A stretch of DNA of 64,000 nucleotides, taken from assembly GCA_027451365.1 (NCBI GenBank), contig DAIDJN010000042.1, forward strand, positions 1 through 64,000, given 5' to 3'. Source of the DNA: Phycisphaerales bacterium (lineage in GTDB: Bacteria > Planctomycetota > Phycisphaerae > WQYP01). The position numbers were made by a program, and so were the translations under genes. A model generated the notes under the pieces. It did no database searches and was not told the origin of the DNA. It saw nothing but the letters and a program-made list of their open reading frames with translations. Positions 1-64,000 of this stretch are shown here, piece by piece. The first letter of the stretch is position 1. The number at the start of each line of letters is the position of its first letter.

Positions 1-46
1 CGGCGCAGATCGCCTAATCGTGGCGGAGGAGCGGGCGAAAAATGCC

Positions 47-443
47 AGACGGTCTGTAAGCCGGGTTCTGTCCCCATCCTCGCGGACGCTGGACGGCCAT
101 TCATCTGGGACGCGCATTGCTGCGCGCCTCACGCGACCAACCCGGGCGACAAGGCGGAATCCCTTCGCGGCCATGATCGCTCACGCCGCCGGCCGCCCCT
201 ATTCGGTCTTGCTCCCGGTGGGGTTTTCCCTGCCGCTCCCGTCACCGGGACCGCGGTGCGCTCTTACCGCACCTTTTCACCCTTGCCGGCCAGGTTTCCC
301 CGGCTTAGGCGGTCTGTTTTCTGTGGCACTTTCCCGCGCCCGCAATGCGGACGGGTGGGCGTTACCCACCACCGTACCCTGTGGTGTTCGGACTTTCCTC
401 CCGGGAAATCTTTCAATTCACCGAGCGATCGCCCGACCATTCC
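47..443 (-). ncRNA. rnpB: RNase P RNA, bacterial type A
   Basis: The minus strand contains the universal motifs GAGGAAAGTCC, GAAAGTGCCACAGAAA, AAGGGTGAAAAGGTGCGGTAAGAGCGCACC and ACAGAACCCGGCTTA. Ends are approximate. Confidence 0.97.
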
Positions 444-682
444 ATTTATCATGCTACGGGATTCGCGGTTGCAATTCCACCGCGCCGCCGAGCCGCATTG
501 GGGTCTGCCTTTTGATTGTTTGTTAACTGCTGACAGAACATTCCTCAGGGGGCACTGTGAATGCCTGTCGGTCAACGTCATGCGGCTGATTCAGAATTGT
601 CGGGACTATTCAGCGATGCGATAACCTGGAGTCGCCACCGGCACATTGCAGGTGTATCTTCCGAATTATCAGGCTTGCCCGG

Positions 683-2107
683 CTAGGCGGCACCGATTGA
701 GGGCAGGTCTTTAAGCTCGCGAACGCAACGGGCAAGCGCATCAAGACAGCGGCCATCAAAAGCGCTGCCGCGCTGCGCTTCCAGCTTCGTCAGAACGCCG
801 GAAAGCTCCGGCGCGTCAAAGCCAGCCGGACCGACCAGATGGTCAAATGCATCCGCCAGTGCTATCACCCGGCCGCCGAGCGGAATCGACTCTCCGGCAA
901 GTCCCGCGGGAAAACCCGTGCCATCCGGTCGTTCATGATGCGTTTCAAGCATGGCGATAAGAGGTTCAAATGGTGAAATTTCCGAAAGAATGCCAGAGCC
1001 GAATTCGACGTGCCGCTTGTATTCCTGGCACTCGGCGACGGTGCGAGCCTGGATCGGCTTGGCCAGAACGCGTGTGCTGATTCCCAATTTGCCGATGTCA
1101 TGGAGCAATGCCGCCCGGCGCAGCCAGCGGCCCTGATCGCCTGGCATTCGCAGTTGCGCCGCAATTTTCAGGGCAATATCGGCCACGCGACGGGAATGCC
1201 CGCTGATATCCGGGCTTTTCGCATCTATCACTTCCACAAATGCTTCAATAATCTGATCCAGCCCATGTGAACCAAAATCGTGAAAACGATCAACCGGTTC
1301 CATATCCAAAACCGCCTTTGTCAGGTCGGGCGAATCCAACTGCTGCCAGAACTTTGCGCTGGCGGACACACTTAAAAACGCCATGACGACCGATGGATCA
1401 AACCATGTGGTGCTGCGCTGACAGATTTCGCTTATTGCCTCGGCGGAGCCTGCGGCTGACCAGAACAGTTCAACGACCTGCGCCAGAAGAACAATGCGAC
1501 TGATTAGCGGAATGTCCTGGCCGCGCAAGCCATTTGGCTTGCCATGCCCGTTCCAATGTTCATCTAAATTGGCGATGCCCGCACACACCGTCTCATTCAT
1601 TCCCATGGCGGCCGCAATTTGGGCTCCGCGCTGACACCTGGCCTTGATCAGTTCGCAATAAACCGGTTGACCGTTTATCGCCAGATTCGCCAGCAGTGCC
1701 AGTCGGCGGAGTACCGGAGCCTCGGGGGCCACATGGGAACAGACATATCGAATAACCTGTCCGATTTTCTGGGAATCAACTTGTTTGAAATCGGCCTTTA
1801 ATTTCAGGTCATCGGAATCATACAGCGCGGCAACGCGCGCCGCGTTGGAACTGCATCCGACGTCTTTAAGCAGCGCGGCGTAAAAAAGGTCCACCAACTG
1901 CTGATCGGTCATTCGTTTCTGCCGCCCGATGCTCATGGCAATCCAGCAGGTTCGCTGATTGTGACCCGTGGGAAGTCCTTCGGTCATATCCAACGCACGG
2001 CTTAATGCGGCAGTCAATTCCCCCCGCTGCACTGTTTTGGCGGCGCCGATGCCACTGGACATGGAAACCACTTTTGCGGTGGCCTGATGTTCAATAATAG
2101 AACGCAT
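683..2107 (-). CDS. Tandem HD-GYP domain protein (cyclic dinucleotide phosphodiesterase)
   Basis: The N-terminal HD domain is degenerate (LLKDVG, DEHWNGHGKP). The C-terminal domain is intact (HSRRV, LHDIGK, HHERPDGTGFP, IALADAFD). Start placed at MRSII, after an AGGA element. Confidence 0.88.
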   Translation of the reverse strand: MRSIIEHQATAKVVSMSSGIGAAKTVQRGELTAALSRALDMTEGLPTGHNQRTCWIAMSIGRQKRMTDQQLVDLFYAALLKDVGCSSNAARVAALYDSDDLKLKADFKQVDSQKIGQVIRYVCSHVAPEAPVLRRLALLANLAINGQPVYCELIKARCQRGAQIAAAMGMNETVCAGIANLDEHWNGHGKPNGLRGQDIPLISRIVLLAQVVELFWSAAGSAEAISEICQRSTTWFDPSVVMAFLSVSASAKFWQQLDSPDLTKAVLDMEPVDRFHDFGSHGLDQIIEAFVEVIDAKSPDISGHSRRVADIALKIAAQLRMPGDQGRWLRRAALLHDIGKLGISTRVLAKPIQARTVAECQEYKRHVEFGSGILSEISPFEPLIAMLETHHERPDGTGFPAGLAGESIPLGGRVIALADAFDHLVGPAGFDAPELSGVLTKLEAQRGSAFDGRCLDALARCVRELKDLPSIGAA

Positions 2108-2310
2108 GATCCCATTTCCTTTTCTGCGGCGCAGCCGGCACAGTCTGCAACCGGCTAAATAGTGCCGCGCATTGTTATTTTCAGCCAAAACAGGCGTTTT
2201 AGTTGAGGCTAAATTGCAGGGAAACAAGGACGTGGCGGCAGGCGGCTTTCTGGCCGCCAACCCGCGGTTTTATCGGTCCGCCGGACGCCGCTTTCTTATG
2301 GTGCCTGTAT

Positions 2311-3114
2311 CTAAATTTTAGTTGCGGGCGTTGCGTTGCCGGTCGCGGCCAGGAATGCCTGCTTTTTTTCCAACACTTCTTCCGCTTCAGCCTTGCGGAT
2401 ATATATGGGCAGAAATTCTTCTAACCGGGTAAACCCGCCCGCCAAGGCGCGTTGCCAGCCGATTGCATGAACCTGACTGGCCACGGGCTGCCAAAGTTCT
2501 TCCGCCGCCATATGAATAATTCCGCGGCCAAATCCACCGGCGACCAGAGCCGCATGATGGTATGGAATGCCTTCGCCCAGAATCAGCAGCGGATGTGGGC
2601 ATGAGCGAATAAAGTCGGTCGGGTCTGTCAACACCGGACCGGCATTGGAAAACAGGTTGGCAGGCCCAATTCCGATAGTCGCGGAGCCTGGCGAACTGTT
2701 GCTTTGCCGCCCATAGCGACCCGCATAAACCTGACCGCGCTTGGCATCCAGAATAACGGCCAGATTGGTGGTATCCGCCGGCGCGTTGGCCGCCAGAACA
2801 TCCAGCGTGGGAACCGCAATAAGTCTGGCACCGGTGCACTGGCTGATAGCCCGTGCAATGGCAATCGCAATCCGTACTCCGGTAAAAGATCCTGGGCCAA
2901 TCGAAACATATACCTGTTCAATATCTGTCGGCTTCCAGCCCTGCTCCCGTGTAAGATCGGCAATGCCGGGCATGAGTTCCACGGCGTGGCGCATGGACTG
3001 GCTGAACCGGCGCGCCGCCAACAGATTTGGTCCGCGCGCCACCGCCACTGAACCTACCCGGCTGGAGGTTTCAATGGCGACAATGCGAGGCTCGAAATTC
3101 AAAGGCTCAGTCAT
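2311..3114 (-). CDS. tsaB: tRNA threonylcarbamoyladenosine biosynthesis protein TsaB
   Basis: Motifs VAIETSS, GPGSFTGVRI, DAKRGQVY and a C-terminal PIYIR. Confidence 0.93.
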   Translation of the reverse strand: MTEPLNFEPRIVAIETSSRVGSVAVARGPNLLAARRFSQSMRHAVELMPGIADLTREQGWKPTDIEQVYVSIGPGSFTGVRIAIAIARAISQCTGARLIAVPTLDVLAANAPADTTNLAVILDAKRGQVYAGRYGRQSNSSPGSATIGIGPANLFSNAGPVLTDPTDFIRSCPHPLLILGEGIPYHHAALVAGGFGRGIIHMAAEELWQPVASQVHAIGWQRALAGGFTRLEEFLPIYIRKAEAEEVLEKKQAFLAATGNATPATKI

Positions 3115-3121
3115 GCCAACC

Positions 3122-3127
3122 ATCTTA
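3122..3127 (-). promoter_or_regulatory. -10 element (TAAGAT) 7 nt upstream of the tsaB ATG; putative leaderless transcript
   Basis: The minus strand reads TAAGAT-GGTTGGC-ATG, with no SD. Confidence 0.45.
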
Positions 3128-3196
3128 ACGCTAACCCGCGGTGGCGGAAAACAGGCAATTCACCGTCGCCAGTGCCGCTTTTGCCAATCAGGCATT

Positions 3197-3265
3197 TAAA
3201 CAAGAGGGGGCTGTGAAATGCGCCCGCATGCGAGGACGCGCATGCAAACATCATCCACAGCCCCC
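3197..3265 (-). terminator. Long hairpin with U-rich tail (terminator or sRNA 3' end)
   Basis: GGGGGCTGTG (3206-3215) pairs with CACAGCCCCC (3256-3265), with an inner GCATGCG/CGCATGC stem. On the minus strand it is followed by TCTTGTTT. Confidence 0.5.
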
Positions 3266-3623
3266 AGGAGAGACTCTCCTCTCCACTACTCGAAAAGCAA
3301 CACAACAGACTTGACCGGCGGCGTTTATCAAGTATTCGCTGCCGCGGTCCGGCTAAGCCAGCGTTGCTGCAAAACCTGGGCGTTTTCGGGACTGGACATT
3401 TTCCATCTGGCAAAGCGCGACAGGGTTCAGCTCAGACTATCCGGGCATTGCCGCGGCACAGCTGGAAAAAAGTCCCGATTCTAAATTCGACTGGCACAGA
3501 GCCAGAATCCGCGGAGATTTGCCGCGGTCAAGAACGTGAAAACAACCTCTCACTCCCTCCGGCTCTCTCCCGCCGGCAAACCAGGGCAATCCGCATTTGC
3601 GCATCGGCCTGCCCGTGTGGCTT

Positions 3624-4019
3624 TTATGCGACGGCCCGTGCCCCTTCCACAACGTCCGTTGTACGCCGCAGGCTTGGCACCCAGTTGAAAGCTGGCTCCG
3701 CAGATGGCAAAAACGCCAGCAGATGCAGCCGCCCGATGCCGGTGTTGTACAGGCAGTGAGGTACACCGGCGGGAATAACCAGTGCGGTTCCGCTGAGAAT
3801 GGTATGCGGATCCTCGCCGATAAAAAGAATGCCTTCGCCGTCTGTGCAAAGGACAACCTCTTCGCAGTCGTGGTAGTGCGGCGGCACATGGCCACGTTCT
3901 TCGTAGACGCCTTCGAACAGGCAGCAGTTTTGTGCCGGCGTGCGGGCGTTGATGAGCGACCGGGCCGACCCCAGGCGGGTTACACGATCAATGGAAGCAA
4001 GTATTTCCTGCGTAGACAT
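3624..4019 (-). CDS. Cupin domain protein
   Basis: Cupin metal motifs HYHDCEE and IPAGVPH. AGGAG SD upstream. Confidence 0.85.
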   Translation of the reverse strand: MSTQEILASIDRVTRLGSARSLINARTPAQNCCLFEGVYEERGHVPPHYHDCEEVVLCTDGEGILFIGEDPHTILSGTALVIPAGVPHCLYNTGIGRLHLLAFLPSAEPAFNWVPSLRRTTDVVEGARAVA

Positions 4020-4595
4020 AAAAGTCTCCTGTATGAAAAGACCAAAACACTATCTCAACCGAACGCCCTTAAATGACCCTTGCGGGCAAACCCCGGTACA
4101 TCGGAACTCCTGATTTGTTTCCGAATTAGCCGGATGGGCTTACTGTTATTTTCGGCTGATCGACCGCATAACATTAACCGCAGAAACGCAGCGGGATCGA
4201 CATTTATTTTATAGGTCCGAAGAACGTCGATCCTTGCCACGGCGAGCCTGAATTAGCGGACATGGCGGGCCGCCAATTTTAATTTTATTTTTCAAAGCCG
4301 GGCTTGGCTGCGCGCTGCGGGGGCTGTGGTTCGGACCGACTGCATGCTTAAACCGAAGTGAGCGGCTTTGAATTCCGCTTCGTGGACTGCGCCGGCACCG
4401 CACCCATCTGCGACCGTTGCCGGTGCTAAGGGAACAAGGCCCTGCTTCGTGCGGATCGTTACAATTGCTTCCTGGATTGTGCCTGCGGGCATTCCGCCCT
4501 GCTGTACACCAATATTGCGCTCATATGCTGGGAATAACAGCGTGGCACCGGGATTTTCCGCCGATACGCCGCTTCAATTCGGGGGGCCGGTGGGC

Positions 4596-5060
4596 TTATC
4601 CATGCCGACGGAAGTAAACTATCGCATTTTGAGCCGCGCGCACCACACTTGGCTGTGGCGAGGTATCGCGCAGGTGTTTGAGTTGCCCGACCGCGGCCGA
4701 GTAATCAAGATGCTTCAGACATGAAATCGCCTTGCGTGCCACCGACGGGTGCGGACTGAACATAAGTGGAGCAATTTGCGGCGCGGCGTGGCGATCGTAC
4801 ATATACACTGCCAGCGCGTGCATGACTTTTATCTGAACATCCGGATTCGGATCGTTTAAATATTGCAGAAGAATACTTTCCGATTCCGCACCGCCCCGGC
4901 GGCCGAGTTCCAGCGCGGCCGCCTTGCGCTCGCCCTGGTTATTCTGCTGGGCCATCGCCTGGCCAAGCTGGGTTTCATTAAGGCCACTCATCCGCGGACC
5001 GCAGCCGGCGACTGCGATCGCTCCCACCACTACCAGTAACAATGCCAACACACGCTTCAT
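4596..5060 (-). CDS. HEAT-repeat lipoprotein
   Basis: Lipobox signal MKRVLALLLVVVGAIAVAG-C and HEAT-like repeats (LNDPNPDVQ, SPHPSVARKA, SPQPSVVRAA). GGAGG SD. Confidence 0.75.
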   Translation of the reverse strand: MKRVLALLLVVVGAIAVAGCGPRMSGLNETQLGQAMAQQNNQGERKAAALELGRRGGAESESILLQYLNDPNPDVQIKVMHALAVYMYDRHAAPQIAPLMFSPHPSVARKAISCLKHLDYSAAVGQLKHLRDTSPQPSVVRAAQNAIVYFRRHG

Positions 5061-5572
5061 GGAAAATCCTCCGATGCTTTCGACGCGCCATTCAGACACC
5101 AGTCGATGGGTCCATAGATATTTGCCTATATTTACGCATATTTGCCGACCGAACGCAAGTCATTGTGCCAACCCATCCGCCGCGCCAGGGGAATCTTGCA
5201 ATTGTGCGGAGAAAATAAAATCGGCAGAGTACGGGAAAGAAACTCGACACGATACGATGTGTTTTGCGCAATAAGGCGTATGTTGCGGGGTACGGCGCAT
5301 CCGCTTATATCGATCCACAGATTGGGCGTCTTTGGTAGTTATTCCACCCGGAGTCGGAATTCTTGGCGGGTGGACAGTGGAAATGTGCGCATGCCGTGTC
5401 TTCACGACCGCAACTTCTAAACACATGGGGCAATACCTTGGCCAGTTCTGCCGGAAGCGGATTGCGGTCGATTGTAGTCTGACTCTTAAATTTGAAGCAA
5501 AGGGTGGTCCACTTAATATAATATTCCGCACAACAGATGCGTGATTCAACGCTCCGGTGACGACAGCGCTTT

Positions 5573-7588
5573 TCAGGTCGGAACGCCCACCGGATCCCAG
5601 TTTATTTTTTCGAGGGTCGGGTCATGTCGCTGCGCGAACTGCTGGGTGAACATGGCGTGATAGACGCCGCGCTTCTCAAGCAAGTCATTGTGCGTTCCTG
5701 TTTCCACAATCCGGCCATCCACGAGCACGATAATCCGTTGGGCGTGAATGATGGTGCTTAGCCGGTGGGCAATGACAATCGTGCTGCGGCTTCGCATCAG
5801 TTCGTCGAGCGACGCTTGTATCAACCGTTCGCTTTGGGTATCCAGTGAACTTGTGGCTTCATCCAGTATCAAAATGCGCGGGTCGGCAAGGATGGCCCGT
5901 GCGATGGAAATGCGCTGTTTCTGGCCGCCGGAAAGTTTGACGCCGCGTTCGCCAATCTGCGTGTCATACCCTTTTTCCAGCGCAGTAATGAATTCATCGG
6001 CATTGGCCTTGCGGGCGGCGGACACGATTTCGTCGGTGGTTGCGTGACGTTTGCCAAACCCGATATTTTCCCGCACGGTGCCATCAAATAAATAAACATC
6101 CTGCAGAACCATGGAAAACAGACGGCGGTAATCGGCCAGGCGAATTTGCCGGATGTCCATTCCATTCAACAATATGTTGCCCTCGCGGACATCGTAAAAC
6201 CGCGCGATTAAGTTAATCAGCGTGGTTTTGCCGCTGCCGGACGGCCCAACTATCGCCACGGTGGCTCCCGGTTCGATCAGCAAATCAATGTGTTCAAGAA
6301 CGGTCTGGTCCGGACGGTAGCCAAAGCCGACATTGCGCAGTTCGAGTTCTGGAATGGAGGTATCCAGCGTCCGGGCATCCGCGGCGTCGGGCATATCGGG
6401 CTTTTGCGCCAGTACATCGCACACCCGGTCCAGTGCCCCAAGGTTCTGCTGAAGCGCTTGAAGTGAATCAAGCATTTGGGTAATCGGGCCAAGCAGCATA
6501 AGGGCGTAGGTCTGGAACATGACCAGACTGCCAAGGGTTAATTTATGTTTCAGTACAAGGTTGCCGCCATACCACAAGATGACAATGGCCATGGTGGGCA
6601 CAAACACCGCCCAGCCGGTCATAAGCAGGCGGCCAAGCAGAGAGGTGTAGTATTGTTTGCGCACCATGGTGTGCTGGCGGGCACCAAATTCGGCGAATTC
6701 GCTCCGTTCGCGCCGGAAGCTGCGCACGACGCGAATGCCGGCGAACATGTCACTGACGCGTGAAGAAAGGATGCTTCGGTCATCCTGAATATTCCGCCAC
6801 AGTGGCCGCAGGCGGCGGAATATCAGGTAATGAATAAGAATGACCGGTGGAATAAGTGCCGCCGCGGAGAGAAACAATTTCCAGTTGGTCGCAATAAGAA
6901 TCAGTAGAATGCACGCGACGCGGACCATTGCCCCGATGGGATTGACCACCGCGTTCTGCACGCCCCCGGCAACCTGGTCGGTATCGCTCATGATCCGGCT
7001 GATAATTCCGCCGGTACGGTAATCGGTTAACTGGGCCAACGGCAATGTGGCCAGATGTTCATGCAGCCGCTGGCGCAGCGTCGCCGAAAGTTTGTAATTC
7101 AAACGGCGAATCGCCAATACCCGGATCCACTGGGACACCACGGAAATAACTTCCGCGACAAGCAGCACCACCACCAGCGCAGTCAGACCATGGGTGGGTG
7201 AGGCCGCCAGCCAGTTTTCCAGGGTGGCCAGATGGGCCGTTTTGCCCAGCCATGCGGTCACGGGCAGCGGTTTATCGGCAAACACATAATCAATGGCCAG
7301 TTTCAAGACCAATGGCGGAGTCAGTGCAACGAACGATCCGATAACGACCAGGCCAATAAGCACAAACACGGAACTGTAATAGCCCTGGAGAATATCGCGA
7401 TATTGTTTAAGCAGTTGGCGTCGGGTGTACTTGAATTCATGCTTTTCCATGGAGACATGCGCGTGCCGCCCTCCCATGGAAGGTGGCGGTTCGCGCTTGT
7501 CCTGCGCGTCGGAAAGCCGGTCGCCCTTAAGCAATCCCTGCCGGAACTTCAGGCGAAAATCATTAAACCGCTGTCGACTGGACTTCAT
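5573..7588 (-). CDS. ABC transporter, fused permease/ATP-binding exporter
   Basis: Six-TM region, then Walker A GPSGSGKT, signature LSGGQ, Walker B ILILDEAT and H-loop IAHRLST. Confidence 0.93.
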   Translation of the reverse strand: MKSSRQRFNDFRLKFRQGLLKGDRLSDAQDKREPPPSMGGRHAHVSMEKHEFKYTRRQLLKQYRDILQGYYSSVFVLIGLVVIGSFVALTPPLVLKLAIDYVFADKPLPVTAWLGKTAHLATLENWLAASPTHGLTALVVVLLVAEVISVVSQWIRVLAIRRLNYKLSATLRQRLHEHLATLPLAQLTDYRTGGIISRIMSDTDQVAGGVQNAVVNPIGAMVRVACILLILIATNWKLFLSAAALIPPVILIHYLIFRRLRPLWRNIQDDRSILSSRVSDMFAGIRVVRSFRRERSEFAEFGARQHTMVRKQYYTSLLGRLLMTGWAVFVPTMAIVILWYGGNLVLKHKLTLGSLVMFQTYALMLLGPITQMLDSLQALQQNLGALDRVCDVLAQKPDMPDAADARTLDTSIPELELRNVGFGYRPDQTVLEHIDLLIEPGATVAIVGPSGSGKTTLINLIARFYDVREGNILLNGMDIRQIRLADYRRLFSMVLQDVYLFDGTVRENIGFGKRHATTDEIVSAARKANADEFITALEKGYDTQIGERGVKLSGGQKQRISIARAILADPRILILDEATSSLDTQSERLIQASLDELMRSRSTIVIAHRLSTIIHAQRIIVLVDGRIVETGTHNDLLEKRGVYHAMFTQQFAQRHDPTLEKINWDPVGVPT

Positions 7589-7685
7589 GAACCGCTAATC
7601 CCGCAAAATCAGGAAACATCTTCCGGGCGATTATAGCCGATTCAGGGGTATGTCGCGGAATAAAGAGCGGACGGCCCGGCCGAGT

Positions 7686-8219
7686 TCAAACGGCCTGCGT
7701 CTCCCCCTCGGGGCGACTGGTACGGCGCACATCCAGCAGGAACGCGAATACCAGACCAGCCATGGCAGCCAGAATAAGCGGGGTGCGCATCACCGGGTTC
7801 AGAGCCGCGGCCAGATACCACGGGATGGGAGGAACTGGTGCCGGATTGATCGGCTTAAGAGTTTCATCGATCAGGCTTTGCACATCACGCGGGTGCGCGA
7901 TTCGGCCCAGCGGAAGAACCTGCTCGGCGGGATTCACAACATCCAGTTGCCGATCCGCCAGCCGCTGAAGAATGACCGGATTGGTCGCCACCAGATGCAA
8001 CAGCAGCCGATCCTGCGATATTTTTTCGTTCAGCAGCGCCAGCGACGCGCGAAGATTGTTCCGTTGCATCCGCGCCTGGTGCAGATTGGCCGCGGCTGGA
8101 GCCAGGATGACCGCAGCCACAATGGCCAGCGCGGCAAAAAGGGCCGCCCAGGTTAGCGCACCGACGCCGAACACGAAAGGCAGTGTAAGAAACGCGGGTG
8201 TATGGCGATAGCGTCGCAT
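7686..8219 (-). CDS. Membrane protein, FtsB/DivIC (septum formation initiator)-like, with an extra C-terminal TM helix
   Basis: N-terminal TM, a coiled coil, then NPVILQRLADRQLDVVNPAEQVL, which resembles the DivIC/FtsB C-terminal motif. A second hydrophobic helix lies at the C-terminus. Confidence 0.5.
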   Translation of the reverse strand: MRRYRHTPAFLTLPFVFGVGALTWAALFAALAIVAAVILAPAAANLHQARMQRNNLRASLALLNEKISQDRLLLHLVATNPVILQRLADRQLDVVNPAEQVLPLGRIAHPRDVQSLIDETLKPINPAPVPPIPWYLAAALNPVMRTPLILAAMAGLVFAFLLDVRRTSRPEGETQAV

Positions 8220-8355
8220 GAAACCATCCGTTAGCAGCCTGCGGTCTGCTCTGCTATTGTGCCCGTCAGAGGCCCGGGCTGCAAGCGCGGGCAAGAATCC
8301 AATCTCATTTGCCCTTTTGAGTCTCCCTAAAATTTGGAAATGAAACGCGTTTGGC

Positions 8356-8387
8356 TTGACATTTGCCCGGGGGGGGGGGGATATACT
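8356..8387 (+). promoter_or_regulatory. Sigma70-type promoter TTGACA-N20-TATACT with a G12 tract in the spacer
   Basis: TTGACA at 8356-8361, G12 at 8369-8380, TATACT at 8382-8387. Confidence 0.7.
8369..8380 (+). repeat. Poly-G homopolymer (G12)
   Basis: Read directly from the sequence; the longest homopolymer I noticed in the window. Confidence 0.95.
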
Positions 8388-8569
8388 TCGTTCGTTCCGC
8401 TGGGCATTGGGGCTTGCGGACGGGCGCGGCGGAAGTTATGCATGGATTGGTGAATTTGTTCGCCAAGGGCTTTTTGTCGCGGCCATCGTATTTAATTCGC
8501 CGGGGAGCGTTTGTGAACTCCTATCTCCGAAAATCATGCCGCCCGCTCCGCGATCAATCGCGAACAGCA

Positions 8570-11149
8570 ATGATTGCGCGGTTATCCGGCCTCACGATTT
8601 TTTTCGTCCTTCTGGCAACCGCGCGGCCGTGCCTCATGGCTGCTGAAGAATCCAGTCGTTCGACTGCCTTTGCCTGCCCCGCGCGCTTCGTTGTTTCGCT
8701 CTGTGGCGATCAGGATGGGAGCATCTGGATCGGCACGGAAGGCCATGGTGTTTACCGATACGATCCGAGCGAAGCCTCGCAATCTGCGTGGACCCAGTTC
8801 ACAACCGGTAACGGCCTGGCAGACAACACGGTGGAGGCCTTGGCATGTGATTCGCGCGGTCGAATTTGGGCAGGCACATTGGACCATGGCGTGGAGGTAT
8901 TTAACGGAAAATATTGGCAGCGCTACGGCTTATTGACAAATCCGCGCCAGAACGAATTGGCCGGACCGGTGGGTGAGCATGTTTTTTCAATCAAGGTCAG
9001 TCCCCTGGATGGAAGTATCTGGGTGTGTACAAATAGCGGCGTAGCCCGTTATGAGCTGGGCTACAAATCAGGAAAAGATAAAATTGCGGGGCAATGGGCT
9101 TATTATACTGTGGCGGAGGGTTTGCCGGCAGATGATGTTCAGGGTGTCGCTTTTGGGCCGCGTGGGCGGGTCTATATCGCCACCAGTTGCGACGGGCTGG
9201 CCATTGGCCGCCCAGTTCAGGAAGATCGAACGGCAATTCGCCGTCACAAATTAGTCGGCCCTATTCAATACGGGCCATGGAGGATAATAAAAAGCAGATT
9301 TACAGTGTCTCCGCCGCTGACCCCCGACGGAAATGGCCTTCCAAGTAACTTATTAAATGATATTCTTGTCGCGCCTGACGGTTCCGCATGGGTCGCAACC
9401 GATGAGGGTATTGCGTGGAGCCGGGACGGCGGCCGCCGATGGAGTTTTTTACGCGGCCGGGACTGGCTGGCCAAAGACCGCGGGCTCACAAATCCACCGT
9501 TGCCCTCTTATATTTTCAGCGCAGCGCGGAGAACGGCGCGGGCGCAATTGTTAAGTGAAGATTATTGCACCTGTCTGGCGGCAGATTCAACGGGAAGAAT
9601 ATGGGTGGGACACAGGCAAACCAGAATTGACATTATCGACCCCGCCAGCGGCCGCATTTCGCCAATCCATCGCGATGGAACGGGTGTGCGAAATAAATCG
9701 CCGCATGGCGAATGGAAGCAGTCGCATTTTTTTGTTGACAAAATATTAATGCTGAGGAAGTCGCCGCCTATCCTTGGCTGCTATGGTGGTGGGGTGCTGG
9801 CATTACCTTCATGGTTTGCAGGAACGGTACATGCGGCGAAACCGGCTGGGTTATTCACCGGCGGCAAAACAATATCGGAAAATCGCCATCCACGGATGCC
9901 GGTTGCGGCGGCAACACCAACCCGGTGGCAGCTCGCAGGAGAGAGGAAAAATATTAATTTAATTGCCCGCAAACTTTGGAAAGATCGAAACGTCCTGGAG
10001 GTGGTGCGCCTGGATGACGACTGGCGCACTGAGGGCAATTGGCTCGGGAGGTATGGGACCTATTATGCCAAGCTCGGGGCAATGGATTCGCCACACGACT
10101 TTTCCTGGGGCACATGCTTTCAGCCGCCGCCGGGGGGCGTTTCGCTGGGGTCGCATTTCCGGCACGGCGATTTTCTCCGATATTGGATTACCTGGCTTTA
10201 TACGGCCGACCGCCGATCGTTGGAAATGCCCAAGCCGATGTTCTTGCGGGATTGGATGAAAGGCCGCGTTGCCGACCAGAACCTTTACCGACGTCAATCG
10301 GAATGGGACGATCACGGTGAAGCCTATCCGCCGACCTGGCAAGGGCCGGGGCTACGGGTAAACCTCAGGATTCCAAACGGTTATTACGAATTGTGCCTTT
10401 ACGACGTTAACAAGGACGGCCATACCGGGGCAAATCGTTACCGCGATTACAGCGTCACCGTTTCCCGCGGCGCAAATCCATTAAAAGTCGGAGTTCAAAA
10501 CCGCTCGCGGCCATTAATTCTCGCAGACGCTCGCATATCTGGTTTTTGGAATGGAGTGTGGACACGTTTTCTTGTCAGAGGCCCCGGCTGGGTTCGGGTA
10601 CAAATTCATCGCGGCTCGTCAATGAATACCATCCTTGCCGGCTATTTTATCGGGCTTTTCCGCTCTGACCCGCCGCCTTATTCGCATGCGTATCCGCACG
10701 GCGAAAATACCATTGAAAACCCGCAAGCTGAATCAATTTATATTCTCCACCATCCAGCTTTCGGCAAACAGCCGAGCGGTTCAGCATTTCGTCATCGGCC
10801 CTCACCAGCGGAAATACTGGCGCAGAGAAAGAACGCTTATATTGCCACGCAAACATGGGCGGCGGATTGGTCTTCCGACAGCCTAAGGTATTTGTTGTTT
10901 GTTGGCCGCACCGCAAAAGCCCAAGGCCAGCAGGATTCTTTGGTGCGACAGTCGCGTCTGGCGAGGAAGTTCTGGCAACTGCACCGCTTTCACCTTGCCG
11001 AGGGTTTACTTAAATCTGCTCGCAAAAGCGTACCGCGCACAATTGAGGAAAATCTGCCCTTCGACCCGTCCGTGGGCAATCCCAGCCAGCGTGAGCTGCT
11101 GATATTTCAGAAATATGTCAAATACGACCCGCAAACAATCCATCGCTAA
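8570..11149 (+). CDS. Secreted beta-propeller protein (two-component regulator propeller-like repeats) with an unassigned C-terminal domain
   Basis: Signal-like N-terminus MIARLSGLTIFFVLLATARPCLMA and repeats GSIWIGT, GLADNTVEALACDSRGRIWAGT, GLPADDV and GLPSNLLNDI. There is no kinase module. The start is uncertain (the ORF is open from 8363). Confidence 0.75.
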   Translation: MIARLSGLTIFFVLLATARPCLMAAEESSRSTAFACPARFVVSLCGDQDGSIWIGTEGHGVYRYDPSEASQSAWTQFTTGNGLADNTVEALACDSRGRIWAGTLDHGVEVFNGKYWQRYGLLTNPRQNELAGPVGEHVFSIKVSPLDGSIWVCTNSGVARYELGYKSGKDKIAGQWAYYTVAEGLPADDVQGVAFGPRGRVYIATSCDGLAIGRPVQEDRTAIRRHKLVGPIQYGPWRIIKSRFTVSPPLTPDGNGLPSNLLNDILVAPDGSAWVATDEGIAWSRDGGRRWSFLRGRDWLAKDRGLTNPPLPSYIFSAARRTARAQLLSEDYCTCLAADSTGRIWVGHRQTRIDIIDPASGRISPIHRDGTGVRNKSPHGEWKQSHFFVDKILMLRKSPPILGCYGGGVLALPSWFAGTVHAAKPAGLFTGGKTISENRHPRMPVAAATPTRWQLAGERKNINLIARKLWKDRNVLEVVRLDDDWRTEGNWLGRYGTYYAKLGAMDSPHDFSWGTCFQPPPGGVSLGSHFRHGDFLRYWITWLYTADRRSLEMPKPMFLRDWMKGRVADQNLYRRQSEWDDHGEAYPPTWQGPGLRVNLRIPNGYYELCLYDVNKDGHTGANRYRDYSVTVSRGANPLKVGVQNRSRPLILADARISGFWNGVWTRFLVRGPGWVRVQIHRGSSMNTILAGYFIGLFRSDPPPYSHAYPHGENTIENPQAESIYILHHPAFGKQPSGSAFRHRPSPAEILAQRKNAYIATQTWAADWSSDSLRYLLFVGRTAKAQGQQDSLVRQSRLARKFWQLHRFHLAEGLLKSARKSVPRTIEENLPFDPSVGNPSQRELLIFQKYVKYDPQTIHR

Positions 11150-11185
11150 TGGAACTGATGGCCCACAAAAAAAAGGAGCTATACG

Positions 11186-12703
11186 ATGAATAACGAACCC
11201 GGACAAATTCTGAAAGGCGGAGCGCTGGAAACCGTGGCCCGAGTGTTGCTACTGTTATTGGCATGCCTATTGATTACGGTGCCAGATTGTCAAATCCACG
11301 CGGACACTCCGATCCCTTCGCAGGAAAATGGGAACGGACTTGTGATTATTGACGCCCAGACTTTCCTGCCGGATGGGAAAGGCGGATTCCAATATCCCGT
11401 GACGATCTCTGACGCCGGCTTAGCCGCGATTGATCCGATCTATGCCTCCGGAGCTTGGGCCGATGGGACCAGTATTTTAATCATCCGCGTCGAGCCGTTT
11501 GTTGCAGCGGCTGGGCCGATTGTCTTTACGCTTTCACCCGCGCCTGGCGTCAATCAGGTGGAATCCACCGCGGACCGCATTGGGTCGCTCTCGACGACGA
11601 TGCCACTAATACCGGCTCCGGATGCGCTGAATTTTGGTAGTATCAGCGTCACGGTCCCGGCGAATTCCAGCCCGGTGGTCTTTTACCGTCCGCCAAATGA
11701 TTTTCTAGCTGGCACATCAAGAACCGAGTTATCCGCTCAAATAACGGCCACCATGAATGGCAAGGTCGTTGGCAGTGGAACCTTCGAAATTGTTCGGCCC
11801 ACTGTCATCCTTGTGCACGGTTTTGCCTCGGGGCCAGCGACGTGGGGGACCATAAATACCGGCATGATTGGGGCGCTGCGGGCGATTTGTCCAAGCATTG
11901 GTTACGATACCGTGGACTATAGCAACGATGCGACCTCAGGTGTGGATGAGCTGGCAGGAAACATTCCGGGCCAAATAGTGAAGGATATTCAAATTGCACG
12001 CAAGAAGGGCATTGCCGCCACTCGTCCTGACTTGATCGCACACAGCTACGGGGGCGTGCTTTCCGCGTGGTACGCAGCCAACATGTCAAATATTACAATC
12101 GCCCGGGCCGACGGGTTCGCAAATGGATTTTGGAGCGGAAGAAATGACCAATACATACGTCCAAATGATTTTGGAAAGGGCGACATCCGAAGGCTCGTGA
12201 CGCTCGGCTCCCCCATGAACGGTAGCCCTTTAGCTGACGGCGCGGAAGCGAATTATACGGCCAACAGCATTCTATCTAAATTGACTTTTGGGGGCTATGG
12301 AGGCGATGGCGAAGCAATTAATGACCTTATGAATCAGGGTTCTGTTGCCAAAATTATTGCGCAGGAAAATCCAACTGTTGCTTGGATGCCGGTGGTCTGC
12401 ACAGCTGGCAACAGTCCTGCGGGTTTGCAGGGTGCGTGGGGCCTAGTTGCGGGGTGGGCGGCGAACGCCGCAAACATGAATCCTCAACATTGCGACCTTG
12501 TGGTATTTGACGTCAGCCAAGAAGATGTGGCGGGGACACCGGCGGTGCAAGCACGGGTCGTCACCGGCGTAATCCATACTGGCGAGCCTTCGGATGGGAA
12601 TGTCGAGAGCCAGGTTGAGGAACTTCTGGACCTTGTTGGTCCGGCGGCCGATCCGCCCGCGGGAACCCCTGGCGCGGGGATTTATTTTAATTCCTCACTT
12701 TAA
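11186..12703 (+). CDS. Secreted alpha/beta hydrolase (PGAP1/lipase-like) with an N-terminal beta-rich domain
   Basis: Signal peptide, oxyanion motif VHGF, nucleophile elbow AHSYGG, LVTLGSPMNGSPLAD, candidate Asp (CDLVV) and His (VIHT). AAGGAG SD. Confidence 0.8.
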   Translation: MNNEPGQILKGGALETVARVLLLLLACLLITVPDCQIHADTPIPSQENGNGLVIIDAQTFLPDGKGGFQYPVTISDAGLAAIDPIYASGAWADGTSILIIRVEPFVAAAGPIVFTLSPAPGVNQVESTADRIGSLSTTMPLIPAPDALNFGSISVTVPANSSPVVFYRPPNDFLAGTSRTELSAQITATMNGKVVGSGTFEIVRPTVILVHGFASGPATWGTINTGMIGALRAICPSIGYDTVDYSNDATSGVDELAGNIPGQIVKDIQIARKKGIAATRPDLIAHSYGGVLSAWYAANMSNITIARADGFANGFWSGRNDQYIRPNDFGKGDIRRLVTLGSPMNGSPLADGAEANYTANSILSKLTFGGYGGDGEAINDLMNQGSVAKIIAQENPTVAWMPVVCTAGNSPAGLQGAWGLVAGWAANAANMNPQHCDLVVFDVSQEDVAGTPAVQARVVTGVIHTGEPSDGNVESQVEELLDLVGPAADPPAGTPGAGIYFNSSL

Positions 12704-12714
12704 AGGAATCCAAA

Positions 12715-14130
12715 ATGGGAATATTCCGAGCTATTTCCCAGGCCAGGGCCAATTGGGCTAGATTTTTCAGGCTAGCGCTGTTCGCCGGTTCAATTGCGGG
12801 CGGCCCATCGATATTTGCGCAAGCTGGCGGCGTGGGCGTTGATCGTCATTCGGCCAAGGTGTACCCGTTGGGATATTTCCCAGGGCAGTCGGTGGTTTCG
12901 GTCAATTCTGTCGGTGGCCGCGATGCGCTAATGGGTTGCGGGATTAATATTTCGCAAAAGGGACTGACCACCTGGCGTGTGTGGTCATTTGATTCGACCC
13001 ATGGCGAATGTCCGGGCGGATGGCCCGTGGGCGGAGGCAAACGTTATCTATATTTTCTGGCCGGTCCGCTGCCCGCTAAATTTGCCGCCGCACATCACCT
13101 TGACACCATGGACCACGCGATTATTCGCCTGAAATCGGATGGCAGTTGGAAATTTATCTTGCCGCTTGGCTCCGGCCGGAATTTTACGCAGGCTGGATTT
13201 GCCGACGATAAGAAGGGTGTTATTGCCATGAGGCATAATCTCATTCTGATGACGCGCAATGGCGCGAAGGTAATGCCGCAGCCACCCGTTATTCACGGCA
13301 ACGACTATATTGAAATGGTTCGCTGGATTGACAGCCGGCGATTGCTGGTGGCGTCGGACGTGGGGCGTCTGATTCTCCTGAAATGCCGCCCAAATGACAC
13401 GTTTAAGATGTTGTGGAATGTCCGTCCCTTCGCTATCGATCAGCATTATAGTTTCATTGGATTTGATCGCCAGGCCGGTGCGTGGCTTGACAGCGGAAAC
13501 TATTTTTTAGATATCAAGCTCAGCGACGGATCTGTTATTCACCAACAGCGCAGGGGCGTCGTGGAAAAGTATTTGTATGCTCGCGAGATCAGCCAAGGCC
13601 GAATCTATGGCGGAATGAGGGAAGCCATTTTCGGCGACCACGCGTTTTTTTGGCGGACAAGAAACGGTGAAATCACCTGCTGGAGAATCTCGCGGAAAAG
13701 TATTTTCAAACTAATGTGGCATGAGCAGCTTTCCTCGCCGCAAGCTGTTTTGCGGGGTTCCAATGGCAAGTTCGCGGTGGCCTATCGGGACCCGAAGAAT
13801 GCGCGACGCACATTATTGGCTGGATTGAACATTCGCAGCGGAAAAATCACTCCAATTAAAATAACCTTGATCGCGGCATCGCCACCTCCGTGGCAGAAGC
13901 CCCCCGAAATAACTGATGCGCAGAAACGCCTATTCGATAAGTACCTTGTGCTTATGCCACCAGAAGACATGAAACACATTTTCACGGAAATCAGCAAGAC
14001 GCGGTATCCATCGCTGAAGGCACGCGCAAGCGCGATTCTCAGCCTGATGGAGGCTTATATCAAGGCCCATCCGAATCTGGTGCCACAGAATTTATCCGGC
14101 ACCGGTCATAAGGTTCCCGATTCGAAATAA
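12715..14130 (+). CDS. Hypothetical secreted basic protein, probably a beta-propeller with a helical tail
   Basis: 471-aa ORF starting 11 nt after the hydrolase, with an AAGGA SD and a signal-like N-terminus. The segment FADDKKGVIAMRHNLILMTRNG resembles a Ycf48/BNR blade. Confidence 0.55.
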   Translation: MGIFRAISQARANWARFFRLALFAGSIAGGPSIFAQAGGVGVDRHSAKVYPLGYFPGQSVVSVNSVGGRDALMGCGINISQKGLTTWRVWSFDSTHGECPGGWPVGGGKRYLYFLAGPLPAKFAAAHHLDTMDHAIIRLKSDGSWKFILPLGSGRNFTQAGFADDKKGVIAMRHNLILMTRNGAKVMPQPPVIHGNDYIEMVRWIDSRRLLVASDVGRLILLKCRPNDTFKMLWNVRPFAIDQHYSFIGFDRQAGAWLDSGNYFLDIKLSDGSVIHQQRRGVVEKYLYAREISQGRIYGGMREAIFGDHAFFWRTRNGEITCWRISRKSIFKLMWHEQLSSPQAVLRGSNGKFAVAYRDPKNARRTLLAGLNIRSGKITPIKITLIAASPPPWQKPPEITDAQKRLFDKYLVLMPPEDMKHIFTEISKTRYPSLKARASAILSLMEAYIKAHPNLVPQNLSGTGHKVPDSK

Positions 14131-14155
14131 CAAAGATGGATTACTATCGCCCGAA

Positions 14156-15481
<1,326 letters not shown>

Positions 15482-15862
15482 TTATTTCGGTCCGCTTCCG
15501 TCGCGGCAAATCCCGCCGGTCCAACATGGGCCGGGCATTCCTAAGCCGGGTAATGTAGCACGGAGCCGGGTTTATCGGCAACAGCATACAAAACCTGTAT
15601 GTAGTATCAGGAATGACCCTATTCCTTGGCAAGCGATGGTCTGTGGCGTGAATGGTGCCCTTCTAAAGGCCTGGGCGGCGGCATTTACGGGTTCCATGTC
15701 GGCGTTCCTGAAAAAGAAAGGCTGTGTCCGGTTGCACCCGAACGGAAATTTCGCGCACCCGGTTTGTCTGGCGGCACTGGCCTGCCTACGATATTTGCCG
15801 ATTGTGCAGACGGAATGTGCGGCGGATATTTCAGTTCGCGTCATTGTCATTTAGGAGTTGTT

Positions 15863-16879
15863 ATGGCCACTATGAAATGCGTTCAGGTCACCAAAGCCAA
15901 AGGGGCGTTTGAACTTGCGGAAAAGCCCGTTCCCCAGCCGGGCCTGCGCGATGTGCGGATAAAAGTTCAAGCCTGCGGCGTCTGCCACAGCGACATGTTT
16001 GTGAAAGAGGGACTGTTCCCGGGCATTCAATACCCGCGTATACCGGGCCATGAAGTTATCGGCACAGTGGACGCCGTGGGGCCGCAGGTGAAAAATTTTA
16101 CCGTTGGCCAGCGTGTCGGGCTGGGCTGGCACGGCGGGCAGTGTTTTGTATGCGATTCCTGCCGGCACGGAGATTTTATTACCTGTGCCAACGAATTGAT
16201 TACTGGAATTTCCTACGACGGCGGCTATGCGGAATATCTGATTGCGCCCCAGGAAGCGCTGGCTGTCGTACCTGACGCATTGGATGCCGCCGATGCGGCA
16301 CCCCTGATGTGCGCCGGCGTGACGACATACAACGCATTGCGGCACAGCGGCGCGATAGCCGGAGACCTGGTTGCCGTTCAGGGACTCGGCGGCCTGGGGC
16401 ACCTTGGCGTGCAGTTCGCCCGCGCCATGGGTTTTCATACGGTGGCCGTTTCCGGCGGAGAGTCCAAACGAGATCTGGCCGCCAAACTTGGCGCGCACGT
16501 CTATATTGATGCGTCGGCCCAATCGCCGGCACGGGAACTTAAGTCAATGGGCGGTGCCAAGGTGATTCTGGCCACCGCGCCCAACGCAAAATCGATTCAA
16601 CCTCTCATTGAGGGGCTGGGTGTCGGCGGCAAGCTGTTGATTGTGGGGGCCGATGCACAGCCGATCCTGGTTTCCCCGCTGCAACTGATAGGCCAGCGGA
16701 AGTCGATTATGGGCTGGCCGTCCGGCGATGGCATGGATTCGCAGGAAACACTGGAATTTGCGGCGTTAGCCAATATCCGGCCAATGGTGGAACGTTTCCC
16801 GCTGGCGCGCGCCGCTGAAGCGTATGACCATATGATGAGCGGCAAAGTCCGCTTTCGCGCTGTTCTGACCGTGGATTGA
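15863..16879 (+). CDS. Zinc-dependent alcohol dehydrogenase (AdhP-like)
   Basis: CGVCHSD, GHEVIG, structural Zn motif C-x2-C-x2-C-x7-C and GLGGLG. AGGAG SD. Confidence 0.92.
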   Translation: MATMKCVQVTKAKGAFELAEKPVPQPGLRDVRIKVQACGVCHSDMFVKEGLFPGIQYPRIPGHEVIGTVDAVGPQVKNFTVGQRVGLGWHGGQCFVCDSCRHGDFITCANELITGISYDGGYAEYLIAPQEALAVVPDALDAADAAPLMCAGVTTYNALRHSGAIAGDLVAVQGLGGLGHLGVQFARAMGFHTVAVSGGESKRDLAAKLGAHVYIDASAQSPARELKSMGGAKVILATAPNAKSIQPLIEGLGVGGKLLIVGADAQPILVSPLQLIGQRKSIMGWPSGDGMDSQETLEFAALANIRPMVERFPLARAAEAYDHMMSGKVRFRAVLTVD

Positions 16880-17049
16880 GTTGCATGTATCCGCATGTAT
16901 AATGCGATCCGACCGGTCAATAGTCCCGGATTGGATGCAATGCCACGGTTTGCGGCGTCCAGACCGTAATTCCGGTTCTGTGGCGCTGCGGAGCGGCTGA
17001 ACCGCCAACGTGACAATGCAGGTTGTGTATTAACCCCAAAGGAGATTTT

Positions 17050-17553
17050 ATGGCCAGTATCACCTTTAAAGGAAATCCCATTCATACCAGTGGAAACCTG
17101 CCCGTCGCGGGCGGTGTAATTCCTTCATTTACCCTGACTAAAAGCGATCTGGGTGAACTGCAGTCCTCTGAATTGGCGGGCAAAGCGGTTATTCTGAATA
17201 TATTTCCGAGTCTGGATACCTCGGTTTGCGCCAAGTCGGTGCGGCAGTTCAATCAGGATGCCGCCGCCCTGCCCAATGTCGCGGTACTTTGTATTTCACA
17301 CGATCTTCCATTTGCCATGAATCGCTTCTGTACGGCCGAGGGGATTAAAAATGTGCAGGTTCTGTCCTGCTTCCGGCACACCGAATTTGGCGACAAACTG
17401 GGCGTCACCATCGCGGATGGACCATTGAAAGGCCTGCTGGCGCGTGCGGTGGTGGTCATCAACGCGCAGGGCAAAATTACTCATAGCGAACTTGTGCCGG
17501 AAATCGCCCAGGAGCCAAATTACGCCGCCGCGCTTGCCGCGGCGGGAAAATAA
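17050..17553 (+). CDS. tpx: Thiol peroxidase (atypical 2-Cys peroxiredoxin)
   Basis: Motifs FPSLDTSVC, DLPFAMNRFC and EPNY. Confidence 0.95.
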   Translation: MASITFKGNPIHTSGNLPVAGGVIPSFTLTKSDLGELQSSELAGKAVILNIFPSLDTSVCAKSVRQFNQDAAALPNVAVLCISHDLPFAMNRFCTAEGIKNVQVLSCFRHTEFGDKLGVTIADGPLKGLLARAVVVINAQGKITHSELVPEIAQEPNYAAALAAAGK

Positions 17554-17746
17554 CGGTTCCACGCCTGGAATATCGTCCTTATCGTGACAGTTGATGCAGG
17601 TGCCACCGACAGGCGGCGGGTGCCGTCGGCGGACTCATTTGCCGTTTATTTTTCCATTCACCGGTACAATGTTGCGGGTTGATTGAATGCCGACGTTCAT
17701 CCAACCTGGAATCGCCAAAAGTCATTCGGCCGGATGGAGGTCGCGT

Positions 17747-19333
17747 ATGCCCCGTCATTTTAATTTGGCCAGAACTGCGATCGCTCTCTTGGCGGTGATT
17801 ATTGCTTCAATCGCAGGTCGGGCGGCTGGCGCAATTGTCATGTCCCATCTGTTCACCGACCATTGCGTGTTGCAGCGGAATACCGAAACACCGGTATGGG
17901 GATGGGCCGCACCGGGCAAACGAATCAGGGTGCGGTTTGCCGGGCAGTGCGTTTCGGCCACCGCCGACCGCCATGGAAAATGGGTGGTTCGCCTTGCGCC
18001 ACTTCATACCGATGCCATCGGCCGCCGGATGGTTATTTCCGGCGATGGTAAAAAAGTGATCCGCGATATTCTTGTGGGCGATGTGTGGCTTTGTTCCGGC
18101 CAATCCAATATGCAGTTCCCGCTGGATGGCCACTGGGCGCGTGCACTGCATGCCCGGAAGGAAGTTGCCGCCGCCAGTTATCCCATGATTCGCCTGCTTA
18201 AAGTGCCGCGAACCAATACACCCGGACCACAGCGGGATATAAAGGCATCCTGGATGGTCTGTTCTCCGGCTACTGCGAAAGATTTCAGCGCGGTGGCTTA
18301 TTTTTTCGGTCGCGACCTGTTCCAACGGCTGCATGTTCCGATGGGGCTGATTGATTCCTCGTATGGCGGAACGGTGATTCAGTCTTGGACGCCGATGTCC
18401 GCGTTGCGCCGGACGCCCGCGCTGCGTGGCGATGTGGAGTGGTTTAAGGTCGCTGCCCGCCGATATAAATTGCAATTGGTCCATTACCGGAATGTGATCA
18501 AGGCCTGGGAGGCTGCGGCACGGCGGGCTCGCGCCAACGGACAATCCGCCCCGGCGCGGCCAGGGATTCACCGGCCGCAGAATCCGTTTACCCTAAGCCG
18601 CCCTTCACCGGACATGGCACCCGTTTCCATTTACAACTCCATGATTCATCCACTGATTCCATTTGCGATGCGCGGCATTGTATGGTGTCAGGGTGAAAAC
18701 AACGCCTGGGTGAATGACCTGCTTTATGGCATTCGCCTGAAGGCCATGATCAAGGGCTGGCGACGGAACTGGGCGGCACCACAATTGCCTTTTCTGATTG
18801 TGCAGATCGCGCCCTATTTTCATTACCCCCAGCCTGCCATTGGCGTGCCCGTGGTCTGGCAGGGCGAGGAACAGGCGGTTAAAACGCTTCCGGATGTCGG
18901 CATGGTCGGAACCATGGACATTGGCGATCTGCACAATATTCACTTTCGCAACAAGCAGGCCGTCGGCCGACGGCTGGCCGCCCTGGCGCGGGCGATGGTT
19001 TATCAGCATGCGCCGCTGCGAACGCTTGGCCCGATGTACTCATCCATGCGTGTGGAGGCAAACAAAATTGTGATCCATTTCTCCGATGCCTCGGCCGGTC
19101 TGGCCAGTCGCAACGGCAAGCCGTTGGACTGGTTTGAAATTGCCGGCGAAGACCGCAAATTTGTGCCGGCCGACGCGAGAATCCAGGGCGGACAGGTGGT
19201 GGTGTGGGCGACGGCGGTTCGGCATCCCATGGCGGTTCGCTTCGGCTGGAGCTGCATGGCGCAGCCCAACCTGATGGATAAAACCGGGCTGCCTGTTTTG
19301 CCATTCCGCACCGATAACTGGCCATTGAAATAA
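17747..19333 (+). CDS. Secreted sialate O-acetylesterase family (SGNH) protein
   Basis: Motifs VLQR, GDVWLCSGQSNM, FSAVAYFFG, WCQGENN and DLHNIH; signal peptide. GGAGG SD. Confidence 0.88.
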   Translation: MPRHFNLARTAIALLAVIIASIAGRAAGAIVMSHLFTDHCVLQRNTETPVWGWAAPGKRIRVRFAGQCVSATADRHGKWVVRLAPLHTDAIGRRMVISGDGKKVIRDILVGDVWLCSGQSNMQFPLDGHWARALHARKEVAAASYPMIRLLKVPRTNTPGPQRDIKASWMVCSPATAKDFSAVAYFFGRDLFQRLHVPMGLIDSSYGGTVIQSWTPMSALRRTPALRGDVEWFKVAARRYKLQLVHYRNVIKAWEAAARRARANGQSAPARPGIHRPQNPFTLSRPSPDMAPVSIYNSMIHPLIPFAMRGIVWCQGENNAWVNDLLYGIRLKAMIKGWRRNWAAPQLPFLIVQIAPYFHYPQPAIGVPVVWQGEEQAVKTLPDVGMVGTMDIGDLHNIHFRNKQAVGRRLAALARAMVYQHAPLRTLGPMYSSMRVEANKIVIHFSDASAGLASRNGKPLDWFEIAGEDRKFVPADARIQGGQVVVWATAVRHPMAVRFGWSCMAQPNLMDKTGLPVLPFRTDNWPLK

Positions 19334-19529
19334 CTGCCCGGTTCGTGTGCGGGTGACAGTGTCCAGATTCCCATGCCGATGGGCAGGCCGACCTTCCGGT
19401 TCTTGGGCGGCACCAGTCCGCTGCGGATAACGCCTCACACCATGGCCAGCGTAGCCGGGAATGCTATACTCTGTCACGAGCGTAAAACGGCGCGGCAATG
19501 GATGCTCGCGTCATTCAGCGGAGATGTGC

Positions 19530-20612
19530 ATGGCGACAGATGCTACCAGAATATTGACAGTTGCGGATTTAGCCGCGCATGTCGGGGGTGTGGTACTGGG
19601 TGATGGCCAGAGGCCCATCCGCGGATGCCGCAGTTTGAATCTGGCCGGCCAGACCGATGCGAGTTTCCTGTCCAACATGAAATACACGGCGCAGCTGGCC
19701 ACCACTATGGCCGGTTGTGTGATCGTGGGAAAGGACACCAAACCCGCGGACTTCGACCGTGGCACACTGCCACCGCTGACCTTCATTCAAACCGCTGATC
19801 CTTATTACAGCTTTCGGGAAATCGTGGTTTTGCTGCATGGTTTTCGTGTGCATCCGTCTATGGCGGTGTCACCGCTGGCGGTGGTGGCTAAATCCGCCAG
19901 AATCGGCGCGAATTGCCAGATACATCCTTTCGCGTCCATCGGAGAGAACGCGGTTTTAGGTGCTGGCTGTGTGGTCTACCCTGGCGCGGTGCTGATGGCC
20001 CGTACGACATTGGGCGACAACTGCATCGTGTACCCGAATGCGACTGTTTACGACGATTGCGTGCTGGGTAACCGCTGCATTCTGCAATCAGGCGCGGTGG
20101 TCGGGTCCGATGGATACGGATTTGCCACCCACCACGGCGTGCATCATAAAATTCCGCAAATTGGCAATGTCCTGCTGGAAGATGATGTAGAAGTGGGCGC
20201 CAATACCGTCATTGAACGGGCCGCAATGGAAAGCACGGTTATAGCAAAAGGAACGAAACTGGGAAATTCGGTGGTCATTGGCCACAACTGCCAGATTGGT
20301 GAGCATAATCTGCTGGTAAGCCAGGTCGGTATTGCCGGCAGCACACAAACGGGGCATCATGTGGTGTTGGCCGGGCAGGTTGGAGTTGCCGGGCATTTGC
20401 ATATTGGAAATCTGGTGCGCGCCGCAGCGCAGGCGGGAATCGCCGCCGATATTCCGGACGCACAGGATGTCGGCGGCACACCGGCGGTTGAAATGAAACA
20501 GGCTAAACGGGTGTATCTGCAACTTTATCAATTGCCGGACCTCGCCAAGCGGATTCGGGACTTGGAACGGACCGTGGCCAGCCTGAAAAAGCCTTCGCCC
20601 GATGAGGCGTAA
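19530..20612 (+). CDS. lpxD: UDP-3-O-acylglucosamine N-acyltransferase
   Basis: Hexapeptide repeats plus GSDGYGF, KIPQIG, VEVGANTVI and IGHNC. Confidence 0.95.
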   Translation: MATDATRILTVADLAAHVGGVVLGDGQRPIRGCRSLNLAGQTDASFLSNMKYTAQLATTMAGCVIVGKDTKPADFDRGTLPPLTFIQTADPYYSFREIVVLLHGFRVHPSMAVSPLAVVAKSARIGANCQIHPFASIGENAVLGAGCVVYPGAVLMARTTLGDNCIVYPNATVYDDCVLGNRCILQSGAVVGSDGYGFATHHGVHHKIPQIGNVLLEDDVEVGANTVIERAAMESTVIAKGTKLGNSVVIGHNCQIGEHNLLVSQVGIAGSTQTGHHVVLAGQVGVAGHLHIGNLVRAAAQAGIAADIPDAQDVGGTPAVEMKQAKRVYLQLYQLPDLAKRIRDLERTVASLKKPSPDEA

Positions 20613-20734
20613 CCTCTGCCCGGACGCTTCGCATAATATGACGCAATCCGTTATTATTCTGCCGCTGAACAGCGCGGATTCAGGCCGTCCAAGCACGGTT
20701 TGCGCTTACGCCGCGCGATAAACAGGAAGCAGCC

Positions 20735-21808
20735 ATGGGTCTGGTACGTGACAATATTCTTGCTATGACCGGCTATGTGCCCGGTGAACAGCCACTGGAT
20801 ACGCAGGTTATTAAACTTAACACCAATGAAAATCCTTTTCCGCCTTCGCCGCGCGCAATGGAGGCGATCGCGGAGGTTACGCCCGAACAGTTGCGGCGCT
20901 ATCCAAGTCCGGACGCGATGGCCTTCCGGCAGGCGGCGGCGCGGGTACACGGCATTTCACCGGATATGATTCTGGCCACCAACGGCGGCGACGAACTTCT
21001 GGCCATGGTATTTCGGGCCTGCGTGGGGGAAGGGCAGAATGTGGCCTGGCTTGACCCAAGCTATTCCCTTTACCCGGTGCTGGCGCGGATGCAGGCTGCC
21101 CGGCAGATCGTTCTGCCCTATAATATTTCCGGCACCAGGTGGGAACTGCCGGATGCCATATTCGGACTGGACGCGAAATTGCTTCTGATTGTGAATCCCA
21201 ACGCTCCATCCGGAACATTTATAGATATGGATACACTTTCACGAATTATTTCGGGCTTTTCCGGACTGGTTCTGGTGGACGAAGCGTACGTGAATTTTGC
21301 GCCGCACAGCGCCTTGCAGTTGGTGGGCAAATTTCCGAATCTGGTGCTTTTGCGGTCTATGTCCAAGGGGTATTGCCTGGCAGGCTTGCGTTTCGGCTAT
21401 GCCATCGGACAGCCGGATATTCTGCAACAATTGCACAAGGTACGCGACAGTTACCCGTGCGACGCCTTGGCCATCGCCGCGGCCACCGCCGCCATTGAAG
21501 ACCAAGCCTACGCCCGCGGCACCTGGGAACGCGTGAAAACCGAAAGGCAGTGGCTGACATCGCAGCTTGCGGCCATCGGCTATACCATGCCCGAAAGTCA
21601 TGCGAATTTTGTGCTGGCGCGCGTGCCCGTCGGTACAGATGCCCGCGGGATTTATGAACAGCTTAAGGCGCGGAATATTCTGGTGCGTTATTTTGCGCTT
21701 CCCCGTCTTACGGATAAACTGCGTATCACGATCGGTTCACCGGACCAGAACCGGGCACTCGTGGCGGCATTGCAGCCGATACCGGCACCGCCGGCGACGA
21801 ACCACTGA
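20735..21808 (+). CDS. hisC: Histidinol-phosphate aminotransferase
   Basis: KLNTNENP, NPNAPSG, VDEAY and the PLP-lysine motif RSMSKGYCLAGLRFG. Confidence 0.93.
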   Translation: MGLVRDNILAMTGYVPGEQPLDTQVIKLNTNENPFPPSPRAMEAIAEVTPEQLRRYPSPDAMAFRQAAARVHGISPDMILATNGGDELLAMVFRACVGEGQNVAWLDPSYSLYPVLARMQAARQIVLPYNISGTRWELPDAIFGLDAKLLLIVNPNAPSGTFIDMDTLSRIISGFSGLVLVDEAYVNFAPHSALQLVGKFPNLVLLRSMSKGYCLAGLRFGYAIGQPDILQQLHKVRDSYPCDALAIAAATAAIEDQAYARGTWERVKTERQWLTSQLAAIGYTMPESHANFVLARVPVGTDARGIYEQLKARNILVRYFALPRLTDKLRITIGSPDQNRALVAALQPIPAPPATNH

Positions 21809-21908
21809 ATCTGTCCCTGAACGCGGGATCAATGACGGGAACCGCATGCCTGCGGAAAATTCAAAGGCGGCGGATGAACTTAACCAGACCGGCAATGCGG
21901 AGCAGAAT

Positions 21909-22529
21909 ATGACGACCCAATCTTCAAACCAACCACCCGTCCAACAGCGGCAGACGAAGGTGACGCGAAAAACCAAAGAAACAGATATTTCCATGGAATT
22001 GAACCTCGATGGCGCCGGCCGCGCGGATATTCAGACCGGCGTCGGTTTTTTTGACCACATGCTGGACCACTTTGCCCGCCACAGCATGTGCGACCTGACG
22101 ATTTCCGCCAAAGGCGATCTGCATATCGACGCCCACCACACAGTAGAAGATGTCTCCCTGGTATTGGGCACCGCCCTTCGGGAGGCGCTGGGCGACAAAC
22201 GCGGCATTAACCGCTACGGCTGGGCCAGCGTACCCATGGAAGATTCACTGGCCAACGTGGCGCTGGATTTTTCCGGCCGGCCCGCTTTCGTGTTCAACGT
22301 ACGATTTCCAACGCCCAAAATCGGTGAATTTGATGTCGAACTGGTTCCCGAAGCACTGCGTTCACTGGCCAATACCGCGGGAATGAATCTGCACGTCAAC
22401 GTGCCATACGGTGCCAACAGCCATCACATTGCCGAAGGCATCTATAAGGCGTTGGCCAAGGCGGTGCGACAGGCGGCGGCGATTGATCCGCGCAATACCG
22501 GCATACCCAGTACCAAAGGTGTCCTGTAA
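21909..22529 (+). CDS. hisB: Imidazoleglycerol-phosphate dehydratase
   Basis: Motifs RKTKETDI, GFFDHML, DAHHTVED, NSHHIAE and PSTKGVL. Start approximate. Confidence 0.96.
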   Translation: MTTQSSNQPPVQQRQTKVTRKTKETDISMELNLDGAGRADIQTGVGFFDHMLDHFARHSMCDLTISAKGDLHIDAHHTVEDVSLVLGTALREALGDKRGINRYGWASVPMEDSLANVALDFSGRPAFVFNVRFPTPKIGEFDVELVPEALRSLANTAGMNLHVNVPYGANSHHIAEGIYKALAKAVRQAAAIDPRNTGIPSTKGVL

Positions 22530-22623
22530 TAACCGTGCGGTCGGCCCAGTTGGCGGGAACCGTGGGGCAATCCCACCGCCTGACCGCCCCAGCCGGACGC
22601 TTCTGCGAACGCACTTTAATTGC

Positions 22624-23970
22624 TCACGCCGTCTGTGTAACCGACGCATTGGTGGCGGGCGATTCAATCGTTGTCGTTACCGCCTTTGGCCGCAGAACCG
22701 CCAGCAGCGCCAGGCACCCGGCACCCAGCACTGCGAACGCCAACATGCCATGGGCATAGGCCGCCGCTTTTTCCGCCTTGCTCTGCGAACGCACAATTTC
22801 ACCCCAGATAGGTGGCAAAACAAATCCGCCCAAGGCCCCCAGTCCCCCCACGCAGCCGGCTGCGCCGCTAACGGCTTCGGGAATTATATTCGGCAATAAT
22901 TTGAATACCGCGGCATTATTCAGTCCCATACCCAGCATGATCAATGATATGCCTGCGAAACTGTTCTGAAATGACAGAGAACAGCCTGCCACCAGCGCTC
23001 CCAAGACAATCAGGGACAAAGCCACCAGTCCTACCACGCGGCCACCCGATTTATCCGCCCACGTTCCGCCAAAAACGCGGACAAGCGAAGAAGCCAGACT
23101 AAGGCCACCGGCAATTCGCGCGGCGGTGGGAATTGGCTTTCCGAAAGCGGCATGCCAGTAATTTGGCAGCCAGACGGTCAGGGCCAGGAAGCCGCCAAAG
23201 CTTGTGAAATACAGCATGACCAATCCCCATGTTTCCCAGCGCGCTGCCGCCAATTGAAGCGATCTGACCGCCTTTCCAGTGGGCAGCAATTCTGCGCCGT
23301 GCTCCTGTGCGATGGTCGCGGACTGTTGCTCCGTCCGTCCAGCTTTGCGCAATTGGAAATACCAGGCGTTTCTGGCCAGTATTGCATACATGCCAGTTCC
23401 CGCTATCAGCATTGCCAGCCAGATCAGATACACTGTGCCCAGCGCAAAATGGGCGAGTGCCAGCGGCATTAACAGAACAAACAATCCCGGTGCCAGATTT
23501 CCAAAACCGGCATACGCCCCCAGCGCCCAGCCCTGCCGCTTTTTGGGAAACCAGAACGCAACCTGACTTATGCCCGGTGAAAAAGTGGCGATTCCGCATC
23601 CACTTAATAACCCCAGAAATAGCAGCCACGGATACAACCCCGGCGTGATATGCTTCGGGTAATACGCATGGGCGGTAAGAAAGACACCCAGCACACCCAA
23701 AATAGCCAGCCCCAGCAAAATTAAAATCGGCTTACGGCCGCCATTGCGATCCACCCATGCGGAAAAGGGAATACGCAGGAAAGACCCCGACAGAAGCGGC
23801 ATGGCCATTAGCAGACCAAGCGTGGCGGCATTCAGGTGCATGGGGCCTTTGAATTTAAGCGCTGTGACGTTGAACAGACTCACAGATGCGAATCCGACAA
23901 AAAAGCCGAGGGTCGCGCCGCAAAGCGTCCGCGTGGCGGTGCCTTTAAGCATTGATACATTGATGGTCAT
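22624..23970 (-). CDS. narK: MFS nitrate/nitrite transporter (NarK/NNP family)
   Basis: About 12 TM helices with LRIPF, FWFPKKRQGWALG, GFGNL, YFTSFGGF, RVFGGTWADKSGG and GGLGALGGF. Confidence 0.85.
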   Translation of the reverse strand: MTINVSMLKGTATRTLCGATLGFFVGFASVSLFNVTALKFKGPMHLNAATLGLLMAMPLLSGSFLRIPFSAWVDRNGGRKPILILLGLAILGVLGVFLTAHAYYPKHITPGLYPWLLFLGLLSGCGIATFSPGISQVAFWFPKKRQGWALGAYAGFGNLAPGLFVLLMPLALAHFALGTVYLIWLAMLIAGTGMYAILARNAWYFQLRKAGRTEQQSATIAQEHGAELLPTGKAVRSLQLAAARWETWGLVMLYFTSFGGFLALTVWLPNYWHAAFGKPIPTAARIAGGLSLASSLVRVFGGTWADKSGGRVVGLVALSLIVLGALVAGCSLSFQNSFAGISLIMLGMGLNNAAVFKLLPNIIPEAVSGAAGCVGGLGALGGFVLPPIWGEIVRSQSKAEKAAAYAHGMLAFAVLGAGCLALLAVLRPKAVTTTIESPATNASVTQTA

Positions 23971-24045
23971 GACATAACTCCATATTTTCCGGCGCTGCCG
24001 CCACAGTTGAACACCTTGCTGGCCAGGCTCTGGCTCCGAGAACGG

Positions 24046-24061
24046 TGCAATTGTCGTGCCG
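24046..24061 (-). promoter_or_regulatory. Sigma54 (-24/-12) promoter upstream of narK
   Basis: The minus strand reads CGGCACGACAATTGCA (GG-N10-GC), about 75 nt upstream of the ATG. Confidence 0.7.
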
Positions 24062-24171
24062 TTGGACAGGTCGGAACCCCTTGCTTTGAATTACCCGTCG
24101 CGTTTCGGGCCTCACAATGCCCGTTTCTTAAGAAGGCGACCCAGCAGACCTCCATCCGCCCGGTCAACAGG

Positions 24172-25644
24172 CTAAAATTTCAACTGGAACTGGACTTCGC
24201 CGTAAATATCCTGGGTATTGGCAACCGAACCGACATTATTTGTCAGCGCTGCCTCATTGGGAATGTAATTGATTGCGGACTGAATTTTGGCATTTTCTCC
24301 AAACAGATAATAGTTCAAGCCAAGTGTATATTCCTCCATTTCATTGGGCAGACCATCCGTAAACAGTTGTCCCACGCGGGCCGCCATCTCCAGCTTATGC
24401 GGCAGCAGAAAACAGCCGGTCTGAACGTAGTAGCCATATTGCGCCACACTGGTGGTCGGCAGGCCGGGAATGACATCCGCGCCGCTGTTGATCTGCTGAT
24501 AAAACACCGCCGGAAAAAAGGACCAGCCGCGATACTTGGAACGAAAGTCCAACGTGGCCCGGTAAACATTTCCGTTAAGTGTGTAAGGAGAAGCCAGAAA
24601 ACCGGTGGACTGGGTGGAAAGGCCGGCGATTTTAGTGGAAGACTGGCCGCCGGGGAATGCCGTTGCCGAACTGTTCTGCGATTCATATCCAAGGCCAACG
24701 CCCAAGGCCCAAACCAGCTTTTTATGCCATTGCAGGTCCGGCTCATCCAGAAAGTCGGTCGGCTTGCCGGAACCGAAAAATTGTTCACGCGTATAAAAGC
24801 CCATCCGATTGTCGCGTCCCGTTCCGGCAAGAGGAGAAGTGGAATCCACAAGGTTCTGAGAATTGCCGCCGTTGTCTATCATCAGGCTATATGTGAATTT
24901 CCCCTTGCCGATGACGCCATAGACATCGGCGCCAAGACCATAGCCGGGTAGAAAAGGCAGCGAACTGGTGGCAAAGTCGGGAAATTCAGATCCGCCGTAA
25001 TTGGCCATGGTTTTAATGGGCGCAAAGGGAACAATCATGGATCCTGCCCGCACATTCAGCCACGGGGCAAAACTGTAACCGGCCCAGGCGTCGATCAATT
25101 GAAATGTTCCGGTGGCGGCCGTGTTAAAAGAACTGGTGCTGCCGAAATTTCCACCGAATTTGAACAGGACATGTTGAAAAAGTGTTCCACTGGCCCAAAG
25201 CATGGCGTTGGGCAGGCCGAAGCCGTTCATATCGCCGCTGTAATGCGTGCCCAGCGCGGTACCCGCGTCGCCGATGGTGTTTTCCACATGGGCATAGGTA
25301 TAACGGGCCTGCAGAAGGCCATTGAATACAAGGTTGAAATCTTTGCCGCTTTTCAGATAGAAGCCTTGGTCATATCCGGCGCTGATCCGATTCATTGTCT
25401 GGCTTTGGCGGCGCGATTCGGCGAGGGTTTCATCCACAATTTTGCGGATTGCGGCGGTCTGCCGGGATTTAATCCGTACCACTTTGGCGTTCAAGGCACT
25501 GATCTGCTTTTGCAGATTCGCAAGCTGAGTCGTGACCGACTCATCTCCAGCTAAAGCTGGGCCGGCGGCACCGACGATAAGCACGGCCGCGGCTGTGGAA
25601 ATAAGAAGCCCAAATGGATTCTGCCGATCGGAATTTTGAAACAT
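24172..25644 (-). CDS. Outer-membrane porin (OprO/OprP-like planctomycete type)
   Basis: Signal peptide, N-terminal coiled coil, AGYDQGFYL, amphipathic beta strands and C-terminal QFQLKF. Confidence 0.8.
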   Translation of the reverse strand: MFQNSDRQNPFGLLISTAAAVLIVGAAGPALAGDESVTTQLANLQKQISALNAKVVRIKSRQTAAIRKIVDETLAESRRQSQTMNRISAGYDQGFYLKSGKDFNLVFNGLLQARYTYAHVENTIGDAGTALGTHYSGDMNGFGLPNAMLWASGTLFQHVLFKFGGNFGSTSSFNTAATGTFQLIDAWAGYSFAPWLNVRAGSMIVPFAPIKTMANYGGSEFPDFATSSLPFLPGYGLGADVYGVIGKGKFTYSLMIDNGGNSQNLVDSTSPLAGTGRDNRMGFYTREQFFGSGKPTDFLDEPDLQWHKKLVWALGVGLGYESQNSSATAFPGGQSSTKIAGLSTQSTGFLASPYTLNGNVYRATLDFRSKYRGWSFFPAVFYQQINSGADVIPGLPTTSVAQYGYYVQTGCFLLPHKLEMAARVGQLFTDGLPNEMEEYTLGLNYYLFGENAKIQSAINYIPNEAALTNNVGSVANTQDIYGEVQFQLKF

Positions 25645-25777
25645 CGCACACATCCTTCCCGTGGCCGGTGGCCTGGCCACCGGCAAATCCTCGCTTTTTG
25701 GATCGGCAAACCAATTGCCGCATCGCACCAGTGAATAACATTTCCAACCGCCGCCGATATTCTGATGGCATTTAATG

Positions 25778-25794
25778 TATGAAGCAAATTCATA
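25778..25794. promoter_or_regulatory. Dyad TATGAA-N5-TTCATA (T-N11-A, LysR-type box) in an AT-rich divergent promoter region
   Basis: The inverted repeat is read directly. The LysR assignment is inference. Confidence 0.4.
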
Positions 25795-26026
25795 TAATAG
25801 ATTTATATTATTAGTTTATATCATGTATAATGAACAGGATTCGGGCAGTCTTAGCGGGTTGAACCGCGGCTTGCACAGTTGATAACCGCTTGGGCCGCGT
25901 TCGGGGTACCGGCTTTCCGGTTAAGCCAATTTTCGGAACAATATTGACATTTTTAAGGCAGCCTATTAGCGTAACGGGTCCGGCCTTTGAATGTGAAGAA
26001 TTGTTTTCAATTTTGGAGTTGGATTC

Positions 26027-27430
26027 ATGGCGACGCTTGGCGTAATTGTTGGGAATCGAGGCTTTTTTCCTGCACACCTGTGCGAATCGGGGCGCAAAAC
26101 AATCCTTCAGATTCTGGCGGATGAAAAAATAGATGTCGTGGCCATGCCGGTGGACCAGACCAAATTCGGTGCCATTGAAAGTCATGCCGACGCCCGCAAA
26201 TGCGCTGAACTTTTCAAACAGCATGCCGGCAAGATTGACGGAATTCTGGTAACGCTTCCCAACTTTGGCGACGAACGCGCCGTGGCCAACACCATCCGCT
26301 GGTCCGGCTTGAATGTGCCGGTGCTGGTTCACGCATTTCAGGATGATGGCGAAAAAATGACCATCAAGGACCGGCGCGACAGCTTCTGCGGAAAAATGTC
26401 CGTCTGCAATAACCTTAAGCAGTATGGCATTAAATATTCACTGACCAGCCTGCATACCATGAAACCGGAGTCAGAGGAATTTCGAACGGACCTGCGGCGT
26501 TTTGCCGCCACCTGCAGTGTGGTCAACAAATTGCGCAATTGCCGCCTGGGTGCCATTGGCGCGCGACCCGGTGCGTTTAACACGGTGCGTTACAGCGAAA
26601 AACTGCTGGAACGCGCGGGCATTACGGTGGAAACCCTGGACCTTTCCGAAGTGCTGGGCTGGACCGCCAAAATGACCGACCAGGAACCCGCCGTAAAGGC
26701 GAAACTTGCTGCCATTCAGAGTTATACAAACACTGGTTCAATTCCACAGTTGCCTATTATCAAAATGGCCAAGCTGGGCGTGGCAATTGATCGCTGGGTC
26801 GCAGATAACGGATTGGTGGCCACGGCCATTCAATGCTGGACTTCGCTGGAGGAATTCTACGGCGTGGTTCCCTGCACCATCATGAGCATGATGTCCAATT
26901 CCCTTATGCCCAGTGGCTGTGAAACTGACATTGCCGGTGTGGTGGGCATGTATGCGCTTACCCTGGCCTCCGGCCGGCCGGCGGCACTCCTGGATTGGAA
27001 TAACAACTACGGATCAGATCCCAACAAGGGCGTTGTGTTTCATTGTTCCAATCTGCCTAAAGATTTCTTCAGCAGCCAGAAAATGGACTACCAGGAAATT
27101 ATCGCTGGAACTGTGGGCAAGGAAAATACCTTCGGAACCATTGTAGGCCGTGTGGCTCCCGGACCGTTTACCTATTGTCGCGTTTCCACCAACGATCTGG
27201 AAGGCCGTATAGCCGCGTATTTTGGTGAAGGTGAATTCACCGACGACAAACTCGACACATTCGGCGGCTACGGCGTCATTAAAGTGCCAAATTTCCAGAA
27301 GTTGCTGCATCATATCTGTGAACGTGGTTTTGAACATCATGTCGCCGCCACAAAGGCTCCCGTGGCTGCAATCCTGAAGGACGCTTTGGGAAATTACCTT
27401 GGATGGGATACTTACCTCCATTGCGGATAA
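26027..27430 (+). CDS. L-fucose/L-arabinose isomerase family protein (FucI-like), probable L-arabinose isomerase
   Basis: Motifs NFGDE, RRDSFCGK, IQCWT, CETD, FHCSN and GFEHHVA; directly upstream of araB-araD. Confidence 0.8.
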   Translation: MATLGVIVGNRGFFPAHLCESGRKTILQILADEKIDVVAMPVDQTKFGAIESHADARKCAELFKQHAGKIDGILVTLPNFGDERAVANTIRWSGLNVPVLVHAFQDDGEKMTIKDRRDSFCGKMSVCNNLKQYGIKYSLTSLHTMKPESEEFRTDLRRFAATCSVVNKLRNCRLGAIGARPGAFNTVRYSEKLLERAGITVETLDLSEVLGWTAKMTDQEPAVKAKLAAIQSYTNTGSIPQLPIIKMAKLGVAIDRWVADNGLVATAIQCWTSLEEFYGVVPCTIMSMMSNSLMPSGCETDIAGVVGMYALTLASGRPAALLDWNNNYGSDPNKGVVFHCSNLPKDFFSSQKMDYQEIIAGTVGKENTFGTIVGRVAPGPFTYCRVSTNDLEGRIAAYFGEGEFTDDKLDTFGGYGVIKVPNFQKLLHHICERGFEHHVAATKAPVAAILKDALGNYLGWDTYLHCG

Positions 27431-27474
27431 ATCGATTTTGCACAAGATTCTTTCGTTAATTCCGGAGGCTTTTA

Positions 27475-29163
27475 ATGGCCGGTAAATGTGTCATCGGGCT
27501 GGATTTTGGAACCAATTCCGTTCGCGCTCTGCTGGTGGATGTGAAACGGGGGACCGAGTTGGCCATGAGTGTATGGAATTACGCCCATGGCGATCATGGC
27601 GTGATTCTGGATCCCCGTCAGCCGAATCTGGCCCGCCAGCATCCGCAGGATTACTTGACAGGCATTGAAAAGACTGTCCGCGCAGTGTTGCGCCAGGCGG
27701 CAGGAATTCGCGGCTTCAGGCCGACCGATGTCATCGGCATCGGCGTGGACACCACCGGTTCAACCCCTCTGCCCGTGGATGCCATGGGCGAACCGCTCGC
27801 CTTTAATAAGGCTTTCGCCAAAGATCCCGCGGCCCTCGCCTGGCTGTGGAAAGATCACACCAGCCACGTTGAAGCGGCGGAAATTACCGCCGCGGGAGGA
27901 CAGTTGCGGCCGCAGTATCTGGCCAAATGTGGCGGCCGATATTCGTCGGAATGGTTCTGGGCCAAAATCCTTCGATGTGCTCGCGGCAATCCGAAAGTAT
28001 TTGACGCCGCCCATACCTGGGTTGAAATTGCGGATTGGATACCCGCGCATCTTGCCGGCAACACGCATCCCTCCAGACTGCGGCGCGGCGTTTGCGCCGC
28101 TGGCCACAAGGCATTCTTTAATCCGAATTGGGGCGGTTATGGCGATCCGGATTTTTTCCGTTCATTGGATGAACGGCTGGTCCGGATTTGGCAGAGTCTG
28201 CCCGCAAAAACATACAACAACGCCGATTCCGCGGGGCAGCTTAGTCCGGCCTGGGCAGTGCGACTGGGCCTGCCGGCGGGAATTACCATCGGCATCGGCG
28301 CCTTTGACTGTCATTATGGCGCAATTGGCGCCGGAATAACCGCCAACACGCTGGTTAAAATTATTGGCACCTCCACCTGCGATATTATGGTGGCCCCCAT
28401 GAATCGCGATCTGCCGGATATTCCCGGTTTGTGCGGCATTGTGCCGGAATCTGTGTTGCCCGAATTTTTTGGTTTAGAGGCGGGCCAATCCGCCGTCGGT
28501 GATATTTTCAATTGGTTTGTCAATGGCCTCCAGCCAGGCGGAGCAAAAAAAGGTTCTTATGCCGCTCTTACCGCTGGCGCTCAAAAGCTCAAGCCCGGCG
28601 AAAGCGGACTGCTTTCGCTGGACTGGCACAATGGCAACCGGACGATTCTGGTGGATCAGCGGCTTACCGGACTGACACTGGGGCTTACACTGCATTCCAC
28701 ACCGGCCGAAATATATCGAAGCCTGATTGAATCCACCGCGTTTGGCGCGCGGGCTATTATGGAACGCTTTGAAGAATTCGGCGTGAAGGTGGATCGCGTA
28801 GTCAATTGCGGCGGCATTGCAGCTAAAAATCCGCTGGTCATGCAGATTTATGCCGACATCATGGGCCGACCGGTCGCCATTTCCCGCAGCACACAAACCT
28901 GTGCCCTTGGCGCGGCGATTGGCGCGGCGGTCGCCGCTGGAAAAGAAAAAGGCGGGCACGCGCATTTTGCCGGTGCGGTGAAGGCCATGACCGCCGATCA
29001 GAAAAAGGTATTCAAGCCTTCCACGGCGAATATGGAACTCTATAACCGACTTTATGCCCTTTACCGGAAAATGCATGATGCCTTTGGAATCAGCGGCCAT
29101 GCGGCGGACCTTTCCGGTGTGATGAAAGACCTGCTGAATATTCGCGATGAGGTTAGAAAATAA
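27475..29163 (+). CDS. araB: Ribulokinase
   Basis: Motifs IGLDFGTNSVR, LWKDH, YSSEWFWAK, GTSTCD, LEAGQSAVGD and LDWHNGNRT. Confidence 0.93.
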   Translation: MAGKCVIGLDFGTNSVRALLVDVKRGTELAMSVWNYAHGDHGVILDPRQPNLARQHPQDYLTGIEKTVRAVLRQAAGIRGFRPTDVIGIGVDTTGSTPLPVDAMGEPLAFNKAFAKDPAALAWLWKDHTSHVEAAEITAAGGQLRPQYLAKCGGRYSSEWFWAKILRCARGNPKVFDAAHTWVEIADWIPAHLAGNTHPSRLRRGVCAAGHKAFFNPNWGGYGDPDFFRSLDERLVRIWQSLPAKTYNNADSAGQLSPAWAVRLGLPAGITIGIGAFDCHYGAIGAGITANTLVKIIGTSTCDIMVAPMNRDLPDIPGLCGIVPESVLPEFFGLEAGQSAVGDIFNWFVNGLQPGGAKKGSYAALTAGAQKLKPGESGLLSLDWHNGNRTILVDQRLTGLTLGLTLHSTPAEIYRSLIESTAFGARAIMERFEEFGVKVDRVVNCGGIAAKNPLVMQIYADIMGRPVAISRSTQTCALGAAIGAAVAAGKEKGGHAHFAGAVKAMTADQKKVFKPSTANMELYNRLYALYRKMHDAFGISGHAADLSGVMKDLLNIRDEVRK

Positions 29164-29867
29164 TGGCCTATGATCAACTCAAGGCGGATGTCTGCCGCGT
29201 GAATCAGGAACTGGTGGCCGCGGGCCTGGTGGTGTTGACCTGGGGCAACGCCAGCGGAGCGGACCGTGCGTCGGGCGTCATGGCTATTAAGCCCAGTGGT
29301 GTTCCATACGACCGGCTTACGCCAGGTGATATTGTTGTGCTTTCTCTGGAGACCGGAAAACAGATTGACGGCCGCGGACGACCTTCATCTGATACAGCTA
29401 CACATCTTCATTTATACCGCCATTTTCCGGCGGCCAACGGCATCGTGCATACCCATTCCGATTATGCCACCAGCTTTGCGCAGGCCGGCGCGGACATTCC
29501 ATGTCTGGGCACCACCCATGCGGACAATTTTCATGGCACCATTCCATGCACGCGGGATCTGACCGGGCCGGAAATTCAAACAGAATATGAGCTTAATACC
29601 GGTCGGGTGATTGTCGAATGCTTCCAGACTCGCAAGATTGACCCGGCCAATGTGCCGGGAGTGGTGGTGAAAAGCCACGCCCCGTTTACCTGGGGTTCAA
29701 CACCCGCCAAGGCGCTGGAAAATGCGATTGTGCTGGAATTCGCCGCCAAAATGTGCCTTCAGACCCATGCGATCCTTCCGGGTGTTTCGCCCATCGGCGG
29801 CACTCTGCTGGATAAGCACTTTTTCCGCAAACATGGCCCCACGGCGACCTACGGCCAGACCAAATAA
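29163..29867 (+). CDS. araD: L-ribulose-5-phosphate 4-epimerase
   Basis: Motifs TWGNAS, IKPSGV, PSSDTATH, HTHS, GTTHAD and KHG..ATYGQ. The start overlaps the araB stop (TAATG). Confidence 0.95.
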   Translation: MAYDQLKADVCRVNQELVAAGLVVLTWGNASGADRASGVMAIKPSGVPYDRLTPGDIVVLSLETGKQIDGRGRPSSDTATHLHLYRHFPAANGIVHTHSDYATSFAQAGADIPCLGTTHADNFHGTIPCTRDLTGPEIQTEYELNTGRVIVECFQTRKIDPANVPGVVVKSHAPFTWGSTPAKALENAIVLEFAAKMCLQTHAILPGVSPIGGTLLDKHFFRKHGPTATYGQTK

Positions 29868-30082
29868 CCCGCGATGCCTCGGCAAATAACCGACGGCCCC
29901 CAATGCGCCAGCCAACTGATCGCACAAGAAGGCAACGCGGCCTTATCCCGGCCTGACCTGCCGATTTATTAGTCGATTTCACCCTGTTTCTGACCCGCCA
30001 TGAAAAATATGGTATTCTGGACTGGGGCGGAATTGGCCAACAGGCCCGGATTTTCTCCTCCATTATTGCCGGGGGTTAAACC

Positions 30083-31360
30083 ATGCATTCCATTCGGAAG
30101 ATCAAGCGATTGCCCGTTATCAAATCGACGCCGGCCGGGGCGGGTAAAAGCCCGCCGGTCATTTTAACCGTCAACGGTGGATCCTCCAGTATTAAATTCG
30201 CGGTTTATCCAGCCAAGAAGAAAAATTCCGACGACCGGCCGCTGCTTTATGGCAACATGGACGGTATCGGCACAGACCGCGTTGAATTGCAAACCTTTGA
30301 TGCGCGATCGCAATTACTTGATACCAAACAGTTGAGCGGACGGAACCACCAGAAGGCCGCGGCCATTCTGACCGATTTTCTGCGTGCTACGCCGTATGGC
30401 GAGCGAATCGCCGCGGTGGGCCACCGGGTGGTGCATGGAGGCATTCGCCTGAACCGCCATACGGTCATTACCGCGAAAGTGATGGCGGAACTCGAAATAA
30501 GTGTGCCGCTGGATCTGGCCCATTTGCCACGTGAAATTGTGTTGATCCAAGCCATGACCAAAGCATTTCCCGCGGCGATTCAGGTTGCGTGCCTGGACAC
30601 CGCGTTTCATCGGAATCTGCCGCGTGTGGCGCGGTTATTGCCGATTCCGCGCAGTCTTGGCCGCGCGGGAATCCGCCGATTCGGGTTTCATGGACTTTCC
30701 TACAGTTTCCTGATGGAAGAACTGCAAAGAATCTCGCCCGCCCGCGCACGCGGACGGGTTATTCTGGCGCATCTTGGATCCGGCGCGAGCCTGGCGTCGG
30801 TAAATGCCGGAAGGCCGGTGGATACCACCATGGGATTTACGCCAACGGCCGGTTTGATTATGGCCACCCGTCCGGGCGATATGGATCCCGGACTGCTGGT
30901 GCATTTAATGCGGCGGATTCCGCTGACACCGGCGGCCGCGGACAGATTTATCAATGAAGACTGCGGCTTGCGGGGAATTTCCGGCCGTACCGGCGACATG
31001 CGGCAACTGCATCAGTTGGCATCGCATAGCCCATCATGCCGGGATGCAATTCAGGCGTTTTGTCAGCGGGCGCGTGCGGCGATAGCTGGTTTGGCCGCGG
31101 GTATGGGGGGATTGGATGTTCTGGTATTTTCCGGCGGAATTGGTGAACACGACGCCGCGGTACGTCGCGATATATGTGCGGGATTGGAATTTATTGGTAT
31201 TCGCCTGAATGCAGAGGCGAATCGCAAACACCGGCAGGCGATCTCCGCCGCCAATGCGGGCGTGCTGACTTTTATGATTCCCACCGACGAACAGAAGATG
31301 ATCGCCCGAATTGTCCGCAAGCTGGCCGTAGCCGCCCTAAGCAACCGCCGTCGTAAATAA
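30083..31360 (+). CDS. ackA: Acetate/propionate kinase
   Basis: Motifs NGGSSSIKF, GHRVVHGG, DTAFH, RFGFHGLSY, HLGSGAS, DTTMGFTP and FSGGIGE. Confidence 0.93.
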   Translation: MHSIRKIKRLPVIKSTPAGAGKSPPVILTVNGGSSSIKFAVYPAKKKNSDDRPLLYGNMDGIGTDRVELQTFDARSQLLDTKQLSGRNHQKAAAILTDFLRATPYGERIAAVGHRVVHGGIRLNRHTVITAKVMAELEISVPLDLAHLPREIVLIQAMTKAFPAAIQVACLDTAFHRNLPRVARLLPIPRSLGRAGIRRFGFHGLSYSFLMEELQRISPARARGRVILAHLGSGASLASVNAGRPVDTTMGFTPTAGLIMATRPGDMDPGLLVHLMRRIPLTPAAADRFINEDCGLRGISGRTGDMRQLHQLASHSPSCRDAIQAFCQRARAAIAGLAAGMGGLDVLVFSGGIGEHDAAVRRDICAGLEFIGIRLNAEANRKHRQAISAANAGVLTFMIPTDEQKMIARIVRKLAVAALSNRRRK

Positions 31361-31611
31361 GTTCAGCCACCGGCTGCAAATTCGTAAGATTCAACGATTT
31401 GTCCCAGCACGATCCAGTACCACAGCAGTGCCTGTATGACGAACCGCGTCTTTACGGTGCTCTGAAAATTTGCGGATCTGTTGTCGTCACAAGCATATCA
31501 AGAATGATGATGACAATGGAACCAAATGCAATGCGGAAGGCGTTCGGACGGCATTGGCACACACGCGTCTGGTCGGCTGTTGCCACCGGCACCCAACAGC
31601 TTCGGGGGACA

Positions 31612-32115
31612 TTATTCGTCGCCGGAAGGACCATACATGCCCGGCACCGGGATGTCATTGAGACGCAAATAAACACACACTATCGCGCGATGGTGAATGA
31701 TGTGGCTGATGACAAAGCCACGGATGACGGCGGCCTTTGGCATCGCCAGCATCGGTATTCCCGCTTTCAGCAGTGTCCAGGTGTCATTGATCCGCTCGTC
31801 TTTGACTGCCGCAATTGCATTCCGCGCCGCGGCGAGGTTATGGTCGAAAAGTTCGACGATTTCCTTTCGGCTGGCCAGTGACGGTACTTGGTAGCGTGGG
31901 CCGCCAACCGGGGCAATATCCAACTGCTGCATTGTCAACACCGGCACCGGCCAGTGCACCATATCCGCAATGTGATTGGCATTCCAGCCTATGGTGTGCG
32001 ATTTGGGATGGGCCTGCCAGTTGAGTCTATCATCGGGAATGCGTTCAAGCGCTTTGCGCGTGTTGGCCATTTCCTGATCAAACTCCGGCAGAATGGATTG
32101 GGCGTAAGTCATCAT
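31612..32115 (-). CDS. DinB/YfiT family protein
   Basis: Motifs WQAHPKS, NHIA, SHIIHHRA and YLRLNDIPVPGMYGPS. Confidence 0.88.
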   Translation of the reverse strand: MMTYAQSILPEFDQEMANTRKALERIPDDRLNWQAHPKSHTIGWNANHIADMVHWPVPVLTMQQLDIAPVGGPRYQVPSLASRKEIVELFDHNLAAARNAIAAVKDERINDTWTLLKAGIPMLAMPKAAVIRGFVISHIIHHRAIVCVYLRLNDIPVPGMYGPSGDE

Positions 32116-32232
32116 GATCTCCAAAATAAACTCAGATTGCAGAACACTATTCTTGCGTCCACACATTTTAAGGTGGCCTCTGAACCGGACCATGCGACAA
32201 GCGGGAATCCGGCCGGACGAAGGAACCCAGGT

Positions 32233-33090
32233 TCAATGTGTGTCACGCTGATATACACGCACATATTTAATTTCATATTTAGCCGGCAAGGCATGGCCAT
32301 CCAATGGGCCACCCCAGCCGCCCATTGCCAGATTCATAATCAGAAACATCGGTTTGCGAAACGGATTGTCCGGGCCTTTTCCCGCGGCGTCGACATTGAA
32401 GGTGAAGTACTTTTTACCATCCACATACATTTTAATATGGCGGCTGGACCAGTCCGTTCGGTAGGTGTGGAATTTGGCGGCCGCTGAAGAACCAAGCTTA
32501 AATGTGTGATATGCGGATTGATGCCCCGTGGTTTTTGTTGCCCAGTGCACCGTTCCATGAATGATTCGGGCTTGGCGTCCCAGCCATTCCATAATGTCAA
32601 TTTCACCACAGCGCGGCCAGCCCACTTTTGAAATATCGGTTCCCAGCATCCAGAATGCCGGCCACATTCCACGACCCGCGGGCAATTTGGCGCGAATTTC
32701 AAAGCGGCCATATTTCCAGCTTTCTTTACCTTCGGTGGTTAAACTCGCCGAGGTGTACCGCGTCCATTTGCGGTCATTTTGCCAGCCTTTGGCACCGGGC
32801 CGATAGGCCGCGTTGCGTACCCGCTGCCGGCGGGCTTCAATAATCAGCATGTCATTTCGTACCACGGCGTTGGCGGGCCGGTAATATTGCAGTTCATGAT
32901 TGCGGACGAATCCGTGTTCGTAATTCCATTTTGCCGCGTCAGGACGCCCGGGCTTGCGGAAGTTATCCTGCCAGACAAGATGCCACCCGGCCGCCGCCGC
33001 GGTCGGTGCCGCAGTGGCGTGCTTGATGGTCATCAGTCGGCTTCCGCCAAGCAGTGCCAGCGCACACATGAAAGCAGGAAGCTTTTTCAT
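32233..33090 (-). CDS. Secreted glycoside hydrolase family 16 (beta-1,3-glucanase-like)
   Basis: Signal peptide, WPAFWMLG, catalytic GEIDIME and YVRVYQ. Confidence 0.93.
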   Translation of the reverse strand: MKKLPAFMCALALLGGSRLMTIKHATAAPTAAAAGWHLVWQDNFRKPGRPDAAKWNYEHGFVRNHELQYYRPANAVVRNDMLIIEARRQRVRNAAYRPGAKGWQNDRKWTRYTSASLTTEGKESWKYGRFEIRAKLPAGRGMWPAFWMLGTDISKVGWPRCGEIDIMEWLGRQARIIHGTVHWATKTTGHQSAYHTFKLGSSAAAKFHTYRTDWSSRHIKMYVDGKKYFTFNVDAAGKGPDNPFRKPMFLIMNLAMGGWGGPLDGHALPAKYEIKYVRVYQRDTH

Positions 33091-33133
33091 ACCGGTCCTT
33101 TCGGGCGTTGGCGCACATGAAAACGCGGGTATT

Positions 33134-33793
33134 TTACCAGTTCAAACTCGGCGGCCTGCCAATCAGGGAACGGACCCGTTTGTCAATAATCTGCATCCGC
33201 TTCTGCTGGCGGTCCTTCAGGTCGGCGCGCAGGGTGTCGATGCGGCGCAGCAGGCGGTTTAGCTCATGCGTGCGTATTTTCTGCCGCACGTCGAACTGGT
33301 CGGTGACCACGCGCACCAGCCGGACGCGAAGTTTTTCAGATTCAGCCGCGGGCAGGCCGGGCTGGCGCAATTCACCGGCGATCCGGAACGACTTGTGGGT
33401 GTCGGCGATATCCTGAAGGGTCAGGTTGAAGAGCTTGGGGTCATGTTTCTGAAGGTGTTCAAGCCAGCGGAAATTGGGTGCAGCTTCGCTGATCAGTTTT
33501 ACAAATTTATGGGGGTGCGAATGCCGAAGCGCGGTTGCCTTTTGATACACATCCGGCTGCGTTCGCTGAAGAAACTGCATGATCCGTTCTATCTGGTCAG
33601 GATTCAGACGAATGACCGGTTTGGAAGTATCGGTGGCCCGCGGATGGGCAGGTGGAATATTGGCCGACAAACACACGGGCAGCGTCAAAATTCCCGCGCA
33701 AGCGGCAACACCAACCAGCGCGATCTTTCGCGGCCATATAAACCGGTTACAGCGAATCGGGGAAATCCATTTTGGGAAAGAAAATTGTGGCAT
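33134..33793 (-). CDS. Hypothetical periplasmic helical protein (Spy/CpxP-like context)
   Basis: Signal/TM segment followed by an all-helical, basic coiled-coil region. Lies downstream of an ECF/anti-sigma pair; AGGAG SD. Confidence 0.55.
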   Translation of the reverse strand: MPQFSFPKWISPIRCNRFIWPRKIALVGVAACAGILTLPVCLSANIPPAHPRATDTSKPVIRLNPDQIERIMQFLQRTQPDVYQKATALRHSHPHKFVKLISEAAPNFRWLEHLQKHDPKLFNLTLQDIADTHKSFRIAGELRQPGLPAAESEKLRVRLVRVVTDQFDVRQKIRTHELNRLLRRIDTLRADLKDRQQKRMQIIDKRVRSLIGRPPSLNW

Positions 33794-34124
33794 CGGGCTT
33801 CTCCTGTGGGCGAAATGTAACGCCAATTATAAATTGTGCAAGGCTGTTCAAAAATTCTGGAAATCACCGCCGCCGAAAGCCGTTGCCATCCGGCCATCGG
33901 CGGAACGCCCAACGCCAGCAGGTATCCGCCGAAGGAAAAAAGGACGCCTGATTGCCCGTTTGAGATTTCAGGTTTCAGAATTCATTTTTATTACAGCCGG
34001 CGCACAGCGTGCGGGGCAACCTTACAATTCACACTTGAAATATCAAATACCCAATCAACTGGTTGCCGGTGGCCAAATTAAACGGTTCGTCGCCGCGGGT
34101 GGCTTAAATGGGCCGTGGGGGAGA

Positions 34125-34751
34125 TTAATATCCGGAATCGCCCGGGGCGGGGACCGAATCGGTTGCATGCACGGAATCCAGGGCGTCCAGCAGATTCATC
34201 ATGTGGGAATTGCCGACATTGCCTTCAGCTGAAATTCCGCCTGACTGTTCCAGACGCGAAATGCGCCGAGCCAGGGTATCCACACGCGATTTTCCTTCAC
34301 CCGGCAGTTGCGTCTGGGCAACTTCCTGAAAAGTATTTTCCGCATCGATAATGCGCTGGCGGTGTGCCAACTGCCGCTCATGAACGATATAAACACCGGC
34401 GGCCACCACCAAGGCCGCGGCCACGCCGGAGGCGGCTGCCATAAAGCCGTAAAAGACACGAGCCAGCTTAGCCTGCCGCTGGGCCTTGCGCTGCTGGTCG
34501 AGGGATTGATGAATGCCCTTCTTGATATTGGCGGCAATGCGGGCTTTGGAAACCTGGTCGAGTTGATCCTCAATCTTCGGCAGAGATTGAAGCATGGCGA
34601 AGCGGCCGCGCACCAGTTCATACTCCAAATGGGCCGCCGGGTAGGTTGCAACATGCTGTTGCAGATGTTCCCGAGCCTTGGGTCCCAATTCCCCTGAAAC
34701 ATCAAGTAAACAGGTTTGGGACAGGCTTAAATGTTTATTGGGGCGTTTCAT
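34125..34751 (-). CDS. Putative anti-sigma factor (single TM)
   Basis: Overlaps the 3' end of the sigma gene. N-terminal degenerate zf-HC2-like segment (SGEL...LQQHVATYP) and a central TM helix. Confidence 0.7.
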   Translation of the reverse strand: MKRPNKHLSLSQTCLLDVSGELGPKAREHLQQHVATYPAAHLEYELVRGRFAMLQSLPKIEDQLDQVSKARIAANIKKGIHQSLDQQRKAQRQAKLARVFYGFMAAASGVAAALVVAAGVYIVHERQLAHRQRIIDAENTFQEVAQTQLPGEGKSRVDTLARRISRLEQSGGISAEGNVGNSHMMNLLDALDSVHATDSVPAPGDSGY

Positions 34752-35319
34752 GGCCAACCTCCATCAGCACGCGTAATTTACCCAAAGCCCGATGCGCTCT
34801 GGCCAGCACGGTGCCCAACGGACAATCCAGTGTTTTGGCAATTTCCTTAAACGGCATATCTCCATAGTGCCGCAACAACAATACCTGCCGATCCAGTTCG
34901 GGCAGTTTTTCCATGGCCGTATATAGACGGTCCAGATGCTCCTTGTGTTCCAGCGGAGCTTCGGGGCTGCCGCTTTTGCCGGGCATGGAATCTATCAGAT
35001 CGACCATCTGATCGCCAACGCCGACATTTCCGGAACGCACCGGATGACGGGAAGCCGAGCGGCTGTTGTCGCGCACCAGATTTACCAGAATGCGGAACAG
35101 CCACGCCTCAAACTTTCCCTGATCCTCATAACGTTCCAGCTTTTGCACGACCCGCAGAAAAGTTTCCTGCACCAGGTCGTTGGCCAGTTCGTTGCTGCGC
35201 GTCGCCTGTACGGCATAGCTGTACAGCCGCTGCCAATATTGTTCAACCAGCGCGTCCCATGCGCCTCTGTCACCATTGCGGCACTGCAAAACCAGGGCGG
35301 CAAGGGTTCTGGCATCCAT
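34735..35319 (-). CDS. ECF-family RNA polymerase sigma factor
   Basis: Region 2 (DLVQETFL, FEAWLFRI) and region 4 (FKEIAKTLDCPLGTVLARAHRA). Confidence 0.93.
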   Translation of the reverse strand: MDARTLAALVLQCRNGDRGAWDALVEQYWQRLYSYAVQATRSNELANDLVQETFLRVVQKLERYEDQGKFEAWLFRILVNLVRDNSRSASRHPVRSGNVGVGDQMVDLIDSMPGKSGSPEAPLEHKEHLDRLYTAMEKLPELDRQVLLLRHYGDMPFKEIAKTLDCPLGTVLARAHRALGKLRVLMEVGHETPQ

Positions 35320-35673
35320 AACCATTCCTGTTTCTTAACGCGGTTGATAACCGTCTATTGCCGAAATTCGCGGGGATTCGGGCATCCGTGCCTGACGCGC
35401 CGTCGAATTCTCTATATTTGGTCGCAGAACGTTCCGCAGCCAACACTATAAAAAGCCATTCTCCCAGTTTTCCGCCCAATACGGCGTTAGACTGTTCGCT
35501 TTCCATATCAAGCAGCTCAATTATCGCGGATTTTGCACGCATTACAAACTCGTGCGCAAAAATGGATTTTTTTCGTGAAAATGGAATGAGTGGTTGTATG
35601 ATATTCGCGTTTGCGTTATGCCTGATCAATTGTAAATTGCCGGCAGAAGATAGCAGGAGTTTACTGGGAATTG

Positions 35674-36012
35674 TTAAGGTGCAAAGGCTGCGTAATCAGG
35701 GGGATAATAGATCAGTTCCAGCACGTTGCCCGCGGGGTCTGATAAATAGATGCCTTGTGTGCCATCCCGATGTGTCTTAATTGTTAGATTATGACGTGCC
35801 GCAGCCGCCTGCAGGTCTTCCAGAGTGGCTCGCAGCGCCACATGAGCCGGATGCTGGCTCGGCTGCACCAGAGCAAGTTTGCCTTGACCCAGGCGTAAAA
35901 AGGCCCAGGTTTTGTCTTGGTAAAGAATTTCAGCTCCGAACTGGCGAACATAAAATTCCGCGGTTGCGGGAATATCCGTTGTTTGAATTGCGACATGGTC
36001 CAGCGCGAACAT
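35674..36012 (-). CDS. VOC/glyoxalase family protein
   Basis: Motifs LDHVAI, HVAL and YLSDPAGNVLEL. AGGAG SD. Confidence 0.87.
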   Translation of the reverse strand: MFALDHVAIQTTDIPATAEFYVRQFGAEILYQDKTWAFLRLGQGKLALVQPSQHPAHVALRATLEDLQAAAARHNLTIKTHRDGTQGIYLSDPAGNVLELIYYPPDYAAFAP

Positions 36013-36288
36013 TTTACAATCTCCTGAAAAGGCCATACGAGTCATGAACATTTTAGCCGTTGAAATGCGGATTCGGAAAGATGCGTCAATTTACACCGGG
36101 CAAAGGGCCGATTAAACTAAATGGATGAGAGCTTCTGATGCAGCCGACGGCTTGCGACTCTCTGACCGCCCAAAGTTAGCCAGAGCAGCCCGGTCCGGCG
36201 TCGGCGAAATCCGGGGACTGCCTTTCGGCGGATATGGTTGGCGTGTTGTTCAGGCAACGAGTCCTGTTTTTTCTTGGCGGATTTCTTA

Positions 36289-37707
36289 ATGGTATTGACA
36301 CTGCTTGCCAGCGAAAATCAGACGGCACTAAGAACCGGCCGCGACGTCTTTAATTATTTAGGTCCCCTGATCCATTGGATCAGCACGCCCACCGGCATAG
36401 TTGCTCTGTTTTTCATTGCGGTGGGGGGGTACTACTTCCTGTATGGTAAGCGCGGCGTGGAACTGATGCTTTTCGTGGCATCTTTAACCGGAATGGTTGG
36501 ATTTTTCCACAGCGTTTACCACAACAACACCCTGATTCCGGTGTTGCAGTCGTTTCGTTCCATCTGTAAACCGGCCTATGTCATCACGATAGGTCTGATG
36601 GCGGTGCGCTTTATCATTTCCTATGATTCGCTGCGATGGTCGCCCCCGCGAAAATCGGCGATGGCGTTTATGGCCTTGCAATTTATATTTTCGCTGCGAC
36701 TTATTTTGGTGGCACCGGAACGGTCGTTTGGCACAATTTTACTCGACCTGATGCTCTTTTACGGTATGTGGGAGCTGTTGCGGCGATCCATCACATCCGG
36801 CCGGGACATTGTCAATTATACCCTGGCATTGTTCGCCGGCGGCCTGGCTTTTTACGGCCTTTCGCTGATGGAAATTGTGCTTGGCAACATTCACCACATT
36901 GTTTTTGTGGGACGATTCTGCGGCATTTCCCAAAATCCGCAGTTCACCGGGGAAGTCACCGCCATTCTTATTATTTGCGCCAATTTCATCATTATTTCCG
37001 GCTATTCACGTGCGTGGCAGAAGACCGTCGCATTAAGTGGTGCCTGTCTGATGCTTCCCTTCATGCTTTGGACCGGCTCGCGTACGGCAATGGGCATGTG
37101 TGCGCTTGGACTGCTGATTCTCTATCGGATTTCGATTCGCCGCTGGGCGGTGTTCGCAGTGGTGGGTGGTGTGACATACGAATTGTATACACACTATTTC
37201 CGCACCGGTGCCCAGGCTATAACCCACCTGATTTCCAGCGAAAACGACCGCAGTGCGGAATGGAGCAAGGGCCTGGCGGTTTTCTCGCAGCATCCGATTC
37301 TGGGTGTCGCATCGGCACAATCATTGGTGGAAAGCTCATTTATCGTAATCTTATACACTCTGGGAAGTGTCGGCATCATCATGCTGGTTGTGGTGGCCTA
37401 TACCACCGCCCGCGAAGTAATCACCGTTTTTCGGCACAGGAACGTAGTGGACCCGGAATTGCAAAAAGCGGTGGAGTTTGCCTGCGCAATCCTGATCGCG
37501 TCGGCGGCGGGCATGACCTTCGATGCATATCTGATTGCGGCCGCCACCACGCAAGCGGTTATTTCCTGGTTCAGCCTTGCCCTGCTTTCCGTGGCATATG
37601 AAGCGGTACAGGCGCGGCTCACCGGCGTGATGGCGGCGGCTCCGAGCGCGGCAAGCCCCGCGGCAATAGGCATTCCGGGCAATGCCGCCCTGCCTGGCGC
37701 AAGTTGA
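36289..37707 (+). CDS. O-antigen ligase/polymerase-like membrane protein (Wzy_C)
   Basis: About 11-12 TM helices with RFCGISQNPQ, TGSRTA and R..W...L..F..HPILG. Confidence 0.7.
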   Translation: MVLTLLASENQTALRTGRDVFNYLGPLIHWISTPTGIVALFFIAVGGYYFLYGKRGVELMLFVASLTGMVGFFHSVYHNNTLIPVLQSFRSICKPAYVITIGLMAVRFIISYDSLRWSPPRKSAMAFMALQFIFSLRLILVAPERSFGTILLDLMLFYGMWELLRRSITSGRDIVNYTLALFAGGLAFYGLSLMEIVLGNIHHIVFVGRFCGISQNPQFTGEVTAILIICANFIIISGYSRAWQKTVALSGACLMLPFMLWTGSRTAMGMCALGLLILYRISIRRWAVFAVVGGVTYELYTHYFRTGAQAITHLISSENDRSAEWSKGLAVFSQHPILGVASAQSLVESSFIVILYTLGSVGIIMLVVVAYTTAREVITVFRHRNVVDPELQKAVEFACAILIASAAGMTFDAYLIAAATTQAVISWFSLALLSVAYEAVQARLTGVMAAAPSAASPAAIGIPGNAALPGAS

Positions 37708-37862
37708 TCCACAGTTCCACGATGCGGCGATTCCGTATCGCCCGGCAGTTGCGAGTGAATGCAACGGTCTGGCGGCTCTTCAAGGTCGACGATTTCGGCG
37801 GGCCGGTGTGCCACAACTGAATAGGTCATGCACCCCCCGCGGGGCGCAATTGGGGGACACGA

Positions 37863-37892
37863 TTGTAAAACTCTGATTTCCCGCGTTACAAT
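37863..37892 (+). promoter_or_regulatory. Sigma70 promoter TTGTAA-N18-TACAAT, 6 nt upstream of the guaA ATG (putatively leaderless)
   Basis: The sequence reads TACAAT-TGCCCC-ATG, with no SD. Confidence 0.55.
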
Positions 37893-37898
37893 TGCCCC

Positions 37899-39479
37899 AT
37901 GAAACAAGAACAGCCCATGACAGAACAAACCCTTCCCATACTGGACTTTGGTTCGCAATATGTCCAGCTTATAGCCCGTCGTGTCCGCGAAGCGGGCGTG
38001 CAGGCTCTGCTTGTGCCGCCTGATATTTCCGTCGATCAGCTTCGGACGATGAATCCCGTGGGACTGATTCTTTCGGGAGGGCCTTCCAGTGTGTATGAGG
38101 CCGGAGCCCCGCGCTGCGACCCAACTATTTTTAATTTGAACATTCCGGTTCTGGGAATCTGTTATGGAATGCAGATAGCCGCCCAATTGCTGGGCGGGCA
38201 GGTGCGGCCGGGGCAGGCCGGTGAATACGGTGCCACACGGCTGAACACCGCCCGAGATCCGCAGGCCGCCGCGATGGTGGCGGATTTATTTGCCGGTGTG
38301 CCGGAACAGACCACCGTCTGGATGAGCCACGGCGACCAGGTACGAGACCTGGGGCCGGATTTTGTGCCGCTGGCATCCACCGATGTCTGCCCGCTGGCGG
38401 CGATGCGGCACAAAACCAAACCGTTTTTTGGAGTGCAGTTTCATCCGGAGGTCACGCATACCCCGTATGGCATGAAAATTCTTGAAAATTTTCTTTACCG
38501 GGTCTGTCATGCGGCGGGGACCTGGCGAATGGGAAATTTTGTGGAAATTGCCATGGACAAAATCCGTCGGCAGGTGGGAACGGGCCGGGTGGTCTGCGGG
38601 CTTTCCGGAGGCGTGGATTCGGCGGTGGCCGCGGCACTGCTGCACCGCGCCATCGGCAATCAATTAAGCTGTATTTTTGTGGACAACGGCCTGCTGCGGA
38701 AAAATGAACGGCAGAATGTGGAAAGCACTTTCCGCGATCATTTCCGAATTGACCTTCGCGTGGTGGATGCGACGGCCGAATTTCTGGATGCTTTGGCCGG
38801 TGTCACCGAACCGCAAAAGAAAAGAACGATTATCGGCAAAGCGTTCATTGATGTATTTAAACGGGCCTCCGCGGATATCCCCGATGCGCGATTTTTAGCC
38901 CAGGGGACGCTGTACCCGGATGTGATCGAAAGCGGGCATGGTTATGCCCGAACGGCGGCGAATATCAAGCTGCATCACAACGTGGGCGGCCTGCCGGCGG
39001 AGTTGGGCTTTGAACTTGTTGAACCTCTGCGAGATCTGTTTAAGGATGAAGTGCGGCGGCTGGGCGAGGTGCTCGGACTGCCGGAGCATATGGTATGGCG
39101 GCATCCATTTCCCGGCCCGGGGCTGGCGGTTCGCATCATCGGCGATATTACGCGTGAGAAGCTTGAACTCCTTCGACAGGCGGATGAGATTTTCCTGGAG
39201 GAACTGATCGCTGCGGGACTTTACCGGTCCACGGCCCAGACTTTTGCGGTGTTGTTGCCGGTGCAAAGCGTGGCGGTGATGGGAGATGGCCGCAGTTATA
39301 AACCGGTAATTGGTCTGCGCAGCGTGGATTCCACCGATTTTATGACCGCGGACTGGAGCCGGCTGCCCTATGATGTTCTAGCGCGAGCGAGCGGTCGGAT
39401 TGTGAACGAAATTCGCGGCGTAAGCCGCGTGGTGTATGATATCACCAGCAAACCGCCCGGAACGATTGAATGGGAATAA
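37899..39479 (+). CDS. guaA: GMP synthase (glutamine-hydrolysing)
   Basis: Motifs [37 protein letters not shown] and KPPGTIEWE. Confidence 0.99.
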
Positions 39480-39598
39480 GCCCGGCAATCCGGGATGGTC
39501 CGGGTAAAATTGCCATCAAAGGTCGCGTGGAATAGAAGTTCGCGGGTGCGGCATCACAGCGTGGGCATCCGGAAAAAGGTTCACCCAATGCAGGCGTC

Positions 39599-40033
39599 AT
39601 GACCGACCATCATTTACAGATTCACCCGCATGATGTGGGGCTGCCTACCGCGCTGGTGCGCAAACGCAAGCGTTTCAGATTCATCGGCTATTTGATGCTG
39701 GCGCTGGCGGTGCTGACTGGGTTGCCGGGCTGGTTTTTTTACGGCGTGTCAATTCTGGGCGCGTTTACCATCAGCAATTTTACGTTATGGCAGGCGATTG
39801 TGGCCTATTCACTGCTGATTGTTTCCAGCATGACACTGCTGCTGGGACTTTGGTACCTGCTGCTTGCGCAAATGCGCCGTCTGGCCCGGGTGGTGGAAGG
39901 CCATGAAAATCCGGATTCCCCGCCGCCGGATTCCCCGCCGCGGCGCTGCGGCAATTGCGGCTGGCCAATGGATGCCCCCGACCGCTTCTGCCGGCATTGC
40001 GGCAAACCCGGTTCCGGGGCGCCATCAGATTAA
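39599..40033 (+). CDS. Two-TM membrane protein with C-terminal zinc ribbon
   Basis: Two hydrophobic helices and CGNCG...FCRHCG. Confidence 0.7.
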   Translation: MTDHHLQIHPHDVGLPTALVRKRKRFRFIGYLMLALAVLTGLPGWFFYGVSILGAFTISNFTLWQAIVAYSLLIVSSMTLLLGLWYLLLAQMRRLARVVEGHENPDSPPPDSPPRRCGNCGWPMDAPDRFCRHCGKPGSGAPSD

Positions 40034-41041
40034 TCCGCTGGTTTCCGGCAATCCGAACATGATATTCAAATTCTGCACGGCCTGACCGCTGGCCCCTTTT
40101 ACCATATTGTCCAGTGCGGTAACGACCACAAACCGGCCGTTGTAAACTCGGACGGCAATATCGGCAAAATTGGTGTTTGCCACAAATTTTGTGCTCGGGA
40201 GATTGCCTTCGCGCAGCCGCACAAACGGTTCATTTTTATAGGCCGAGGCGAACGCGTGCTGAGCATCCGCCAGCGCCATTCCGGGCTTGGGCTTAAGGTA
40301 AATGGTTTCCAGAATGCCCCGGTCCATTGGAATCAGATGCGGCACGAAAAGCAGCAGCACCGGCTGACCGGCGATGGCTTCGATGGTGTGCTGAATTTCC
40401 GGCGCATGCCGGTGGGTGCCAATGCTGTAGGCTTCAAACGCTTCGTTGCGTTCGGGAAAATGATGCTGTTGCGAAGGCGTTCGACCCGCGCCGGAAATGC
40501 CCGACGCGGCATTGATAATTATATCATCAGGTTCGACGATGCCCGTATTGACCAGCGGCGCAACGCCCAGTATGCCCGCTGTTGGATAACATCCCGGATT
40601 GCTCACCAGCCGGGCCGATTTTATGGCTGGTCGAAAGAATTCCGGCAGGCCGTAGACCGCATGCGTCAGGTTGGCCGCATCCACATGTGCGTGTTTGTAC
40701 CATTTTTCATAGACCGCGGTATCTTTCAGCCGGTAATCCGCGGATAAATCAATCACACGCACGCCCGCGGCCAGCAGCGGCGGAACATGTTCCATGGCGG
40801 TCAGGTGCGGCAGGCAAAGCAGAGCCACATCGGCGTGCCGGGCAATCGCGGCGGGATCAAACGGACTGATGGGCAGATCCAGCCGACCGAGGAGTTCCGG
40901 AAACAGATCGCTGATCGGTTGCTCGGCCTTGCGGCTGGCCAGCCAAGTGATGTGTGCGTGGGGATGCCGCAGCAGCCACCGGATGCATTCCAATGATGTG
41001 TAGCCGGTGGCTCCAACAATTGCGACCCGTATTTCAGCCAT
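40025..41041 (-). CDS. argC: N-acetyl-gamma-glutamyl-phosphate reductase
   Basis: Motifs VGATGYT, IDLSADYRL, NPGCYPT, SGISGAGR, HRHAPEI and DNMVKGASGQAVQN. Confidence 0.97.
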   Translation of the reverse strand: MAEIRVAIVGATGYTSLECIRWLLRHPHAHITWLASRKAEQPISDLFPELLGRLDLPISPFDPAAIARHADVALLCLPHLTAMEHVPPLLAAGVRVIDLSADYRLKDTAVYEKWYKHAHVDAANLTHAVYGLPEFFRPAIKSARLVSNPGCYPTAGILGVAPLVNTGIVEPDDIIINAASGISGAGRTPSQQHHFPERNEAFEAYSIGTHRHAPEIQHTIEAIAGQPVLLLFVPHLIPMDRGILETIYLKPKPGMALADAQHAFASAYKNEPFVRLREGNLPSTKFVANTNFADIAVRVYNGRFVVVTALDNMVKGASGQAVQNLNIMFGLPETSGLI

Positions 41042-41271
41042 GGGTGGTTCCTCGGTGATTCCTGCAAAAACTCCGGCGGCAGTCTGATGGCAGACCATCG
41101 GCGGGCCGACGCACAAAGTATACACGGGTCCGATGCCAGCGCGACGGACGCCTGTGGTGTTAATAATAGCACGATTCCGAGCCGGTGCACCGCATAGGGG
41201 CCCGAATTCCATCCCGCCGCGCCGCCGATTAAGTGGACGCGGGTGGGCAACCTGGAATCGGGCGGAACATG

Positions 41272-42777
41272 TTACGGCAACGGAACATTTTTGAAGGTGA
41301 ATGGAACATGCAGCGTTTTTTGTCCGGTTACCACGGTTATAATCAGGCGGGTCGGCTTCCCGATCATGCCATTATTGTTAAAGAAGCCGAAGTTGTATTG
41401 AAATTGTGTCGGGCCACCACCACCACCGGCCATATTTCCGGAAAGCTTGTGTCCAGTCTTATCTTCCAGCGTATAGCAACTGGAATTTTCCAGCGAATTT
41501 ACAATTGCCTGCTGGTTGGGCGCCAGAACATTGCCGGCAACGCTCCGGGCGGGGCCAAAGCTGACCTGAATCTGATATTGATTCTGATTCAACAGCATGA
41601 AATTTCCGATTTTAATCCGGATTCCTCCAACGTCATGTTTCTGAGCTTTATGCAAATGGCTGAAAACCAGCGATTTAGTGCCGATTCCCACAGTGACGGT
41701 AATTTTTCCTTTCAGCAATGCGAGTGTTTTGCCCATGTGCGGGACGGCATTCAGGTTTCCGGATAAATTGAAAACGCCGGAGTTTGCGTTCCAGTAGCCG
41801 CCATAATAAAAGGCCTGTCCACCCGCGTTGGGCACCAGCAGCGAATGGCCCAGATTGTCTTTGGCAACCGTCATGACGACCATATTGTTTACATTCATGA
41901 CTCGCAGCGTCGGGTCGGCCGCCATTATCATGGATACCATTAACTGATGTGTGATCTGCGGACGGGAATTGTTAAAGCTGACCATTTTATGGTAATCGAT
42001 CTGATCGATTGTCGTCAGAAATGAACCGTCAAAATCGACCGGGTTGTGCACGTTCAACCCGCCCGGTGCGGCCAGCACGTTGCTCATGTTGTTGTAGTTG
42101 AACTGTGAAGGGGAAATATTGGTCTGCCGGGCCAAAGACCACAGCACGCGCAGCAGCGGTTCATTGTGGGCGTGCAGTGTAACCTGGCGGCCCGCCTGCT
42201 GCTGAAATAAATTCGGTGGCCATTCGCTGAATGTGATTCCCGCAGTGCGGGCGACTTTGTCAAATGCGGTTTCGGGAGAAACATGTTTGAGTTCCAGCGT
42301 AATCAGCTTGCCGGAAAGCAGCCGCTGGTTATTGAGGGCATAAATCACTGCCCGCATTTCATGGCGCATTTCCGGAGTTGTCAGGCCATTGAGCGCCTTT
42401 TTGACAGCTGGCCGGACGATTTCCCCGGCCGCGATCAACCGCTTTTTAGCGGATTGCCGCTTCCGGTATCGCTGCGAGGTCAGGTCTTCGATCCACTGGT
42501 GAATCTGGGCAGGTGTGGGTGGCGCACCGGAGCCAGCGGTGGCGACAACAGTTTTGACCGGTGCGGCGGATTCTGTTTTATCCCGATTGGAACCGCCAGT
42601 TTTGGCTTTTTCGGCCTCCATCACGGCTTTAGCCTGTTGGGCCGCCTGCGCTGCCTCCGTGGCTTGAGCAGGCACCGCGGTCTGCTGCGCGGCGGCGGGA
42701 ATGGCCGCCGCACCGCTGATTATCAATAACGCAGCCACTGATTTAAAAGGTAATCTCAATCGCATCTGGCACCTCAC
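41272..42777 (-). CDS. Hypothetical secreted protein (HEAT-like helix pair, STN-like domain, beta-rich C-terminus)
   Basis: Signal peptide, WIEDLTSQRYRKRQSAKKRL and ITLELKHVSPETAFDKVARTAGI. Confidence 0.6.
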   Translation of the reverse strand: MRCQMRLRLPFKSVAALLIISGAAAIPAAAQQTAVPAQATEAAQAAQQAKAVMEAEKAKTGGSNRDKTESAAPVKTVVATAGSGAPPTPAQIHQWIEDLTSQRYRKRQSAKKRLIAAGEIVRPAVKKALNGLTTPEMRHEMRAVIYALNNQRLLSGKLITLELKHVSPETAFDKVARTAGITFSEWPPNLFQQQAGRQVTLHAHNEPLLRVLWSLARQTNISPSQFNYNNMSNVLAAPGGLNVHNPVDFDGSFLTTIDQIDYHKMVSFNNSRPQITHQLMVSMIMAADPTLRVMNVNNMVVMTVAKDNLGHSLLVPNAGGQAFYYGGYWNANSGVFNLSGNLNAVPHMGKTLALLKGKITVTVGIGTKSLVFSHLHKAQKHDVGGIRIKIGNFMLLNQNQYQIQVSFGPARSVAGNVLAPNQQAIVNSLENSSCYTLEDKTGHKLSGNMAGGGGGPTQFQYNFGFFNNNGMIGKPTRLIITVVTGQKTLHVPFTFKNVPLP

Positions 42778-43067
42778 AACGGGCTACCGCACTTCGAATA
42801 AATACCCCTGCATGCCGGAATATCGCACGGTTCGACTATTCCGCAGCATTCACTTCTGAATAAGATGGCACCAGTTATAACGTGGGATTCTGGTTTTGTC
42901 TGCCATTGGGCCGGGCTTCTGCTTGAACGGCACCGTTGCGGTTCCCGACCCGGCTTTGTCACCAGTAGCCAGCGATTAAGCACGGCACGCCGGATTGTCA
43001 TAAGTCCTGTTTGGCGTTACAACAGATTGCGGCGGTTGCGAGTGTCCGCAATGATTTGAGAAAAACC

Positions 43068-43466
43068 ATGACTGAAAAGCCCCATCTGCTGGCCATCGTA
43101 CTTTGCGAACGGGTCACGTTCGACATGCTTGCCCGGCGTTACGCCCTGTTTGGCGTTTCACCTGCGATTGCCTTTAACCGGTTTCCGGCGGTATTGCCCC
43201 CATTCTTCGGTTACGCCGCGGTATCCGATATTCGATCTCAGGCGCAGGCCACAATGCGCATAATGGATGCCGAAGGAAATGTGATTTTCGCGCCGCCGGT
43301 CAATGTGGCCCTCAACGATACCGACCCGCTGGCCGAGGGAGAAATTGTTGTTCCGTTCATGAATGTCCGGGTGGAAAAATCCGGTGATTATTTCGTGCAA
43401 CTGGTGATTGATGGCGAACCAATCGGTGACCGCAGACTGCGGGTCCGCCATATTGTGACGCCGTAA
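43068..43466 (+). CDS. Small beta-sandwich protein (DUF6941-like)
   Basis: Pattern AIVLCERV...YALFGV...FP and a C-terminal GDYFVQLVIDGE. Confidence 0.6.
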   Translation: MTEKPHLLAIVLCERVTFDMLARRYALFGVSPAIAFNRFPAVLPPFFGYAAVSDIRSQAQATMRIMDAEGNVIFAPPVNVALNDTDPLAEGEIVVPFMNVRVEKSGDYFVQLVIDGEPIGDRRLRVRHIVTP

Positions 43467-43638
43467 ATTGCCATCGGGACCAACTGTCCGGCAACTGGCC
43501 CCGAACGCAGACGCGGATTGCACCGGTCAAATGCCCGCCGCGGGGAAATCGATCATGGCACGGATGAAAGCAGCCGATAGCGGGGTATTCCGATTCAGCA
43601 AATTGAAAGGTACGCCCGAAAGTCCCGACCAATATAAT

Positions 43639-44508
43639 ATGGAAAGTCATGATTTCATATTTCCGACATTGGCGGAACCATCCGTACCGCTGAGGTCCGG
43701 AAATTCGCGGCAAATCCGCCCGCTGCGGCTTGGCGTGGTCATTCCCTGTCACAGCGATGCGGATCTGCTGCATCCGTGCCTCGTCAGCTTGGGTGCTGAA
43801 CTGGGCCACCAGGACCGGGTGGTGGTGGTGAATTCCACAGGCGACTGCTTTACCGCAGCTGTTGCGCGGGAATTGAATGTGCATTGCATGATTCCGTCAA
43901 GTCCGACTCGCGGGCTGGCGATTGCGGCTGGTGTACTGGAAATCTTTGGCGAACCTCGGTCCAGCCGCCCGGCGCTGGCGGGCCGTCTTAATCAAACAAT
44001 GGCCTCGCCCCGGCCAGACCTGTTGCTGATAGCTCATGCGGATATGGTTTTTCCGCAGGGCTGGCGTGGCCGGCTTGAATCGGCCATCGCGGGGAATCCG
44101 GAGCTTGGATGGGGTGCCTTTGGCCATGTCATTGCCGATGCCCGAAGCCGTTTTCGACTGCTGGAAGCCGGCAACACATGGCGGGCCGCTTATTGGCACA
44201 TTCCATTCGGCGACCAGGCGATGTTTCTGCGATCGCGTGTGCTGGAGTCCATAGGCGGATTTCCAGTTCAGGAAAAGTATGAAGACCTGGAACTTGCTCT
44301 GCGACTCAAGGCCATCGGACCGCCACTTATTCTCGATTGCCCGGTTACCACTGGCGCACGGCACTGGCGCAGCGGCTCGAGCCTGCGAACATTCCGAAAC
44401 TGGTGCATTCTGGCCGGCTACCGGGCCGGCTGGTTGAAGGCCGGCTCAACGAAGCCAGGTGCTGTTCCACCGCGTGAATTGCCTGTTTTGAAAGACTGCC
44501 AAGCGTGA
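43639..44508 (+). CDS. Glycosyltransferase family 2, TIGR04283-like
   Basis: Motifs VVIP, HAD, PFGDQAMF, IGGFP, EDLEL and VTTGARHW. The start is uncertain (the ORF is open from 43468). Confidence 0.8.
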   Translation: MESHDFIFPTLAEPSVPLRSGNSRQIRPLRLGVVIPCHSDADLLHPCLVSLGAELGHQDRVVVVNSTGDCFTAAVARELNVHCMIPSSPTRGLAIAAGVLEIFGEPRSSRPALAGRLNQTMASPRPDLLLIAHADMVFPQGWRGRLESAIAGNPELGWGAFGHVIADARSRFRLLEAGNTWRAAYWHIPFGDQAMFLRSRVLESIGGFPVQEKYEDLELALRLKAIGPPLILDCPVTTGARHWRSGSSLRTFRNWCILAGYRAGWLKAGSTKPGAVPPRELPVLKDCQA

Positions 44509-45347
44509 ACGATAGCGCTCGTGAACCTGATCTCTCCTGGCCGTGCGATCGGCCTATGCGCATCGCCCTGGTGCTGGTGGCCAAAGCGGCGGTAAGTGGC
44601 CGCGTAAAAACGCGGCTTATTTCTCCACTTGTTTCCGCCCAGCAGGCGGCAGATGTCCAGATCGCGTTTTTAAAATTTTTGCGCAACCTGGTGGAAACAT
44701 TGGCAGAGTCCGGCTCACATCGGTTCCCACAAGCCGCGGTCGGGGCGGCACCGCAACTGTCCATGGCCAATACCGTCTGTACCGACGATTTCGTCATTCA
44801 ACCGTTGCTGTTTATCGATCCCCTTGGCCAGCCGCGGGAACAGTTCGACTGGCCGGGATGGCGGACCATTTTTCAGCCGCCGGGCGACCTGGGCGATCGC
44901 ATGCGCTTTTGCGCCCAGGTGTGCCTTGCTGAAAAGGCGGACGCGATGATTTTTATCGGAGTGGATTCGGTCCATCTGAATCTGGCCTTACTCCGGTGGA
45001 TGGCGCAAGATCTGCTGAAATCCCAAGCCGTAATGCTGCCCGCCCATGACGGTGGTTATGTCGCACTGGGCCTTCGGCCTGAAGCGTTACCGCTGCTGGA
45101 TAATATTGCGTGGGGAAGCGCCCTGGTTTGTCGGCAAACCCTGGACCGGGCGGTCAACCTTCGCATCGCGCTATCCATAGGCGATCAACTGCCGGATGTG
45201 GACACGCCGGACGATTTGCGCCTTGTCATGGCCGCCATGGCCTCCCGTCAGGACAACGCGGCCCGGGAACTCTATACTTGTCTGCGGTCAATGATGATTG
45301 CAACGCATTCAGGAGACACAGGACATGATGAATCCCGAAACGACTAA
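44505..45347 (+). CDS. DUF2064/TIGR04282-like nucleotidyl- or glycosyltransferase-fold protein
   Basis: Motifs AK...GRVKTRL, GDLGDRM, IGVDS, PAHDGGY, IAWGS and DVDTPDDL. GTG start overlaps the upstream stop. Confidence 0.82.
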   Translation: MNDSAREPDLSWPCDRPMRIALVLVAKAAVSGRVKTRLISPLVSAQQAADVQIAFLKFLRNLVETLAESGSHRFPQAAVGAAPQLSMANTVCTDDFVIQPLLFIDPLGQPREQFDWPGWRTIFQPPGDLGDRMRFCAQVCLAEKADAMIFIGVDSVHLNLALLRWMAQDLLKSQAVMLPAHDGGYVALGLRPEALPLLDNIAWGSALVCRQTLDRAVNLRIALSIGDQLPDVDTPDDLRLVMAAMASRQDNAARELYTCLRSMMIATHSGDTGHDESRND

Positions 45348-46131
45348 AGCTCCGGCGGAAATCGCGAATCCTGATCGGCCCCTGGCGGGCAAAATGGCTC
45401 TGGTGACCGGTGCCAGCGCTGGAATCGGAATGGCTACCGCGGATCGTCTGGCCCGTCTGGGCGCGGCGGTGGTGGTCAGCGCTCGCCGCAAGGATCGGCT
45501 GGCAGGGCTTGTGGCGCACATCGTGCGGACGGGCGGCGCTGCCCTGGCGGTGGAAGCGGACGCCGCGGACAATGCCGCCATAGACATGTTGCTGTCCACC
45601 GCGGACGAATGGGCAAAAAAGATCGGCCACCTGGCAGCCATTGTGGTGGTGAATGCGGGTCGCGGACTGGTTGGCGGCCTGACCAACAGCGATGAATCGC
45701 AGTGGGAATATCTATATAAGCTGAATGTTCTGGGTGCCGCACACCTGATGCGGCGAGCCGCCCTGCAATTCATGGCGCAAAAACAGGGAGATATTGTGGT
45801 GGTGGGTTCTGTTTCCGGCCACAACATTTCGCCCTTCAGCGGTTTGTACGGCTCGACCAAATGGGCGATTGCGGGCGCGGCCGAGGCGCTGCGGCGCGAA
45901 GTTTGCGGGCATGGCGTGCGTGTGACCACCATTAAACCCGGAATTGTGGAAAGCGAATTTCAGAATGTGGCCGGTTACACGGATGAAAATTTTACCAAAC
46001 TCATCAAGCATTTCGGCCAGACACTAAGCGCGCCGGACGTGGCCAATGCCATTGGCTTCGTGGTATCACAACCGCGGCACGTGCATATTAATGAGCTTGT
46101 GATACGTCCGACCGGACAGGATTATCCGTAG
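45325..46131 (+). CDS. Short-chain dehydrogenase/reductase (YdfG-like)
   Basis: Motifs TGASAGIG, VNAG, YGSTK (YxxxK), IKPG and HINELVIRPTGQ. Confidence 0.9.
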   Translation: MMNPETTKAPAEIANPDRPLAGKMALVTGASAGIGMATADRLARLGAAVVVSARRKDRLAGLVAHIVRTGGAALAVEADAADNAAIDMLLSTADEWAKKIGHLAAIVVVNAGRGLVGGLTNSDESQWEYLYKLNVLGAAHLMRRAALQFMAQKQGDIVVVGSVSGHNISPFSGLYGSTKWAIAGAAEALRREVCGHGVRVTTIKPGIVESEFQNVAGYTDENFTKLIKHFGQTLSAPDVANAIGFVVSQPRHVHINELVIRPTGQDYP

Positions 46132-46809
46132 CGCCGCGGAACGGCATCAATCACTTGCGAGTTACATCATGCGCAATCTGGTCATGATTTTATTTTATGC
46201 GGGGCATGCCCTGACATGAAGGATCGCACGCGGAGAGGAAATCTCCTGCCGTGGATCCCAAGGTTTTCTCTGCTTAAGTGGATGGCATTCGTGATAGTTC
46301 CTGGACTTCCGAATATCGGGACCGTGGATTTTGTCCGTGAGGATATTGTTCCGCCACCTGGTTTCCCGCCTTATCAGCGTGGCATGATGACATCCAGCGA
46401 TGGTGCGAACTTCAGCAAGGCAATGCCGGCGCGGGTTTGTGCGGTGATTGATGGTCTGGAGATGGCTTTCGCAGGCCGTGAATTGCCGATTCCGAACAAA
46501 ACCGCATCCGGTCCGGTGATTCCATAATACGGTGTTATGGGACGAACTCGTAATGCCTACGGATTGCGCTAATATATATATGTTTTGCGCTATTTTATAC
46601 TTGTGTCTGTAATTTGTTTAGATTATTTTAAAATGTCGTCGGTTGGGTCATCCGGCCAACTTAAGGTTCGTTGCCTTAGGAGTCGGGTGCCCCTTACGCG
46701 GGTGTTGTTTGGGCGGAAACGCCGTCCGCGGCTGACATTGAGCGGCGAAAAACAAATCATTTGAGCAGCGGATACGTAAGATCGGCAACGATCGCGATAC
46801 GTAAGGAGC

Positions 46810-47742
46810 ATGCTCATGGAAACTCGCCGGTGCAACGATCGCGGCTTTACACTTGTTGAGCTATTGGTCGTGTTGGCCATCATTGTGCTGCTAATTTCAC
46901 TTCTGCTGCCCGCATTGGCAGCGAGCCGTGCTGCGGCCAACCGGGTGCGATGTGCGATGAATCTGCATAACGATGGTGAAGCACTGCAGGTTTACGCAAC
47001 AATGAGCCACAGCTATTTTCCATACATATACACACGAAACGGCCAAAACAACACGCCAAATTACGGCGAAAATGGCGGAACATGGCTTTGGGATCTCAAT
47101 TTTGGAACACGCTACGCGCTTACACAGTGCGGCGCATCAGAGGGGACCATGTATTGCCCTTCAAGTCCGGAGATAAACACGATTACTCCAGCGACAATGT
47201 GGGGCGGTTTTCCGGTGGGTAACCCAATCCCCAGCCAGCCATGGGACACCAACCCCACTCGCGTATTTGGCTCCGGCCTTGGCTGCTGTGAAACGACCTA
47301 TACATGGCTTTTTACGCATGGTCCGACCAATCAATTGCCTCCACAAAGCTGGTTCCAGGGAGAAGTCTGGAACGGAAGTACGATGACAAGTTGGAACGGT
47401 AGAGGACCGCCACCCGGCTATCAGCCACGTGCGAATCAGCCCGCCAGCTTTGATTCCGGCTATTCGCCGTCGTCAATACCCATCGTTACCGATGCCGTCG
47501 TGTATGTTCCTGCTATCAACAGCTTCACTCAGGCCAGCGGATTTTACAGTGGTTTAAGTTCCAATCACTTGAATCTGGCCGGAATTGCCGAGGGTGGAAA
47601 TGAATGCTATATGGACGGTCACGTCAAGTGGGTACCAATTGGCAATCTGGCAAACCTGTCCAATCTTCAAACACCCGGAGCAATGAAATACCGGATTCAG
47701 ATGTACGGAAGCGGGTGGTGGGCACCAATATTTATCTATTAG
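46810..47742 (+). CDS. Prepilin-type N-terminal cleavage/methylation protein with H-X9-DG-like C-terminal motif (DUF1559-like)
   Basis: [22 protein letters not shown]....C..NL, MYCPS and NH...[19 protein letters not shown]. Confidence 0.9.
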
Positions 47743-48008
47743 CGAGCACCCACTGCAGATGCTATACAGACCGGATTTTTTTTCCGACATCGCAACTAAC
47801 CGTCCTTTTCCATGGCATGGAAATCACGATTTAGGGAATTGACCACTCAACAGTAATTTTGTGGTAAACCACCAGTCGGATGAAACGCACCGAGGGACCC
47901 CGCAATACGCTCCGGCACATAAAATAAATCATGCCGCGCAATCGGCCTCTCCCCAGAATAGCCTTGATCCAACTGGGGCGTACCACACTCATGGACGCGC
48001 GATTACCA

Positions 48009-48209
48009 CTAATGAATGCGAGGTTCGGTCGCGGCCGTTGCGCCGCTGGCATTAAGATACGGGCAGGCCGAAATGGCCGTACTGCCCGTGCCGCTGCCAT
48101 AAAGCGTACCGAATGCGACGCTATCGGCGTGGACCGATCCGCCCTGTGGCAACAAGCCCAGCGCGACGAACGCGGCCGCAAGAAGCGTGAAAGCAGAACG
48201 ATTGGTCAT
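48009..48209 (-). pseudogene. Short ORF with a signal peptide; possible truncated secreted-protein gene
   Basis: MTNRSAFTLLAAAFVALGLLPQGGSVHA is followed by only about 38 Gly/Ser/Thr-rich residues. Confidence 0.35.
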
Positions 48210-48331
48210 CTGAAATATTATAAAAAAGCTCGCTGTTTTGCTAAGGTTTCCAAAGATTTATACTGCGTTCAAATCCTGATCAAATATTTCTGCATATCCG
48301 GTGATTAAACATCACCCAGCGGAATCAAAGT

Positions 48332-49282
48332 TCAAATGCTCTGTGAATCCACCTGCCGCTTCCGCAGCAATATTCCCGTGCCGGCAACAGCCATAATCGC
48401 CAGCGCCGACGGTTCGGGCACTGTACTTGAATATGTGAAATTGCTGATTGTTTGCGTGGAATACCCGCCGCCGGTTCCCCCGGTAAAGCCAACAAAAGCG
48501 GAGTCTCCCCCCAGTATTTGGGGCAGATTAATGGCACTCGTGGAAGCCGCAAACACCTCCGAAGGGTTATTTAAGTCGGTCAATGTTTCCGTGAGGGTTG
48601 TACCGTTATAACTTAGCACAACCCCAATCGGGTCACCCGATACCAGCGAAACCGATCCGGTGGTAATGCCGGAGTTCGGATCGATAGTCCCGCTGTTTTC
48701 AGTACTAACCGCACCGTTGCCATTGCGGAGAAAAAATTCCGCCGCTGCGCTGGGTGTGATGGCCGTTAAAACCGGCGATCCGGAAGGCGGCTGATTGTTG
48801 TTCATCAGCCCATAGCCCAACCCGGCACCTCCTCCACCAATGGCCAAGGTTCCGCGGGAGTCATTTTGCAATACGAAAGCGAACCCATCAGATGGTCCCA
48901 GCGGCGCGAATGAGGTTGGGTCCGTCTGAAACGTGAAGCCAACGGTGAAATGGCTAATGGACTGGAGCGTATTGAAGAACGCCGCGCGGGCTTCGCCGGC
49001 GGCGGCGGTAGTGAGGGTTAATGTCCCGCTGTTGATGGCAGGGTCGTTGTTGTCGGTAATATTACCCGAAGAGTCCTGTGTATAGCCGGTCAAGGTGAAG
49101 CCCGCGCCATCACCAAATCCTGAAATATCGGCAAAACCGGTACTCGCAACGCTCAGCACGGCTGCCACCGCTGCACATGCCGCAATAGCCAGACCACGCG
49201 GGGGCTTAACCGCTTTCTTAATGACATTCCGATCTGCTGTGCAGACTCCCGAGCTGTCCAGCGCAATTTTCTCTTTGGCCAT
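48332..49282 (-). CDS. PEP-CTERM sorting domain protein with a legume (L-type) lectin-like domain
   Basis: Signal peptide, DGFAFVLQ and AFVGFTGGTGG, ending in VPEPS-TM-RKR. Confidence 0.9.
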   Translation of the reverse strand: MAKEKIALDSSGVCTADRNVIKKAVKPPRGLAIAACAAVAAVLSVASTGFADISGFGDGAGFTLTGYTQDSSGNITDNNDPAINSGTLTLTTAAAGEARAAFFNTLQSISHFTVGFTFQTDPTSFAPLGPSDGFAFVLQNDSRGTLAIGGGGAGLGYGLMNNNQPPSGSPVLTAITPSAAAEFFLRNGNGAVSTENSGTIDPNSGITTGSVSLVSGDPIGVVLSYNGTTLTETLTDLNNPSEVFAASTSAINLPQILGGDSAFVGFTGGTGGGYSTQTISNFTYSSTVPEPSALAIMAVAGTGILLRKRQVDSQSI

Positions 49283-50029
49283 GATTCTTGCTCCGTAAGA
49301 CTAGCAATGAAAACTCTCCATCCCTGAATACGCGTCAGGTGATAAAGCAAAGCATATCCCGCCTGAAAAGTTATGCAATACGTAATTTTGCGTAGTGCTG
49401 ATCGGAATCGCATTACAAAAACATCGCTTCTGCTGGGATTTTTTGATGGGGCTGGGAAGCGAAAAAAAAAACTTTTCAGTCAAAAATGCAGATTTTTCTG
49501 ACCGCCAATTGGACCCGAAATAGGATATATGCACGCATGAGAAGCTCGCCACTTTTGCTACCGCGTCAGCAGGACGCTATTGTTTTCTACGGTCGCTCCG
49601 ATTAGCTCACTTTCCAGGCGTCCGGCAGCCAGGTGGCAAGCCGGCCTTTGCAGTATTTATAGATCGTGGTCTGCTGGCCACATTAAAGATGCGCACGCGG
49701 TTAGAGGCCCCAAGGTTCTCGCCACGCGCGGTTCTGGATTAACTTCGCGCGATTCAGATGATTGACGCATAGTTTCCGATGACGGACGGTTGACGCCAAG
49801 TGATGCCACGCCGTCAAGGGATGATTTGAGCCAAGGGGATGCCTCATTATGTGGCGGGGTACCGTACAATTAATCCGCGAAAAGGATATTTCAGGGTGGC
49901 CGTCTGGACGTTTTTGCGCAGAATACCTACTATATAGGTCTTACCCAAGGGTCGGGTGCGGATGTCCGCCCCGTCCGGACTGCGGTGAATCAGGAATTTG
50001 AGTCTATTTAACAGGTGCAGGAAGAAATT

Positions 50030-50902
50030 ATGGCGGAAATAAATGCAAAAGATGTAATGGCTCTTCGTGTGCAAACCAACGCCGGGCTGATGGATGCAAA
50101 AAAGGCACTTCAGGAAGCCAATGGCGATATGGCCGTGGCTGTTGAATTACTGCGTAAATGGGGTGCGGGCAAGGCCGACGCGAAAATGTCCAATGAAATG
50201 AAGGAAGGCCTGGTGGCAGGCAAAATAAGCCCGGATGGCTCACTAGGTGTGATGCTTCGTCTAGGCTGCCAGACCGATTTTGTAGCCCGTAACGATGGCT
50301 TTCAGAAATTACTTAACAATCTGGTGGAACTGGCTTTCAGCAACCCGGTTACCACGCCGGCCGAGCTAGGCGAATTGCCCTATTCAGACGGTTCCGGCCG
50401 CACTGTGGCGTCTGTCATAAAGGAACTTATTGGCGGAGCCATCAAGGAAAATATGGCAGTTACCGGGTTGGCGCGGTTTCAGACCACCACCGGTCAGGTT
50501 GGCATGTATGTGCATCACAATTCCAAGGTCGGCACGCTGGTTCAGGTGGATGGCGGCAAGGGACCGGCCGTACGCGCGCTGATCGGGGAAGTTGCCATGC
50601 ATGTGACCGCGGGTATGCCCGCGGTGCCTGCGGCGATTTCGCGTGACAAAATAGATCCGGCGATAGTGGCTCGCGAGAAGGCGGCGGCGGCCGAATCCAT
50701 TACGGGTAAGCCGGCGAATATTGTGGAAAAAATTGTGGCTGGTCGTCTGGATAAATTCTTTGCGGAAATTATTCTGCTTGAACAGCCGTTTGTTAAAGAT
50801 GAGAAAAAGCGGGTCAGCGACCTTCTGAAGGAAACTGGCAAGGCGGCTGGTTGCGAACTGACCATCAGTCATTTTGCCCGGTTTAAAGTAGGCGAAATTT
50901 AA
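50030..50902 (+). CDS. tsf: Translation elongation factor Ts
   Basis: Motifs LRVQTNAGLMDAKKAL, CQTDFVARN, AMHV and LLEQPFVKD; upstream of pyrH-frr. Confidence 0.95.
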   Translation: MAEINAKDVMALRVQTNAGLMDAKKALQEANGDMAVAVELLRKWGAGKADAKMSNEMKEGLVAGKISPDGSLGVMLRLGCQTDFVARNDGFQKLLNNLVELAFSNPVTTPAELGELPYSDGSGRTVASVIKELIGGAIKENMAVTGLARFQTTTGQVGMYVHHNSKVGTLVQVDGGKGPAVRALIGEVAMHVTAGMPAVPAAISRDKIDPAIVAREKAAAAESITGKPANIVEKIVAGRLDKFFAEIILLEQPFVKDEKKRVSDLLKETGKAAGCELTISHFARFKVGEI

Positions 50903-51133
50903 GACCGCGAGAAGCGGAAAACCGCGTAAAAATCCGCAGTTTGTGCCGGCTGACGGATGGCTATTCTGGATAGAATATGGCGTTTCCGCGGATGGCCGCA
51001 GGCCGACATGGGGCGATGCGGATTGGATGTGACGCGGAAAAAATGGCGCTTAACAATGGGCGCGGTTCGGGAAGCGGTTAATTGTTTTTGGCAGTGCCGC
51101 ACCTGGCGGTTGACATGCTTTGCGGAGCTTTGA

Positions 51134-51883
51134 ATGTCTGGACCGAAGTACAAGCGCATTTTATTGAAAATATCGGGTGAAGGGCTTTGCCAGGAAGGCG
51201 GCTTCGGGTTCGACAATCAGGAACTTCACGCGATTGCCCACCAAATTGTGCAGGTTGCCCGCAGTGGCGTGCAGGTGGCTGTGGTCATCGGTGGCGGAAA
51301 TTTTGTGCGCGGTGAATCACTTGCGGCCAGTGCCCAGGTGCAGCGGTCCACCGCTGATTACATGGGTATGCTGGCCACGGTTATTAATGCCATGGCCCTG
51401 CAGGACACTCTGGAACATCTGGGCCAGCCCACGCGGGTGGCCAGTGCGCTGGCGGTGGTGCAGGTTTGTGAGCCGTTCATTCGCCGCAAGGTCATCCGTC
51501 ATCTGGAAAAAGGTCGGGTGGTGGTGCTGGCCGCGGGTACGGGTAATCCATTTTTTACCACTGATACCTGCGCAGCTTTGCGGGCCACGGAACTCCAGGC
51601 CGATGTGCTGCTAAAGGCGACCAAGGTGGATGGCGTGTATGACAGTGATCCGAAAAAGAATCCGGCGGCCAAACGGCTGGATCGGCTAACCTACCGGCAG
51701 GTTATCACGGACAATTTACGCGTGATGGACATGACGGCCATATCTCTGGCCATGGAAAGTAAAATTCCAATCATTGTGTTCAACTTGAAAAAGAACGGCA
51801 ACATTGCGCGGGTCGTGGCCGGGGAGTCCATTGGCACGCTTATTTACGATGAGGGTCGAACATTAGGCCCGGTCGCGGTCTGA
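51134..51883 (+). CDS. pyrH: UMP kinase
   Basis: Motifs RILLKISGE, GGGNFVRG, DYMGMLAT, GNPFFTTD and VMDMTA. Confidence 0.98.
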   Translation: MSGPKYKRILLKISGEGLCQEGGFGFDNQELHAIAHQIVQVARSGVQVAVVIGGGNFVRGESLAASAQVQRSTADYMGMLATVINAMALQDTLEHLGQPTRVASALAVVQVCEPFIRRKVIRHLEKGRVVVLAAGTGNPFFTTDTCAALRATELQADVLLKATKVDGVYDSDPKKNPAAKRLDRLTYRQVITDNLRVMDMTAISLAMESKIPIIVFNLKKNGNIARVVAGESIGTLIYDEGRTLGPVAV

Positions 51884-51971
51884 CGGCAAACACGTGGTGT
51901 TGCCGGTGATGGGCGGCGATGGAACAGGTTTTGCCGCCGGCAACATAAACGCGATATACAGGAGAATAAAC

Positions 51972-52532
51972 ATGCCTATAGATGAAATACTTTTTGAAGC
52001 CGAAGCAAGCATGGAAAAGGCGATTGACCATTTGCGCCACGAATTGCGCGGCCTGCGCACCGGACGGGCAAGTACATCGCTGGTGGAATATATAAAGGTG
52101 GATTATTACGGAACTCCAACGGACCTTCGCGCATTGGCTTCGCTGACCACTCCGGATGCCAGTTCGATTATCATTAAGCCGTTTGATCCGGGAAGTTTAA
52201 AGGATATTGTGAAAGCATTGGAGGCGGCCAATCTGGGAATTAACCCGATCAGTGACGGCAAACAGGTGCGACTGGTATTGCCGCCGCTGTCGGGTGAACG
52301 TCGCCAGCAGTTGCTGGGCAAGGTCAAAGAGGTGGCGGAGCATTGCCGCATTGCGATGCGCAATATCCGTCGCGACGCCAATAAAGGTGTGGAGGCCGAG
52401 GAAAAGGAATCATCGCTTCCAGAAGATCAGGTCAAAAGTGCCCGCGATGATATTCAGGAACTGTTGAAGAGATTTGAGGTTAAGGTGGATGAAATTGTGG
52501 CCACCAAACAGACTGAAATAAGTTCAGTCTGA
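51972..52532 (+). CDS. frr: Ribosome recycling factor
   Basis: Motifs LRTGRAS, VDYYG, PPLSGERR and RNIRRDAN. AGGAG SD. Confidence 0.98.
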   Translation: MPIDEILFEAEASMEKAIDHLRHELRGLRTGRASTSLVEYIKVDYYGTPTDLRALASLTTPDASSIIIKPFDPGSLKDIVKALEAANLGINPISDGKQVRLVLPPLSGERRQQLLGKVKEVAEHCRIAMRNIRRDANKGVEAEEKESSLPEDQVKSARDDIQELLKRFEVKVDEIVATKQTEISSV

Positions 52533-52619
52533 ACAGGCTCTGTACCGGAAGTGTAGCCGGGTGCGCACCTGGTTCTCCCGTTGGAAACAGAACAAAAGAA
52601 ACTGACTCGGTTGATCCAG

Positions 52620-52862
52620 TCAGGGCGGATCATGAATTTCGGGATTCAGTTGAATCTGGCGATCTTCAATAGATTGATCATCCGACGGATCCAGCGGGCG
52701 CGACGTGTTGTATTTTCCATCCAGCCAGTTGCCGAGGTCCAGGAGGCGGCACTTGTCTGAACAGAATGGAAACGCGGGTTCCTGAACGTTGGCAACCGCC
52801 TTTTTACAGATGGGACAGCGAAAGCCACCGGAATGCTGGGAAGGACCGGCCTGTTTCATCAT
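52620..52862 (-). CDS. yacG: DNA gyrase inhibitor YacG
   Basis: CPICKK...FPFCSDKCRLLDLGNW. GAGG SD. Confidence 0.9.
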   Translation of the reverse strand: MMKQAGPSQHSGGFRCPICKKAVANVQEPAFPFCSDKCRLLDLGNWLDGKYNTSRPLDPSDDQSIEDRQIQLNPEIHDPP

Positions 52863-53276
52863 AACCTCTTTTTTATCGAACTTTGCCGCCTTTCGCGAGT
52901 GTTTTGGCAACCATCCATAATCCGCCTCAGGCGTGGCATATTTTACCAAAATCAACGGGTAGCGCAATATGGCGGGGCATTTTTAATTTGCGGACGATCG
53001 CGACCGCCTGATCGTTGGAAAATCACTCCTCAGGAATGGTACCGCAATTACCTCCCGATTTGCACTGCAATCGGATGGTCTATTGTGAGGGTTCTACCAC
53101 TGACAAGCTGGCGGCTATGTGAAATATAGCGCTCCATTTTTGACGCCTCGTGGTTCCGGCCTATTCCAATTGGAAAAATTATTCCGGCCCGGTTCCTTGG
53201 CGCCTTAGGTGCGACAGCAGAAGGTCAAAACTAGGGGAACACGCCCCTTTATGTCGCCGGTTGAAGCGTGCGTAAT

Positions 53277-53306
53277 AAAAAAAGTCGGCAGTATAAGGCC
53301 GACCTT
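53277..53306 (-). terminator. Rho-independent terminator
   Basis: The minus strand reads GTCGGC-CTTATACT-GCCGAC followed by T7. Confidence 0.8.
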
Positions 53307-53510
53307 GAATGGGGCAATAATAAAGCCACCGCGTGTGTGGAAAGCGACCGTGAGCCGCCTGTCTGCACCGCCAACCGTATGGGCGCTTGTCATAGCGACT
53401 CAGGGCCACTTAGCGGTCGCGTTCGGATTGGCCAATCAAGGCCGCGTCAAAGACGCATCGTACGAACCCGTACAAGACAATCCACAGATGCGACCTGCGG
53501 TGGCTACATT
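53277..53510 (-). ncRNA. Candidate structured non-coding RNA of unknown family (about 230 nt primary transcript, 182-nt closed core)
   Basis: Has its own promoter and terminator, a 9-bp closing stem (53497-53505 with 53324-53332) and several nested helices, one with a G-U wobble. No credible ORF. Confidence 0.65.
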
Positions 53511-53514
53511 TATC

Positions 53515-53563
53515 AGTGTATCCATAAAATCTGACAAAGCAAGAAAAAAGAATAATTTTTTTT
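53515..53563 (-). promoter_or_regulatory. Sigma70 promoter TTGCTT-N16-TACACT with an A/T-tract UP element
   Basis: -10 at 53515-53520, -35 at 53537-53542, and AAAAAAAATTATTCTTTTTTC immediately upstream. Confidence 0.65.
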
Positions 53564-53714
53564 CGGGTCCAATTTCGGTGGCCGAAGTGACCGGAATTCC
53601 GTCAATTGATTGCAATGAAAAAAGGCTTTTGCAGTCGCCACCCCCGATCCCGGGGGCGGCTAAGCAAGTGGATAATTTTTAATTTTCGTTCAGCAGGGCA
53701 CGGCAAAGTGAAAC

Positions 53715-54602
53715 TCAGTCGCAATTCGACGATTCCGGCGGCAGGCGGATATCGTGACCATGGGCCGCAATGTCGGAATCCAGATCGATGGCCGGAGGTT
53801 GATCAATCCGGGTAAAGGCAAGATACCGCACCAGGCAGGCAATGGTGACCAGGAACAGGGCGCTGGTTTTGACGGTCCCCAAGCCGAATCCGCCGACCGA
53901 GTGATGCTGGGAAAGCAGGTCACCAAGGGATGCGCCCAGCGGCCGGGTGAGGATATAGGCAATCCAAAACGCCGCCACGGCGTTGAGTTTGAAAAAATAA
54001 TGAGCGATTGCCACCAGGCCGATGGCTCCGGCGAAAATGAATGTGGAATTCAAATATCCCCATTTTAAACCTTCTGAAAGCAGGTCCCCGCCGGACGTTC
54101 CCAGCGCAAAGGTGAAAAGAATGGTCAGCCAGTAAAATGTTTCACGGCGTGTGGTAAAAATGGTGTGAATGGAAAGCGTTCTTTCGCGAAAATACCAAAT
54201 GCTGAACGTCGCGACCAGAGCGATAGAAAACAGAGTTGTGGTTACCTGCAGGGGAACGCCAAGATTGTCCACCAGGTTATCGCTGATAAGCGTTCCGACG
54301 ATGCTTATCAATACCACAACCAGCCAATAGATGGATGGAATATATTTTTTGGCGCGAAACTGGAAGAACATGACAACCAGCAGCACCATCGCCATAACCA
54401 GTCCTGTGTACCCTTCCCCAAGCTTTAATTTTTCACTAAGCAGGTCGGCCGCGGTTTCGCCCACAGTGGTGGCCAGTACCTTAATAATCCAGAACAAAAT
54501 GGTGACCTCGGGCACCTTGTTCAACATGTGTTGGCCGTTGGCGGGCCTCATCGGGGCCCGGGTGATTTCATGGTGTTTTTGTTGAATTCTATGCAGATTC
54601 AT
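53715..54602 (-). CDS. COG4705/DUF347 repeat membrane protein
   Basis: Motifs KVPEVTILFWIIKVLATTVGETAAD, REtFYW..IL.TFALGT..GD and FWIAYILTRPLGASLGD. Confidence 0.85.
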   Translation of the reverse strand: MNLHRIQQKHHEITRAPMRPANGQHMLNKVPEVTILFWIIKVLATTVGETAADLLSEKLKLGEGYTGLVMAMVLLVVMFFQFRAKKYIPSIYWLVVVLISIVGTLISDNLVDNLGVPLQVTTTLFSIALVATFSIWYFRERTLSIHTIFTTRRETFYWLTILFTFALGTSGGDLLSEGLKWGYLNSTFIFAGAIGLVAIAHYFFKLNAVAAFWIAYILTRPLGASLGDLLSQHHSVGGFGLGTVKTSALFLVTIACLVRYLAFTRIDQPPAIDLDSDIAAHGHDIRLPPESSNCD

Positions 54603-54706
54603 GCGACAGCATCCTTTTTGGGATGAAAAAAAGCAGTGGGCCGGGCGTCAACGAAATAACTGGCACCTTACTGCGGCTTCCATGTCGTTTAACCCATCAG
54701 GGCGGC

Positions 54707-54740
54707 ATATTACCGGTCAAACATGAAATGCCGATGAAAT
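54707..54740 (-). promoter_or_regulatory. Tandem ATTTCAT repeats (11-bp period) 10 nt upstream of a TAATAT -10 element; OmpR/PhoB-type activated promoter
   Basis: ATGAAAT at 54723-54729 and 54734-54740 (+ strand); -10 at 54707-54712. Confidence 0.5.
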
Positions 54741-54839
54741 TAAGTCAAATTTAGAAAAATATTTTTCGCGGACACCAAAAGGCATGGGGCTTCAAGGGCC
54801 GGAATGCGGCATAAAAAGGCAAACGATTGGGCGGGCAGA

Positions 54840-56309
54840 TTAAAATTCGCGTCGGCGGCGGGCGGGAGCTATTTTGCAGAGTTTGCGGTATTTGGCTACG
54901 GTGCGGCGCGCGAGCGTGATTCCCTGTTCCTTCAGTTTGTCTACAAGGTCATCGTCGCTGAGTGGATTTTTTTTATCTTCGTGTTCAATCAGGTCGAGCA
55001 GGCGGGCTTTTACCGCATCCCAGCTCATGGATTCACCCGCGGCGTTTTCCATGCCACCGGTGAAAAACTGGCGCAGTGGAAATACACCACGGGGCGTCTG
55101 GATATGCTTTTCCGCCACCGCCCGGCTGACGGTCGCCACGTGAATGCCAAGCTGGTCGGCGACACTGGTCATGGGCAGAGGTTTAAGGTGTTCGGGACCA
55201 AAGTCGATAAAATCCCGTTGCCGATCCACCACAACGCGCAGCACCCTTAACAGGGTATTGCGCCGCTGGGCGATGGAGTCAATCAGCCAGCGGGCATTGC
55301 GAATATTTCCGGAAAGGAACTGTCGTGTTTTGGTGTCGACAGCTTTGGTACGGGCCATTCTGGTATAGACGTCGTTTATGCACAGGCGTGGAATGCGGTC
55401 GTCAGTCAGCCGAATGGTATATTCGCCGGTCTGGTCGTCAAGTTCGATAATCGCATCTGGCGTGATTGCGGGCACTGGGGCACTGACCAACAGACGACCG
55501 GGGCGCGGGGTTAAATGTCGGGCCATAAATGCCCGCGCCTGGTTGATCTGTTCCAGCGAATAACCGGACTTGCGGGCAATCTGCGGCAGCCGGTTCATTT
55601 CCAGGTCTTCTAAATGATGACTCACCAGTTCCCGTGGAATAGTCAGGTCCGGAGCACCATTCTCACGCGCCAGGGCGTCCAACTGCAACAACAGGCATTC
55701 CTGCATGTTGCGGGCACAGATTCCAGGCGGTTCGAGCCTTTTTTGTAGAAGTGTAATCGCCATCTCCACATCATCCCGGCGAACGCCAGCAGGTAGCTGT
55801 CGGCATATCGTATCCATACTGTCGCGGATGAATCCATCCTCATCTACCCAGTCGATCAGGACGCGGCCGGCGGCCATAGTGGCTTCATCCATGTCCAGCA
55901 GGTTCCATTGGCTTAAGAGTTCTTCCTCCAGGGAAGCACTGCGGGCGGCGGCATTGGCCATCGCTTCCATTTTGGGGTCGCGGCCATCTTCGCCGCGATT
56001 TATTTTGCCAATACGATTGCCGAACAGCCCATCTTCCCAGCCCAGGTCGGGTGGTGTTTCAATGCTGGCGGGTGCTTCTTCAGTTGGGGGCGAGGATTCG
56101 GCAGGCATCCCGGCGACGGTGGTATTGTCTGGTCCGGAGTCATAGGGGGAATCGAGTTTTTCCAGAACCGGGTTCGCGGAAAGTTCTTCATCGATCCGTT
56201 CTTCGAGTTCCATGATGGACAACTGCAAGATTTCCATGGATTGAATCATCCGCGGGACCAGCTTCATCTGCTGGTTCATTCGCATGTTCATGGACGAGTC
56301 AAAACGCAT
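54840..56309 (-). CDS. rpoN: RNA polymerase sigma-54 factor
   Basis: Q/M-rich region I (QQMKLVPRMIQSMEILQL), EPPGICAR..QECLLLQL, HVATVSRA and the RpoN box ARRTVAKYR. Confidence 0.98.
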   Translation of the reverse strand: MRFDSSMNMRMNQQMKLVPRMIQSMEILQLSIMELEERIDEELSANPVLEKLDSPYDSGPDNTTVAGMPAESSPPTEEAPASIETPPDLGWEDGLFGNRIGKINRGEDGRDPKMEAMANAAARSASLEEELLSQWNLLDMDEATMAAGRVLIDWVDEDGFIRDSMDTICRQLPAGVRRDDVEMAITLLQKRLEPPGICARNMQECLLLQLDALARENGAPDLTIPRELVSHHLEDLEMNRLPQIARKSGYSLEQINQARAFMARHLTPRPGRLLVSAPVPAITPDAIIELDDQTGEYTIRLTDDRIPRLCINDVYTRMARTKAVDTKTRQFLSGNIRNARWLIDSIAQRRNTLLRVLRVVVDRQRDFIDFGPEHLKPLPMTSVADQLGIHVATVSRAVAEKHIQTPRGVFPLRQFFTGGMENAAGESMSWDAVKARLLDLIEHEDKKNPLSDDDLVDKLKEQGITLARRTVAKYRKLCKIAPARRRREF

Positions 56310-56350
56310 CAGGCGTACCCATGTCTCTAAAAACCGTGGCTCCGCTGGCA

Positions 56351-56366
56351 AGCAACTGGCGTGCCA
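56351..56366 (-). promoter_or_regulatory. Sigma54 -24/-12 box directly upstream of rpoN
   Basis: The minus strand reads TGGCACGCCAGTTGCT, a full consensus match. Confidence 0.8.
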
Positions 56367-56610
56367 AATCTGTCGTAAGTATAACGTACATTCGAAAATT
56401 TTGCAGATTTCCGGGATTAGATCGTCAGATTTTTAATCAATATGGCGGTGCGACAGGCGATATTCGACCGTATTCGGGGCCACGCTGGCCACCGGCAGAA
56501 CGGGCGGCATTTTTCTTTTGCGCCCAGAAGGTAGAATATGCCACGCTTCGGCCGTCGCGGCCGGACGATAGCTATTGGAATCTGACAGGTGATTCCGACT
56601 GAACAGGCAG

Positions 56611-57576
56611 ATGAACCGACCTTTTATGATCGATAATTCGCGTGAACACCATACTGTTACAACCCGAACCGGCCAGCGATTAACCACCCTGCCGAATGGC
56701 AGCTTGCGTATTTTTGCGCCGGCAAAGCTGAACCTGGGACTGATCGTGTATCCACCCCGTCCCGACGGGTTTCACGATATCGATTCCTGGTTCGTGCCGA
56801 TTTCGCTTTACGATACGCTGACTATTTCTCCGGCGGCGGAATTGTCGCTTCAGGTGACGGGAGTTTGCGGGAACATATCTGCCGATCTTCATGACAATCT
56901 TGTCGGTCGGGCGGCACTGTTGCTCGCCGCGGAAACCGGTCACGCGGCGGGGGCGAACATTCAGTTGCACAAAGTGGTGCCTGCTGGCGGAGGTCTGGGC
57001 GGGGGAAGTTCAGATGGGGCGGCTACGCTATTGGCCTTGAACCGGATGTGGCGAACTGACCTTTCGGACGATGCCTTGGCCAATCTGGCGGCCCGCTTGG
57101 GCAGCGATGTGCCCTTTTTTATTCACTGTGAATCGGCGGTATGCCGCGGCCGGGGGGAAAAAATGACGCAGTTGCCGTTTTATGACTGGCTTTACGTGGT
57201 CCTGTTTATGCCACCAATGGGGGTGGCGACCAAGGCTGTCTATCAGCGTTTTGACCAGCGCAGGCCGACCCAACCGCATCAGTTGCCGGACTGGATGGCA
57301 ATTAGCCGCCTTAAACCGCATGCGATGGCCGCTCTGTTAACGAATGATCTTCAGGCTCCAGCCTATGATGTCGAACCGCGGTTGGAGGTGCTAAGTCGGC
57401 AACTGGCACAATTAACAGGTCGAAAAATTCAGATGAGCGGAAGTGGTTCCACACTGTTTATTCTGGCGGATTCCGCCGCTGACGCCCAACACGTTCGCGA
57501 CGCGGCCCAGGCACAGGCGGACGGGATGTTTACCGCAGCGGCGGCGCGGGTATATCGGACTGGCGAATGGGGGTAA
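56611..57576 (+). CDS. ispE: 4-diphosphocytidyl-2-C-methyl-D-erythritol kinase
   Basis: Motifs APAKLNL, RPDGFH, GGLGGGSSD, LGSDVPFF, GRGE and MSGSGST. Confidence 0.96.
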   Translation: MNRPFMIDNSREHHTVTTRTGQRLTTLPNGSLRIFAPAKLNLGLIVYPPRPDGFHDIDSWFVPISLYDTLTISPAAELSLQVTGVCGNISADLHDNLVGRAALLLAAETGHAAGANIQLHKVVPAGGGLGGGSSDGAATLLALNRMWRTDLSDDALANLAARLGSDVPFFIHCESAVCRGRGEKMTQLPFYDWLYVVLFMPPMGVATKAVYQRFDQRRPTQPHQLPDWMAISRLKPHAMAALLTNDLQAPAYDVEPRLEVLSRQLAQLTGRKIQMSGSGSTLFILADSAADAQHVRDAAQAQADGMFTAAAARVYRTGEWG

Positions 57577-57594
57577 ATCAGATTGGTGGGGCGG

Positions 57595-58215
57595 TCAGAT
57601 AGCCTGAACAGATTCAATCGCAAACCCGCTTTGCTCTATGCATTGTTTGACGGCCTGCTCGCATGAAGCATCGGCGGAAATCGTGAATTCCCTTGTATCA
57701 AATGCGCTGGTGGCGATATAGGCTGTACAGACGGCAAAAGCGATGCTGTTTTTTATTTCCAGACTTTTCCGGTTGATCCCGGGAACTCGATTCAGCCGCA
57801 GGCGAAGATTGGTCAATTCTTCTGTGGCAAAAGTTCCAGATTGAATCTTAAACCGCACGCGGCGTGGGGTGCCTGTGAACAGCGCAAGTTTCTCTTCAAT
57901 AAGTTTTTCCACGGGCATGTTTTCGGATATTTCTTCTGGCGAAAAATGCTGATGGAGATGCGACCATGCGTCATGCAGGCAGAAGTGGTAAAGGTTATGG
58001 CCGTCCGGCAACTGGCGGACGTCCCACACGCCAACGGCGTTGGGCGAAAGCGGTGAAATAATTCGGTCAATGGCGGGATTAAGGCGACGGGCGAATGCGG
58101 CGGCTGCCGGCTGGGCTTGCAATCTGCTGGTAAGGAATAAATCCATGCCACGCGTCTTTCCATGTTCGGGCCAAACTATTAAATGAATCATGCCAAAAAA
58201 CGTCCCGTGGGGCAA
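57595..58215 (-). CDS. Hypothetical protein
   Basis: 206-aa ORF filling the gap, with plausible globular composition and no recognised motif. Start uncertain. Confidence 0.45.
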   Translation of the reverse strand: MPHGTFFGMIHLIVWPEHGKTRGMDLFLTSRLQAQPAAAAFARRLNPAIDRIISPLSPNAVGVWDVRQLPDGHNLYHFCLHDAWSHLHQHFSPEEISENMPVEKLIEEKLALFTGTPRRVRFKIQSGTFATEELTNLRLRLNRVPGINRKSLEIKNSIAFAVCTAYIATSAFDTREFTISADASCEQAVKQCIEQSGFAIESVQAI

Positions 58216-58594
58216 GCGCGTCGGCTGAGTTTGGCGATAACCATACTTTCACGAAGCTCATATTTTGGCGAAAACGAAGGGCTACCGGGGTTAAAGCGGG
58301 GGTTGCCGCCGACACAGCCTGCTGCATAATCGATACCGGCATCTTTTCACTGTATCGTTTCTTCTTCCGTAATCTTTTATTCTCATTTTATTGGAAGTCT
58401 ATACGACGCCAAAGGCGTTATTTTGGGGGCAAAGTACACTGGGCGGAGGATCGTTTGATATCCACAATCCCACAAATTTAAACATATTGCAATTTTTCGA
58501 TGTCGTATGACTATCGGATAATCGCAAAAATTCTCATTATTAAGAATATGAACAACATCACAATTGGCTGCGCGGGTGAACGTGGGGCGTATTG

Positions 58595-59371
58595 TTATCG
58601 GGTGGCGGCAATCTGATACGCGGGAATAGCCAAGGCCTCCTGAAGGGACAGGCTGCACAAATTCAAGGCGACAATATGTTCAAGAATCCGGGGCAGCGCC
58701 TCTATCGTGCGTTGTTGCGACAAATGGCGTCGCGATGGTTCCAGCCCGTCATGCAGGGTGACAATATGACCGGGACGCATCCGGCGGTTGATAAAGGTTG
58801 CAATGGTGGGCGATGGAATGGGAAGTGTGTCAAAGCCGCGCTGCCGCCAGCCGATATAGTTCATGCCCAAGGCGCGCACGGCCCATGCCTGGGAGGGCGT
58901 TTTAAATCCCATCGGGGCGCGAAATAGCGCTGGACGTTTGCTGGTGGCGGCAAAAATAATGTCGCTGGTCCGTGTTAACTGGTTCAGCCAATAGCCTGTT
59001 CCGCGCATTGTCCCATTGTGATGATGGTTGAAGGTGTGATTTCCAATAGTATGGCCGCGATCCGATATTTCCTTGGCCAGCGATTTTTCCCGTTCCACAT
59101 TTTCGCCGATCAAAAAGAATGTTGCCTTGGCGGAGAACCGGTCCAGAATATCCAGAACAGGCGGCGTAAATTGTGCGGTCGGCCCATCATCAAAAGTGAG
59201 CGCCAGCGCCCTGGCGATCGGAATGCGGCTTATCACCGGTGCAAAAAGCGGGCTGGTGTTGCAAAGCACGCCGTAACCGAGTGTTGCCGCCACGCCCACG
59301 GTGGCGGCAGCCGCCGGCAACCATGGATTCACCGACGCGGATATGAGTTGATCAGCGATGCAAGTCGGCAA
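58595..59371 (-). CDS. Polysaccharide deacetylase (CE4/NodB), membrane-anchored
   Basis: Motifs LTFDDGP, ATFF, GNHTFNH, FRAPMG and VTLHD; N-terminal TM. Confidence 0.9.
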   Translation of the reverse strand: MPTCIADQLISASVNPWLPAAAATVGVAATLGYGVLCNTSPLFAPVISRIPIARALALTFDDGPTAQFTPPVLDILDRFSAKATFFLIGENVEREKSLAKEISDRGHTIGNHTFNHHHNGTMRGTGYWLNQLTRTSDIIFAATSKRPALFRAPMGFKTPSQAWAVRALGMNYIGWRQRGFDTLPIPSPTIATFINRRMRPGHIVTLHDGLEPSRRHLSQQRTIEALPRILEHIVALNLCSLSLQEALAIPAYQIAATR

Positions 59372-59481
59372 TGCGAGTGTCCTTATTCTGGTTTCCGCAA
59401 TTTCCGTGTCACGTCTGCGCTGTCGGGCAAAAGTGAGGGCCTTACGTCAGTCCGTGCATGCGGACGGTTGCGCGGTTGAGG

Positions 59482-60372
59482 TTACAGTTGGTTAGATGCA
59501 TGATAGGCCCGGATTCCATCCAAAAGACCACTGATGGGAGAGTAGCCTAAAACGGCACGGGTCTGCGATATATCCGCTTCCGTATGCACCTGGAAAAAGC
59601 TGTACGGATTTTCTATGTAATCCGGTTCCAGCCGCGTGTGCAGAACCGAATTAAGTGCGGCAATAATGGCATTGAATGATTCCGATTCGCCGCTTCCCAC
59701 ATTAAATACACCATGGGTGTCGGTATTCATCGCCTTAAGATTGGCATTTATGACATCACCGATCCAGACAAAATCCCGCCTCTGGGAGCCGTCCCGGAAA
59801 ATGCGAGGCCGCTTGCCCGCTTTTATCTGCTGAGCAAGCTGGTAAATCATCGAGGCAAATTTCCCTTTATGACCTTCGCCCGGGCCATACACATTGAAAT
59901 ATCGCAGACCGATGATCGGCAGGTGGGTTTCGGCATGCCAACGGGCGGCCAGATGTTCCATAGCCAGTTTGGAATAGCCATATACGTTCAAGGGATGCGG
60001 TTCCATATTTTCACGCATCGGGGCCGGGAGGTTGCCATAAACCGCCGCCGACGACGCCCATACCACGCGGGCACCATAATCTGCCGCCCAGGAAAGAACA
60101 TTGCGGAATCCTTCCACATTGTTCTGCATCATGTGGAGTTGGTCGGTGACCGTGGTATCGGTAATGGAAGCCTGATGAAAAATAATATCGAAGCGATCGG
60201 CCGGCTTCGCCGTGCATCCGCCGGAAATAACCTCGCCCGTAAATTTAACCAGATTGCGAAAATCTCCGGATGAAAAATTATCCAAAATGGTAACCTGATG
60301 GCCCGCCCCGGCCAGATGTCTGGCAAGATTGGACCCGATAAATCCCGCACCGCCTGTTACCAGAATTCGCAT
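59482..60372 (-). CDS. hldD: ADP-L-glycero-D-manno-heptose 6-epimerase
   Basis: Motifs TGGAGFIGSNL, ITDTT, ASSAAVYG, PLNVYGYSK, LRYFNVYGP.E.HKG..ASM and TEAD. Confidence 0.88.
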   Translation of the reverse strand: MRILVTGGAGFIGSNLARHLAGAGHQVTILDNFSSGDFRNLVKFTGEVISGGCTAKPADRFDIIFHQASITDTTVTDQLHMMQNNVEGFRNVLSWAADYGARVVWASSAAVYGNLPAPMRENMEPHPLNVYGYSKLAMEHLAARWHAETHLPIIGLRYFNVYGPGEGHKGKFASMIYQLAQQIKAGKRPRIFRDGSQRRDFVWIGDVINANLKAMNTDTHGVFNVGSGESESFNAIIAALNSVLHTRLEPDYIENPYSFFQVHTEADISQTRAVLGYSPISGLLDGIRAYHASNQL

Positions 60373-60439
60373 GATGGCTCCTGTTAAAACGCCTTTGTGG
60401 AATTGGTCCGTATCGAATTATACCGGGTAGCAACCGCAT

Positions 60440-61576
60440 TTACCGGGTTCCAGCGGCGGGGCCATCGCCATTCCGGCGCACTGCGGGCTGCTGCTGTGTC
60501 ATACAGTGTATCGTGCCAAGCCCCCAAACCAAGTCACGGCAGTAAATCGGGATAATGGTACGAGGCGCAAATGCCTGTTCAATTACCTTAAGGGCCATCA
60601 GATCCGCCGGGTCGTTAAAGACCGGAACCAGCACGCCCGCATTGCAGATATAAAAATTTGCGTAGCTGGCGGGCAACCGTTGCTTTTCAAATACCACCGG
60701 TGCCGGCATGGGCAATTCCGCGATGCTAAACTGTTTGCCGCGCGCATCTCGCATGGCGGTCAGCCGCCGAAGGTTTTCCCGAAGCGGCAGGTGGTTGGGG
60801 TCGCGACGGTTGGGTTCGGTGCAGGCTAGAATCAGGTTGGGGGTTGCGAAACGGGCGGTATCATCAATATGGCCGTGGGTGTCATCTCCGGCAATACCGC
60901 GGCCCAGCCAAAGCACTTTCTGAATACCCAGGTAATTCCCCAGAAATTCCTCCACCATTTTCCGCGTAAATCCGGGGTTCCGCTGCTGGATTCGTGACAG
61001 AAGACATTCTTCCGTTGTCAGCACACATCCTGCCCCGTTGACATCAATGCTGCCGCCTTCCAGAACCAGCCGGCGATTTCTACCTTTCTGGTCCTTTTCA
61101 ACAGGTTGCCAAAGCGGAATGGCATTCGCTTTTGCGGCCAATGTCGGCAGCCTTTCGTCCATGTGGTAATTGGGATATTTTGCCCAGCCGTTAAACTGCC
61201 ATCCGACTGCGGCAAGCGGATCTTTAGGACCGGCGCGGCGTACGAAAATGGGCCCGGAATCGCGCGTCCAGATGCGGTCGGTCTTCTGAATATGAAAGGT
61301 GACGCTGGACAGATTCACGGCAGATTTATTTAAAATTCTGGTCACGGCCCGCTTTTCCGCAGGGGTTTGTACCAGCAGATCTACGCGCTCGGCCGATGCT
61401 ATATGCCGCAGAATATCTGCAAATATCCATGGAACTGGTCCGAATTTTCCAGGCCAGTCCGGTTCATGGTGAGGCCAGGCCAGCCAAGTGGAAGCGTGCG
61501 TGTCCCATTCGGGTGGCATGGCATATCCTAATTCCCGCGGCAGTGGGCGTGGTGGTGTCAGAGGCATTTGTGTCAT
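60440..61576 (-). CDS. aguA: Agmatine deiminase family protein
   Basis: Motifs MPPEW, WTRDSGP, LEGGSI, GDDTHGHIDD, ASYANFY and GTIHCMTQQQP. Confidence 0.9.
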   Translation of the reverse strand: MTQMPLTPPRPLPRELGYAMPPEWDTHASTWLAWPHHEPDWPGKFGPVPWIFADILRHIASAERVDLLVQTPAEKRAVTRILNKSAVNLSSVTFHIQKTDRIWTRDSGPIFVRRAGPKDPLAAVGWQFNGWAKYPNYHMDERLPTLAAKANAIPLWQPVEKDQKGRNRRLVLEGGSIDVNGAGCVLTTEECLLSRIQQRNPGFTRKMVEEFLGNYLGIQKVLWLGRGIAGDDTHGHIDDTARFATPNLILACTEPNRRDPNHLPLRENLRRLTAMRDARGKQFSIAELPMPAPVVFEKQRLPASYANFYICNAGVLVPVFNDPADLMALKVIEQAFAPRTIIPIYCRDLVWGLGTIHCMTQQQPAVRRNGDGPAAGTR

Positions 61577-61630
61577 AGAAGGCTCATTGGCTGGTGCATT
61601 GTTAGGACATTTCTGCGACTTACGCAGGCC

Positions 61631-62518
61631 TTAGCGAAAATTGAACCGGTTAAGAATCGGGCCGTAGGCATCAACCCTCCGATCGCGCAGGAATGGCCAG
61701 TTTCGTCGGACTGTCTCCAGATGGCGCGGGTCAATGACCGCGGTCAGAATTTCTTCTTTATCAACCGATCCTCTGGTCAAGAATCTTCCAAACGGGTCGG
61801 CAATAAATGAGTTGCCAAAAAATTCCAGTCCGCCGTCCTTCGGCCCTTCATGCCCAATTCGGTTGGCGGAGGCCACATAGACCCCATTGGAGATGGCGTG
61901 CGAACGCTGAATGGTTTGCCAGGCATCCACCTGGGCGGCGCCGAATTTGTTCTTTTCCGAGGGATGCCAGCCGATTGCCGTCGGATAAAACAGGACGCTG
62001 ACATCCTGGAGTGCCGTGAGGCGGGCGGCTTCGGGAAACCATTGATCCCAGCAGATCAGAACGCCAATGCGCCCGAATCGGGTATCAAACGCTTTAAAGC
62101 CGGTATCTCCGGGCGTGAAATAATATTTTTCGTAAAACAGCGGGTCGTCCGGAATGTGCATTTTCCGGTAGATACCCAGCAGAGTGCCATCGGCATCCAG
62201 CACGGCGGCGGTGTTGTGGTACAGCCCGGCTGCGCGGCGTTCAAACAGCGACACGATAATTGCAACCCCAAGCTCCCTGGCCAGCCGACCAAATAAATCC
62301 GTGCTGGGGCCTGGAATTTCCTCCGCCAGATCAAATAATTCCGTGGCCTCACGCTGGCAGAAATATTCACTGCCGAAAAGTTCCTGGGTACAGATCACTT
62401 GTGCCCCCTGATGAGCGGCCTGGCGGATCATGGTAGCCGCCCGTTCTCTATTATCCTGGGCGTTGGCCGTGCATCGCATCTGCATAATGCCGACTGTGAA
62501 TTCTTGTGTGGTGCCCAT
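61631..62518 (-). CDS. aguB: N-carbamoylputrescine amidase (carbon-nitrogen hydrolase)
   Basis: Motifs QELF, YRKMHIPDDP, EKYYFTPGD, ICWDQWFPEAAR and YPTAIG; adjacent to aguA. Confidence 0.9.
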   Translation of the reverse strand: MGTTQEFTVGIMQMRCTANAQDNRERAATMIRQAAHQGAQVICTQELFGSEYFCQREATELFDLAEEIPGPSTDLFGRLARELGVAIIVSLFERRAAGLYHNTAAVLDADGTLLGIYRKMHIPDDPLFYEKYYFTPGDTGFKAFDTRFGRIGVLICWDQWFPEAARLTALQDVSVLFYPTAIGWHPSEKNKFGAAQVDAWQTIQRSHAISNGVYVASANRIGHEGPKDGGLEFFGNSFIADPFGRFLTRGSVDKEEILTAVIDPRHLETVRRNWPFLRDRRVDAYGPILNRFNFR

Positions 62519-62622
62519 TTGAATCTCCTGTTTCCATTTCGTCAGCCGCCACGGCCGTCGAATTTTTGAAACGCGGGAATTATATCCGTTTGTCCGGCTT
62601 TTGTCTGATGATTGAAGCAGCG

Positions 62623-63624
62623 TTATCGGAGGAAGTGTGAAGCATCGGTGACAGGGTTGAGTTTCAAAGGCGGCAATGCTCGCTCAATTTCACTTCGTCG
62701 GCTTTCCAGCCATTGTGGAAGTTTGAGTCCGCTTCCCAGTTCGCCTGCAGGTTCGTCCACGGCAAAACCCGGACCGTCTGTGGCAATCTCACACACCGCT
62801 CCACCTGGTTCCATAAAATAGATGGATTGGAAATACAATCGTTGCATGATTTCCGTGGGCCGGTATTTTGCCGTGGCAAGGCCTTGTTGGAACATTTTCT
62901 GCTGGACCATATCGCGGGCGCGAAATGCGACGTGATGAATTTTGCCCGGCGCAAAATGTCCGGCGGCCAAACTGCTTCTTTCCTGAATCGTCACGCAGGG
63001 GACCGGGCAGTCGGGCACGGACAGGGCAATTGTGGCGGGATGTAAATCGGTGGCGGCAATTTCCTGGGCACGGAGGCCGAGTTCGGATGAAAACAAAAAT
63101 GCCGATTCCTGTACTCGGCGACTGGCCAGTGTCACCCCGGCGATTCCAGAAATGGCGGCGTGGTCCGGCGAAGGTCCGCCCGACAGGGTTGCCGTTGCCG
63201 GATGATCGCCGCACAAAAGCTCAATGTGAATCCCGTCAGGGCCGGTTACCTCCACACCCGTTCGTCCGTCGACCGAAGTCATGAGTCGGCAGGGGGTTTG
63301 CGTGCCGGCAAGCCGCGAAAGCCAGAAATCCGCCGCGCCAGGAGGAATGGAAAATTGAACTCCGGCAATCGCGGCCGGAGAAATAATCGGCGATACCCCA
63401 GGCCATACAAAGAACGTCATGATTGTTCCGGGCGTGCCGCTGACGTCGCCATAATAAAGGTGATAACTCAACGGGTCGTCAAAATTGACCGTCACCTTCA
63501 CGAGCCGCAAGCCCAGAACGCCGCTGAAAAAGTCGATATTCTGTTGAGCATCGCTGCATATTGCCGTGACGTGGTGAATGCCTGCGGTGGATGGCGGTGG
63601 CAAGATTGTCTGGTCCATAGTCAT
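62623..63624 (-). CDS. Ring-cleaving dioxygenase, VOC family (MhqA/MhqO-like)
   Basis: Motifs GIHHVTAI, TVNFDDP..YHLYYGD, HHVAFR, YFQSIYF.EPGG and EIATDGPGF. Confidence 0.9.
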   Translation of the reverse strand: MTMDQTILPPPSTAGIHHVTAICSDAQQNIDFFSGVLGLRLVKVTVNFDDPLSYHLYYGDVSGTPGTIMTFFVWPGVSPIISPAAIAGVQFSIPPGAADFWLSRLAGTQTPCRLMTSVDGRTGVEVTGPDGIHIELLCGDHPATATLSGGPSPDHAAISGIAGVTLASRRVQESAFLFSSELGLRAQEIAATDLHPATIALSVPDCPVPCVTIQERSSLAAGHFAPGKIHHVAFRARDMVQQKMFQQGLATAKYRPTEIMQRLYFQSIYFMEPGGAVCEIATDGPGFAVDEPAGELGSGLKLPQWLESRRSEIERALPPLKLNPVTDASHFLR

Positions 63625-63626
63625 GC

Positions 63627-64000
63627 TTAAAGTATAGGCACAATGTTCAGAAAAGGTTCATCCCGCATGGACTTCATTTGGCGTAACAGTTGATCGAGGT
63701 CTTCATCGGTATGGGTGGCCATCAGACTGATGCGCAGGCGGGCGCTGTTCGGCGGCACCGTGGGCGGACGGATGGCGGGTACAAAAATTCCACGGGTTTT
63801 AAGCCATTCAGCGGCAGCCAGTGCAGTTTCCGCTCGACCGAGTATGACCGGAATGATGGGCGTACAGGACCGGCCGCAATTATAGCCCATCATTTCAAGT
63901 GCTGATTTGACGCGTTTGGCTGCGGCCATCACACCCAACCGGCGATGTGGCTCACTTTTTACAATATTCAAGGCGGCTATGGCCGCGGCGCTGCAGGCGG
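63627..64000 (-). CDS. bioF: 8-amino-7-oxononanoate synthase, 3' part (runs off the window edge)
   Basis: Motifs TPIIPVILG, GIFVPAIRPPTVP and RLRISL.A.H. Confidence 0.88.
   Translation of the reverse strand, partial: ACSAAAIAALNIVKSEPHRRLGVMAAAKRVKSALEMMGYNCGRSCTPIIPVILGRAETALAAAEWLKTRGIFVPAIRPPTVPPNSARLRISLMATHTDEDLDQLLRQMKSMRDEPFLNIVPIL
63631..63636 (-). promoter_or_regulatory. -10 element (TATACT) 6 nt upstream of the dioxygenase ATG, inside the bioF 3' end; putatively leaderless
   Basis: The minus strand reads TATACT-TTAAGC-ATG. Confidence 0.45.

Follow-up and report, generated by a model that had tools for sequence, protein, structure and literature searches.

A structured RNA gene kept across an order of Phycisphaerae and its possible descent from a leader of the polyamine gene speY

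The question raised by this locus was whether the minus strand around positions 53277 to 53563 of the window (i.e., the whole 64,000-nt stretch of DNA that was analysed, belonging to a genome of 93% completeness referred to as G000) encodes an RNA of its own, and if so, which fold it adopts and where it came from. A reading made from the letters alone had proposed an orphan RNA of ~180-230 nt with a stable-RNA-type promoter, two pseudoknots and a switchable helix. The window RNA is a real RNA gene, with a fold other than the one first proposed. With a probability of about one half, we read it as a stand-alone stable-RNA gene that descended from an attenuator of speY and now probably binds protein; the RNA is predicted to start near 53508 and would measure ~185-190 nt up to the U-tract after helix P1.

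Promoter, boundaries and fold of the RNA

The following features were assigned at the locus by folding, pairing probability and comparison of homologues.

53715..54602, minus strand: DUF347 membrane protein, the neighbour upstream; its place next to the RNA is not conserved
53543..53563, minus strand: UP-element-like A/T-rich tract; T-rich tracts lie 5' of the -35 hexamer in most homologues
53537..53542, minus strand: -35 hexamer TTGCTT; family consensus TTGCAT/TTGCTT
53515..53520, minus strand: -10 hexamer TACACT; 16-nt spacer to the -35 hexamer
53497..53505, minus strand: P1 5' strand AGCCACCGC; near-invariant
53490..53495, minus strand: P2 5' strand GGUCGC; pairs with 53420-53415 in 39/39 distinct homologues
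53421..53489, minus strand: domain I, with degenerate internal loop, P3 and three hairpins (four-way junction); from fold and comparison
53415..53420, minus strand: P2 3' strand GCGACC; from pairing conservation and probability
53342..53414, minus strand: junction GCUAA and rod domain, the rod holding P7a (GUGG..), P7b (UGAGUCGC/GCGGCUCA), an internal loop ending ..AGA-CAG, and P8 (GCGCC/GGUGC); from fold and alignment
53333..53341, minus strand: pyrimidine-rich single-stranded junction 5' of the P1 3' strand
53324..53332, minus strand: P1 3' strand GCGGUGGCU; C-G to U-A changes at positions 7 and 9
53314..53323, minus strand: U-rich tract, predicted RNA 3' end; conserved in 40/40
53277..53306, minus strand: second intrinsic terminator (hairpin and U-tract), lineage-specific and not conserved, insulating the downstream gene
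52620..52967, minus strand: downstream neighbour yacG (DNA gyrase inhibitor family)

All sequences named in the sequence-only reading were found where it had placed them, i.e., the A/T tract, TTGCTT (53542-53537), the 16-nt spacer, TACACT (53520-53515), the 182-nt core (53505-53324, closed by AGCCACCGC/GCGGUGGCU) and the hairpin at 53306-53277. The promoter at 53515-53542 was not listed by a consensus promoter scan of the window. Across the homologues described below, the pattern TT[G/C]NNN-N15-19-TANNNT was present 8-10 nt 5' of P1 in 38/40 (TTGCAT in 22, TATACT in 20; 16-nt spacer in 31/38; 9 nt to P1 in 32/38), which bears out the claim that the structured RNA has a promoter of its own. The hairpin at 53306-53277 had been taken for the terminator of the RNA; it was not conserved in a nine-sequence alignment, the conserved end being the U-tract straight after P1, where each of the 40 homologues has 5-8 U within the first 8 nt. 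The 157-aa open reading frame overlapping the RNA on the plus strand had no Pfam match. In the spacer between the RNA and yacG (window 53020-53200, minus strand), ~97 nt resemble G000:C34:66737-66833 (75%, E 4e-12), i.e., a small repeat or a gene remnant.

Folding of the 232-nt minus strand gave z = -4.5, with 0/200 shuffles equally stable. Pairing probabilities in the window were 0.99 for P1, 1.00 for P2 (GGUCGC/GCGACC), 1.00 for UGAGUCGC/GCGGCUCA, 0.99 for GUACG/CGUAC and 0.84 for P3, and the GCGUC and GGCC hairpins were part of the MFE fold. All of these helices other than P2 and P3 had been proposed before and were retained; the proposed GCGACCG/CGGUCGC and CGCAUC/GAUGCG, however, had probabilities of about 0, and forcing both costs 13.6 kcal/mol. 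Likewise, GCGACC does pair with GGUCGC, but the switch built on it had to be given up, as a 6-bp downstream rival occurs in 1/39 distinct homologues, namely in the window only.

From 5' to 3', the homologues of the host order share P1 of 9 bp, a single nucleotide, P2 of 6 bp, domain I, which is branched, a short junction, a long rod whose tip varies, a junction rich in pyrimidines, and the second strand of P1 with the U-tract behind it. Among 39 distinct homologues, P2 was fully paired in 39 and P1 in 38; double changes were seen at four positions of P1/P2, each limited to one genus, and included a U-A to C-G change in P2 of 6 homologues of one genus. Covariation was checked on a 25-sequence alignment, in which 98% of cells were paired and 8/20 pairs showed double changes (0/500 shuffles as high), a score that is inflated since the alignment was fitted to the structure model and kin are not independent. 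A loose pattern for the internal loop of the rod (YYG-RRN..NNA-CAG) was found with both sides in 24/39, the window copy having the 3' side only. Multi-hairpin expansions of the rod tip, with unchanged core, were noted in three long homologues of 282-336 nt (L083:1848-2153, L084:1989-2324, L086:1886-2167).

The two pseudoknots proposed earlier did not withstand comparison. UGUGGA/UCCACA reaches 6 bp in the genus of the window only, and across 16 genus representatives the cognate segments scored 3.06 vs. 3.06 for permuted ones; GACAA is limited in the alignments to G000 and G001. A two-state RNA with both pseudoknots, perhaps a ribozyme, that is processed from a 230-nt precursor would account for the complementarities present in the window, of which UGUGGA/UCCACA is common to the same-genus copy. 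Nothing pointed to a ribozyme. Complementarity is not in excess across genera, however, both pseudoknots would disrupt P3, the alternative fold carries the above cost, and the downstream terminator is not conserved, which makes this the least credible of the accounts considered here.

Support for transcription came from metatranscriptome runs that had been picked for containing this stretch: three of the six listed had a small part of the 1-kb query in common, and in three of the four examined, from three studies, contigs of 157-164 nt lay wholly inside 53330-53498 (depth 4.6, 8.2 and 113.8). They carried 2-4 differences from the window, i.e., they stem from relatives, and the three listed variants all fell on unpaired positions. 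The contigs ended at 53330-53338, a weak hint on the 3' end. In the flanking 3 kb, no comparable contig was found, with two short partial matches in run X1 running into unlike sequence. The fourth run, X4, gave no cover of the stretch, a negative that carries no weight. This pattern fits a discrete abundant RNA, strand, ends and level lying outside the information held by contigs. The length of 230 nt suggested at the outset, with the terminator at 53306 as the end of the family, is not supported.

Distribution in the host order and comparison with known RNAs

Covariance models recovered one full-length copy each (175-336 nt) in 40/45 genomes of the host order; RNase P RNA, searched for comparison, was found in 42 of the same 45. 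The RNA occurs in 16/17 genera of the family, which makes up the whole order in the database used. Its retention in this uncultured order of Phycisphaerae is thus about equal to that of RNase P RNA, so that the cells probably need something it does. BLAST retrieved it from 8/60 relatives, and no paralogue was found within G000. A pattern scan of GTDB yielded 20 loci, and a promoter-anchored scan gave 28 matches among the 80 of 114 loci tested, in both cases all titled Planctomycetota or Phycisphaerae. Chance matches were all that a looser GTDB pattern produced (80/120 loci tested, best 23.5 bits); there was no match in the 80 of 116 metagenome loci tested, and none that was credible in the 19 + 4 viral loci checked. 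The long-form models gave one weak match in 130 genomes of the class and none in 150 of the phylum, i.e., no credible one, negatives that weigh little because a short form was present there (see below).

As had been proposed, the family is uncatalogued: no Rfam match was obtained at the window region or in the long and short homologues (9 + 18 loci). Over the whole window, the sole Rfam match was an RNase P RNA at 42-444, and ARAGORN found nothing. G000 has SRP, tmRNA, 5S and two RNase P genes over cut-off, all away from the RNA locus, so the window RNA is additional to these canonical genes. As a side observation, the two RNase P RNA genes are both full and divergent (window 42-444, minus strand, and G000:C44:17043-17498, minus strand; 263.5 and 258.4 bits, over cut-off), the sole double case among 45 family genomes. 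The window copy is short (403 nt) and over its first 250 nt shares 87% identity with the same-genus copy, whereas the other shares 74% over 431 nt. The second gene may have arisen by duplication or transfer, or may reflect an error of binning.

6S RNA is similar in size (~185 nt), in its paired ends and strong promoter, and in being a single-copy gene linked to one downstream, but the window RNA is branched and its closing stem has only 9 bp. RF00013 did not match at the locus, where a long rod with central bubble is missing. A divergent 6S-like locus lies at G000:C26:124484-124687 (L010; 31.5 bits, under the Rfam cut-off), and similar sub-threshold matches were seen in 23/45 family genomes; a permuted 6S RNA was rejected as well. 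SRP, RNase P, tmRNA and 5S were dismissed for lack of a match at the locus and presence of the canonical genes elsewhere; an expanded 5S rRNA and an RNase P remnant were rejected too. Bacterial Y RNA, next to which the Ro60 gene usually lies, was rejected since no PF05731 (Ro60/TROVE) was found in G000 (93% complete) or in the 46 neighbour ORFs scanned.

A strongly diverged housekeeping RNA of one of these kinds (second 6S, SRP, 5S, RNase P remnant, Y RNA) would explain the near-universal single copy, the stable-RNA-type promoter, the paired ends and the three-way junction. We hold it to be very improbable, given the genes present elsewhere in G000 (including the 6S-like locus), the missing Ro60/TROVE, the lack of Rfam matches in window, long and short homologues, and a minimal form of 60 nt that is too small for those folds.

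A minimal form ahead of speY in the sister order

The label of orphan does not fit the RNA: in 28/40 host-order genomes, a deoxyhypusine-synthase-like gene lies 3' of it, and in a sister order the same RNA family leads this gene. The downstream gene matches NCBIfam NF002699 (1,9-bis(guanidino)-5-aza-nonane synthase; 588 bits vs. a cut-off of 500), and we take it to be speY. SpeY couples two agmatines into a homospermidine precursor (PMC13625781); riboswitches and planctomycetes go unmentioned in the accessible part of that paper.

The minimal form was found by searching 5' of speY in other Phycisphaerae (family f6). It has a promoter directly 5', followed by AGCCACC, P2, the loop GC-AAUG-GCGG/CCGU-A-GC, a variable hairpin, GGUGGCU and a U-tract, i.e., a terminator-like hairpin of 60-140 nt with a near-invariant internal loop. 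It was present in 99/141 sister-order genomes (96 of the 99 at E below 1e-5), a lower bound since the model, built from 12 sequences, missed two expanded copies; the tally takes in one unpublished genome, on which no conclusion depends. The 12 sequences showed double changes in 5/19 pairs (4/500 shuffles as high). L489, a record titled Phycisphaerales bacterium, also has the minimal form. The extraction pattern fit 76 of the 79 loci inspected, and the loop letters of these were AAUG in 71 and GAUG in 5, partly forced by that pattern. speY followed directly 3' in 73 of these 76, the other three ending at contig edges, and in 59/62 loci obtained from the RNA model alone. By a rough pattern, the distance between the hairpin and the Shine-Dalgarno-led start of speY was at most 50 nt in 29/73, down to 19-30 nt, a space that would hardly accommodate a second promoter other than one overlapping the DNA of the hairpin.

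Outside f6, 29 loci of the class had no such element upstream of speY/DHS-like genes, and neither had 71 loci with distant homologues of these genes, except for L489. Over 151 genomes of the phylum, the short-form model matched in 7 (E 1e-4 to 5e-3), over 31-79 nt only.

Short and long forms are homologous as judged by their sequences. The minimal form, too, begins with the AGCCACC of the P1 5' strand, and its P1 3' strand lines up with the first rod strand of the long form. A few members of the sister order have a CCACC strand further downstream with which GGUGG can pair instead, the two sides having changed in step; what follows P2 in these members can be aligned to the first strand of the host-order rod. 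A model made from the sister order only picked up the RNA locus of three host-order genomes, G002, G018 and G009; it did not match the copy of the window itself, so that the link between this copy and the short form runs through other host-order members. The AAUG/A loop motif of the minimal form is kept in 16/39 host-order RNAs and lost in 23/39, the window copy being among those without it: the family version is RAUG/A, and the window has AUCUGU/GAAC in this internal loop of domain I.

Twelve of the 40 host-order copies, including that of the window, have no speY downstream; they have other neighbours, or lie near a contig end in two cases, and in three (G001, G016, G025) the downstream gene is convergent. 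In 9 of the 12 genomes, G000 among them, speY is found elsewhere with no full element upstream (in G000 on another contig, at G000:C70:62698-63825, where the RNA is not upstream). No close speY was found in G009, G016 and G025, all of which keep the loop motif; this is hard to square with an aptamer that serves polyamine feedback alone. G011, a family member of 92% completeness, yielded neither the RNA nor speY, possibly a joint loss.

The main rival to the reading given at the outset is a trans-acting small stable RNA in both orders, with the loop as the place where a protein binds and speY transcribed along with the RNA only because its terminator leaks, much as ygfA is co-transcribed with 6S RNA in E. 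coli. The strong promoter and U-tract in both orders, the 12/40 detached copies and the loop kept in three genomes with no close speY are what it would lead one to expect; moreover, trans RNAs can keep their position, and synteny cannot settle cis vs. trans, as the accessible part of PMC2965389 warns. It is less easily reconciled with the sister order, where the element was away from speY in 0/76 loci and, being missing 5' of speY in 6/20 sampled genomes, had no detached copy in the 10 model-negative genomes tested, i.e., a cis pattern. A core trans RNA would also not easily lose its most conserved loop, as 23/39 host-order copies did. We regard this rival as possible, though clearly on the doubtful side.

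A window copy that is still a cis attenuator or riboswitch and now controls yacG was also considered. yacG lies downstream on the same strand, and an alternative fold is possible, as the 5' strand of a truncated transcript pairs with the segment that follows P2 in 38/39 host-order RNAs (62% in shuffles). The second terminator and ~350 nt separate the RNA from yacG, however, the gene downstream of the same-genus copy is convergent, the window copy has lost the invariant loop, and the RNA contigs do not reach downstream; this account is unlikely. In other genomes, none of the neighbours scanned next to the RNA was yacG. The window copy is not a speY leader with intact loop, as speY lies on another contig without the element, the loop is degenerate and a second terminator stands before yacG.

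Proposed origin and parallels among known leaders

Our preferred reading, a stable-RNA gene descended from the speY attenuator, may be described in four steps, with a short-to-long direction of evolution assumed throughout. Step one would be the sister-order RNA, transcribed from the speY promoter as a single hairpin of P1, P2, the AAUG/A loop and P3 followed by the U-tract. Located directly before speY, the hairpin would itself be the terminator. A signal of the pathway would most likely be bound by the near-invariant loop and so determine how often transcription reads through into speY; homospermidine, its bis-guanidino precursor, agmatine or a protein are candidates. Hairpin and U-tract are general, a competing complement of at least 5 bp downstream, beyond the U-tract, being present in only 15/75 minimal forms and a covarying competing helix of 6-8 bp in only 9/75. 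For most members of the sister order, the search thus turned up no antiterminator, which counts against a simple switch. The short form is a riboswitch/attenuator candidate on account of its position directly before speY in 73 of the 76 loci.

In the second step, the helix by which a few members of the sister order draw GGUGG away from P1 would have become the rod of the host order, the long form closing with a second P1 3' strand further downstream and gaining the four-way domain and the long rod; homology is seen in the sequences, the order of events is one that we infer. The third step is the observed one, with the host-order RNA often uncoupled from speY yet kept in nearly every genome. 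In the fourth, the long form may act in trans as an abundant protein-binding decoy or scaffold, presumably contacting protein through P1/P2 and the internal loop of the rod. As its AAUG/A loop is missing, the window copy probably no longer senses the original ligand.

A bolder version, which we put forward tentatively and consider rather unlikely, is that the short form is a homospermidine-pathway riboswitch class in which the terminator hairpin is the aptamer, and that it escaped its operon in one order and grew into a core RNA acting in trans. If true, the 60-nt leader, the intermediate and the free forms of 175-336 nt would all still be present in living genomes. The host-order form would belong to a rare natural series from cis leader to free-standing stable RNA. 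Polyamine-sensing RNAs are a sparsely filled gap, and the short-form hairpin before speY can be tested directly with homospermidine, the bis-guanidino precursor and agmatine.

As for known parallels, strands similar to GGUCG..UGGCG and AGCGAC presumably occur in the ZTP (pfl) riboswitch; the minimal form differs from it in having no second hairpin for the pseudoknot and in a polyamine rather than purine/folate gene context. Models of the SAM-I-variant spermidine and ZTP (pfl) riboswitches were rejected, with no match at E up to 5 in 18 long/short loci, and the SAM-I and pfl models had no match on the window region at E up to 10. According to the accessible part of PMC10853860, earlier claims of polyamine-sensing RNAs were unconvincing, and one SAM-I variant is reported. 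This spermidine riboswitch likewise leads polyamine-biosynthesis genes and acts at an intrinsic terminator, but it sits before speD/speE/speB/ldcC with a separate terminator/antiterminator, whereas the short form is a single hairpin before speY; homospermidine or deoxyhypusine occur 0 times in the main text of that paper. The greA/GraL and rnk leaders and the Listeria trans-acting riboswitch, as cited in the accessible part of PMC2965389, are likewise terminated leaders able to act in trans. Leaders of the greA/GraL type remain attached to their gene, whereas a third of the host-order copies are separated, domain-expanded and still kept.

In the literature on planctomycete RNA motifs, deoxyhypusine-synthase/homospermidine riboswitches and speY, no title or abstract described the element; the short form could still be listed among motifs from large comparative screens that Rfam lacks. 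We rate the RNA family as uncatalogued and as working like known kinds (attenuator, stable small RNA), and the transition from leader to free RNA as unusual.

Further elements were observed near speY. Terminator-like extra hairpins lie between the RNA and speY in G007, G021 and G029. A recurring TCATGCAA(A/C)..TCACAATTT was found before speY in L396, L397 and L399 as well as in the RNA-speY spacers of G029, G002 and G032, and is possibly a promoter of speY itself or an operator. In L653 and L654 (family f11), a distant speY-like gene is preceded by a promoter, then by a shared hairpin (GCGGTATTACGA..TCGTAATACCGC-like) and more structure before the start codon, possibly a different candidate leader.
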